This document shows, piece by piece, positions 1 to 64,000 of a stretch of DNA of 64,000 bases. The position numbers were made by a program, and so were the translations under genes. Source of the DNA: Mobula hypostoma (lineage: Eukaryota); NCBI RefSeq assembly GCF_963921235.1, contig NC_086108.1, positions 89,902,001-89,966,000 of the forward strand. Direction: 5' to 3'. Position 1 is the first letter of the stretch. Each line of letters opens with the position of its first letter. The notes under the pieces were generated by a model. That model searched no databases and was not told where the DNA came from. It was given only the letters and a program-made list of their open reading frames with translations.

Positions 1-500
1 CATAATGATTGTGTCGAGACTAGCGTGTGATTTGGATTTAAGTGAGGGAGAGTTGCACAGCGTCAGCCTCACTCTCTCTTCCCAATTCCCATCTGGATCC
101 AGTGACAAGACAGAATCTAGACAGCTGGAGATGGGACTAGGCGCAGTGGATGACCAGGACGTCTTCTGTGTCTTGTCCTGCTCTACACGTTCCACGACGC
201 TTGCAGAGACTGCCTTCTTGACCGTTGGACCTTCCGCTGGTCTCGTCCGCTCAATCCGCCGGAGTCTGTCTTCACATGCTCCCTATCTCACTGAGGGTTT
301 GAGACCCGTCGGCTACCCTCACCTGGTTTAGCCGGCTTGTCGAAGCTGTTGCCCGGGGTGTGGCCGCTGTTGCATGCAGACAGCTACGGGGAGCCACAGG
401 TGAGAGCTGAGTGCCAGGTGGGGAGCAAAGGTGGACTAACCGCCCTGAAAAGGACGCGACATGTCCCCCCACCAGAGGTGCTACCCCTCCCTGACACCCC
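1..500 (-). mobile_element. 5' UTR of an RTE-type non-LTR retrotransposon or its non-autonomous derivative; runs off the window start
   Basis: GC- and CpG-rich structured block, distinct from the Gypsy sequence that resumes at ~511. It begins on the minus strand with an HDV-like fold. The RTE assignment is from recalled resemblance to RTE 5' UTRs, not from an ORF. Confidence 0.6.
318..500 (-). ncRNA. HDV-like self-cleaving ribozyme (predicted)
   Basis: Minus strand order: P1 GGGGTGT (500-494), long J1/2, P2 CTCACCTG (404-397), P3 GGC (395-393), L3 TCCCC.., P3' GCC (364-362), P1' ACACCCC (361-355), GGGCAAC (354-348), P4 GCTT-CGAC-AAGC, GGCTAA (333-328), P2' CAGGTGAG (325-318). Confidence 0.75.
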
Positions 501-3214
501 ATATAGCCCAGTAAGACACATACAAAGAGCATGTCTGGCAAACTAAAGGACATGTGCTGCACAGGGAAGAGAAAAAAATTCAAGTCAAGTTGTAGTTTAA
601 AAAGAGCACTAATCTGCATGCTGTTGGTAAAAAAAAATCTGATAATGATAAGACTGACAGACCTGTGCAGACTTGAGATTTACAATGTGAAAACTAACAA
701 TGTGACAAGCAATATGGCTTACATCAGAAGTGAATGGCAAATTAATTAAAATAGAGGTGGACACTGGCTCGGTTGTTTCAGCCATTCCACAAAATAAGTT
801 TGAGTGACATTTCAAAGTTACTGAACTGAAGCCTGCAGATATCCAGCTATGAACTTACACTGGAGAAAAGATAACTCCTGTGGGAATGACATTCATAATA
901 GTGAAATACAACAACCAACAAGACACATTGGGATTGTATATGTAAAGGCATGAGGACCAGCATTGTGAGGATGTGATTGGCTGAGACAACTACAACTTCA
1001 TTAGAGATCCATCGACTATTTGCAATGAAAGCAAATTAAGAAAGGTAGCGGATGATACCACAGCAGTGCTCAATGATGGCATTGGAATGCTCAAAGATAT
1101 CAGGAGCAAAATAGTGTTAAATGAAAATGCTGCACCCAGGTTTTACAAAACCCATCCGGTTTCTTATACCATCTGTGAGCTGGGTGGCAAGGCTTTCTTT
1201 CCAAGGTTGAGCAGAGTCCATGAGCAACACTACTGGTCTCAGTCACAAAGAATATTGGGTCTGTCAGGATCACTGGTGACTTTAAGTTGAACATCAATCC
1301 AATGCTGAAAGTAGATCAATAGCCTCTGCCCAGGATAAAAGATATCTTTTTAAACCTTTCTGGAAGGAAACATTGCAGCACAGTGGATTCAGCTGATGCC
1401 AGACTATAGATGGAAATCGAAGAAGAGTTCAACGTGTTACTCACCATAAACACATAAAGGGTTTATTGCTACAATAGGCTTATTTTTGGGGTAGCATCTG
1501 CACCCGCACCCTGGCAGAGAGCCATGGACCAGGTGCTGCAAAGCTGATCAGAGATTCAATGTTGCCTGGATGTCAGCATTGTTACCAGCAAGGATGACAA
1601 AGAACATCTCCAATATCTCAAGACTGTTTTAAAAATATTATGAAGATTATGGGCTCAGAGTATAAAGCAACAAGTATGAATTCTGTAAACCAAGCTTCTC
1701 TTACTTTGGTAGCACCATTGAAACATAAGTTTTACACAAGTGTGCTGAGAAAATTCAAGCAGTGGAGGATGCCCCCATCCCAAGGGAGATGTAACAGTTG
1801 TGGTCCTTTTTAAGATTTGTCGATTACTGCTACAGGCTCCTGCCAAACCTGGCTACTGCGTTCCGGCCCTTGAACTCATTACTACAGATTGAGAAGAAAT
1901 AGCAATAAACAACACAGCAAGAGGTGGCTTTCCAAAAGACAAAGGAAATGGTGACTTCAGACACTCTACTCACAAATTATGATCCACACTACCCAGTGAA
2001 GCTTGCTTGTGATGCTTTGCCTAATGTTATAGGTGATATCATGTCATAGGTTTACCTTGGAGAAAGAAATAATTGAAAAATTTATAAAGGACACTTCTCT
2101 TGATGTGTTCTCCCTAATGGAAATCAAAAATCTCCTTATTATGGCAGAGATGATCCAAGAGCAACCAAAAAAGACCCCACACTGCCTTGGGTCTATAGGG
2201 CCACACAAAATGGCTGGAATGTGTTGCAGAAACTCCAGTTCCCTCATTTTTATCAGCACCAGGATGAACTTCACTTGGATGGAGTTTGCTTTATGTGTGG
2301 ATTGTTGTTGTACCATCCAAGCTGAGAGATAGCAGTTTTGGAGGAGCTATATTTCAGTCATCTAGGTGTGGTCAAAATGAAAGTATTGGCTCGAAGCTTT
2401 GTCTGGTGGCCTGGGATAAATCAGCAGATTGAGCACTTTGCCTTGCACTGTTTGGGATGGCAACACATCCAGAGGATGCAAGAGCAATGCCCCTCCATCC
2501 CCAGGAATGGCCTGCATTGCCCATGTGGATTTTGCCAGACGTTTCATGGACACAAATTTCTTGGTAGTACAGGATGCAGCTACAAAGTGGCCAGAAGTGC
2601 TCCCAATAGCTTCCCCCGCAGTCTAACACAATGTTGATGTGTTAAGAAGCCTCTTCTCAAGGAGGAGTGTCCCAGAACACTTAGTCTGTGACAATAGACC
2701 ACAATTTGCTATGGAGAAGTATCAGTCATTCCTGAAATAATGACTGGAATAAGACATATTATATCTGCACCGTAACACCCAGCTACAAATGACTTGGCAG
2801 AAAGGTTTGTCCAGAGTGTAAAGAACACACTGCAAGCAATGTCAGAAGAACATACTGCGCTGCTACTGAATCGGAAGCTCGCCAATTTTTTGCTTACATA
2901 CTGCAATTCAACCCACTCCACAACCAACAACTCACCAGCTATGCTGCTCCTGGGTCATCCCTTGCACTTTCGCTTGGATCTGCTCAAACCCAATCTCAGA
3001 AAAAGTTTGCAGTACAAACCGCTGAGACAAATCGAGCACTTCTCAAACAAGGAGGTTTGATATTTCACTCCTGGACAAGCAGTCCTAGCAAGGGACTACA
3101 GAAATGAGGGGAAAACTGGACCACTCTCCTACACAGTGGAGTTGCATCAGATATCATCTGGACATGACACATTGTTCATTTGAGGAGAACAGAGCCAATT
3201 GTTAGAGAAGAATA

Positions 3215-3395
3215 CAATAGGGTATTTGGATACAATAGGGTCTTTTAAGAGCCCTCTTAGAAAGGTACATGGAGATTAGAAGAATAGAGGACTATGCACT
3301 AGGGAAATTCTAGGCAGTTTCTAGAGTAGGTTACATGGTTAGGACAACATTGTGGGCCGAAGGGCATGTAATGTGTTGTAGATTTCTATGTTCTT
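3215..3395 (+). mobile_element. CR1 LINE 3'-end fragment nested in the Gypsy integrase tail
   Basis: Has the GGGCCGAAGGGC..GTAGATTTCTATGTTCT tail seen in other CR1 ends here (e.g. ~29100). Confidence 0.7.
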
Positions 3396-4068
3396 CATTA
3401 AGAAATGTGTCCAGACTGTCAGACCACTTCCTGCAGTCCCAGAGTCAATTCCTGCAGCCACCACGAAGGAGTCCCCAGAACCTGAAATTATTTCACAGCC
3501 ACAAGCCTCACCTGCAAAGCAGAATGACCCCCCTCTTGTCAAGAAAGATGTTATCCCACAAGAGTAGGAAACCCTCCACACTGATTAAATCTTTAGGCTA
3601 AATGTGGCCAATTTAAAATTTTCTATGCTGTGGATGTCTATGTAGTAGATGTATTCCATGCCGGTTGGCTGTGCGTCGTTTCTGACAATGGCATTTGTCT
3701 GTGCAGCTCATCAGTTGATGATGAGCTGTATTCTATAGCATACTGTATATTCTTTATATAAGTTCAGATACATTCTATATAGAGTTGGAGTTTATAGCTA
3801 AGCAGGGAGGAGTGTTGCATGTTTAATATTTTAGTAACATTTGAGTAATATTGTAGATACATTGTTGATTAGCCATTCTTTGTTGTGTATATAATTTATC
3901 ATGCGTTATATGTAAAAATGCATGAATCGCATATGTCATTACACCAGTACATCATATGTGTGTGCCTCACTACAGGTAAGGAACGAAATAGACACATTAT
4001 TCCTGGCAACATACATCAAAGTTGCTGGTCAACGCAGCAGGCCAAGCAGCATCTATAGGAAGAGGCGC

Positions 4069-4104
4069 AGTCGACGTTTCAGGCCGAGACCCTTCGTCAG
4101 GACT
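4069..4104 (-). ncRNA. Minimal hammerhead ribozyme motif (mirror copy)
   Basis: Exact reverse complement of 5188-5223. Confidence 0.85.
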
Positions 4105-5187
4105 AACTGAAGGAAGAGTGAGTAAGGGATTTGAAAGCTGGAGGGGGAGGGGGAGATGCAAAATAATAGGAGAAGACAGGAGGGGGAGGGATAGAGCCGA
4201 GAGCTGGACAGGTGATAGGCAAAAGGGGATACGAGAGGATCATGGGACAGGAGGTCCGGGAAGAAAGACAGGGGAGGGGGTGACCCAGAGGATGGGCAAG
4301 AGGTATATTCAGAGGGACAGAGGGAGAAAAAGGAGAGTGAGAGAAAGAATGTGTGCATAAAAATGAGTAACAGATGGGGTACGAGGGGGAGGTGGGGCCT
4401 TAGCGGAAGTTAGAAAAGTCAATATTCATGCCATCAGGTTGGAGGCTACCCAGACGGAATATAAGGTGTTGTTCCTCCAACCTGAGTGTGGCTTCATCTT
4501 TACAGTAGAGGAGGCCGTGGATAGACATGTCAGAATGGGAATGGGATGTGGAATTAAAATGTGTGGCCACTGGGAGATCCTGCTTTCTCTGGCGGACAGA
4601 GCGTAGATGTTCAGCAAAGCGGTCTCCCAGTCTGCGGCGGGTCTCACCAATATATAAAAGGCCGCAGACTGGGAGACCGCTTTGCTGAACATCTACGCTC
4701 TGTCCGCCAGAGAAAGCAGGATCTCCCAGTGGCCACACATTTTAATTCCACATCCCATTCCCATTCTGACATGTCTATCCACGGCCTCCTCTACTGTAAA
4801 GATGAAGCCACACTCAGGTTGGAGGAACAACACCTTATATTCCGTCTGGGTAGCCTCCAACCTGATGGCATGAACATTGACTTCTCTAACTTCCGCTAAG
4901 GCCCCACCTCCCCCTCGTACCCCATCTGTTACTCATTTTTATGCACACATTCTTTCTCTTACTCTCCTTTTTCTCCCTCTGTCCTTCTGAATATACCTCT
5001 TGCCCATCCTCTGGGTCACCCCCCCCCTTGTCTTTCTTCCCGGACCTCCTGTCCCATGATCCTCTCGTATCCCCTTTTGCCTATCACCTGTCCAGCTCTA
5101 TCCCTCCCCCTCCTGTCTTCTCCTATCATTTTGCATCTCCCCCTCCCCCTCCAGCTTTCAAATCCCTTACTCACTCTTCCTTCAGTT

Positions 5188-5223
5188 AGTCCTGACGAAG
5201 GGTCTCGGCCTGAAACGTCGACT
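5188..5223 (+). ncRNA. Minimal type I hammerhead ribozyme motif in Penelope-like pseudo-LTR
   Basis: AGTC-CTGACGA-AGG-GTCTCGG-CCT-GAAA-CGTC-GACT: stem I AGTC/GACT, CUGANGA and GAAA cores, stem II AGG/CCT, palindromic ACGT stem III, GUC triplet. Confidence 0.85.
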
Positions 5224-8184
5224 GCGCCTCTTCCTATAGATGTTGCTTGGCCTGCTGCGTTGACCAGCAACTTTGATGTATGTTGCTTGAATTTCCAGCA
5301 TCTGCAGTATTCCTGTTGTTTACATTATTCCTGGCTCTGTGTTTTGCTTTTGATTCATTTTAATGTTTTGGAGTGACAATGAGTGATGGTGGAGGCAGAT
5401 ATATTAAGGTCACTTAACAATCTCTCAGATAGGCTCATGGATGATAGAAAATTGGAGTGTAATGTTGGAGGAAAGGGTTATATTGATCTTAGAGTAGGTT
5501 TAAAGTGCAGCACATCATCTTGGGCTGAAGGGCCTATACTGTGCTATAATGCTTTTGCTCTGTGTTCAATGATTAGCTTTTATTGTTTTCTCTATGCAAC
5601 TCAAGGCAGATGTGATACTTACAGGAGTCTAGGTAGAAGATAACTTGTGATGTGGTATGTTCTTATTCCAGTTTATTCTGAGCTTCAGCGTACTTATGAT
5701 GAATGAACTCAATGTCAACTTGTCCGTTCCACCATTCTGAGCAGACATTTGCTGGGAGTTCTCTCAAGTAACTCATTTTCATAACATCCTTGAATCATTC
5801 CTTTGTCCACTGAGTAATCTATTGCATTGATGGGACTCAGAGTCTGGTGTCAAGCATGAAAATGACACAGACAGTCTATTAAAACCTCAGTGCTGGGAAT
5901 ATTGGCAAAGAAGAGGTTATTCATCTTGGTTTAATTATTCTGGCTGTGGAATTGCAAGATTTGATGATCTTCATGGCCACCAGGAGAACGTAGAACATGA
6001 CATAAAACAGTACAGCACAGTATAGGCCATTTGGATCATGATGTTTTGCTGACCCTTTACATCACTCTAAGATCTATCTAATCCTTACCTCCAACAGAGC
6101 CCTCCATGTTTATATCATCCATGTGCCTGCTTTAAGAATATATAAATGTCCCTAATGTGTCTGCCCCTACTGCTATCCCAGCACATGTTCCATGCACTTA
6201 CCAATCTCAGTGTATAAAACTTACCTCTGACATCCCCCCTGGCCCCTGTACTTTCCTCCAAGTTCAACCAAGGAGACAAACTTGGCCTTTATTAACATCT
6301 CATTCCAAAGGCAGATCTGTGAGAGTACTGCATAGAAATGTTAATTTAGATTTTGTGCTTGAGTCTCCAAACGTTAACCCACATCTAATCCAGACATAAA
6401 GGGTATAATGCATTACAAATAGGAGCAGAGTTAGGCTATTTGGCCTAGTCAGTCTGTTCTGCCATTCCAAGGTAGCTGATTTACTATCCCTCTCAACTGC
6501 ATTCTTTTGCCTTCTCCCCGTAACCTTTGATGTCCTTACTAATCAAGAACGTACCAAATTTCGCTTTAAATGTACCCTATAACTTGGCCACAACAGCCAC
6601 CTGTGGTGATGATTCCACAGATTCACCATCTGTGTGCCTTGTACTATGTAACTGCACGTTTTTATTGCAATGGAATTTATGCCCAATTTTTTTAACATTA
6701 CCATTTATGGTCATTGCAGTGATGGCAAGCGTTTAATGCAGAAAGGGCTCAGCCAAGATGTAAAAAAAAATGGGAAAATCTAAACAAACTAAGTGACCAA
6801 AATATCTTTGCAACACAATTTCATGAGCTCTTTTAGAAGTATAGCATAATTGCTTATTCTGCTCAATAATACTTGAGCATGAAGATAAGTAATTTCAAAA
6901 CAAAGCTGGACTTCAAATAAAATCTGAACAGAACAACAAAGGATTGTCTGACTGATAATTTACACATTCCTGGATATATACTGCACCATCATTAAACATC
7001 AAACCAGTTCAATCAGATGTGACACTGAGTGTCTTGTAAAACATCAATGTTAGGACTACATTCAAAGAGGCTTTAAGAAGGGAAAACTCTGTGAGAAAGT
7101 AATGTAAGTGCTGATTAAAAACATCTCTGACTTTTTTTGTTAAAATTGCACTCAGTCAGCAGTTTCCCCTTGGACCTACCTTATTTGAAAAGATATTATG
7201 AATTTAAATATTTATTGGTTTTAGTGTATGATTCTCACTAAGCAAGAGAAAATATTTATTGGAGCTTGTAGAGAGGTAAGTAAAGAAAGTCAATTTTTGC
7301 ATCGGTACAAATTGAAGATATGTAAATGTCTAATGCGGTGAAATTCTTCAAGCTGAAAAGAAAAATACAAAGGTAATCAGCTAGTGTAGAGAATGAGAAA
7401 TTCTTCAGTCAGCCTGCCAGAAGGTGAAGCTGAGGTCTGAAAAGGAACATTAATTAAAATTTCACATATCAATTAAAAAATTAACTTGAGCACATAATAT
7501 TTCTTACATCAATTAAAAATATTAAAGCTAAACAAAGTAATGTCAGAAAAGTGTCCCTCATCTCCTAAATCAAGGAAAGCGCTGGGATTTAGGATCCTCT
7601 TCCAGCTCTGGCCTGACACAGGATCAAAGTAGTCATCTACTGTGTATTGCTGGAGAATCCATCCGAGATTAGGTCTCAAATCTGTCTGAGTCTTGGACTG
7701 TGATATGTCACAGCTTACTTCACAGTTAAGTTTTGTGCAGATTCACTGACTGCAGTCATCACATTTGAGCTCAATGACTGTGCTTCAACCAGTCAAAATT
7801 AGTTTATCAGAATGTCCTGAAGTCAATCGAAATGAATGGTGTGAGAGTGCAGTGAACAGTCTGGTTACTGTGAGTTACCAACAGACAAATTTATATCCCC
7901 TTTTCTCAATTTAGAAATGGACGAATAACTGTCTGCATTCCTTAAATAAGTGAGTAGCCTTTTTCACAGAAATGAAAATGCATAGTGTATGTTTTCAAAT
8001 TATGTTAGGAGTGCTCCAAACCTAATCAAGTGTCTGAATTTTTTTTCTGTCCTTTTTATTCAAAGGAATAAGAACCATTGGGATATTTATGTTGTAGATT
8101 TATATGAAACTTTGAAATATATCTAATTAAAATATAGTGATTTGAATTTGCTTCTATTCTGTAATGTTTTGTTTTAGTTATTGA

Positions 8185-8445
8185 GATACAGCATTGAATA
8201 GGTCCTTTTGACCCTTCAAGCCATGCTGCCCAGCAATCCCCAGCTTTGATCCTTTAATTTACAATGACCAATCAACCTACCAACCGGTAAGTCTTTGGTC
8301 TGTGGGAGGAAACCAGAGTACCTGGAGGAAACTGGCGCTGTCACAGAGAGAACGTACAAACTCCGTACAAGCAGCGGCGGGAGTTGAACCCAGGTCGCTT
8401 GCGCTGTAGAACGTTATGCTAACTGCTACGCTACCGTGCCACCCA
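8185..8445 (-). mobile_element. tRNA-derived V-SINE-type SINE
   Basis: Minus strand has a tRNA-like head (GGTTCAACTCC B-box-like) followed by the GGAGTTTGTACGTTCTC..TTTCCTCCCACA core. Related copies occur at ~15860-16150, 25540-25855, 39800-40120, 45005-45245 and 58230-58505. Confidence 0.75.
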
Positions 8446-8782
8446 TATCGACGGATTTATGAATCATTTGGGCTCCATGTCATTTATGGCATCATTCCTA
8501 GGCCTTAGAAATCCAAGCAGCTGAGTGGAAGTGAGAAGGTCCTGAATAATAAGGCAGCTTGTGGATCAGGAGGAGCAGTTTTGCCTGCATGGCAATAGAA
8601 CCACAGGACATCCTCACATTCTGTGTTGCGGTGCCTCTGCCTTCCCATGACATTCGTTTCAGCTACATCCTGAAATTTACATCTTTCCCAACATCTGGGG
8701 CATAACTTAAATGTCCAAGCGTAAATGAAGAAGTTACATATGATTTTTCATAAAAAAGCGTATCGCAATTTTTCCGTGGAAA

Positions 8783-9055
8783 GCATAGAAACATAGAAGC
8801 ATAGAAACATAGAAAACCTATAGCACAATATAGGCCTTTCGGCCCACAAAGCTGTGCTGAACATGTCCTTACCTGAGAAATTACCTAGGGTTACCCATAG
8901 TCCTCTATTTTTCTAAGCTCCATGTACCTGTCCGGGAGTCTCTTAAAAGACTCTATCGTATCCGCCTCCACCACCGTCGCCAGCAACCCATTCCACGCAC
9001 TCACCACTCTCTGCGTAAAAAACTTACCCCGATATCTCCTCTGAACCTACTTCCA
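8783..9055 (-). mobile_element. CR1 3'-end fragment with 8-bp repeat tail
   Basis: (CATAGAAA/G)n at 8784-8815, followed by the reverse complement of the CR1 ORF2 end (FFTQRVV..WN). Confidence 0.8.
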
Positions 9056-9368
9056 AGTTAAATATATTAAACTAGTTCGACTCCTCTCACAGCTGTGGAA
9101 TTCAATTTAAATTTAAATTGAGAATAAAAACTAATAATTTAATTATCTAGAATTTAAAAATCTACAGGTCCTGCCCAGCTTACGAACATCTAACTGATAT
9201 ATGGTCCATAAATAGGACTATGTGTTTGGGAATCTGGTAATATAGTAATATATCCAAGAAATTTAGTTCTCGGCACTTTACAGAAACTTGGGGAGGACCT
9301 ATTGTCAGTCCTAACAACAGCATTTTGTGTGTTGCTGCAGATTTCCAGCATCAGTAGTCAAGATTTCG

Positions 9369-9974
9369 GTTCCTAAGGTTGTCATAGCTGGGGGTGGTAG
9401 TGGGGATAAGCTCCCACTACCTATAAAGTGCTCCAAATGGTGTGTGACTCTAACAGCCTCTGACAACCAAGTCCAAATCTCGGCCTTCACGTGTGGCTTA
9501 GCTACTAGGCCTGGTGGAGCTGTTTCTACTGACAAGAGAAGTGGGAAAGGCGGACCACTGGTGCCTCAAAACTAGTTGCTTCAGGCAGGTGGGGCTTGTT
9601 AGCCTTGGACAGCAGCCTGCCTAGGAGAAGGAAAACTCTAATTTTAAACCTCCGCTGCCTTGCTGCCATACCCACCTGTGGGAAAGGCTTTGGGAGTAAA
9701 CCCTGAGGAAGAAATCCGAAGCTGGGTTCCAAAAGGCAGTTTGATGTTGTTTACAACTTCACTCCGGCAGCTTCTGCGATGACACTGGTGCCAAGCTGTA
9801 TCGGCGCTTGCCCTTCCCTTGGACTACATTCGTGACTTGGAGAGGGGGAACTCGCTGCATGGGCAACAGCCAGTTCTTCAAATCTTCCCACCTAGGCTTG
9901 TGCCCTGAAGAGGAAACAGTCTACCAGAGGCGCAAACCCATGATCCCCTAGGATTGACGGCTGCCTACTACTAC
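9369..9974 (+). mobile_element. Non-autonomous RTE-type element with (CTA)n tail
   Basis: TSD TAGTCAAGAT/GTTCG at 9355-9368 and 9975-9988 (1 mismatch); CTACTACTAC tail; CTAGGAGAAGGAAAACTCT..TTTAAACC motif typical of RTE 5' UTRs; no RT ORF. Confidence 0.7.
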
Positions 9975-10022
9975 TAGTCAAGAGTTCGAAAGTTCAAAGT
10001 AAATTTATTGTCAAAGTACAGT

Positions 10023-10088
10023 CAGTCCTGTGAAAGGTCTTAAGCACATTTATATAGCTAGAGTGCTGAAGACCTTTGCACAGTACTG
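10023..10088. mobile_element. Very short Tc1/mariner-type MITE
   Basis: Imperfect ~26-bp TIRs CAGTCCTGTGAAAGGTCTTAAGCAC / GTGCTGAAGACCTTTGCACAGTACTG around a TA-rich spacer, followed by TA. A second decayed copy lies at ~56788-56853. Confidence 0.6.
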
Positions 10089-10487
10089 TATTTGTCAACA
10101 TGGAGCAGAGAGCAAGTTTGTAAATCTGGTGGGAACAAAGAATTTTGGGAATGGTGAGGGTGGAGTGCTGCAGGAGGGGTGTGGGGCAGGTGGCAAGAAA
10201 GAGTGCCAGGGTTGAGGGGTGGTGTGGGTGTAGACACATCTAGCTCTGAGACATCAGGCAGAATCATTTGATACCAAACAATTGGTATATACACACACAC
10301 ACACATATATACACACAGTATATATACCTAAGACTTTTGCAGATTACTGTATACTACTCGAGATTTATTTTCTTGCAGGCATTCACAGTAAAACAAAAAA
10401 AAACAGAATCAATGAAAAACTATGACTGCCAAACAATCTTCAAAAGAAGACAAACTGTTGAAATACAGCAACAGTAATAATGATAAG

Positions 10488-10872
10488 TCTGGATATAATA
10501 TTACAGGATAAACAAGCAAGGACAATTTACTTAATAGATATAGCCATTTAAAACACATATAACTTACAGAAATCAATAAGGAAAAAAAAGCTAGAAGTAT
10601 GCTGAATTAAAAGAGGAAACTGAAAGACCTTAGAACATGAACAGAGTGTACATTGTCCCAACAGTAATAACTACAACTGGTATCATCCCAGAAGTCACTA
10701 CACAATAGCATTAAGCAATTAGGCCTACACAGCAATATCCATGTAAATCTTCAGAAAGCTGCAATACAAAACACAACTAGAATAGCCCAGAAATTCCTAA
10801 CAATTGAGAAATGAGCATGCTCGACTATGCTCACACCTCAGGTTTTACCGGTTTCAGCTGAGAAAAAAAATA
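10488..10872 (+). mobile_element. R4/Dong-clade non-LTR retrotransposon, 3' fragment (restriction-like endonuclease)
   Basis: Frameshifted DIILQDK..LIDIAI..KYAELKEE..RVYIVP.VI.TTGIIP, followed by an A-rich tail. Confidence 0.8.
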
Positions 10873-11880
10873 AGTTACACAACAGTCAGAAAAAAATTCT
10901 AAGGATATACTTACATCACCAAAAACAGAATTCAGCACTTCACCCAAACACATGAAATTCTGATAAGAAGTACCTACCACTAAACTTAAATAAAAGCACA
11001 ACTCAGGAAAATGAAGGAATTATCACTATAGAGGAAAAAGTTAACCAATGGAAGAGCATGACCCTCCAAGGAAGACCTCCCCACAATCTGAGCAGACTAC
11101 TTGTTGACGAGGAAGCATTGAACGCCTGGCTCAGACCCCTTCCCAGAAACGGAGGGGTTCCCTGTAGCAATGCAGTACCCGGTGGTTAACACAAAAATAT
11201 CAAAAAGTACATAATCAAATACCAAAAAATTCAAGATGATAAATTCAGAAAATGCCAAGAGAAAGCAGAAACAGTCCAACACATTACAGGACCCTGCAGC
11301 AGTTTAACTCAATCTGGTTACTTACACAGGCACAATCAAGTGGCAAACATCATTCAGCAAAATAAAAACTCATAAAAGAGACTCTGTCATACTATAAATA
11401 CAAGTCTGATCCAGTTTTAGAGTCAGAGTCCCACAAATTATGCTATGACAGATCCATTATTACAGATAGGACAATCCATAATAACCAGCTGGATATAATA
11501 TCACAGGATAAAGAAAGAACATCTTAGTTAATAAATATAGCCAAACCACACATAGCAGCCAGAAATCAATAAGTGAAAAACACTACAAACACTAGAAATG
11601 TGCTTTATTAAAAGAGGAAATTGAAAGACAATGGAACATAAGCAGGGTATACATTGTCCCAATAGTAATATCTACAACAGGTATCGTCCCAAAGTCACTA
11701 CACAATAGCATTAAACAATTAGGCCCACACAACAATGTTTACGTAAATCTCCAGAAAGCCTCAATACTAAACACCACTGGAATAGTCCAAAAGCTGCTAG
11801 TAATTGAGAAATGAATTTACTTGGTCATGCCCTTATTGTCATGTTTTACCAGCTTGAAAAAATTGAAATAAATAAATAAA
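10873..11880 (+). mobile_element. Second R4/Dong-clade 3' fragment (CCHC knuckle + restriction-like endonuclease)
   Basis: FPETEGF.VA.Q..VVNT, KCQEKAETVQHITG.C..L.Q..YLHRHNQVA and a second endonuclease region; (AAAT)n tail. Confidence 0.85.
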
Positions 11881-12267
11881 CAAACAAACAGAGAAACAAA
11901 CAAATAAATAATTCTGAGACATGCCCTCTTCTCATTGTTACCATCAAGAAGCAGGTTCCCACTTAATGATTCTGGAACCGCTTGTTCCCTTCTGCCATCC
12001 AATTTCTGAATGTCTATATCTATTTTTTTGCACTACTTATTTAATTTAACTATATATATTTACTGTAATCCACAGTTCTTTTTCTCTATTATTACGTATT
12101 GTATTGTACTGCAGCCACAAAGTTAATACATTTCAGAACATATCCCGGCGATATTTAACCTGATTCTGATTCTGATGCTGAGTTGTAGAGTCCTTGAAAG
12201 TGATCAACAGACGTAATGATTGCAAAAATATAGGACGGACAGGAAAAAAACACATCTGGTTCAGTAA

Positions 12268-12796
12268 ACACAAAATATTCTGCAGATGCTGGGGTCAAAG
12301 CATCACTCACAACACGAGTGAGTGTAACATGAGGGGGAACCTCTTTACTCAGAGAGTGGTAGCTGTGTGGAATGAGCTTCCAGCAGAAGTGGTTGAGGCA
12401 GGTTCGATGTTGTCGTTTAAAGTTAAATTGGATAGATATATGGACAGGAAAGGAATCGAGGGTTATGGGCTGAGTGGAGGTCAGTGGGAATAGGATAGGG
12501 TAAGAGTTCGGCCGGACTAGAAGGGCTGAGATGTCCTGTTTCTGTGTTGTAATTGTTATATGGTTATATGGTTATAACACGCTGGAGGAACTCAGCAGGT
12601 CGGGCAGCATCCGTGGAAACGATCAGTCAATGCTTCGGGCCGGAACCCTTCGTCACCCTCCCCCCACCTTCTTCATAGGGCCTCTGCCCCTTCCCTCTTC
12701 AGTCCTGACGAAGGGTTCCGGTCCGAAACATTGACTGATCATTTCCACGGATGCTGCCCGACCTGCTGAGTTCCTCCAGCGTGTTGTGAGTGTTGC
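12268..12796. mobile_element. Short palindromic Penelope-derived element interrupted by a CR1 3' fragment (~12317-12575)
   Basis: 13-bp TSD TCTGGTTCAGTAA at 12255-12267 and 12797-12809; inverted arms ~12576-12655 and ~12706-12786; hammerhead-like motif at 12701-12736. The CR1 piece reads NLFTQRVVAVWNELP and has a (TATATGGT)n tail. Confidence 0.85.
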
Positions 12797-13056
12797 TCTG
12801 GTTCAGTAATGTCCCTCAGAAGGGAAATGTGCATCTTCAGCTACTTTAGTCCGTGTTCAGCACTAGGTTTATCAATGGGGTTCACTCTAAAATGTAGTAC
12901 CCAATTCAAAAATGATTAGGAATGGTCTGTGATGCCAGATCCTGAAATATGAATAAAAGGACATTTAAAGAATCATGTGCATTAGAAATAAAGATGCATA
13001 AAATACAAGTACTTTTCCCTTGCTGCCACTTAGACAGCTTAAAGTGTATATCCTTG

Positions 13057-13831
13057 ATTTGGAGTTCCTGATTGTTTATAATTACTACCGTAATTAGAAT
13101 TTACGAGCATTCCCAGCCTCGCCAACAGTTCAGCCTCTCATACAGAACAATTGGTGACACGGATTGTATCAGTTTCAAACACAATTAGCACTGGTGGGAC
13201 AAGTTCATGGTGAAAAATAAAATAATGCTCCACATAATGGTGACCTACTTGAAACACTTGCAGGACCCTGAGATCACTTTCAGATTATGAGGCAGAATTA
13301 GCAGAAATGACTCCAATTTTCAGAACTCTGAACTGAAGCATGAGTCACTGGATTGAGTCATTGATGATATAGTTTCATTAGTGGTGAAAATGGGCTAATC
13401 TGGACAAGATGAATGAGTGAACAAACATATGGCTGATGCATTAAAAATTGGATCAGAGTGTAAGTATCCACTTTGGTAGGAAGATCAGAAAGGCAAATTA
13501 TTATTTAAATACTGATAGATAGTGAAATGTTGATACTGAGCTGGGTTTCCTTGTACGCCTGTCACTGAATGCAAACATGCAAGTGAAACAAGTGGCCAAG
13601 GAGGGAAGTGGTAAGTGCCTGAAACAAGCTGCCAGAGTGTGGTGGGAGCGGATGCAACAGTGGTGTTTTAGAGGCTGTTGTGGCTGGGAACTAATTGTGC
13701 TAATTGCGTTAGGATCTGATACGATCCGTGTCACCAATTGTTCTGTATGAGAGGCTGAACTGTTGCCAAGGCTGGGAATGCTCGTAAATTCTAATTACCA
13801 TAGTAATTATAAACAATCAGGAACTCCAAAT
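13057..13831. repeat. 116-bp inverted repeat (13057-13172 / 13716-13831)
   Basis: Direct comparison shows about 5 mismatches; a further 14-bp match lies at 13178-13191 / 13697-13710. Confidence 0.92.
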
Positions 13832-16239
13832 GCGCAGGGAATGGAGGGATATGGATCGTGAACAGGCTGAGGAGATTTAGCTCAGCATTGTGTCCAGCGC
13901 ACACTTTGTGGGCCAATAGGGTAAAACACGTGCAGGCTCTTTTCCCTTGAGGTTGGCTGAGACCAGAACTAAATGTCATAGCTTTAAGCTAAAGGACAAA
14001 ATATTTGAAGGAACTTCCACATTCAGAGGCGATGCAAGTGTAGAATGAGCTGCCAGCAGAAGAGGTGGATGCAGATTCAGTTACGTAAAGTTGAGAGGGG
14101 CATGGAGTGCCATGGTACACGTGCAGGTCATTGTGACTAAGCAGAAAATCAAGTTGGCATAGACTAGATGAGCCTGTTTCCTTGCTGTAGTGCTCAATGA
14201 CTCTACGACTCTAAATCTCCCAGCCAGAGGAAGCATCCTTTGCCCATATAGTCTGTATAACTCTGTAAGAATTCTGTACATTTCAATGAGATCCATGGAC
14301 AGGGCGTAGCAAGCATTCACCAGACTAATTTCTGTGAAGGCATGGCAGTTATATGAGAAGAAATTGGGTTAACTAGGCCTGTTACAGGGTACTGGCAGAT
14401 GTAGTCAATACACATGGATTACGTCAACAAGTTAACTAGTAAGAAATTTAACTTACCTTCATGTCTGAGCTTAACCAGTCAAAAATTGCTTCATTATGGA
14501 TAAGGAAACTAATGAACAATAGTGCATTTCCCTGTTCTTAGAACTCCCACATCACCAATAATTGCAGCTGACTATACTGAGAGTTCTACATTTTCGTAGA
14601 ATGTATTTTTGTAGTGATTTTGCACACACACTCCAGAGTGTCTTGAGTCCAGATGCAGATTGGCATTATTTTACAGTAGAAAGCTTGAATTACCAAACTA
14701 TCAAGTTGCTTTATCTTGCTACATTATTTTATTTTCCTGGTCAGATCTTGGGCATATTGGATGGATGTTGTCAATATGAAAACCCCAGCATATTGTTTTG
14801 CATTTTGTTCAAAAATCAATAAGGATTTTGGATAATGTTTGGTTTAGTAGCAATGCAGAGAATACCAAACAAGGCCTGGAGAATACCATTAAGGGCTTGG
14901 AAATGACGATCTCAACATTCCAACGAGTCAGTATTAACGTTTGACCAGAAGGGAACTGTAAGTTTTTGTTCTCATCAATGCACCGTAAAAAGTAATTCAG
15001 AGGGAGACGTGTTGGTACTTCAGTGATAGCTGAAGTGGACCTATGCTCTGCATGGAATACCCAGGTTGAGAGTTTTTGTTATGAAGTGGCATTGAGCACT
15101 GATTCATTCCTCCATAATACTCTGCTTCCAAAGGACATCAGAGAGATCTGTAATTCTTTTTAAAAAAGCCCAGAGGAAACTAGAGTTCACAAGGTATTGC
15201 TGATGGGTCAATCACATGTATAAATATTGTAAAATATCATCATCTTTTGCTGGTTCCACTCGAGTAAAACAATTAGCACATTCTCTCCTTTCATGCGATT
15301 GTGTTTAGTACAGCCTGACTCAGGAAGAAGTTGAAAAGGCAATTATTAAAGTAAGAAATTATGTTTCAAAGCAAAGAAAGACTTTTTAGACAAAGTGGAA
15401 GAATTAGACCCACAAGTCTGTTGAGGAGGTGAGTAGTCACAGAAAGATGGACATGATGAAGTTGTCCAAGTTTATAGTGCAAAACGCTCTTTAGTATACT
15501 TTGGGACTCAAGTCAAAACCATTCAAGTTAATCGGCAATCAGATGATTAGAACAAGAGATATACTGAAGACACTAAGATGATATCTGATATGCACATAGA
15601 ATCAACAACTGTTGAAAAGGTTGTAGTTTGCACATTCTTTAGTTCAAGGAATTCATTCAGTGTCAGTGACCAGTAAAAATGCAACAAGGTGACAGGGAAA
15701 TCACAAGGAAGTATTTTCAATAAACCAAATCCACAGTGGCTATACTGCATATACATGAAGGAAGCTCACACACATACTCTTTTTTGTGGGAATGAAGTCC
15801 ATACCAACGTTTATGCAGTGAAAACTTATTGGCACTCCCAGTTTCAAATAAAGATAGAAAGAGATTAGCTTTATTTGTCATACATACATCAAAACAATTG
15901 GTGACATATCTCTTCCTGACTCAAATCAAATCAATGAGGATTGTGCTGAACTTCTGGTACCAATATGACATGTCCACAACTCACTAACTCTATCTTTGGC
16001 ATGTGGGAGGAAACTGGAGCACCCAGAGGAAACACACACGATGACGGGAATAACGTACAAACTTCTTACAGACAGCAGAGGGAATTGAACCCTGATCTTA
16101 CAGCTGGCGCTGTAGTAGCATTACACTAACTTCTACCCTACTGTGTGCTCCATATGCTATTATGCCCGCCCTTCATAACATGCACCCTTGATTGCCATTT
16201 CTGATTCATCCAACTCCTTTGACAACCATCCAACTGGAG

Positions 16240-18845
16240 TGTTCATGTTCAAGTTCAGTTCAGATTGACATTCAACCGTACACATGTATACCGCCAAACT
16301 GAACAATGTTCCTTCAGACCGAGGTGCACAACAGAGTACATATAACTGACACAGAACACGTAAAGTACTATTACCACAGATGAACTAACAAACAATAAGG
16401 TATTTTCACAAACAAGTTAAAAAGTAAACAGTATAATGGTCCTGGTGCTTCATTCGTGATGAGACCTAGGTGGTGGCAGGGAGTTCAGTAGTCTTTTACG
16501 GCCTGGGGGAAGAAGTTGTTTCCCATCCTGACAGTTCTTATCCTTATCCAAATGCCCTTCAGTACCTCCTGCCTGATGATAGGGGGTCAAAGAGATTGGA
16601 TGGGAGGGATCATTGCAAACGCTAATAGCCATGCGAATGCAGCGCTACTGATAAGAATCTCTGATGGGTGGAAGAGGGACACTATCATCCGTGACCAAAG
16701 AGTTGGTACTGAGGGACCAGATGAGATTGGCCATCATGTGAACTCCAAAAACTTGGTGCTCATAACCCTCTCCACAGAGGACCCATGTATGTGCAGTGAG
16801 GATTGGTCAGCCTGCAGGTTCCTAAGGTCCACAGTCATCTCTTTGGTCTTGTCCACTTTGAGTCTCAAGTTGTCGTGCTCTCACTATTAAAATAGCCGCT
16901 CTACCTCCTCTTTGTGCGTTGTCTCATTGTTATTGTTGATGAGGCCAACCACTGTTGTCAAACCAAATCATCAGCGAACATAATGATTCGGTTTGAATGG
17001 AATCTTGCAGTGCAGTCATGCACCAACACCGTGAGTAGCAGTAGGCTGAGCAAATAGCCCTGGGAAGTGCCAGTTCTCAGCCTGATGGTGCTAGAGATGT
17101 TTCTGGCAACAAGGACTGACTGTGGCATTCCTGTCAAGAAGTCCAGCATCCAGTAACAGAAAGAGGTGTTGAGAGCCAACGAGGACATGTCATGTATCCA
17201 CCAACTTCTGAGGGATGATCATATTAAATGCCAAGCAGAAGACAATAAACAGCATCTTGGCATATGAGGCACCCTTTTCCAGGTGGGACAGGATGGAGCG
17301 GAATGGTGAGGCTACAGGCTACACAGTCCCTTAGCACTCAACCAGGTACATTATCAGGCTCCACAGATCTATACAGGTTGACCCTGGCTAGGGTCTTCCT
17401 CACACTAGCTGTGCCCAAACAGAATATGTGCTCCTCTGGGGGAAGGAGCATCATCCCGTGCATCAAACAGAGCTTAAAAGATATTCAGTTATGTAGTCCA
17501 TTATGGTCTGAATGCCCTGCCATATATGTTTCATGTCTCCGGTGTCACAGAAATGGCTGTATATTCTCTGTGACTTGCCTTCCTGATGGTTCAGGAAAGC
17601 ACAGCTCTTACGGATCTGAGAGCTGACTTATCCCTGATCTGAAGACCCCATCCAGATCTCTCAGCTGTGTCTAGACCACTGCTGTCAGCCATGGCTTCTG
17701 ATTTGTCCTCACGTAGATGTCCTCAATGCATCCTCTATGCATCCAATCACAGATCCTGCATAGTCATCAATGTTAACGTGGTGGACGCCGGTGGCCGCCT
17801 CCCTGAACATGTTCCAGTCCGTGTTTTCAAAAACAGTTCCGCAGTGCTGAGGTTGCTCCTTCCAGCCAGGTCTTTATCTCCCTTTGAACTGGTTTGACTC
17901 ATTGAGTCAGTGGTGGGTATACAGGAAGTAGTGGTCAGAGAACCTGAGGTGGGGGTGGCGAGCACTAGGGATGTTGGTGTAAATCAGGTCTAATGTATTT
18001 TCTCCTCTGGTAGCACGTCAACAGGCTGATTGAATTTAGGCAGGACTATTTTTAAGTTCGCATGGTTGAAGTTGCCAGCAACAATAAAGAAAGCCATTGG
18101 TTGGAAGGTCACTGTTTGTGCCATAGAACTCACACAGAGCTTCCCCAGCATTAGCTCAGGGAGGGATGTATACAGCCACAATCACAATAGCAGTGATCTC
18201 CCTCAATAAATAGAAGGGCCTGCCCTTCACCATTAAGAACTCTACCAGAGGTGAACAGTGGGTTGTCACTACTGAAACGTTCACACACCAGCTCTTATTA
18301 ATGTAGATACTGTACATACACCTCCACCCCAGGTCTTGCCAGAGATATCAGGAATTCTGTCAGCCCAAAAGAGATGAAGCCCTCTAGCTGGATGGCCACT
18401 TCAGGGGTGGTAAGCTGGAGCCAGATTTCCATCAGAATGAGCATGCAGCTGTCCGTCATCTCAGACTGATTCAGTCTCAAACGCAGCTAATCTAGTTTGT
18501 TTTTTAGTGATTGTGTGTTTGAAAGCAGAATCAATGGGAGAGCTTCCCTGCAGCATTTTGCCTTTAGTCTCGCTCAAATACCAGTGTGCTTTCTGCATTT
18601 CTGTTTCCTTGCGCACCACTTCCAACAGTGTCTTCCCTGGTGGCTGTAACAGGCGACAATGCAATGCGCAGTAATCCTGTGCTCTGGGGCTCATCTGCTA
18701 GTGAGGAAGGCCTACAGTAACTGGTGTTCTTAATATCCAGCAGTGTCTTGTGATCATAAGCAAGCATAAAGGAATAAAAGAAAGCAATTACACCATTAGT
18801 TGGAGCCAGAGTGGCTGCTGTGACTGAATGTGCTGACATCTCGAA
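16240..18845 (-). mobile_element. Decayed, internally deleted Rex1/Babar-type LINE
   Basis: YDHKTLLDI N-terminus; APE motif FFIVAGNFNHANLK; RT motifs WMLDFLTG.PQ.V, TGTSQG.LLS.LL and IIMFADD; (TTGAAC)-type tail. Confidence 0.8.
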
Positions 18846-19295
18846 AGCAGAGACCTCTTGTACATTGAGTGGCTCTGACAGGAAATCATAAGGTAATGGT
18901 AGTGGGGCTGTGATTGGGATGGGTAAGTGATTGGAGGTGTTGATCAGTCTTACTGCTTATGGAAAGTAACCGTAAACAGATGACAGATTTATCAATCTGA
19001 TTACCATCTGGCAGGAATCTTGTCTAATAAAATCAAGGTCAACCTACTATTAATTTTAGCTGGATATGTAGAAAACCCTAATTCTGTGCTTCCCATCCAA
19101 AAATCTATTACTTGTTTTTTGTTACAAGACTGAAAAGGGCCATCCAGCCTGGGGAGTCCATGTTAAAGCAATTCAGTTTGTGGCTACCCTTTCTTTCAGC
19201 TCGATAAATTATTCCATTCACTTATTTAGTTTCTCATTTAAACTAAGCAACACACACAAAGCTGGAGGAACTCAGCAGACCAGGCAGCATCTGCG

Positions 19296-21260
19296 GAAAA
19301 AGCGAGATACCTACAATAAAAATAGGCAGCATGGAGTAAATGAGGTGCTCGAAGAATATAAAGAATGTAAAAAAAATCTTAAGAAAGAAATTAGAAAAGT
19401 TATATGAGGTTGCTTTGGCAAGTAAGGTGAAAATAAATCCAAAGGGTTTCCACAGTTATATTAATAGCAAAAGGATAGTGAGGGATAAAATTGGTCCCTT
19501 AGAGAATCAGAGTGGACAGCTATGTGTCGAGCCAAAAGAGATGGGGGAGATTCTGAACAATTTCTTTTCTTCGGTATTCACTAAGGAGAAGGATATTGAA
19601 TTGTGTAAGGTAAGGGAAACAGGTAGGGAAGTTATGGAAACTATGATGATTAAAGAAGAGGAAGTACTGGTGCTTTTAAGGAATATAAAAGTAGATAAGT
19701 TTCCGAGTCCTTGACGGGATATTCCTTAGGAACTTGAGGGAAGTTAGTGTGGAAATAGCACGGGCTCTGACAGAAACATTTCAAATGTCATTAGAAACGG
19801 AGATGGTGCCGTAGGATTGGTGTATTGCTCTTGTTGTTCCATTGTTTAAAAAGGGTTCTAAGAGTAAACCTAGCAATTATCAGCCTGTGAGTTTGATGTC
19901 AGTGGTGGGTAAATTGATGGAAAGTATTCTTAGGGATGGTATATATAATTATCAGGATAGACAGGGTCTGATTAGGAACAGTCAACATGGATTTGTGCGT
20001 GGAAGGTCATGTTTGACAAATCTTATTGAATTTTCTGAAAAGTTTACTTGGAAAGTAGATGAGGGTAAACTGGTGGATGTTGTCTATATGGACTTCAGTA
20101 AGGCCCTTGACAGGGTTCCACATGTAAGGTTAGTTTGGAAGGTTCAATCATTAGGTATTAATATTGAAGTAGTAAAATGGCTTCAGCAGTGGCTGGATGA
20201 GAGACACCAGAGAGTAGTGGTGGATAACTGTTTGTCAGATTAGAGGCCGGTGATTAGTGGTGTGCCTCAGGGATCTGTACCAGGTTCAATGTTGTTTGTC
20301 ATATACATTAATGATCTGGATGATGGGGTGGTAAATTGGATTAGTAAGTATGCACATGATACTAAGGTAGGTGGAGTTGTGGATAATGAAGTAGGTTTTC
20401 AAAGCTTGCAGAGATTTAGGCCAGTTAGAAGAGTGGGCTGAAAGATGGCAGATGGAGTTTAATGCTGATAAATGTAAGGTGCTACATTTTGGTAGGACTA
20501 ATCAAAATAGGACATACATGGTAAATGGTAGGGCATTGAAGAATGCAGTAGAACAGAGGGATCTAGGAATAATGGTCCATAGTTCCCTGAAGGTGGAATC
20601 TCATGTAGATAGGGTGGTGAAGGAAGCTTTTGGTATGCTGGCCTTTATAAGTCAGAGCATTGAGTATAGGAGTTGGGATGTAATATTGAAATTGTACAAG
20701 GCATTGGTAAGGCCAAATTTGGAGTATTGTGTACAGTTCTGGTCACAGAATTATAGGAAAGATGTCAACAAAATTGAGAGAGTACAGAGAAGATTACTAG
20801 AATGTTACCTGGGTTTCATCCCCTAAGTTACAAAGAAAGGTTGAACAAGTTGGGTCTTTATTCTTTGGAATATAGAAGGTTGAGGGGGGACTTGATAGAG
20901 GTATTTAAAATTATGAGGGGGATAGATATAGTTGATATGGATAGGCTTTTTCCGTTGAGAGTGGGGGAGATTCAAACAAGAGGACATGAGTTGAGAGTTA
21001 AAGGGCAAAGGTTTAGAGGTAACATGAGGGGGAACTTCTTTACTCAGAGAGTGATAGCTGTGTGGAACGTGCTTCCAGCATCAGGTTCGATGTTGTCATT
21101 TAAAGTAAAATTGGATAGCTATATGGACAGGAAAGGAATGGAGGGTTATGGGCTGAGTGCAGGTCGATGGGACTAGGTGAGAGTAAGCGTTCTGCATGGA
21201 CTAGAAGGGCCGAGATGGCCTGTTTCCATGCTGTAATTGTTATATGGTTATATGGTTATA
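19296..21260 (+). mobile_element. CR1 LINE, 5'-truncated ORF2 (RT)
   Basis: NYQPVSLMSVVGKLME, QHGFVRGRSCLTNL, VDVVYMDFSKA, GVPQGSV.G, SKYAHDTK, RPNLEYCVQFW; (TATATGGT)n tail. It lies between the two halves of a Penelope-derived short element (~19247-19295 and ~21265-21390). Confidence 0.95.
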
Positions 21261-21699
21261 TTTCATGGGTCTCAGCCCGAAAAGTCAATTGTACACTTTT
21301 CCATTGGTACTGCCTGGCCTGTTGAGCTCCTCAAGCATTTTGTGTGTGTTGCTTGGATTTCCAACATCTGCAAACTTTCTCTTGTTTGTGATTGGACCTT
21401 GCTTAGACTATTGCAATGAATCGGCCTCCAATACTATACTGGCAATGCATTCCAGACTGTTACCAACTGGAATGTAAAAAATGTTTTGCCTCTGTCATTT
21501 TGGATGATTTGCCAATCACACTCATTCTACATCCTCTGGTGTCTGATCCTCCACCAACAGGAAAAAATTATCTCTATCTCTCTGCTTATTTCCTCCTCAC
21601 CCTTATCGCTGTCTCTTTCTGGGACAAGTAAGTATCAATATCTCTATTTCTTTTGGGTTAGAAAGCTGAGAGATTCACTTCGGTTTCCTCAAACCAACT

Positions 21700-21852
21700 A
21701 AACACAGGAGATGCTGCAGATACCGGAAATCCAGAGCAGCACGCACAAAATGCTGGAGGAACTCGGCTGATTAGGCAGCATTTATGGAAATGAATAAACA
21801 GTCGATGTTTTGGGCCGAGACCCTTAGTTCCTCCAGCAATTTGTGTGTGTGT
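21700..21852 (-). mobile_element. Penelope-derived short element with partial inverted end
   Basis: Same GCTGGAGGAACTC..GGCAGCAT..CAGTCGA head as other copies; inverted AGTTCCTCCAGCA at its right end. Confidence 0.7.
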
Positions 21853-22544
21853 AGCTTAAGAAAGGACTTGAACGTTAAAATCTCAGATATCGAATGCAAC
21901 TCGCATATCTTTGGATGCAGGCTTTCGCTCAGTATCTGCAAAAAGAGAAAAAAATTGCAGTTTTTTTTTCCATTTACAAAGAGTTATTAAGGAAATCAAC
22001 AAAATCCCATAACAATGAATTAGATGCATCAGCTTCTTTGAAATTGCATTTCCTTCCTGTTAGGAACCATTAGAGTCACAAACAAGGCTGTCTTTTGAAA
22101 CTATGTTATTGGATCTGCCCTTCAGCTCCGTTTCCAGGATGGATAATATTGCACATATTATAGACAATTACACTAAATCTCCCATCCATCTGTTGATCAT
22201 TTTTTTAGATCTGCAAGAGCTGATGCTCTACTGGCTTGCTTGTTTTTCTCAATCTCGAAAGATGTTTCTTTCAAAACATAGTTGATACAGTAATTTTCCA
22301 TTTTCAGCACTTTATTATATTGGCTATGACATAAAAACACTACAAAATAGCCATTGCAAAGCGTAAATTCTTACTTATTCAGTGCTATTCTTTTTTTAAA
22401 ATTATTAAGCAGGATTCATAAATATGATATGATTAAAACATTAAAGAGCAAGACAGGCAGGAAAAGTTAGCTACCAATGATGCAGTTACAAAATGAAGCC
22501 ATAAATTTACCAGGCTGGAGCCAAATCACGTTACTCCATCACAA

Positions 22545-22729
22545 TCAAGGGAAAATCTACAGATGCTGGAAATCCGAGCAGCACACACAAAATGCTGGAG
22601 GAACTCAGCAGGCCAGGCAGCATCTAGGAAAAGAATACAGTTGACGTTTCGGCCCGAAATGTTGACTGTATTCTTTTCCTACATGCTGCCTGGCCTGCTA
22701 AGTTCCTCCAGCATTTTGTGTGCATTGCT
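22545..22729. mobile_element. Short palindromic Penelope-derived element
   Basis: Arms of ~75 bp fold around TTTCGG-C-CCGAAA (centre 22653); flanking near-repeat TCAYGTTACTC at 22526-22536 and 22729-22739. Confidence 0.8.
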
Positions 22730-23339
22730 CATGTTACTCAAGTAGATTTTCAATGCAAGGACAGATTTTATCACAGAATTACAAAAGAGAGACTTGTGCA
22801 GTAATGAAACTGAAAAAAGTATAGAGAGTGAAAAGTGAACTGGAAAAATTGAAAATGCAGTGATCTTAAATTTAAAGTGAAAGCTAATATTTTGCCAAAA
22901 TTACAGACAGAGATATGTACATCAAGAAGTCCAGCAAAGGGCTATTAACAAAAATACAGACTCTGAAAATACATTCTGTGAAATCACTGAAGCCCTTCGA
23001 TTAGCGGCAATATGGAGTTTTTCATAATGAGCAGAAATGAAATCACCAATCATAATAGCTGACTACACAAACAGACAAATTCTATTTTGAAATGTTCGCT
23101 CAAAGAACTAAAGGTCAATTGGAAGAACATACTTAGTGAGAGTAATTCATAACTATAACTAGATAGGTATCCAGACGGTTCTGTTCAGAGACACATGTGT
23201 CGGCATGAATGAGGAAACAGCTACATGCACATTAAGCCAAATGACAATGAATTTGCAACAAATCTTCTGCGATGGAAACTGAAAATCGAAGTAAAGAATG
23301 AGTTGAACAAATTTGAACAGGATGGTGTTCAGTCAATTC

Positions 23340-23860
23340 CACACAGATGACAAGGCAATAGTTGTAAAGAAGGTGAAGAAGGGATGGGTAGAATAAAAGG
23401 GATTTCTCTGATTGGGTGAGACCAAATGAGTTAATGTGACTGCCAGAATCAGATTATGAAAGGACACCAAACACAAGAGTGGGAGTGGAATGAAGAATTA
23501 ATATGATAGGCAACAGAAGGCTCAATGTGTCTCTATGGAGAGAACATGAATATTCCACAAAGCATTTACCCAATCTGTAATGGTTTCTCCTGTGTAGAAA
23601 GGAACACCTTGTGAACATTGAATCAGTACATTAGTTTGCAAGTTGTGAGTGAATTGCTGCTTCACCTGTATAAGTTCTGGATGGTATGAATGAAAGGGGT
23701 GAAAAGACATGTTACATTGCAGGAGAAAATGCCACAGAAGTGTGTGGTTGATGGCTTTGGAAGAGTGGACCAGGGAGTTTCAGGGGGAATGTGTGGCTGG
23801 TGGTAAGATTTTGTTGAAGTTGTTTAGAAATTTCAAAGTATGATAAGTTGAATGCAGAGA
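23340..23860 (-). mobile_element. Old Neptune-type Penelope-like remnant
   Basis: QVKQQFT..NVLIQCSQG.PFYTGET (decayed GIY-YIG). Confidence 0.6.
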
Positions 23861-24183
23861 TTAGTGAAGTGTACACTGGGGATATCAGTGGAAGTCTGCA
23901 GGCTTCTAAAGGACTTTTGTTGCTTCATTGTTCACTGAGATGGATTGAGTTTGTCTCCAACCATTGTGAATTGAATTTTAAAAAATCACCAACATCCACA
24001 TGATTATTTTAAATCTATTTAAGTGTACAATTCTCACAATGATATCCATAAGAATGTATATATGGACAATCCTTTGTCCAAATATGATGATAAAAGTGAA
24101 AACTAAACATCAAAACAGAATACATAATAAATGTCTTTTCAAGTTTAATAAAACAGAAGACGCAACAGTCTACAGATGCTACT

Positions 24184-25515
24184 TAGAGCATAAAACATAG
24201 GAGTGGAATTAGGCCACTTGACCCATCGAGCCTGCTCTGCCATTCAATCATGGCTGATCCTTTTTCTCCACTCCCTGGCCTTCTCCCCGTAACCTTTGAT
24301 GCTGTGTCCAGTCAAGAATCTATCAAGCTCTGCCTCAAATACACCCAACGACCTGGCCTCCACAGCTGCCTGTGGTAACAAATTCCACAAATTCACCACC
24401 CTTGACTAAAGAAAATTCTCCACATCTCTTTTTCAAATGGACCCCTCTCTATCCTGAGACTGTGCCTCTTGTCTTAAACTCCCCACTATCGGATACATCC
24501 TTCGCACATCTACTCTGTCTAGGCCTTTCAACATTAGAAAGGCTTCAATGAGATCCTCCCTCATCCTGCTAAATTCCAGTGAGTACAGACCCAGAGTTAT
24601 CAAACATTCCCCGTATAATAACCCTTTCATTCCTGGAATCATACTTGTGAACCTCCTCTGAATCTGCTCCAATGCCAGTACATCTTTTCTTAGATGAGGA
24701 GCCCAAAACTGTTCACAATACTCAAGGTGAGGCCTCACCAGTGCCTTATATCCTTATATATCTCTGTTCTTGTAAGCCAGACCTCTTGAGATGAATGCTA
24801 ACATTACATTTGTCTCAGATTTTTGGATTTTCTCCCCATTTAGAAAATAGTTTGCACATTTATTTCTACTACTAAAGTGCATGACTTTGCATTTTCCAAC
24901 ATTATTTTTCATTTGCTACTTTCTTGCCAATTCTCCTAACCTAAGTCCTCCTGCAGCCTATTGTTTCCTCAGCACTACCTTCCCGTCCACCAATCTTCAT
25001 AACATCTGAAAATATGGCCACAAAGCCATCTATTCCATCATCTAAATCATTGATATACAGCATAAAAAGAAGCGGTCCCAACACCGACCCCTGTGGAATA
25101 CTACTGGACATCACTGGCAGCCAACTAGAAAAGGATCCTTTTATTCCCATTCGCTGCCTCTTACCAATCAGCCAATCATGCCAGTAACATTCCTGTAATA
25201 CCATGGGCTCTGAACTTGGTAAACAGCCTCATGTGTGGCACCTTGTCAAAGGCCACCTGAAAGTCCAAATATACAACATCCACTGCATCCCCTTTATCTA
25301 TTCTACTTGTTATCTCTCCAAAGAATTTGAACAGGTTCATCAGGCAAGGTTTCCCCTGAAGGAAACCATGCTGACTTTTTCCTTTCTTCTCCTGTGTCAC
25401 CAAGTACTCTATAACCTCATCCTTAACAATTGACTCCAACATCTTCCCAACCATTGAGGTCAGGGTAACTGATCTATAATTTCCTTTCTGTTGCCTTCCG
25501 CCTTTCTTAAAGGAG
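24184..25515 (-). mobile_element. CR1 LINE, truncated ORF2 (RT)
   Basis: SQHGFLQGKPCL.NL, VDVVYLDFQ.AFDKVPH, PQGSVLGP, RPHLEYCEQFWAPHL. Confidence 0.92.
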
Positions 25516-26493
25516 GAATTTGACCTGAACGATTAGGTTTATTAAAAACTAGCTTTATTTGTCATATTACATTGAAACATACAGTGAAATGAATTGTTTT
25601 GCATCAAATCAAATCAATAAGGATTATGCAGGAGGGCAGCTCAAAAGCGTTGCTATGATTCTGGCGCCAACATAGTTTGCCCAAAACTTACTCACCCTAA
25701 CCCATACATCTTTGGAATGTGGGAGGAAACAGAGTAACCAACGAACGCCTACATGATCAGGGGGAGAATGTACAAACTCCTTGCAAAGATCAAATCCCAA
25801 GTGTCATTACTGGTGCTGTCAGGCAACTGCACTAACAGTTATACTACCATGCCGCTTAACCACACACGCCCTGCTGAGTGTTTTCAGAATGTTCTGCTCC
25901 TATTTTAGCTTTCAAACAACTGCATTTATTTTATTTGCATGATCAATTGCTTAACAAGCATATAAATACATACTACATCCTTTATACACATATAAAGAAT
26001 GCAAAATCCACCTGCAGGTAATGGAAGCTGATGGTCCTGTTACATTAGAAGTGATAGTGATATCGTTGCTGAAGAATTTAGTATTGAAGTGAGTATACTT
26101 TGAATAGCTGAACTTGACCAATATTTCCATGAGAATATAAAGTCTTTTCATCACATGATATAAGCTGTTAATCAATCAAGCTACATCAAATAGCTGGACT
26201 GAAAAGTTAAGCCCAAAAAATTATGAAACCTCAGTTGCAAAATTTGGATATTGTTAACTTAAATGCAATAATTCATTCCTTTGTCTATTGCTTCAGTACA
26301 GGAAAGAATGTGGAAGGGATATAGGCAGCCAGTACACAGAATACAGAGCAGAGTCACTGAAAAATTCATTCCAAATCTGAAAGTTTCCCACAAGACTATG
26401 CCAGTGCCTCCACAGACAATACTACAAGAATTGTTTGGATATCTTCCCAGTATTTTTCAACTTGATTCAGGTAAAGCATCTGGGCATTGCCAT

Positions 26494-28868
26494 CTTCTTC
26501 TTCATGTGCCTTGCGTGTTACACGCTTGGACAATCATGGCTTTTCACATCGAACGATCCCATGCAGCGTCAATGATATCTCGCACACTTAGATCTGTTAG
26601 TTCTTTCACAGTGTCCATATATTTTCTTCTTTGCCTTCCTCTCCCGCGTTTCCCAGGCATACAGCCTTGTAATGTAAGGTATTCTATTTCTCCCTTTCTG
26701 ATGACATGGCCCAGGAATTTAAGTTTCCTCTCATTTAATGTTCTCATTAAAGATCTTTTTGTATGGGCACATTGGAGTACTGTCTCATTAGTTACCCTAT
26801 TTCTATATGATATTTTCAGCATTCTTCTAAGAAACCACATTTCTGTTGCTTCTAAGTTTCTTTGGAGTTCTGGTGTTATAGTCCATGTTTCGGAAGCATA
26901 CAGCAAGATTGACCAGATGTAACATTTTAGTAGCCTAAGCCTTGTTGTTATAGAAATGTGTCTGTTGGTAAAGATGGGTTTCATTTTTCGGAAGTTGCTT
27001 TTGGCAATGGCAATTCTTCTTTTTATTTCTACTTTACTTCTAGCATCTTGTGATATAAAGCTACCAAGGTAGTTAAAGCTGGTCTTTTGTTCAATCTCTT
27101 GGTTCCCAATGTACAATTGGCAGTTGGGAGTATCCTGCTGTTTTGATATTACCATACATTTGGTTTTTTTTACAGTTGAGGGTTAGACCAAAATCTGCAC
27201 TTGTTTGTACTACTTTGTCTAGGAGGATTTGTAGGTCTTCTGCAGCACTTGCTATTAGGGTGGTATCGTCTGCATATCTACAAAGTGTAATAATGTTGAT
27301 GTTAACATCTCCAATTTTTATCCCATCTAGGTCATCTATTTCTCTGAGAATCATTTCAGTATAGATATTAAACAATTCCGGTGAGGCAACGCATCCCTGT
27401 CTAACTCCTCTTTGAATTTTAGTCCAACTTTATCATTAATTTTTACCACCGCCATTTGGTTCCAATATAAATTTTGAAGCAGTTGTTGGTCCCTTCCGTT
27501 AATGTTTAGTTTACCGAGAATTTGAAATAATTTTTCAAGTTGCACTTTGTCGAATGCTTTAGTGAAATCAATAAAACATAAAAAGACATCATTTTGATAT
27601 TCAATTGCCCTTTCTGAAAGCATTCGTAGTATGAAAATTGCGTTCCTAGTTCCTCCATCCTCAATAAACCTATATTGTAGTTTAGAAGTTTCTGGTCTTA
27701 AGTTGTTTTTAATTCGACTCAGAACAATTCTCAACAAAATCTTTATTATGTGACTCATAAGACTGATTGTTCTATAATTTTCGCAGTCAATAGTTCCAGG
27801 AATTTTTGGCAGAGTTATAAATACTGATTTCAAGAGATTATCAGGCAATGCACCAGACTCATATATGCCATTAAACAGTTCAAAAATAATATCTATGCCA
27901 GATCTTCTAGGGCTTGTATCATTTCCACTGAAATTTCATCAGGTCCAGTGGCTTTACCATGTTTCATGCTTCTCATTGCTTTAGTTATTTCTTCTTTGGT
28001 AATAGGTAGGCCAGAATTAGGGTGTTTAATATCTGGGGGTTCCCCTCTATTTTCCTCAAACAGCTGCTCTATATACTGAATCCACCTCTCACATACTTTA
28101 TCTGGATCTGTTAGTATGGATCCGTCTGCTGATCTTATGTATCCTGTAGAGGAGGTTTTCTTAATTCCAGAAATTTCCTTAACTTTCTTGTGCATTTCTT
28201 TGCTGTTGTTAATATGGCATTCTACTGCATTGCATTTTTGATTCAGCCATTCTTCCTCTGCTATATTGCACAATTGTCTGGTCTGTCTGTCTAGCTCTCT
28301 GTATTGCAATTCATTATTCTTCACTAACATTCTTTGTTCTATCAGATCTAGAATTTCTTGGGTTATCCACCCCTTGTTGGTGTGTTGGATTTCTTGTACT
28401 GGGATTATCTCCCCTGCTGATTGATGTATAGCATATTTAAGTCTGCCCCAAATAGGTGTTGTTACATTTTCATTGAGGTATTCTTCTACAGCTGTCTTGA
28501 ATTATTAGTATGCTATCTTTTTTAAGTTCTCCCAACATATACTTCTTCCTCTTTTTTCCACGTTTCAGTTTCTTTAATTTTGTTTTGATGGTAGCTATTA
28601 CTGGATGGTGATCTGAACCACAGTCTGCTCCTGGGTAGGCTTTAGAATTTGTGATATTATTTCTAAAGCATTCATTGATGGTAATGAAATCTATTTGATT
28701 CCTTGTTCTATCTCCAGGAAAGGGTTGATAACATAGTAGGACCCTTTAGATTAAGGGAGAAAAATGAAAGTGGAGAAAGGTTTACTGTTTGGTGTGTCAG
28801 AAACAACCAAGTGATCACCAATACTTGGTATAAAAATGATCCACATAGATTGTGTACTTGGATTAGCC
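26494..28868 (-). mobile_element. RTE-clade LINE, 5'-truncated with 5' inversion
   Basis: CENYRTISLMSH, FIDFTKAFDKV, RYADDTTLIA, FNYLGSFI, EMWFLRRMLKIS; (GAA)n tail. Inverted APE piece at ~28718-28872 (+). 14-bp TSD CTGGGCATTGCCAT at 26480-26493 and 28869-28882. Confidence 0.95.
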
Positions 28869-29749
28869 CTGGGCATTGCCATATGGCAGCATAAATACCT
28901 TAGTGCATCTTCACTTGGTCTTCCGAATGAGATTGTTAGCAATATACAGGTGAAGTATTTCTATCTGGCAAAGTTGGTGCAGCCGGATATGATAAGGTCT
29001 CTTAAGAGACTCCTGGATAGGTGCATAGAGCTTAGAAAAATAGAGGGCTATGGGTAATCCTAGGTAATTTCTAAGGTAAGGACGTGTTTTGCCCAGCTTT
29101 GAGGGCCGAAGGGTCTGTATTGTGCTGTAGGTTTTCTACATTATATGTTTCTAAATACTTGGTGATGAAAATTTGTAGAGTTTATGAACTAAAAGTGGAT
29201 TGAACATTACCTGTCATCTCCTTATCCACTAATTTCAGTGAAGCTAAAAGCTCAGTGAAGGAGGTACCAAAAAAGCAGAAAATAGGAGACATACAGACCT
29301 TCATATACAGTATTGACCAAAGACTCCTTTCTGAGCTACAGATCGCTGACACAGTCTATGACAAGGTACACTTCTCAGAAATATAATGCATGAAAGACTG
29401 GGATGATTTAAGTACAGTATTGTTCAGTCAAACTTGCAAGGAAAGGCAGAATAAAGGTACTTGAAAGAAAGTACCCATCTTTGGGTTCAGAGGACATGAT
29501 AATGTTTTTATTCTGATGCTATCCGGTAGGGAGAATGGAACATTGGAGAGATTGTGAGGAGATGCAGATTTCTAAGAATGATCCTACAGAGAGGTTCACA
29601 TAGCAGACTTTATCTCCATGCAAGCTAACCAATTAGTTGAGTTAATCAAAGGACCAGTCTGGTAAATCATCTCTTGATTCCTATATTGCAGGTATATTCT
29701 ATTTTATGTAAAAAATACCAAAATTGTTCTCAATTATTTATTTATATAA

Positions 29750-30112
29750 ATACCCCATCCGTTATTTATTTATATAAACACATTTTTTTTTCTCTCTCTC
29801 CTTTTTCTCCCTCTGTCCCTCTCACTATACCCCTTGCCCATCCTCTGGGTTTTTTCCCCCTCCCCCTTTTCTTTCCCCCTAGGTCTCCTGTCCCATGGTC
29901 CTCTCATATCACCTGTCCAGCTCTTGGCTCCATCCCTCCCCCTCCTGTCTTCTCCTATCATTTTGGATCTCCCCCTCCCCCTTTCAAATCTCTTACTAAC
30001 TCTTCCTTCAGTTAGTCCTGACGAAGGATCACAGCCCGAAACGTCGACTGTACCTCTTCCTAGAGATGCTGCCTGGCCTGCTGCGTTCACCAGCAACTTT
30101 TATGTGTGTTGC
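29750..30112 (+). mobile_element. Penelope-like (Neptune-type) pseudo-LTR fragment with hammerhead motif at 30014-30049
   Basis: Highly similar to 4920-5286; CTGACGA..GAAACGTC retained, stem II mutated. Confidence 0.85.
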
Positions 30113-30463
30113 TCTCAGTACTTTGTGTTGGGTCTCCTCATGGCCCCATAAAAATGCAATAAGGCATTTTTAGTCTTATCTAACATAACAATATTTCCTT
30201 GCTGCACCTACATGTTATGATTTATGTATAAGTGCTCCCAATTTCTTTTAAACATCATTCCCCAATCTCTCACTCTTTAAAGAAAACATGAAAAACTTCT
30301 GCTGACTCTCTCGTATCAGCGTAAGCAATGCCAGTACATTTAAGGCAATAGAAGAGAACTCAAGGCCCATTAAACAGTTAAATTTTGTTTTTTTAAAAAA
30401 CTAGATTCACCCATATTTTAAAGGAGAGCGGGGCAAAAAACATGTAAATGTTTTTTTAAGGGG

Positions 30464-31148
30464 AGAAGATGGCAGCGCAACGACAGCGCGCGCGGCCTCT
30501 CCGGTGATGAATATCTATTATCTGTCAAGTAGGTGACCGTGCACAATTCTGATTTGATGGAGACAGATGTGAGTGCACAGCAGAACATCTGGAAAACTTC
30601 TGAAATGTCTGCTTTGCTACCGCTGCTACTGTGTGGTAACCGGAATCTCTGGAGCTGAAGGCCTCGAAATCCTCAGCTTTGCGTGTTTCAGCAGCCGGGG
30701 AGAGGTCAAAGGCGCTTGGCAGAGGATGGCGCTCGGGAGGCTGTATTGGAGAGGCTGGTCGGAAGCTCGGAGCTTTCAGATGGATGGACTCAGGGTCGGC
30801 TATGGTCGGCTGCTTCCAAGGTATCGGCAAGTTGACGGTGCCTGGAGGTTTATGGCAGGGAGTTTCTCCCTTTTGTCGCCTGCCTTCGGGGACTCGGGAG
30901 TCGATCGACTCGGGACTTTGAGACTTTTTTTTTACTGTGCCTATGGACTGATCGTCATCAAATTATGGTATTGCTTTGCACTGCTGTAACTATATGTTAT
31001 AATTATGTGGTTTTGTCAGTGTTAGTCTTTGGTCTGTCTTGTTTTCTGTGATATCACACCGGAGAAACATTGTATCATTTCTTAATGCATGTGTGCATTT
31101 CTAAATGACAATAAAAGAGGACTGAGTGTTCTCATAATCTAAAAAAAA
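30464..31148 (+). mobile_element. Non-coding, non-autonomous retroposon (probably LINE-derived)
   Basis: Starts AAGATGGCAGCG, has a CpG-rich body, and ends with AATAAA and an A-run; no recognisable protein. Confidence 0.55.
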
Positions 31149-33809
31149 GGTATGATGTCATAGTGTAACAAACTTGATGATGATTGTGTGAATACATGTA
31201 GTTGAACAAGAACTTCAAGAAAGCTAATAAATATTACAAGAATCAGTGGGTTAGAGAATTGTTAAAGATATATAATAAGATAAAATATCAATTTTATTGA
31301 TATAATTTATTTTATGACAAAGCAAACATGCAGGATCCAATGGTGTACTCCAGCTTTTGTTTCATATGTTCAAAGTTCAAAGTAAGTTTATTATCAAAGT
31401 ATGTTTACATTATACAACCTAGAGATTTCATCTCCTAACATATGTTGTTATGTTAGACACGTTTGTCAGTATTTCCCATGCATTATTCTGCATCCTCTCC
31501 ATATAACACCACTGGAGACTTGGATGCCACAGAAGCATATATTCACAGGTTGCTAGTGTGACATAGGAGGAAGAGTATTAGCTGTCAGCTGTCATACATT
31601 TAACTCTAACATAATCAAAAAAGCCTGATGTTATCCAGTGCAAGACAACCCACTTGATTGACAGCCCTTTCACTACACTAAATAATCATTCCTTCCACCC
31701 CTTGCATATTGTAGCTGCAGGATATATCATCTTCAAAACATGTCACAGAGACAAGGCAAAGCCTCTTTCACAGCTTCTTCCAGATCAATGTAGAAACATA
31801 GGAAACAGGAGCATGAGACACAAGAGTTTCTGCAGGTGCTGGAAATCATGAGCAATGCATACAAAACGCAGGAGGGATTCTGCATGCCACGCAATATCTA
31901 TGGAGGGAAATGATGCAGGGTCTCAGCCTGAAATGTCAACTGTTCACTTCCCTCCATAGATGCCTGACCTGCTGAGTTCCTCCAGCATATTGGGTGTCTG
32001 AGTGTTAAACAGGAGGAGGAGTAGGCCACTCAGCCTTTTGTATCACTCCACTATTCCACATAATCATGTTTATCTTTTCTCTCAATGTTATATTCTAAAT
32101 CTCTCCCAGGTGGCATAAGTATGTGGTGATGGCTTCTGAATCCATGACTTTCATCACTGAGAAGGACCAGGACAGCAGAAACAGGTTAGCACCACTATCT
32201 TCCAAGCTGCACAACATCTGAGCTTGGAAATCTATTGCTACTCCTGTATTATCACTATCCAAATCCTACAACTTCCTGACTCAACTGTGTGGGAGTGCTT
32301 TCACTTGACTGACTGCGCCACTTCCAGGAGATGGCTTACCACCGCTTCCTCTCGGGGAATTAATGATGGACAATAAGCCCTTGGCTTGCCAATTATAGCA
32401 GCAACCCATAAATGAATATAAATAAATAAACAAATGGATTCCTTGCTAGCAGGATGAGCATCAGCTTGTGTCTCTGAATCAATATTCCAAGCATTGGAAT
32501 TACTGCCTAGTAACTTGAGGGTGCAGCCAGCCTTTATTCCATTTTTGAGTGTTTTTTTTTATTTGTGAGCACTCACTCTCTGTACACATACTAAATGAAG
32601 TGGAAAGTGGGATATGCCATGCCTTAAATACAATGAGCCTATGAAGGACGTCATTGTGTTAAAGGTATGGCATATGCCATTTATTTCTTCATTTGCACTG
32701 TTTATAAACGCAACTTGCCAATAATGCATAAATAAAGATATTGTCAAATAATGTGTTACTATTACTCAGAGTAACACAGACAAAATGCTTCAGGATCTCA
32801 GCAGTGCATGCAGCATCTATGAAAGTGAATAGACAGTGAACGTTTCGGTCAGGACCCTTTGCCAGTCCCGATTTCCGGCAGTTGCAGAATATTTTGTGTT
32901 TACATGTTACTCAGTTGTCTTAGAGATTTTAAGTCTCCTGGAAAATAATTTCACCATGCATTTTTAAACTGAATCCATTAATTCATGTTGATGAAAACGT
33001 TCGGTTATATGTAATTAGCAACAATAAAAATTGCAACTTTTTTCCCAGATAATGAAGTAGCCCCTATGGTGTGACATATGAATCAGTGGTGCAAGTATGA
33101 AATTGTTGTTTGTTTTTAATATTCAACCATTCTGAAAGAAGAATATTATGATTCATTTTGAAGCATTCTCCAAATAATGAGCATTTATTTTCCAGTGTCT
33201 CTTAATTAATTTGTGGCATTCTTCATTATTAGTAAAACTCACGGACAGTGTAACTATATCAATTTAGTGAAGCAGTCAGCATAGATAGGTTGTTGCAGAT
33301 CTCATTAAGCTAACCAAAACGCTATGTGAAATAGGTCAGGCAAAATATGACATATATTGTGCCTGCGCACCATCAAAAGAAGCGATTAGATCTTGTTCGT
33401 GTCTCAAACCAAATTAAAATAACTACTGAACATGTATTAAAGATGCTATAGTATATGCTGAAGTAATTTAACCTTAATAGAAAAATTCTGTAGCACTTCC
33501 ATATTTAAGTCAAGTAATTACACACAGCAGGATTAAAACGAGATGCTTTTGCTGGCAGAAGAAACACTAAAAGTTATAAATTTCAAATGGTGATTAAAAA
33601 TATTGTAAAGTTTCTATGCCCTGTAAGATATTAAATAGAAATATTGTTTCAATGTTGTGAACCATTATGAAATACTTTCACTCTAGCATTTGATATTTCT
33701 ACTTGTCATCACTGAGTTTCTTTTGCACTAAATGCCACATTTTCTTTATAATTTACCTGTGTTATTTGGAGAAAGGAAGAATACAACAAAACAGATGGAC
33801 ATTCAGAGG

Positions 33810-34267
33810 ACACACATAGTTGTTTCATTATTCAAGAAGGGAACTAGGCACAATCCTGGAAACTACAGACTGGTGAGTCTCAAGACAATGGTAGGGAAAT
33901 AGTTGGAGAGAATTCTTAGGGACAGGATTCATGAGGATTAGGAAAACCATGGACTAATTAGGGAGAGCCAGCATGGCTTTGTATTTGGCTAGTTGTGTCT
34001 TATTAACTTGATTGAGTTTTTTTGATGAGGGTGGTTGGTGAAGGTAGAGCTGTGGACATTGTCTACATGGATTTTAGTAAGTCGTTTGACAAGGTCCCTC
34101 ATGAGAGGCTGATCCAGAAGATTAAAATGCATGGGGTCCATGATTAATTAGTAATTTGGATTCAGGACTGACTTGCCCATTGAAAGCAGCACATTTTCTA
34201 GCTGTAAGTCTGTGATTAGTGGTATTCCACAGGGATCTGTACTAGGACCTCTGCTGATGGTAATGTA
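33810..34267 (+). mobile_element. CR1 RT fragment
   Basis: PGNYRLVSL, SQHGFV, VDIVYMDFSKSFDKVPH, GIPQGSVLGP; cut at TA by the Tc1 element. Confidence 0.85.
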
Positions 34268-35105
34268 CAGTGGTATGCAAAAGTTTGGGCACCCCTGGTC
34301 AAAGTTTCTGTTACTGTGATTAGCTAAGCGAGTAAAAAATGAACTGATTTCCAAAAGGCATAAAGTTAAAGATGACATATTTCTTTAATATTTTAAGCAA
34401 GAAAACGTTTTGATTTCCATCTTTTACAGTTTGAAAACAGCAAAAAGAGAAAAAGGGACCGAAGCAAAAGTTTGGGCACCCTGCATGGCAGTACTTTGTA
34501 ACAGCCCCTTCAGCAAGTATCACAGCTTGTAGATGCTTTTTGTAGCCAGCTAAGAGTCTTTCAACTCTTGTTTGGGGGATTTTCGCCCGTTCTTCCTTGC
34601 AAAAGGCTCCTATTCTGTGAAATTCTTGGGCTGTCTTGCATGCACTGCTCTTTTGAGGTCTATCCACAGATTCTCGACGATGTTTAGGTCAGTGGACTGT
34701 GAAGGCCATGGCAAAGCCTTCAGCCTGCACCTCTTGCAGTAGTCCATTGTGGATTTTGAGGTGTGTTTAGGTTCATTATCCTGTTGTAGAAGCCATTCTC
34801 TTTTCATCTTCGGCTTTTTTAGATGGTGCGATGTTTGCTTCCAGAATTTGCTGATTTTAATTGAATTAATTCTTCCCTCTACCAGTAAATGTTTCCCATG
34901 CTACTGTCTGCAACACAAGCCCAAAGCATGATCGATTCACCCCTGTGTTTAAGAGCTGGAGAGGGGTTCTTTTCATGAAATTCTGCACCGTTTTTTCTCC
35001 AAACATACCTTTTCTCATTGTGGCCAAAAAGTTCTATTTTAACTTAATCAGTCCACAGGACTTGTTTCTAAAATGCATCAGGCTTGTTTAGATGTTCTTT
35101 TGAAC
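34268..35105 (-). mobile_element. Tc1 (DD34E) transposon, right end with IR/DR-type terminus
   Basis: TA|CAGTG terminus; 18-bp direct repeat GCAAAAGTTTGGGCACCC at 34277-34294 and 34464-34481; QQDN..34 aa..ENLW; VLWTD near 35050. Confidence 0.9.
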
Positions 35106-35139
35106 CTTTTGAATAGAAGCACCGACATTCTGCAATTTA

Positions 35140-36528
35140 ACAAAAAATCTCTTCTCGGGCTTCCAGCCGGGTACAGCTATAGATTTTTACCAATGTTTCA
35201 ATGACAAACTCCACTACCTTCATCAAAGCTGATGCCTAGGCACGTCTACTTTGGTGGTATATATATATATATATATATACCCCTATTGTCCATCCCTCCT
35301 AACTGGGTAGTCCAAAGCAATCAGGTTTCCACTGTCCCACCTTGTTCACAATCGAATACCTGTTCTTACTAAGAGCGAGACCTTTGTCTTTGTTAAAATT
35401 CTTATTCTCTAGTTTTACTCCATGACAACTTTGCAGTGTGGCCTCATGGACTCCAGGCACTCCAACAGTTCTACAATCATCTGAACAACATACATCCAAA
35501 CACTCAATTTACGATATAAGATGGTGAAGAATGGTTGCCTCCCGTTCCTGGACATTCTAATATGATGGAAACCAGACAGTAGCCTCGGACATCACGTCTA
35601 TCCGAAGCCCACTCACAAGGACATACACCTCAACAATAACAGTCGCCATCACACCTCCCAATGTAGAGCGACTCTTTCCACTTTGATTAAGTGTGTGAAA
35701 ACTATTTCAGACCCGGAGAGTCTCCTCAAGCAAATAAAATGATTATGCACAATGTTCCTACAGAATGGCTACAAGGCAAAGGAATTCAATCGGGCCCTTA
35801 AAAGGGCAGATGAAAATGCAAGGAAGCCTAACACCGAGGAGAAACCTGCTACTATCACCTGTCATTCCTATATTTCCACTGTTTCTGGAGGGTTTGCCAG
35901 GATCCTGAAGGGTACCAGATTAATACCATTTACAATCCTGTAAGGAAGCTCAAATCACAGCTATTGTGGACTGAAGAAGACATGGGACTCAGGTTGGCTG
36001 GAGTTTACAGGATTCCCTGTGAATGCGGAACAGCGTATATTGGTCAGATGGGGTGCATGATGGAAACCCACATCAAGGAGCACAGGAGGAGTATCCATTT
36101 GGATTGCCTGGAGAACCTGGCGGTAGCAAAACATTGCATTCGCAATGGCCATAGGATTGATTTCAACGTCACAAAACAACTGTGCCATGCCAATGAGTTT
36201 TGGGACCATCTGGTGAAGGAAGCCATTGAAATAAGACTAGAGATTAAGACCTTTAACAAAAACGAAGGTCTTGCTCTAAGTAAGAACTGGAATTTGATCG
36301 TTAACAAGGTGGGACACTGGAAGCCTGATTGGTTGAGGACTAACCAATCAGGAGGGACAGGTTTCAGGGGTATAAATACCATAGGACTAGACATGCCCAG
36401 GCATCATCTCTGAAGAGGATGGCAGAGTTTGTCATCAAAATGTCAGTTATAATTGATACCTGTACCTGGCTGGAGGCCCAAGAAGAGATTTTTCGGCAGA
36501 TACACTGGGCAAGCACCAGATCCTTTCT
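35140..36528 (+). mobile_element. Penelope-like element (Poseidon/Penelope-type GIY-YIG), 5'-truncated with inverted pseudo-LTR
   Basis: HLNNIHP, LPFLDI, GVYRIPCECGTAYIGQ..HIKEH..KEAIEI; 35140-35420 is an inverted, diverged copy of 36225-36490. Confidence 0.9.
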
Positions 36529-37499
36529 CATCCTGCAGTCTACTTTAGAGTTAAGAGACCTTGCATCCTAGTGAAAATCCCAAAAAAATCTGCAAAAGCT
36601 GTAAAAGTAAAATAGAAAAATGCTGGAAATAGTCAGCAGGTCAAATGTTTCAGGAACCATTCATCAGAACTGAAGGGGAGACCAAAGCAATTTGTAAAAC
36701 TGGAGGGAAGATGGGGACAGTTGACATCTCTGATAAGATGAAACTGGGGTGATAATGGGGATAAATTATAAATAAGTTTATCTAGTCAGGAAATGAATGG
36801 GAGAAGTTAGAGGGTGAGAATACAGACAAAAAAAGGATGCAGAGGTTGTGAGATTCAGGTTCAGAACTTATCACATGTACATGAAACATAGAGTGAAATG
36901 TGTCATTTACATTATTAACCAATCCCCCTAAAGATGTGTTGGGGCAACCCACAAGTCTTGCCACCAACCTAGCATGCCCATAATGTTCGGCAGAACAAAG
37001 TAGAATACATTGAATATGGCAGAAGACAAGCTATATTGTGCTTGACTGCAGATTTCTGCAACATTCATGGACTCAGAGTCTTGAACTACTTTTTTGTGTG
37101 ACTGTATTTTACTGATATCGTATGTATGCTTGGTATCTTATGCTCTTTTTGTGCCTTGTGCTGTGTGTGACTGTTAGTACTGTGTTTTGTATGTTGGCCC
37201 TGGAGTAGCGCTGTTTCATTTGGCTGTAATCATGGGTATTTATGTATAGTTGAACTTGAAATTGAATTATGAATACAATAGAACAGGACACATCAAACCA
37301 TAAAACAAACCTCTTTCCTCATTCCTACTCACACGCATGGACAGAGCTCCTATTCCAGGATAGCCCTCTGGGCCTATGGGACTCCAGGCTTCAGAGCAGG
37401 AGAACAGATATATTAGGTCATCCACTTCCAGAGAGAGAAAAAAACGAAAGGAAAACAAAGGGGAAAATAAACAAGGTGAGCCAATATTGCGGATAGGTG

Positions 37500-37859
37500 A
37501 CTGATACAACCTGACAAATCAAGATACCTGAAGTTACAAAATTCAGTGTTGAGTCAACAAAGTTGCAACATGTCAGACAGAAAACAAAGTCCATTCTCCA
37601 AGCTTGCATTGGCCTCACACAAACCCAGTGTGAGTGGGATGGAGAGTTAAAGTGGCAGACAATGGGAAGGTCGGATACATTGGTTTACAAAGTAACCATC
37701 CAATCTGCATTTGGTTTCTCCAGTGTAGAGGAGACCATGTTGTGAACACTGAATGCAGTACACAAATTGGAAGAAGAGCAAGTGAAATGCTGCTTCACCT
37801 GAAAAGGCTATTTGAGTACCTGGATGTTATGGGAAGAAAAGAGGTGAAACAGGTATTGC
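37500..37859 (-). mobile_element. Old Neptune-type Penelope-like remnant
   Basis: FQVKQHFTC then CIQCSQHGLLYTGETKCRL (frameshifted). Confidence 0.7.
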
Positions 37860-38052
37860 GTAAACACGAGGAATTCTGCAGATGCTGGAAATTCAAGCAA
37901 CACACATCAAAGTTGCTGGTGAACGCAGCAGGCCAGGCAGCATCTCTAGGAAGAGGTACAGTCGACGTTTCAGGCCGAGACACTTCGTCAGGACTAACTG
38001 AAGGAAGAGCTAGTAAGAGATTTGCAACTGAAGGAAGAGCTAGTAAGAGATT
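37860..38052 (-). mobile_element. Young Penelope-like pseudo-LTR fragment with hammerhead motif (37960-37995)
   Basis: 15-bp TSD TGAAACAGGTATTGC at 37845-37859 and 38053-38067; internal ~30-bp tandem duplication. Confidence 0.88.
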
Positions 38053-38534
38053 TGAAACAGGTATTGCATTGACTGTGGTTGGAAGGGAAAAGTGGGGGGG
38101 GGGGAAGGACTAGATAACCTTGCTTACAACTGGTTATCACTTTGGTTTTATCCTGTCACAGACGTTTCATTCCACTTACCCTTCTTCAGCTTTACAAGCC
38201 CTTTTTTTTGTCTTTTTTTACAGTCTGACAAAGGGTATCCAAGCTGAAAAGTTGATCTGATAATCTTGTTTCTAGCTTATGGCCTGCATGAGTCTTTTTT
38301 TTTATCCTATCAGGGACATTCCTTTCCTCCCATTTTCCCTGCAGAGGGAGACTGAAGACTGGAGATCCAGAATGGAGCATTATACACAGCTCCTCAATGA
38401 AACTGGTGAAACATTCCCTCAGATTAATGTATGTCTGCCCTCAGGAATGGTAGGGTGCAAAATATTCAGGTTCACAGTTCTATCAGACTGGTAACACAGG
38501 TAGATAGGATGGTGAAAAAGGCATATGACATATT

Positions 38535-39265
38535 TTAAACGCAAGAGATTCTGCAGATGCGGGAAATGCAGAGCAACACACACAGAAGGCTGGACGTCTG
38601 GCAGCATCTATGAAACTGAATAAACAGTTGACTTGTTATGTTTGTACTTAATAGAGATAAACTTTCGTGGGTAAAAATGAACAGATTTATTAACAGTCAT
38701 GGTTTTAGCTTGAATAATTTTTACTTGGGACTGTCCAGCCCGCCAAGAGGATATGTGTCCTGGTCGCCAGTGCCACTCGAGTTCCTAGTGAGCTGCCCAC
38801 ATTGCACACTGGGAACTGTTATTATGTACACACAAAATAACACAATACCCTTCATCAGGACTGGAAAGGAAGGGGGAACATGCCAGAATAAAAGGTGGGG
38901 GGAGGGGGAAGAGAACAAGCTAGCAGGTGATAGCCAGGAAGGTGGGAAAAGTAAAGGACTGGAGAAGAAAGAACCTGATGGGAGAGGAGAGTGGATGGTG
39001 GGAGAAAGGAAATAAAGAGGGGCACTGGGGAAGGTGATAGGCAGGTGAGGAGATGAGGTAAAGTGCCAGAGGGGGAAATGGAAGAAAAGGAAGAGGGAGA
39101 AGAAAAGAAAAAAAAGACAAAAATTACTGGAAGGAACTATCGATTTTCTTGACATCAAGTTGGAGGCTACCTAGATGGGATAACAGCTGTTGCTCCTCCG
39201 CACTAAGAGTGGCCTCATCATCGCAGAAGTGGAGGCCATGGTCTTATATGTTGGAATGCAAACAT
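38535..39265 (-). mobile_element. Older Neptune-type 3' fragment interrupted by a ~210-bp unrelated insert
   Basis: 39140-39260 resembles 4410-4540; CCCTTCATCAGGACT hammerhead half at ~38848. Confidence 0.65.
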
Positions 39266-40355
39266 GGCATATTTTCCTTTTTCTGTCAGGGTGTAGAATC
39301 TAAAAGTTGGGACATTATTTTACAACTTCGCAAATCATTGCTTAGAATTTACTGTGTACAGTTCTAGTTGCCAAATCATATGAAGGATAGCCAGGGTTTG
39401 TTTTCCTTGGGGCAAAGGAAGATGAAGGGTGACATTATAACAGTATATAAAGTTGTACAAGGCATAGATAGGATAGGTAGGTCAAAATCTTCCCCATTGT
39501 GGGGGTATCAAAAATAAGAAGTCGAGGGATTAAATTGAGAGAAAAAGGTTGAAAGGGGGTTTAAGGGGAAAGCTTCTTTTTACATTAAGAGTGTTTGATA
39601 TCTGGGATTTACTACTAGATAGAGGAGGAGATATAATCATTATGTTTATGAAATATTTGAGCGGGAACTTAAAAATACAAGGCATTGAAGGATACATACC
39701 GAATGTGAGTAAATGGGATTAGTGTAGATGGTCAAAAGGTTGGTATGGATGTGATGGGCTGAGAGGTCTGTTCCTGCACTGTACAATCACTCAAGAGTTC
39801 CTGGCTTGTCTCCCGCTGCGTAGGTGCTCCTGCTCTCTCCTGTCCATCCGGGTTCAGTTCCCTCTGCTATCTGCAAGGCGTTTGCACATTCTCCCCATGA
39901 CCAAACGGGTTTCCTCTTAACATCTGTTTTCCTCCCACATTCCAAAGGCATACAGGTCAGAGTTAGCAAGTTGTGGGCATGCTACGTTGGTAAGGTAACA
40001 CTTTTAGGCTGCCCCCAGCACACCTTTAGAATGTGTTGCCTGTTGATGCAAACAGTGCAATTCACTGTATGTTTTGATGTTTTATTGTACATGTGGCAAA
40101 TAAAGCTACTATAATCCTTAATCTTTTCCGCTCCTTTCACCTTTCCAGATCTAACAAAACAATTTTGAGTGAAGTATGCTCAAATAATTGATGCCAATTC
40201 TTGAATAGAGGTGGTAGAGGAAACAGAAAAGATCCAATTGGTAAGTGTCATAGAAAGAGCTCAACAAAGTTGAGAAAGGCTGATTCATTTAATGAACTAC
40301 ACTCCAAGATCCTACCGATTTACTCAGTCATAGAGGGTTACAGAGTTTTATAACT

Positions 40356-41150
40356 TGTCACGTGACCAGCAACAATGAATATATAATTGAGTCAAGTTTT
40401 ATAAACAACCATAAACATTTATTAAACTCTGCTCAACAATAATGAAAAGAATTCAAACGACTAACTTAACCAGAAGTTAACTGCTATACAGCAACTCTGG
40501 AACAGTTCTTAAAGTGGTAAATTCGAGCACAGTTCTTAAAGTGGTAAATTTGAAAGTCCAAGTGATTTACACAGTCGATAAGGAGTGACTTCTCTGGAAA
40601 CAGATTTCTTCAAAGATGTGACATTACTGCTGATTCTTTCCAAAGGATTCATGACGAAGGAAATAAAATGGTTTAAAGGAACTGAACTTTTCCTGGTGAA
40701 TGAACACTACAAAAAACCTTCCTGATCTTACGGGTTATCTCAGATGCAGGCCACTATTTCTGAACAAAGATTCAATAAGGTCGATCCTGTATTAAACCGC
40801 CGAACGACACCAACTTTATTCAATCCTTCAGGTTCCCGTACTTTAGTAAGGTCTTCACTCTCCAATACTAGACTTACAATAGAAAGTAAAACTCCACTTT
40901 AAAACGAAGCTGCGTCATGAGACGAATACACAGCATAACAGAGTAACTGACAAATTAAACAATGAACTAAACTGTATAACAAAAGGGGTTTCCTGTTACA
41001 TACCTGTTGAGAACATGTCATCACGTGCCCTCACACTGGCGGGAAAATCACATCACCCCACCATCACAAGACCGTTACATCATGCTCTCAAGATACTTAA
41101 TTACATCATGGTTATAAGACAGTCACAAGATACCCACAAGGTATGTAACA
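40356..41150 (-). mobile_element. Solo LTR (795 bp)
   Basis: TGTCAC...GTAACA termini; 4-bp TSD AACT (40352-40355, 41151-41154); AATAAA on the minus strand near 40400; internal 22-bp tandem repeat. Confidence 0.8.
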
Positions 41151-41639
41151 AACTGTACACACACAAATAGGCTATTCAGCCCAATCTGGCCACACAAGCC
41201 AGAAGGCTCCCTTCTATATTGTTCCTTTCCCCCAGCACTTGATCCATAAGACATAGGAGTAGAATTAGGCCATTTAGCCCATCAAGTCTGATCCATGGTC
41301 TATTAAGCCTGCAAGATGCGGTACTTTGGCAGGTTAGTGTAATCTGGCAGTCAAACAATAGTTGTTCTAATAATCAATCTTGATTTTAGATACTTCTAGA
41401 GTGAGTCTGGGATAGATCTGTGGCGCTCAAGACCAGTGATCCAGATCTGTCCAAGAGTCCAGATATGATATACGGAAGGCTATTTTAAAGGTGATAAAAC
41501 AATCTCAATTGAGGTAGAGACAGAATTGGATCTCATCAGCTCCAGTAGGGTTTGGAGGCTATTACTTCTTACAAAGTGAAACCTAACATCATGCATGGCC
41601 GTGATGCCTCACACTCACTTATGTTCATCAAATATATTG

Positions 41640-43780
41640 TTTATTTATTTACTTTTTTTTTTCTCAGCTCTGGAGATGCAAACATAGCCAAGCACTCTCA
41701 CTTCTCAATTGCTTGGAACTTTCAGACTATTCTAGTGTTGTTTTACTGCTGTGGCTTTCTAGAGATTTACATAAATATTGCTGTGTAAGCCTAATCATCT
41801 AATGCTATTGTGTACCGACTTTCAGATGATACCAGTAGTACATATCAATATTTGGGATAATATATACCCTGTTGATGTTCCCTAGTCTTTCAATTTCCTA
41901 TTTTAATTCAGCATATTTCTAGTGTTTTTCACTTATTGATCTCTGTACGTTGTGTGTGTTTGGAATGGCTATTAAGTTGTTCGTGCTTGTTCATCCTGTA
42001 ATACTATATCTGGACAGTTATTATGGATTTTCCTATCTGCAACAATGGATCAGTCGTAATATAAGTTGGAGGACTCTAACTCTAAAATTGGATCAGGCTT
42101 GTATTTATAGTGCAGCGCCATGTCTTTTGTGAGTCTGTATTCTGCTGAATGATGTATGTCACTTGATTGTGCCTATGTAAATAATCAGATTGAGTTAAAC
42201 TGCTGTGGGATCCTGTAATGTGTTGGACAGTTTCTGGTTTCTCTTGGAGTTTTCTGCAATTATCATTTGTGCTTTTCTGTACTTTTGATTTTTTTTTTGT
42301 GTTAACCACCTGGTCCTGTATTGCTACAAGGAACCCCTCTGTTTCTGGGAAGAGGTGTCCAACTCTGAGCCCGGCTTTCAATTCAAAGTTTTCAAAGTAC
42401 ATTTATTGTTAAAGTATATATGCAGTATACATCCCTGATATTCATCTTCCCCACAGCCATAAAATAAAGAAAACCTCAACCCCCCCCCACGCTAAAATAA
42501 ACAATTTGTGCTAACAAGAAAGTGAAAAATAAGACAGACTATTAAACACAAAATTGAAAAGACTTCAAGCATATTTAGTTCGGTTCAGTGTTCATTATCT
42601 CCAGGACATCCCAATTCAAAATTGCCCAAAATAGGAACAAAAGAAAGGAGCAGCCAGAAACTAGAAACACATCATAATGTGAATTACAGAGTCCAATCCA
42701 CTGAATTGCTTTCTTGCTGACATCTAGTCTGCTCAGATGTAGGGTCATGCTTTTTCATTGGTTAACTTTCTCTTCTGAAGTGATAATCTCTTCATTTTTC
42801 TGGGTTGTGCTTTCATTTAGGTGTAGTGGTCTGTACTTCTTTATCAGAATTGCATATCCTCGTGTGGAGTGCTGAAACCTGTTTTCATTGACGAAAATAT
42901 ATCTTTGAAGTTTTATCTGACTATTGGGTAGCTTTTTTTATGTCTGTTATTCTTCTTCCTCTATTTGTCCTAGGTAGTGTTAATCTAAGTGTGTTCAAGT
43001 ATACTTAGTGCTTTCTAAAGTTTGTCCTTTCTGTTCTAACTTTTCTTCGTAAATTTTCCAGATCAGTTTCAGGCCAAATATTATGAGAAAGGAATAGGGT
43101 AATATATGGGTACAGCAAAAGAACTTATTGCCTAAATTTTTACCATTGAGCTCTGTTTGGCAGATTTTCTTACACCTTGAAGTAAATTCTGTTGCAAGTT
43201 TTCCCTTTATTGCAGTATGATATATTTTCTTTGCTTGTTAATATCCCAAGCATTTTTATGTTTTCTATACATCCATCAGTTGTATTGCATCCTGCTGCAT
43301 TATTTAATATCCTACTAGCTCTAATGCACCTTTCTTTATGTTTAATGTTCTGCACTTATCCAGTCCAAAGTTCATGTTTATATTTTTACAAGATAGTTCT
43401 ACTATGTGAATCAATTGCTTTAGCTTTATTGATGAAGGTGTGTGTAATCTTGATTGTTAATTGATAGGCCGATTATAGTACTCCATTGCTTCATCAGATG
43501 TTGTAGGAATTTCACAGGCATTGTGTGTAGTTTATATATATTAGAAACTTCTATTAACTACAAATGTGGGACAGAATTAAATGCTTTTTGGTGATCAACA
43601 TAACAACATGAACGATTTCCGCTTTTCTTCTGGGCTTGATTTAGAGCTACAGAATCTATTATCAGTTGTTCTTACATCTTTTCATTCCCTTTCGGCATCC
43701 TTCTGTAAGTATATTGTGGTTCCTAAGTGAGTGGTGATTAGTTGTTTGATGCATGATGTTACAATTTTATATATAATTTG
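41640..43780 (-). mobile_element. R4/Dong-clade element, longer 5'-truncated copy, with an insertion at ~42380-42710
   Basis: LFPETEGFLVAIQDQVVNT..CRKLQEKPETVQHITG..YLHRHNQV; decayed RT upstream; (TAAA)n tail. Confidence 0.85.
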
Positions 43781-44039
43781 CAAACAAGTAATAACAATAA
43801 GAATTTTTATTATTATTATTATTTCTTGCTTTCTTTTTTTTTGTATTTACCCATTTTTTCACATTGGTTATCGTACATCCTGTTGCGTGCAGTCTTCCAT
43901 TGATTCTATTGTGTTTCTTGTATTTACTTGGCCTGCCCACAAGAAAATGGATCTCAGGGCTCTACTGTAAATGATGACATATATGTACTTAGATAATACA
44001 TTTACTTTGAGCTTTGAACAGATGAGCTCAATGCCTTTT

Positions 44040-44425
44040 ATGCATGCTCTGAAAGGGAGGATAAAATTGCACCAGTGCATATCCCTGCAGCATCTGGTGA
44101 CTCTGTGATCTCTGCCTCAGAGGCCAACATCAGAACATCTTTCAACTGGGTGAACCCTCACAAGGCAGCTGGCCATGATGGCGTACCTGCTAAAGCATGA
44201 AAAACCCGTACCAACCAATGGCAGGAGTGTTCACTGACATCTTCCATCTCTCCCTGTTGCAGTTGGAGGTTCCGACCCTCTTCAAAAGGGCGACAATCAT
44301 ACCAGTGCCCGGCAGGGTGAGCTGCCTCAATGACTATCACCCAGTTGCACCCACATCTACATTGACGAAGTGCTTTGAGAGGTTGGTCATGGCCAGAATC
44401 AACTATTGCCTAAACAAAGTCCTGG
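44040..44425 (+). mobile_element. Rex1/Babar RT fragment
   Basis: VNPHKAAGHDG, AGVFTDIF.LSL, FKRATIIPVP, CLNDY.PVA.TS...KCFERLV. Confidence 0.85.
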
Positions 44426-45260
44426 ATTTGTCAATTCTGAGAAAGTTAAGACTGGTTCAATTAAGATATTTATTGATACGTTGAACGAACTGCTTAGAAA
44501 TGAAGAATTGTCAACCCTTGTTTGACATTGTTAGAACATTTCAAGCATCAAGAGCTGACTGTGAACATAGATTCAGTTTTATGAAGCAGAAACAGACGAG
44601 AAGTGGAACATTTGGGTGGTCTAATGAGGATTGAGACAGATACCTTAGAGACATTTAAAAGATTCTTAGACAGGAACATGGATGATAGAAAAATAGAGGA
44701 CTATGTGGGAGGGAAGTGATCTTGAAGTAGGTTAAAAGGATGGCGTAACATCGTGGGCCGAAGGGAGTGTACTGTGCTGTAATCTTGTTGTTCCTCGAGT
44801 AGATAATGCCTCCCTGAAAGTGACAACACAAGTGGATAGGATGATAAAGAAGGCATATGTCTTGCTTGCCTTCACATCAAGGGCATTGAGTATAAGAGCC
44901 AGGAAGTCATGTTCCAACTACAGAAAACTTGGAGTATTACATTCATTTCTGGTTGCCCCATTACGGGAAGGAAGCAGATGCTTTGGAAAGGGTGCAGACG
45001 ATAGGGGTGGTGCAGTAGCACAGTGCAAAGCGTAATGTTATTACTGTGCCTGCAACCTGGCTTTAGTTCTGTAAGGAGTTTGTACGTGACTGTATGGGTT
45101 TCTGCCGGGTGCTCCAATTTCCTCCCACATTCTAAGGACGTACAGGTTATGAAGTTAATTGGTCACATGGTTGTAATTGGGCGCTGTAGGTTCATTGGTC
45201 TGGAAGGGCCCGTTACCAGGCAGTATCTCTAAATAAATAAATAATGAGGCTTACCACAAT

Positions 45261-45479
45261 TGCCCGCTGGTGGCATAGTGGCATCAGCGCCAGACTTCGG
45301 AGTGAAGGCTCCCAAGTTCGAACCCAGCCGGCTCCCCAGGCATGCTTTCCATCCGTGCTGGGTTGAACATCGAGCTAGCAACTCAGCCTCGTAAAAAACA
45401 AATTGCCTGCTAGAGAAACATCAACAGCAAAAAGCTGATGGCGCATGCTCTCTCGTGAGTTTAAAAGACTTTTCCTTTT
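45261..45479 (+). mobile_element. tRNA-derived SINE
   Basis: A box TGGCATAGTGG (45271-45281), B box GTTCGAACC (45316-45324), TSD TTACCACAAT (45251-45260, 45480-45489). Confidence 0.85.
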
Positions 45480-46589
45480 TTACCACAATGCTGCCTGGAT
45501 TAGAGGGGTTCAGCTTTCATGAAAGGCTGGGCAAACCTGGGTTGTTTCCCTTGCAGAGGTAGAGACTGACGGGAGATCTGATAGAATTTCATAAGATTAT
45601 GAGAGGCATACAGTAGATAGACAGTCTTTTTCCCGGATAGAAATGGTAAATACTCGAGGATGTGAATTTAAGGTGGGGGGGGGGATGTTAAAAGGAGGTT
45701 TTTTTTTACTACACACAGAGTGTGGTGAATACTTGGAAATGAGCTGCCATGGGTGGTGATGGAGGCAGATACATTAGTGATGTGTAAGAGGCAATTAGAC
45801 AGACACATGGATATGCAGGGGATTGAGGGATATGGATTGTGTACAGGCAGAAGAGATTTTGTTTGGTTCCGTTTTGTGTTCAGCACAGACATGGTGGGCT
45901 GAAGGGCCTGTTCCTGTCCAGTGTTCTATTATATGGGATCAGTATAGATAGAAGGCAGTGAGGTGATGGGATGAAGAGCCTTATGAACCTCAATTCCCTG
46001 CTTATAGTCTCTCATCAAACTCGACCCCAGGGATAGCTTGTTTATGGAGACGCATTCCCACAGGGAGACTCTGGAAACTGGTGAGGAGATGCAGGAGTTA
46101 AGGCTTCTCCTCAGGGGGTTGGGGTAGGGGGGAGGGATTCTCACCATCTGTGACCTTCCCCTCACCCTAACCCTCAACCCATGGTCTCCACACCATCCCA
46201 AAATTAACACCACAAGCTTCATAATTGAAACAAGGAGGCTACAGATTTCAAATAAATAGTTTATATTTTTCAGCTAATATTTTGCACCAGTTCCAATGTT
46301 TTGGCACATACAAAAAGAAAAAGGATTTGAACATGGTTGATGGGAAAACAAGAGCGTGTGAAAACCAGAACAGCACGCCCTTAACATGCTCTTGCACGTT
46401 ATCATTTATCTGCACTGCATTTCCTCTGTAGCTGTTACACTTTATTCTGCATTTTTACTGATTTACCTTGTTCGACCTCAATGCATGGTGTAATGATCTG
46501 ATTGGTTTGGACAGTATGCAAGACAAGTTTTTCACTGTACCTCAGTACTTGTGATAATAATAAACCAATTCCAATACACATACAGAATA

Positions 46590-47150
46590 ATAGTCATAGT
46601 CATACTTCATTGATCCCGGGGGAAATTGGTTTTCGTTACAGTTGCACCATAAATAATAAATAGTAATAGAACCATAAATAGTTAAATAGTAATATGTAAA
46701 TTATGCCAGTAAATTATGAAATAAGTCCAGGACCAGCCTATTGGCTCAAGGTGTCTGGCCCACCAAGGGAGGAGTTGTAAAGTTTGATGGCCACAGGCAG
46801 GAATGACTTCCTATGACGCTCTGTGCTGCATCTCGGTGGAATGAGTCTCTGGCTGAATGTACTCCTGTGCCCACCCAGTACATTATGTAGTGGATGGGAG
46901 ACATTGTCCAAGATGGCATGCAACTTGGACAGCATCCTCTTTTCAGACACCACTGTCAGAGAGTCCAGTTCCATCCCCACAACATCACTGGCCTTACGAA
47001 TGAGTTTGTTGATTCTGTTGGTGTCTGCCACCCTCAGCCTGCTGCCCCAGCACACAACAGCAAACATGATAGCACTGGCCACCACAGACTTGTAGAACAT
47101 CCTCAGCATCGTCTGGCAGATGTTAAAGGACCTCAGTCTCCTCAGGAAAT
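46590..47150 (-). mobile_element. Rex1/Babar LINE 3' fragment, intact reading frame
   Basis: YFLRRLRSFN..MFYKSVVASAIMFAVVCWG..HPLH..TERHRKSFLPVAIKLYN; (GACTAT)n tail. Confidence 0.9.
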
Positions 47151-47729
47151 AGGAAGGGTGGGTAGAGGCGGATAGTGGAGGCGGTGGCAGTGGAGGGAGG
47201 GGGAGAGTGGTGAGACACATGCACATAAAACCCAAGGGAGGCCCACACAGATGTAAACACTCACAAGTATACACATGGATGCATACACATATACAGACAC
47301 CCATACACACACACATGCATGCAGACACACACATACACAAGTCCAAAGGTGATGTGAATAGCAGAGACACAGGAGACAGAAGACGCTGGAATCTGGAGCA
47401 GAAAACAAATTGCTGGAGGAACTCAGTGGCTCGGGCAGCATCTGTGGGGGCGGGGGAATGGTGGTCGACGTTTCGGGTCGAGACCTTGCATTAGAGCTGA
47501 GCATGTAGAGGGGAGGCGGTGGGTGTTAAGAGATGGAAGACGGGAAGCCAGGAGCTGGCAGATGATAGGTGGAACCAGGTGAGGAGTGGGATGATGGGCA
47601 GATGGAGACAGGTAAGTGGAAAGGAAGGGAGAGGGGCATAGTTCGGAGACATAAGCCTAGTGAGAAACGGGTAGACATAGCCAAGGGGGATAAAGGTGCT
47701 TAGACCAACAGAGCCAGTCGTACATACAC

Positions 47730-49135
47730 ACTCTAGTTAAGAAATAAAAGGTTGAGCATAGCAGGTAGGAATAAATGAGGTGTTTATGGAGATCAAGAAA
47801 TGCAAGAGGACACTTAAAGCATTCAGGAGGGTTAAAAGAAGGCATGAGGTTGCCCTAGCAGACAAGGTGAAGGAGACTCCTAAGGGATTCTACAGATATG
47901 TTAAGAACAACAGGGAACAAAAGGACGAAATTGGTCCTCTGGAAGATAAGAATGGTAATGGACAAGAATGGCAAGGCATTTGACAAGGTCCCACATGGGA
48001 GGCTAATCAAGAAGTTTCATTCGGTTGGCATTCAAGGTGAGGCAGTAAATTGGATTAGACATTGGCTTTGTGGGAAAAGACAGAGAGTGGTAGTAGATGG
48101 TTGCCTCTCTGACTGGAGGCCTGCAACCAGTAGAGTGCCACAGGGATTGATGCCGGGTCCATTGTCCGTCATCTATACCAACAATCAAGATGATGGAGTG
48201 GTTAACTGGATCAGTAAGTTTGCAGATGGCACCGAGGTTGGTGGTGTAGTGGACAGCGAAGAAGACTGTCGTGGTATGCAGAGGGGTCTGGATCAGCTGG
48301 AAAAATGGGCTGAAAATGCCAGACAAGTGTGAGGTGTTGCATTTTGATTGAACCATCCAAGGTAGGTGTTACACAGTGAAAAGTAGGGCACTGAGGAATA
48401 TGGTAGAACAAAGGAATCTGGGAACACAGGTCCATAATTCATTGACAATGGCATCATAAGTAGATAAGGTCATAAAGAAAGCTTTTGGCACGTTGCCTTC
48501 ATAGATTATAGTATTGAGTACAGAAGATGGGATGTTATGTTGAAGTTATATAAGATATCGGTGAGGTCTCATTTGGAGTATTGTGTGCTGTTTTGGTCAT
48601 CTATCTAAAGGAAAGATGTAAATAAGTTTGAAAAAGTGCTGAAAAAATTCACAAGGATGTTGCCTGGTCTGGGGGGTGGGGTCCTGAGTTATAAGGAAAA
48701 ATTGAATAGGTTTGGACTTTATTCCTTAAAATGTAGAAGATTGAAATAAGATTTGATAGAAGTATACAAAATTATGAAGGGTATTGAAAGGGTAAATGCA
48801 TGCAAGCTTTTCCCACTGAGGTGGGGTGGGTTGGTTGTAGTCCCACCCAACAACCAGTAGTCATGGGTTAAGGGTGAAAGGTGAGAAGTTTAAGGGAAAC
48901 ATGAGAAGAAACTTCTTCACCCATAGGGTCGTGAGAGTGTGAAATGAGCTGCCAGCGCAAGTGGTGGATGCGAGCACGATTTCAACGTTTAAGAGAAGTT
49001 TGAATAGGTACATGGATAGTAGGGGTCTGGAGGGTTATGGTCCTGATGCAGGTTGATGGGAGTAGGCTGTCTAAATGCTCTTGGCAGGACTAGATGGGCT
49101 TAAAGTCTTGTTTCTATGCTGTACTTTTCTAATGA
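47730..49135 (+). mobile_element. CR1 LINE with internal deletion
   Basis: PKGFYRYVK is joined directly to KAFDKVPH; SKFADGT; CR1 3' end. Confidence 0.9.
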
Positions 49136-49139
49136 CGCT

Positions 49140-50362
49140 AATGATCTGCTGCAATTTGCTTATCATCTACAGTGGAAGCAATCTCACTGGATCTTCACAC
49201 AACCTTGGATCACCAGGGCAACAGCAATGGCGATGTCAGGCTGCTGTTTAATGATTACAATTCAGCATTCAAAACAGTCATAGTCAGTTCTAATCAACAA
49301 GCTCAAAACCTGGGCCTCTGTACCTCCCTCTACAACTGGATCCTTGGCTTCCTCACTGCAAAACTACAGTCAGTGCAGATCAGAAATAACATCTTCTCCT
49401 CACTGACAATCAACACTGGCGCACATCAAAAGGTGCTTAGCCTTAGCTGACTGCTCGATTCTCTTTGCACCTATGCCTGTGTGACCAGGCACAGATCAAA
49501 CATCCTCTATAAACTTGCCCATGACATAACTATTGTTGGCAGAATTTCAGATGGTATCAAGGAGGTGTACAGGAGCAAAATAGATCAACTGGCTGAGTGA
49601 TGTCACAACAATAATCTTGCACTCAACGTCAGTAAGACCAAGGGATTGATTGTGTTCTTCAGGAAAGCAAAATTAATGGAACACACACAAGTCCTCATCA
49701 AGAGATCAAAAGTGGAAAAGGTGAGCAATTTCAAGTTCTTATCAAGACATCTCTGAAGATCTATCCTGGGCCCAGCATATTGTTACAATTACAAAGGTGG
49801 CACAACAGTGGCTATATTTCAGTAGGAGTCCGAGAAAAATCTATACATCACCAAAGCCTCTCGCAAATTTCTACAGATGTACCGTGGAGAGCAGTCTAAG
49901 TGGTTGCATCACTGTCTGGCATGGAGAGGCCACTGCAGAGGATTGGCAAGAGCTGTAGAAAGTTGTAAACCCAGCCGGCTCCATCATGGGCTCTAGACTC
50001 CCCAGCATCAAGGACCACCTTCAAAAGATCATGCTTCCAGAAGGCAGCATCCAATCATTAAGGACCCCATTACCCAGGACATGCTCTTTTCTCCTTGCTA
50101 ACATCAAGGAGGAGGTACAAGAGCCTGAAGACATATACACAATATTTTAGGACAGCTTCTTCTCCTCTATCATCAGATTTCTGAATGGACAATGCACTCC
50201 TGAACACTACCTCACTATATTTGTTCGTTTATGTAATACTTATTTTTATACATACCCCATATTGTAATTTATAGTATTTCATTATCATGTATTGCAATGT
50301 ACTGCTGCATAACAACAAATTTCACAACACATTCCAGTGATATTAACCTGATTCTGATTCTG
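49140..50362 (+). mobile_element. Rex1/Babar LINE, RT and 3' end
   Basis: VRLLFNDYNSAF.T, NWILGFLT..QSV.I, INTGA.Q; (GATTCT)n tail. Confidence 0.85.
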
Positions 50363-52254
50363 AGCTTGGATATTTAAGGACTATCTAAGCCAATTTAACA
50401 AGTGTCACACTTGGGGTGCAACCAAGTACACACTATACCCTGATGTCAAATAGAAAACAAGTAAAAATGCAGAGGGTATAGCAATGGCAGAAATGCTGGA
50501 TGAACTTAGGCAGTATCTGTGGAAAGAGAAATCAGTTAATGTATTGAGTCCAGTTCCCTTCCTCAGTAGACCCTAATACACTGTTTGCATGTCCAATCAG
50601 TGGATCTGGCAAAAATCTCAATTTAATCAACTTTTAGATTAATAGCTAATCTTTTGGAAGAAGTCAAACTTGCTTTTAGCGTGAAACTTTCTAATGAAAG
50701 TACCATTCACTGTCTGACCTGAAAATACTAAGACATAACAAATTGAATTTTGCAAAAGTTCAATCTTATACTTCAGAAATAACAACCAATACGATAAATA
50801 GGTTAGTGCAGAGTTCTATCACCCTTACTGACTGAGTTGGAATTCAGATCAATCCAATAAAATAATTGACAGCAAGGAAAATCAGTCTGGATAGTCTGAT
50901 CCTAGCTCTAGCAGGAACAATTTTACGGCATAAAAATCTCAGTAACCTCCTGTGAAGACAATGACTAAACAGGCTATCATTGACGCTCTACTAGGTAACA
51001 TTCATATTTCAGTCATGAATGGGTGCTCTTCTGATTGTGCTTGGAGTATACTATTGTGGTGGGAGTCTCAACCTGCATTTCAGATTTCTTACACCTGATC
51101 GGCAAATGCTTCATGCAGGAACAAAGTGCTCATGAAAATAAGGATGTGAAAGTTTTGGATTGGAACATGTTTTTACTTAGCAGGCAATGTCAGCAGCAAG
51201 CACTCTTAGGTCAGGTAAAACAGAGCCAGGAGTGGAATTAAGATCCATCTGTTCCTCCCAAATAATATAACTCAACTCTAATTTGAGCAGAACACATCTG
51301 CAATGGCAAGGTCAGTTTTTCAACTTCCCATGTGGTTGACTAAAATGGGCAACTTAATCTGAAATTGTCTGAAATATTGGCACTAGTGTGTTTTAGGGCA
51401 ATCACATGATTGCATTTTGTTGGACATGTTGCAGACTGAGACTTCCATCCTGTTTATTTATCCCAGGCTTATTTTGTCTTATCGAATGTTCAGCACAAGG
51501 CTCCTATTTCAAAGGGTTTAAATTCAGTCTGATAGATAGCATTTCTCCTCTCTACTGACTGTTAACATTCCATAAGCAATGGACTTCCACAGTTCTCCTT
51601 GGCCCACTTAGCACCAATTAGCAATTTTACTTAGAGAGAGGATTGCTACATATCTATCGCCTCCCAATGTTAGCTCAGTAAGTGAATACTAATTGACATG
51701 CAAATGCATCATAATATCAAAGCTGATGTTCTGTCGATTAATGGTTAAAAAGTGCTTGTGAATAAATAGCTTGGCAGAAATAATAAACCTGGGTACCATG
51801 TGGATGTAGTGCAAGGGTTAAAAAGCATGTTTGCAATTAAAATGCAGTTGTATTCCAACAGCATCCAGGCTGAGCAAGCAGACTTACTCGAAAAATGAGA
51901 TAATCATAAGTCCCTAAGACATGTGGCTGTGAAACATGCAGTGATGCAATAAGATAAGGTAAAACTTGTTTATGACAGGAAGGCAATTAACACCACCTCT
52001 TGCTTATCACAGGAAGGATGGCTTCTTTTTTTAATATTATGATTGACAAATGCACGTGAAAGCAGCTTCTTTTAACTATGCAGAGTGTATCAATATGAAC
52101 CGTAAGTGAGCTTCCTGCATTTCTCTTCAGGCATGCTGCAAGGAGACCTTCATCCAGATCAGCTGTCACTTAGTTCATCAGAATGCCAGACACGCTGAAG
52201 GCATGTGACTTGACGCTTTATCAATATTTTAGTAAATTGTTGGTTTCCTCACAC

Positions 52255-55200
52255 GACAGAGAGGGTAGGAATAGAATGAGGTGGGAGATAAATGCATGGC
52301 TGAAGAATTGGAGCAGGGAGCGGGGATTTAGATTTCTGGAATAATTGGGAACTCTTCTGGGGAAGGTGGGACTTGTACAAAAGGGACGGGTTGCACTTGA
52401 ATCTGAGGGGGACCAATATCCCTGTTGGCAGGTTTACTAGAACTGTTGGCAGTGGTTTAAACTAATATGATAGGGGGATGGGAACTAGTATGATAGAGCT
52501 GAGGGTGAGCCAGCAAGGTTTACAAGTAGATGATGGGTGTAACATGAATGTAAGGAAGGACAAGCCAGTAATTGGGTACAAATGCAGAAAGAGCAAAGAG
52601 TTAAATTGTATCACAGAGGCACAATTCAAAAGAGTGAAGAATGTAGCTCTGAAGGTGTTGTATTTAAATGCGCATCGCACTTGGAATAAGGTGGACAAAC
52701 TCATGGCACAATTACAGACATCTCACCTCTCCCAGAAGTTCCGGGAGTCTCACGCATATTAATGGTGGCTCCCTGATGCCCACAAATTATATACAATATC
52801 CCAGAGATCAATTTTTTTTGAGAGAGAGAGAGAAAGCACGTGTGCGCCATGGCAGAGTGTTCCAAAAAAAGAAAATATAAAACGTATGTCACCCCAGACT
52901 ACCCTAAAGTGTACGCCTGCCTAATAGAGGTCAAAAATAGTGACAATGTTGCTCGCTGCACTGTTTGCAACAGTGACTTTTCTATTGCCCATGATGGGTT
53001 AAAATGTAAACGACATGTTGAGGTGAGTTTAACAAGTGTCATTCGTTCATTAGCATAGCTAATATTATTTAAACTAGCTGGCTAGCTGCTAAAGAGCTAC
53101 TCTATTGCAGACATCCCACCTCTCCCGAAGTTCCGGGAGTCTCCCGCAAATTGATGGTGCTATCTCCCTGAAATGAGTTTTTGCAGGGTGGGATGTCTGC
53201 AATTAGAGATTTGTCAGAATGACATTGTGGGCAACACTGAGCTGTGGCTGAAAGAAGGCCGTTGTTGAGAGCTTTAATAGCAAAGGATATACTTTTGTAT
53301 TGAAAGGACAGGCAGGAAAGCATAGGCTGTGGTGTGGCTCTGTTGGTAAGAGATGGAGTTATATCTTTAGAAAGAAATGACATAGGATCAGAGAATACTG
53401 AATTTTTGTGGGTGGAGTTAAGAAACTGCAAGGGTGAAAAAAACATAATGGGAATCATATATAGGCCTTCAAATAGTAGCCAAGATGTAGGATTAAGATT
53501 GCAAATAGAGCTGGAAAAGGCATGTAATAAGGATAATGACACAATTGTAATGAGGACTTCAATATGCAGGGGGATTGGGAAAATCAGGTTGGTGTCAGAT
53601 CACAAAGGAGGGAATTCATTGAATGCCTACGAGTAGACTTTTTAGAGCAGCCTATGCTTCACCCTACTCGGGAAAGGCCATTTTAGATTGAGTGTTGTTT
53701 AATAATCTGGATCTTATTAGGGAGCTTTGTAAAGAAATCCTTAGGAGGCAGTGATCATAATATGATTGAATTCATTCTGCAGTTTGAGAGGGAGAAGCAT
53801 AAGTCACATGTATCAGTATCACAATGGAATAAAAAGAATTACAGATGCATGAGAGAGAAGCTTACCCAGGTGGATTGGAGGAGGATACTGACGGGGATGA
53901 TGGAAGAACAGAGATGGCTGAAGTTTCTGGGAATAGTTCATAAGGCGCAAGATAGATATGTCCCACAGAAGAAGTTCTCAAATGGCAGGTTCAGGCATCT
54001 GTGGCTGAAAAGGGAAGTTAGGGACTCATAAAAGCCTAGGAAAGGGTATATAACGTAGCAAAAATAAGTGGGAAATTGGATGATTGGGATGCTTTTAAAA
54101 TCCAACAAAAGGCATCTAAAAAGCTATAAGAAGGGAAAAGATGAAATATGAGGGAAAACTAGCCAATAATAAAAAGCAGGATACTAAAAGGTTTTTCAGT
54201 TATAGAAAGAGTAAAAGGGAGGTGAAAATTGATTATTGGACCACTGGTGAGGTAGTAAGGTAGGGTGGGGGTAGGGAAAGGACAAAAAAATGGCAGATGA
54301 ACTTAGTAAGTACTTTGCATCGTTCTTCACTGTAGAAGACACTAGCAGTGTTCCAGAGATCCGTGAGAATCAGGGAGTAGGAGTGAGTGCTATTGCCATT
54401 ACAAAGGAAAAAGTGTTAGGTAAACTCAAAGCACTTAAGGTGGATAAGTCTTCTGGACTAAGTGTACTACAACCCAGAGTCTTGAGAGAGATTGCTGAAG
54501 AGATAATGGATGCATTGTTCACATCTCTCTACTCTTTAAGAAGGAAGGAAGGCAAAATAAAGAAAATTATAGGCCAGTTAGCCTAACCTCAGTGGCTGGG
54601 AAAGTGTTGGAGACTATTATTAAGGATGAGGTTTCAGGATACATGGAGACTAATGATAAAATAAGTCTAAGTCAAAGTCAGCATGGTTTCTGTAAAGTGA
54701 AATCTTGCCTGACAAATCTGTTAGAGTTCTTCAAGGAAGTATCAAGCAGGGTGGACAAAGGAGAGGCAGTGGATGTCATTTACTTAGATTTTCAGAAGGC
54801 ATTTCTCAAGGTGCCACACACGAGGCTGCTTTACAAGATAAAATCATATGGTGTTACAGGAAAGATACTGGCATGGATAGAGGAATGGCTGACAGGCAGG
54901 AGGCATCGAGAGGGAATAACAAGGGCCTTTTCTGGTTTGCTGCCAGTGACTAGTGGTGTTCCTCAGGGATCAGTATTGAGACCACTAATTTTCATATTGT
55001 ATGTTAAAGATCTGGTTAATGGAATTGATGGCTTTGTGGCAAAGTTTGCGGATGATATGAAGATAGGTGGAGAGGTAGAGAGTGCTGAGGAAGCAATGCA
55101 ATTGTAGCAGGACTTAGACAAATTGGAAGAATGGGCAAAAGTGTGGCAGATGGAATACAGTATGATAATGCATTTTAGTAAAAGGAACAATTGTGTGGAC

Positions 55201-55931
55201 TTTATTGAAATGAGGGAAAAGGTTCAAACATCAGAGGTGCAGAGAGACTTAGGAGCCCTCGTAAACGACTCCCAGAAGTTTAATTTACAGGCTGAGTCTG
55301 TGGTAAAGGAGGCAATGCAATGTAGGCATTTATTTCAAAGGGAATAGAAATAAATGCAAGGAGATAATGCTGAGCCTTTATAAGATACTAGTCAGGCCGC
55401 ACCTGGAGTATTGTCAACAGTTTTGGGCCCCATGTATCAGAAAGAATGTGTTGTCATTGGAGAGGATCCAGAGGAGGTTCACATGGATTATTCTGGGAAT
55501 GAAGGAGTTAATATATGAAGAGTGTTTGGCAGCTTTGTGCCTGTACGCACTGGAATTTAGAAGAAGGTGGGGGATCTCATTGAAGCCTACCAAATGTTGA
55601 AAGGACTAGATAGGGCTGATGTATGATGGGGGTATCCAGAATTGGAGCACACAGCCTCAGAATTGAGGGGTAACCTTTTAGGACAGAGGTAAGGAGGAAT
55701 TTTTTTAGCCAGAAGTAGTGAACCTGTTTACTGCCACAAACTGCAGTAGAGGCCAAGTCCGTGGGTATATTTAAGGCGGAAGTTGATCGTTTCCTGATTG
55801 GTCAGGGCATCAAAGGATATGGTGAGAAGGCAGGTGTATGGGGTTGCGTGGGATTCGAATTTAGCCATGATGGAATGGCAGAGCAGACTCGATGGGCTGA
55901 ATGGCCTATTTCTGCTCCTATGTCTTATGGT
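52255..55931 (+). mobile_element. Long CR1 LINE (ORF1 esterase-like C-terminus, APE, RT)
   Basis: NAWLKNWSRERGFRFL..RDGLHLN (ORF1); LYLNA, GVALLVR, GIIYRP, GSDHN (APE); QHGFCK.KSCLTNL, GVPQGSVL, KFADD (RT). Confidence 0.95.
52715..53199 (+). mobile_element. Non-autonomous hAT-like DNA transposon with BED-finger remnant
   Basis: TIRs CAGACATCTCACC / GGTGGGATGTCTG; 6-bp TSD CAATTA; ARCTVCNSDFSIAHDG..KRH followed by a GTGAGT donor-like site. Confidence 0.8.
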
Positions 55932-57257
55932 TTGTTAATAGTTTATTAAAATGAGTATTTCCAAACCTATAACGTTGAACTGTTCTTTCTCCACCATTGA
56001 ACTGAATCCTCGAAATCTGCTTACATCCAGTTATAGTTTGTGGTGCATCACCTGTGCCCCAGCAATGAACAGAAGAAATCAATTCCTGATTCAGTTGTGA
56101 ATTCTGGACATCAGAAGGTTCTGATGAAAGGTTATTGGTATCTGTGAATAACTCTCTCCTTGTATTTTCTTTTTATTTCATATTTCCAGTTTCTGTAGTG
56201 TTTTGTATTATTGACTCTTCCACAATTAGCAACCGTGAAGTAGCACTGTCCTCTTCTTAGATGCAATTTCTATTTGTCCTTTACCCTATTCTCCCTTATT
56301 GGTTTCTCTTTCCTGTCTTACCTTTGACCAAATCTCACTTTCAGTTCCATCTCCTTCCACTGCAACTGTCTACAGCTCAGAACTGTGCCAAGTGGATTCC
56401 CATTGAAGTTCCATATTTCACAATTTAGTCCTTCCCATGATTACAAACAGATTCAAGATGTTAGGTTTCTCAAAATGATGTCTTCTCCACATATTGAGAT
56501 CCACACTCGGAGATATGTACCAATACATGCGCTACATTGACATATTCCCTCCAGCAGTTTTAACTCAAAGTTCAAAGTAAATTTATTATCAAAGTAATAA
56601 TAAAACATTTATGTTGCCATGTACAACCCTTGGATTCATCTTTTGGTGGGCCTTCTGAGTAAATAAAAGAAACACAATAGAATCAATGAAAGACCAGCGC
56701 AATAGGACGGACAACAGCTAATGTGCAAGGGGCAACGAACTGTGCAAATATAAAATTACAAAAAAATCAAAATAATACAAATAAATACAGCACTGTGCTT
56801 AATCACATTATATATATATAGCTAGGGTTCCTAAAACTTTTGCACAGAACTGTATATTATATCTTTCCAGTTACCAAATGACAATACTACTGAGCTAATG
56901 CAAAGCTAAGGACTCTCACTTACCAACTGACATAGGTGCCAGAGTAGGGAATTGAACTCTGAACTCCAACACCCTGAGTTGTAACAGCGTCATGATAACC
57001 GCTACACTCTCATGATACCACTATTCCAACTGTTCCATCATATTAAGGATAAAACGAATTCTGTTTTCCATGTACATTTGCAGTTGAAATGACACCTTAT
57101 CAAAACAAGGGGTAGGTTACATTCACAAGATGAACTCTGTGGTGAAGATTCAAGTTGTGGAGAAGGGCACGGGGAAACTGTAGAACTTTAGCATGTCTGG
57201 CAAATGTAGAGAGGCCGCTGGACAGAAGGCCTCAGCTCCAGTGATGTCAAAGTCCAT

Positions 57258-57457
57258 GACACACATCAAAGTTGCTGGTAAACGCAGCAGGTCAGGCAGC
57301 ATCTATTGGAAGAGTTTCGGTCAACGTTTCAGGCCGAGACCCTTCGTCAGGACTAACTGAAGGAAGAGTTAGTAAGAGATTTGAAAGTGAGAGGGGGAGG
57401 GGGAGATCCAAAATGATCGGAGAAGACAGGAGGGGGAGGGATGGATCCAAGAGTTGG
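57258..57457 (-). mobile_element. Penelope-like pseudo-LTR fragment with hammerhead motif (57319-57354)
   Basis: TSD CAAAGTCCAT at 57248-57257 and 57458-57467. Confidence 0.88.
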
Positions 57458-58695
57458 CAAAGTCCATAAGCTTGTCACGTGAGGGAGAAGAGATCTGAGG
57501 TAACAGCCATAGAGAAAGGAAGTGGTTTTAACCTTTACATTTAATCTAATAATAATGGCAATTGTGGCCAATTGGAAGCAAGGACAAATGTAGTGCAATC
57601 TGACACAAGTCAGTGGAAAATAATTCAAGTGAATAGTGAATTTATTGTACCTTTTATTACATCCACTATTTTCATGTGGTTTTGTTCAACAAGAATGATC
57701 TACAAAATGATTACTTACTTCAAAACCACCCTCAGTCCAAGGAAGGTGACCCATTATGTTCCAGCAATTGTCATTAACACACCAAATAATGTTATTGGTT
57801 CTCAACTATAATAATGTCACTTTTTTTTTAAAACTTCAGTGCTCACTGCCTTGGGTTCCGACAGGAAGCACAATGTTGAAAGGCAACTTTAAATAAATTT
57901 CATGGAGACTGTCTTTACAGGCACTATGCTGAAATTGCATCTCCTTTAATGAAAACATTGCCCCTGCAGTAACCAATCTGAGGGTTGAAGGCAATAAACA
58001 CTACAGTTTAGAACATACAATAGAATATTTTATGAGCACATTTATCTTCAGCGGTGGCCACAGACCTGTGTCATTGTTTTTACCTTTTCCTTAATGGGCA
58101 CTTAGTTGAGGTGGAAAGCCACTTCAGCCAAGACATTCAGAACAGGAAAATTCTAATCACTATTTGATCCTACCTACAATAAATAAAAGCAGATCATGTC
58201 CTATTAAAGATTCAAGCCAATTTTTTTTAATTCAGAGATACAGTGTGGAACAAGTCTTTCTGACCCACCAAGCTGCACCACCCAGTGGCATACGAATTTT
58301 AACCATAGCCTAATCACAGGGCAATTTACAATGACCAATTAACCAACTCACTGGTAAGCCTTTGGACTGTGGGAGCAAACTGGTGCATCCATAGGAAACT
58401 CATGCTCACATGGGAAGGAACATATAAACTTGTTTGCAGAGGACGCCGGAATTGAACTCCGAACTGCGTCACCGTGAGCTGTAATACTGCTGTACTACCG
58501 TGATACCCCAATTCTAACTGTTCCATTGCTCTAAGGACAAAATGACTTCTGTTTTTCATGTACGTTTGCAGTTCTAAAAAGCTGATAACTTCTAAATTTT
58601 CCTCCAAGTGTGGTAGATATCTGCAAGGAAAGGAGCTGGTAGAGGCAGATGCAAATACTATATTTAAAAGATATTTGGACAGGTACTTAGATAGG

Positions 58696-58952
58696 CTGGT
58701 GGCGTAGTGGCATCAGCGCTGGACTGCAGGGCAGAGATTCCAAAGTTCAAAGCTGGCTCCCCCCAGCACGCTTTCCATCCATGCGGGGTTAAGAGCTGGT
58801 GATCTCTTTGGGAAAAAAAACACCTCTCCCGGCAGAAGGCAATGGCAAACCATTGCTGTAACTGTACGTGAATTCCAACTACGTCAGAACGACATGGGAG
58901 GAAGTTGTCCGCTACCTGGAAAAATTCAGGATGTGACCTACATTATTATTAT
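58696..58952 (+). mobile_element. tRNA-derived SINE with (ATT)n tail, nested in a CR1 tail
   Basis: A box TGGCGTAGTGG; TSD TACTTAGRTAGG at 58684-58695 and 58953-58964. Confidence 0.8.
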
Positions 58953-59004
58953 TACTTAGGTAGGAAAGACATAGTGCAGACCTAATGCAGGCAACTGGGA
59001 TTAG

Positions 59005-59036
59005 TACAAGCACAAGGGATTCTGCAGATGCTAGAA

Positions 59037-59085
<49 letters not shown>

Positions 59086-59167
59086 GCTAGAGGAACTCAA
59101 CAGGTCAGGCAGCATTTGTGGAAATGAAAAAAGCAGTCGACATTTTGGGCTGAGAACCTTCGTCAGG
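59005..59167 (-). mobile_element. Penelope-derived short element containing an expanded (CA)n microsatellite (~59038-59082)
   Basis: TSD ACTGGGATTAG at 58994-59004 and 59168-59178; decayed hammerhead motif at 59135-59170. Confidence 0.82.
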
Positions 59168-60278
59168 ACTGGGATTAGCTTATATAGGCATCACAGTGGT
59201 GTGGAAAAGGTAGGTTAAAAGAGCCCATCTCAGAGCTGTATAATCCTATGACCCAGCAGATCCATGCTGGCTTCAAGAAAAGCAATCTGGTTGGTCCTCG
59301 TTCCCCTCTGCTTATCTCCCTGTACCCCAACAACTCATTCTCTCTCACGTGCTCATCAATACTGCTTTTGGATTCTTTTGCAACTAACCTATACCCAGTG
59401 GTAATTCACAGTGTCCAAATAACCAAACAGCCAGTCTTTGGGATAAGGGAGGAAACCCAAGCAGTTTAGAAGAGAATGTGCAAACTACGTCAGACAGGAG
59501 CCATGTTCAGGATTAAACATGAGTCTCTGAGCTCTCAAACCAAATTTTTAAATTCTGTTTAATGAATTGGATGCAAGTACCAAATTTGCTGCTGATACAA
59601 AGACAGGTGGGATAGTAAGTTATGAAGAGGAAGCAAAGAGCCTACAAAGGGATATATTGTAGATAAATGGGTGGACTTGAAGTTGGTAGATGGAGTATAA
59701 TATGGGAAAATATTGATCTACTTTGGGAAGAAGAATGATGAAACAAATTTCTATTTAAATGGACTGAGATTGCAAAGTGTCACAATACACAAAGATATTG
59801 AGATTGGAATACATGAAATAAAAAAATTAGCATACAACAAAATCAAGCAATTAAGGATGCTGATAGAAAGTGGGTCTTTATTAAAAGGGACATTACAATA
59901 GGCTTAATAACATACACAAAATGCTCAGTGAATTCAACATATCAGGCAGCATCAACAGAAGGGAATAAACAATCAACATTTTAGGCCAACGCTCTTCACC
60001 CTAAAAGTAGGCTTGTTTAGGTGCCACAGTACATGGAAGCAGTTAGACCACATTTTGAGTATTTAGTCTCCATATTTAAGGAATGATGTTCAGTACTTGC
60101 TTTGTAATTGGTGCAGAGAAGCTCAAAAGGATCTATTTCATTACAAACACCCTCACCTCCAAGAAATCTCCATTGCAGTGTATCCAGATATCTGACCTAC
60201 CAGTTCCATTGCTTGTTGCCAGTTCTCCAGTGTTGGAAAGGAAGCCTTTGGAATTAAAAGTAAATGTCCCAATGACTA

Positions 60279-62373
60279 AGGATCTAGTGCTTTCTCGGTG
60301 AATATGATGAATAAACTCTTCTCAGGCTTCTAGCTGTGTATAGGTATCGATTATAACCGACATTTCGATGACAAACTCTGCCACCTTTTTCAGGGGCGAT
60401 GCTTGGGCCTGTCTAGTCCGGTGGTATTTATACCCCCTGTAGTCCGTCCATCCTGTTTGGTTAGTCGTCATCTAATCAGGTTTCCACTCTCTCACTTTGT
60501 TTACAATCGAATTCCAGTTCTTACTTGGGGTGAGACCTTCATCTTCATTAAAATTCTTTTCCTCTAGTTTTATTTCAATGGCTTTCTTCACCAGGCAGTC
60601 CCAAAAGCCATTGGTGTGGCACAATACTTCTGTGCCATCGAAGTCAATCTATGACCATTGCAAATGTAGTGATTCGCTACCGCCGATTTCCCTGGGTCAC
60701 CTAAACGGATGCACCTCCGGTGCTCCCTGATGTGGGTTTCCACCATGTGTCCTGTCTGGCTAATATACCCTGCTCCACATTCACAGGGAATCCTGTGAAT
60801 GTCAGCTGACCTGAGTCCCAGGTCATCTTTGACCCGCATAAGCTGTGATTTGAGCTTCCTTATGAGTTTGTAGATGGTATTAATCCATTATTTCTTGAAA
60901 ATCCTTGTGATCCTTCCAGAAACCATGGGAATATAGGGAAGACAGGCGGTAGTAATGGGTTCCTTCTTATTGTTAGGTTTCCTGGTTTTTCTGTCAGCCC
61001 TTTTAGAGGCCCGATTGATTTCCTTCAACAGGGAGACTCTCTGAATCCAAGGTAGTTTTTGCATGGTTAATCAAAGTAAAAAGAACTGCTCTACGTTGGG
61101 AGGCGTGTTGGTGGCCGTTATTGTTGAAGTACAAGTCCACGTGAGTGGGTTTCCAATAGATGCCATATCTGAGGCTACCATCCAGTTTCTGTTATATTAA
61201 AATGTCCAGGAACAGGAGACAATTATTTTTCTCCAAGTTCACTGTAAATTCAATGTTTGGATGTATACTGTTCAGATGGTTGTGTAACTGTTGGAGTGCC
61301 TGGACTCCATGACACCACACTACGAAGGTGTCATCGACATATCGACATATCTGAAGAAGCATTTGGGGAGTAAGGGCAAGGAATTTAGAGTCCTCTCCTC
61401 AAAGTCCTCCATGCAGAGATTAGCTATAGCTGGTGACAAGTGCGATCCCACAGCCAATCCATCTGTTTGTTTATAGTAGTTCCCCTTATAAAGGAAGTAT
61501 GTCGATGCAAGGGGGTTTTCAAAAAGATCAATGGTACCCTTATCAAACCTTGAGTACAGGAGGACCAAGCTGTCTTTAATGGGAATTCTTGTGAACAGGG
61601 ACACCATGTTGAAACTGATGATTATGTCCTCCGGGTTCAGCTGGATGTTGGTTATGGTTTTAATGAAGTTGGTCAAGTTCATGATGTGATGCTCATAGCC
61701 CCCAACAAAGGGAGACAGGATGGTCACTAAATGCTTAGCGAGGCATCTATCCCACTAACAATAGAGTCTTCCCCATATTCCCATGGTTTCTGGAAGGATC
61801 AACAGAATTTTGAAGAAAGATTGGATTAACACCATCCACGAACCCATAAGGGAGCTCAAATCACAGCTTATGGAGGCCAGCGATGACCTGGGACTTAGGT
61901 CATCTGGTGGTGAGAGGATTCCCTGCAAATGTGGAGCAGTGTATATCAGCCAGACAGGATGTACGGTAGAAACCCACATCAATGAGCACAGGAGGTAATC
62001 TGGGTTACGCAGAGAAATCAGTGATAGCAGAACATTGACTTTGATGGCACAAAACTACTGTATCACACCAATTGCTTTTGGGGCCAGCTTGTAAAGGAAG
62101 CCATTGAAATAAAACTAGAGGAAAAGAATTTTAACAAAGACGAAGGTCTCGCTCTAAGTAAGAACTGGAATTTGATTGTAAACAAGGTGGGACAGTGGAA
62201 ACTTGATTGGATGAGGATGAACCAATCAGGATGGACAGACTATGGGGGTATAAATACCAACAGACTAGACATGCCCGGGTATCATCCCTGAAGAAGATGG
62301 CAGAGTTTGTCATCAAAACATTAGTCATAATTGACACCTGTCCCAGGCTGGAAACCCGAGAAGAGTTTATTCA
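60279..62373 (-). mobile_element. Penelope-like element (Poseidon/Penelope-type): RT + GIY-YIG with ~600-bp inverted duplication
   Basis: ISFNMVSLFTRIP, YKQTDGLAVGSHLSP.IANL.ME, FRYVD (RT); RIPCECGAGYISQTG (GIY-YIG). 61767-62373 mirrors 60305-60945. TSD TCCYAATGACTA at 60267-60278 and 62374-62385. Confidence 0.92.
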
Positions 62374-63242
62374 TCCTAATGACTATTTTAAGCCACCCTT
62401 CAAATGCCATTAATAAACAATTATGACTAACCACCATTAATTGGTTGTTTTAAAAAATTTGAATTTGAATGGCTGTGAACCAAAGAGCTGGAAAATGGGA
62501 TTCTATGATGGGCATGGTGGCTTCCTACTGCTCTTCAAATTCCTGTGATTCTATGGTTGGAGGAGGTAGGCTGAGGACTTTCTTGGGTAAATGGAGGAAT
62601 AAGAAAAGTTTAATCGATTTATAAGGCCAGAGATAAATCCAAACAGAACAGGCATTCCTACTTAAGGGTCATTTGTGACTATCCGTGCTGAGATAATCAG
62701 AGGTGGTCCAATAACTGAAATCACCCTCATACAAATGAGTTCATTTCCTGCCTCATTCACACCTAAATTAAAGTAGTGGTTCAAACAGCAGTACTTTTTT
62801 TTTTACTTTGCAATTTTACTTGCTTTTTCTGGAGCAAGCATGTGGTAATAAAACAAAATTGCTGTAAAGGCATATTTTATTTACAAACAGGGAAAGTAAA
62901 ACATCAGGAGAAATGCTAATATAATTATTAACTTGCTTGTTTAACCACTCGCATATGTTCAAATACTTTCAAAAGATTTAAAGTAGTAATTAACTTTGGT
63001 TATAACCTAAAGGTTTTCTGCTAAGATATGCAATTCATCCAATTTCTGCATTTCATTCCTATGACTATTAGTTTAATTGGGTTTACCTGTTCATTTTATT
63101 TAGCTTATCTGTTCAAGTAATGAATGGAGGAATGTCAGACCAACTAATTGCTTATATTATAGATTATTATATCTTTGTCAGCAATATAAATGTGATAGGA
63201 AGATTTACCCAGGTTGTCAATTTCCCCAGAGAAAGGAATATA

Positions 63243-63640
63243 CATTCAGTGGCCACTTTATTAGGTACACCTGCTCATTAATGGAAATATCTAATCAGCC
63301 AATCGTGTCAGCAACACAATGCATGAAAGCATGCAAACATGGTCCACAGGTTCATTTGTTGTTCAGATCAAACATCAGCCTGGGGAAGAAACGTGATCTT
63401 AGTGACTTTGACTGTGGAATGACTGTTGGCACCAGAGAGGGTGGTTTGAGTATCTCAGAAACTGATCTCCTGGAAATTTCATGTGCAACACTCTAGAGTT
63501 TACAGAGAACATTGCGAAAAACAAAACATTCACTGAGCAGCAGTTCTGCGGGCGAAATTCATTGTTATTGACAGAGGTCAGAGGAGAATGGTTGGACTGT
63601 TTCTTGGCAGGAAGGCAACAGTAACTCAAGTAAACACACG
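63243..63640 (+). mobile_element. Tc1/mariner transposon left end with transposase N-terminal HTH remnant
   Basis: TA|CATTCAGTGGCCACTTTATTAGGTACACC terminus; GKKRDLSDFD.GM.VG.R.GGLSISET, RGQRRM..L, RKATVTQ. Confidence 0.8.
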
Positions 63641-64000
63641 TCAGTTCGATAGTTTCATTTAGTATCAGAGAAATGTATACAATATATATCATGAAATCTT
63701 TTTCTTCACAGACCTCCATGAAAACAGAAGAGTGCCCCAAAGAATGAGTGACAGCTAAAACGTTAGAAACCCAGGAGCCCCCACCACTCCCCACCCCCAC
63801 ACATGAGCAGCAGCAAAACAACGACCGTCCCCCACGCCCACCCACTTCCGCAAAAAAGCATCAGCAACCTCCACCCATGCAATAACGAGGCCCCCAATAA
63901 AGACCATGATTTGCAGTACAACAAAAACGAATTGTTCCCCCAACAACTCAACATGCCATAGGCTCTCTCTCTCCCTAATAACGTGCATGATATGTTGAAC

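What the first reader, a model, noticed from the sequence alone, without database searches (positions are those of the whole stretch)
318..500. HDV-like ribozyme with a hairpin inserted into L3 at the 5' end of an RTE-type element
Seen on the minus strand: every element of the nested double pseudoknot occurs in the canonical order (7-bp P1, 8-bp P2, 3-bp P3, TCC in L3 able to pair with GG for P1.1). GGGCAAC follows P1' as in hepatitis delta virus, and GGCTAA carries the candidate catalytic C (plus-strand position 331). G+1 (500) lies within ~10 nt of where Gypsy sequence resumes. Established: HDV-like ribozymes process the 5' ends of R2 and RTE retrotransposons. Unusual: L3 is ~28 nt and contains its own hairpin (GCTGTCTGCATGCAACAGC), whereas HDV L3 is ~7-8 nt. 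The ~90-nt J1/2 also contains CTGGCACTC, which could sequester the 5' P1 strand as an alternative inactive fold (inference).
Basis: partly seen in the sequence, partly recalled or inferred. Interest (0 to 1): 0.8.

Follow-up and report, generated by a model that had tools for sequence, protein, structure and literature searches.

The report
Retrotransposon ribozyme with extra docking hairpin

Summary
The stretch heads a ~550-nt non-autonomous RTE-type retroelement (2,561 pattern matches in the genome). Copies begin at window 509, not 500. In distant relatives P1 covaries only with the 509 register (3 two-sided changes against 0). [quoted passage not shown] This copy has two P1 mismatches and is decayed. 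The L3 hairpin is conserved in four genomic families and three metagenomic elements, and absent from homologous ribozymes with a 7-nt L3. Its loop is complementary to a site ~40 nt past P2, with two-sided changes. The same loop and site occur outside the ribozyme in other RTE 5' UTRs. Cleavage is untested. I found no L3 insertion in print, but the key primary papers were not readable. The scan noted this family twice before on other DNA (e1-9858258, e1-8169641). Verdict: a new variant of a known kind.

The parts
1..509 (-). Non-autonomous bipartite RTE-type retroelement (family A). It continues about 40 nt past the window start and ends in a short AAC-repeat tail. About 500 nt of RTE 5' UTR are joined to about 40 nt of RTE 3' end.
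510..521 (-). 5' copy of the 12-nt target-site duplication; the other copy lies just outside the window
   Evidence: L001
503..509 (-). True P1 5' strand; predicted cleavage 5' of G509. Two mismatches in this copy (506, 504).
490..499 (-).
419..489 (-). Structured interior of the J1/2 domain; sequence varies between families
409..418 (-). P1.2 3' strand
396..407 (-). P2 5' strand (extended, 11-12 bp)
393..395 (-). P3 5' strand
   Evidence: invariant in 11 of 11 rows
385..392 (-). Canonical part of L3: U20, C21, C22 (P1.1), two variable bases, G25, U26, A
366..384 (-). Hairpin inserted in L3 (5-6 bp stem, 7-nt loop at 378-372)
362..364 (-). P3 3' strand
355..361 (-). P1 3' strand
353..354 (-). 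GG of P1.1
   Evidence: 10 of 11 rows paired at each position
333..348 (-). P4 hairpin (one mismatch in this copy)
   Evidence: 5 of 6 pairs with two-sided change
328..332 (-). J4/2 with candidate general-acid C75 at 331
315..327 (-). P2 3' strand with one bulged C
273..279 (-). Predicted docking site for the L3-hairpin loop, directly before a conserved TGAAG
522..3060 (+). Decayed Gypsy-like pol region into which the element is inserted in antisense orientation; only integrase pieces were confirmed

Best explanation
This is the 5' end of a short non-autonomous RTE-type retroelement whose RNA is predicted to fold as an HDV-like ribozyme that would cut itself out of host read-through transcripts just 5' of G509, and whose L3 carries an extra hairpin that likely docks on a downstream site. 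Shown: the element's boundaries, the pile-up of 5' ends at 509, conservation and covariation of P1, P1.2, P2 and P4, and the hairpin's position after G25-U26. Inferred: cleavage by C331 as general acid with Mg2+; activation by the P1.2 helix plus long P2 and short linkers, as measured for drz-Agam-2-1; copying in trans by an autonomous RTE protein that recognises the retained 3' end; and a further pseudoknot between the hairpin loop (378-372) and 279-273. The window copy is decayed and may cut poorly, or at 500.
For: 5' ends: of 58 family-A loci chosen without the 5' sequence, 47 could be anchored. Of these, 37 carry the upstream 9-mer, 8 start within it or at 500 (only 2 show no trace of it) and 2 were scored as starting later. 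Conservation is 0.72-0.94 over 509-500 and falls to 0.53 at 510 and 0.40 at 511, with no step at 500. Covariation on 11 natural sequences: P1 at 509 is 100% paired with 3 two-sided pairs; P1 at 500 is 93% paired with 0. Whole structure: 16 of 48 pairs with two-sided change against 5.0 shuffled, and 36-46% paired when slid. The 509 register is favoured by 5.5-13.6 kcal/mol in 8 of 8 tested sequences. RNAalifold finds P1.2, P2, P3, the L3 hairpin and P4 unaided. Homologous ribozymes with a 7-nt L3 align with a clean 21-22 nt gap (L119, L251). Four of 17 family-B loci run on into a decayed endonuclease/RT frame, and three of them end in the same tail. Loop-site pairing: 88.5% paired, 4 of 6 pairs two-sided. 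PMC4908430: P1.2 plus extended P2 speeds cleavage up to about 1,000-fold.
Against: No cleavage was measured. P3 is invariant and the L3 stem shows only one-sided changes in the alignment, so neither has covariation support there; one two-sided stem change is seen only in the decayed L114. The G after the hairpin can pair with U20 and might compete with the U20-G25 pair that PMC6326823 calls crucial. The window copy itself favours the 500 register by 4 kcal/mol. The alignment is small, related and hand-picked, and I chose its start column. The loop-site duplex is individually weak: 5-116 of 500 shuffles were as good, and families C and L133 gave their best duplex at other sites. A complementary hairpin turns up in about 30% of shuffled upstream windows. 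The family-D compensation consists of two CpG-type transitions. L130 has the site without a hairpin and L178 has one mismatch. No autonomous copy of family A itself was found.
Confidence: 0.78

Rival explanations
1. The ribozyme is active at 509, but the L3 hairpin is a tolerated passenger. Its complementarity to the downstream site is chance or a relic, with no tertiary contact.
For: Insert sits at a peripheral spot 3' of G25; homologues work, or at least persist, without it. The duplex is short and weak, the chance rate is about 30% per window, and the site exists in L130 without a hairpin.
Against: Same-column complementarity is kept through different sequences in family D and L133 and in L125, L129 and the L250/L251 family. 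The stem is kept in elements whose proteins are far apart on the tree.
Confidence: 0.33
2. The fold is conserved but does not cleave (or the hairpin blocks it). The 5' end at 509 is set by an internal promoter or by reverse-transcription stalling, and the structure serves protection or protein binding.
For: No activity data. U20 can mispair with the G after the hairpin. L1Tc's homologous region is also an internal promoter (PMC4035085).
Against: C75, G25, U20-C21-C22 and the GG are kept in all four family consensuses while neighbours vary. The 5' end falls exactly on the first base of a covarying 7-bp P1.
Confidence: 0.12
3. One reading: cleavage at G500, with the nine upstream bases added or duplicated at each insertion.
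For: The second 7-mer pairs perfectly in families A-D, and the window copy prefers it. R2 ribozymes can use either of two duplicated P1 strands (PMC3774820).
Against: The nine bases are the same in 37 of 47 copies and differ from a plain duplication, so they are templated. In L115, L179, L133 and L119 only the first register pairs fully (7 against 4, 6, 6, 5 pairs).
Confidence: 0.04
4. The hairpin loop is a self-complementary kissing loop that dimerises element RNAs, like the L3 palindrome seen in CPEB3 crystals.
For: The loop is palindromic in families A-C, L115 and L179. CPEB3 L3 dimers are reported (bioRxiv 10.1101/2022.09.22.508989).
Against: Family D and the L250/L251 family have lost the palindrome but keep complementarity to the downstream site.
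Confidence: 0.06

Closest known systems
drz-Agam-2-1, HDV-like ribozyme with a P1.2 domain (Webb et al. 2016, PMC4908430; parts 1-2 of 4 read)
   Same: Nested double pseudoknot, large structured J1/2 closed by P1.2, short linkers, P2 extended to about 12 bp
   Different: No L3 hairpin or downstream docking site was mentioned in the parts read; activity was measured there, not here
HDV-like ribozymes at 5' ends of RTE, R2, R4, Ingi/L1Tc and LOA elements (Ruminski et al. 2011, not readable here; cited through PMC5786205 and PMC6765202, passages)
   Same: Predicted cut site coincides with the element's 5' end; release from co-transcripts
   Different: Known length variation is in J1/2 and P4 (PMC8256844, figure legend); here L3 is 26-29 nt with its own hairpin
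Bipartite non-autonomous LINEs (RIME, NARTc, Bov-A, R2 SIDEs; Kojima 2018, PMC5786205, passages)
   Same: Only the 5' and 3' ends of the LINE are kept; RTE is one of four clades said to do this
   Different: This family's direct autonomous parent was not found in the genome; whether it is already in Repbase could not be checked
Genomic HDV and CPEB3 ribozymes (bioRxiv 2022.09.22.508989, PMC1874588, PMC13635239; passages and part 1)
   Same: U20, C21/C22-GG P1.1, G25, C75, and the G-C-A-A trefoil region after P1.1
   Different: L3 is 7-8 nt in those; G1 pairs with C here rather than U

Membership tests
HDV-like ribozymes | 6-7 bp P1 starting with G at the RNA 5' end | tested here: met
   for the family; this copy has only 5 of 7 pairs; L133 begins with A
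HDV-like ribozymes | P2, 3-bp P3 and P4 in nested double-pseudoknot order | tested here: met
   P2 and P4 covary, P3 invariant
HDV-like ribozymes | P1.1 between L3 pyrimidines and J1/4 GG | tested here: met
   10 of 11 rows paired at each position; no covariation
HDV-like ribozymes | U20 and G25 in L3, C75 and following A's in J4/2 | tested here: met
   kept while L3 positions 23-24 and J4/2 position 76 vary
HDV-like ribozymes | L3 of 7-8 nt | tested here: not met
   28 nt with hairpin; this is a typical rather than proven-essential feature, hence 'variant'
HDV-like ribozymes | Mg2+-dependent self-cleavage abolished by C75U | not testable with these tools
   needs in vitro assay
HDV-like ribozymes | Match to an Rfam HDV-like model | tested here: not met
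   relatives with canonical L3 (L119, L251) also do not match, so the test is insensitive
RTE clade non-LTR retrotransposons | Single ORF with AP endonuclease and RT | tested here: met
   family-B continuations; homologues of about 1,060 aa at 53-67% identity; some named CFDP2-like (link of that name to RTE/Bov-B is recalled)
RTE clade non-LTR retrotransposons | Short 3' UTR with short tandem-repeat tail and target-site duplications | tested here: met
RTE clade non-LTR retrotransposons | RT phylogeny grouping with named RTE elements | not tested
   no named RTE references were available; tree holds only relatives found here
Bipartite non-autonomous LINEs | Only 5' and 3' termini of the LINE, no ORF, no tRNA-derived head | tested here: met
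   element starts at the ribozyme; no tRNA scan was run

The most novel reading that the evidence does not exclude
A subgroup of RTE retrotransposons has fused two RNA modules. A loop-and-docking-site pseudoknot that other RTE 5' UTRs keep outside the ribozyme has its hairpin placed inside the catalytic loop L3, giving an HDV-like ribozyme with a third pseudoknot that couples self-cleavage to folding of the downstream 5' UTR, and this head has been swapped between distant RTE lineages.
Probability: 0.35. Interest if true: 0.72.

Novelty: new variant of a known kind. Interest (0 to 1): 0.55.

Why it matters
Ribozyme-headed RTE elements are known, so the basic biology is not surprising. The L3 insertion matters for three reasons. 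L3 is part of the active site and is treated as fixed at 7-8 nt, so length-limited searches would likely miss this whole subgroup. It points to a third natural site where domains can be grafted onto the HDV fold. And if the loop really docks downstream, it would be a natural tertiary contact linking the catalytic loop to the rest of a retrotransposon 5' UTR. RTE UTRs are being used in gene-writing platforms (PMC13708176), so their structural modules have practical interest. The test is a simple in vitro assay, and natural with/without-hairpin pairs are in hand.

Tried and rejected
Rfam found nothing relevant at the site or in nine relatives. My first guess of a Vingi/Ingi parent was dropped once family-B copies ran into an RTE-like frame. 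A strict descriptor on 73 upstream regions of metagenomic and MAG loci found one convincing ribozyme (L119) and three chance-like hits, and missed L115, L133 and L179, so it is specific but insensitive. A pattern scan of viral contigs gave one unrelated match. A pattern for an autonomous form of family A gave 0 matches. A DNA search of the element's 3' part added nothing. Sequencing runs: 20 of 24 listed runs hold part of the stretch, but the RNA runs are assembled contigs that cannot show starts. One contig in X19 begins at the 509-equivalent base right after letters I recall as an Illumina adapter end, and contigs in X12 and X16 stop at the same edge; I treat these as weak hints only. The two raw-read runs had no reads on the stretch. 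The family-B duplex row was mis-anchored and is ignored. L043 and L069 were misclassified, although both carry the upstream 9-mer; I left the counts as printed. The first genome search was biased toward copies resembling the window's 5' end and was not used for counts. A single origin of the L3 hairpin on the protein tree was not supported. Ruminski 2011, Kojima 2011, and ids I took to be Webb and Luptak 2011, Webb 2009 and Weinberg 2015 were not held. The last search did not ground the CFDP2-RTE link.

Full report
Observation. A strict descriptor of the double pseudoknot with free L3 length hits the 64-kb window once, at this site. It gives no hit in 40 resampled strands or 2,000 GC-matched 400-mers. 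Rfam does not recognise it.

The element. A genome search gave 2,676 candidates, and a core pattern gave 2,561 exact matches against 6 for the reversed control. Copies are about 560 nt long, carry target-site duplications and end in a short AAC-repeat tail. They average 96.8% identity to their consensus over the first part (58 loci). The window copy runs from 509 to about 40 nt beyond the window start, is flanked by a 12-nt duplication (521-510), and sits antisense in a decayed Gypsy-like region (integrase pieces). Three older or sister families share the same head: B (18 matches), and C and D (among 427 matches). Four of 17 B loci continue into a decayed endonuclease/RT frame, and three of them end in the same tail as the short B copies. 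The endonuclease has 177 homologues; many of the 120 listed are single frames of about 1,060 aa with endonuclease and RT domains. A full-length metagenomic element (L119) ends in nearly the same tail as family A. The element is therefore a bipartite non-autonomous derivative of an RTE-type LINE. The clade name rests on architecture and on recalled motifs, not on a tree with named references. No autonomous copy of family A itself was found.

Cleavage site. The family begins with two identical 7-mers nine bases apart. In 58 loci chosen without the 5' sequence (29, 29), 47 could be anchored: 37 carry the upstream 9-mer, 8 start within it or at 500, and 2 were scored as later. Eleven had no anchor, mostly through 5' truncation. 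Conservation drops at 510, not at 501. Distant relatives decide the register. In L115, L179, L133 and L119 the P1 3' strand has changed, and only the first 7-mer has changed with it. On an 11-sequence alignment P1 at 509 is 100% paired with three two-sided changes, while P1 at 500 is 93% paired with none. The second 7-mer instead pairs with 418-409, a helix found by single-sequence folding and by RNAalifold, with two two-sided changes. The resulting architecture is P1, a 3-nt linker, P1.2, a 1-nt linker and an 11-12 bp P2. That is what Webb et al. 2016 (PMC4908430, parts 1-2 of 4 read) showed to accelerate drz-Agam-2-1 by up to three orders of magnitude. Of 46 scorable family copies, 21 keep a full P1, G1, UCC and C75.

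The L3 hairpin. Homologous ribozymes with a 7-nt L3 exist in a metagenomic element (L119) and in this genome (L251). They align with a clean gap after G25-U26, so the canonical L3 residues are intact and the hairpin is an insert on their 3' side. It is present in families A-D, L115, L133, L179 and, decayed, L114. The stem is fully paired in the alignment but shows only one-sided changes, while the loop varies. One risk to activity is that the G after the hairpin can pair with U20. On a tree of 32 protein rows the hairpin label needs four changes, at least three forced by well-supported branches (labels are my reading, three rows are short). This suggests head swapping or repeated loss rather than one late gain.

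Docking site. The loop is complementary to five or six bases just before a conserved TGAAG downstream of P2 (window 279-273). Family D changes one pair on both sides (10 of 11 copies concordant, against 55 of 58 for the other pair in family A). L133 changes four pairs in the same gap-free columns. In elements whose ribozyme has a short L3 or whose head is different (the L250/L251 family, L129, L178, L125), a hairpin with a matching loop lies outside the ribozyme, upstream of the same site, and L125 shows a further two-sided change. Against this: each duplex is weak, about 30% of shuffled windows contain some complementary hairpin, the D change is CpG-like, L130 has the site without a hairpin, and L119 shows no such site in the search. 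My evidence points to a single-stranded site after that hairpin and adds the cases outside the ribozyme.

Mechanism. Most likely the element has no need of its own promoter. It is transcribed within host RNAs, the ribozyme cuts 5' of G509 using C331 as general acid with Mg2+ (by analogy; PMC13635239, part 1 read), and an RTE protein copies the released RNA from its retained 3' end. Boundaries and pairings are shown; cleavage, activation by P1.2, trans-mobilisation and docking are inferred.

What is known. Ribozymes at RTE, R2, R4, Ingi and LOA 5' ends, and bipartite RTE derivatives, are established (PMC5786205, PMC6765202, PMC3774820, PMC4035085; passages read). A consensus figure lists only J1/2 and P4 as expandable (PMC8256844, legend). 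Searches showed no report of a hairpin in L3 or of this docking contact. For most hits I saw only the listing. For PMC6326823, PMC9901934, PMC1874588, PMC8495972, PMC13708176 and bioRxiv 2022.09.22.508989 I saw passages. The main primary papers on retrotransposon ribozymes and their supplements could not be read, so novelty is provisional.

Verdict. The feature is real, the site is corrected, and it is a new variant of a known kind. Interest 0.55.

Noticed in passing
window 1-12 and about 12 nt beyond the window start (L031); L110, L111, L113, L115: The junction of the two halves of the short element is an 11-bp hairpin. In full-length relatives the same 5' UTR segment is complementary to the 3' end about 3-4 kb away, with different sequences in families A, B and L115. 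This long-range helix may guide the internal deletion (also noted in e1-8169641).
   Followed up: partly
L233-L262 (e.g. L235:216-515, L262, L250): A young RTE family with long open frames in this genome mostly lacks the ribozyme head. Many copies instead start with a shared GC-rich sequence, which in L235 and L262 extends into a glyoxalase-superfamily coding piece (Pfam E 5e-12; resembles methylmalonyl-CoA epimerase from recall). This suggests capture of host-gene sequence as a new 5' end. L251 alone of the 30 showed a canonical ribozyme.
   Followed up: partly
window 510 and equivalent position in copies: T precedes the first G in 25 of 47 copies. It may come from untemplated A added to the cDNA or from target preference; U at -1 is the best base for HDV ribozyme cleavage (PMC1874588).
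   Followed up: no
L133:114-385: This element has the loop-complementary word three times downstream of the ribozyme, and its protein falls far from the other hairpin-bearing elements on the tree.
   Followed up: partly
L124, L134-L136, L145, L129, L173: Other RTE relatives appear to carry different HDV-like heads with 7-nt L3 loops; read by eye only.
   Followed up: no
window 4029-4640 and 4661-5278: Two long near-mirror copies of another repeat face each other around 4640-4660, forming a large inverted repeat; seen by eye.
   Followed up: no
L084/L085; L043: Two family-A copies lie head to tail 576 nt apart; L043 has a ~140-nt insertion in the junction hairpin.
   Followed up: no
L194-L201: RTE-like sequences occur in contigs of bacterial MAGs, most likely eukaryotic contamination.
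   Followed up: no
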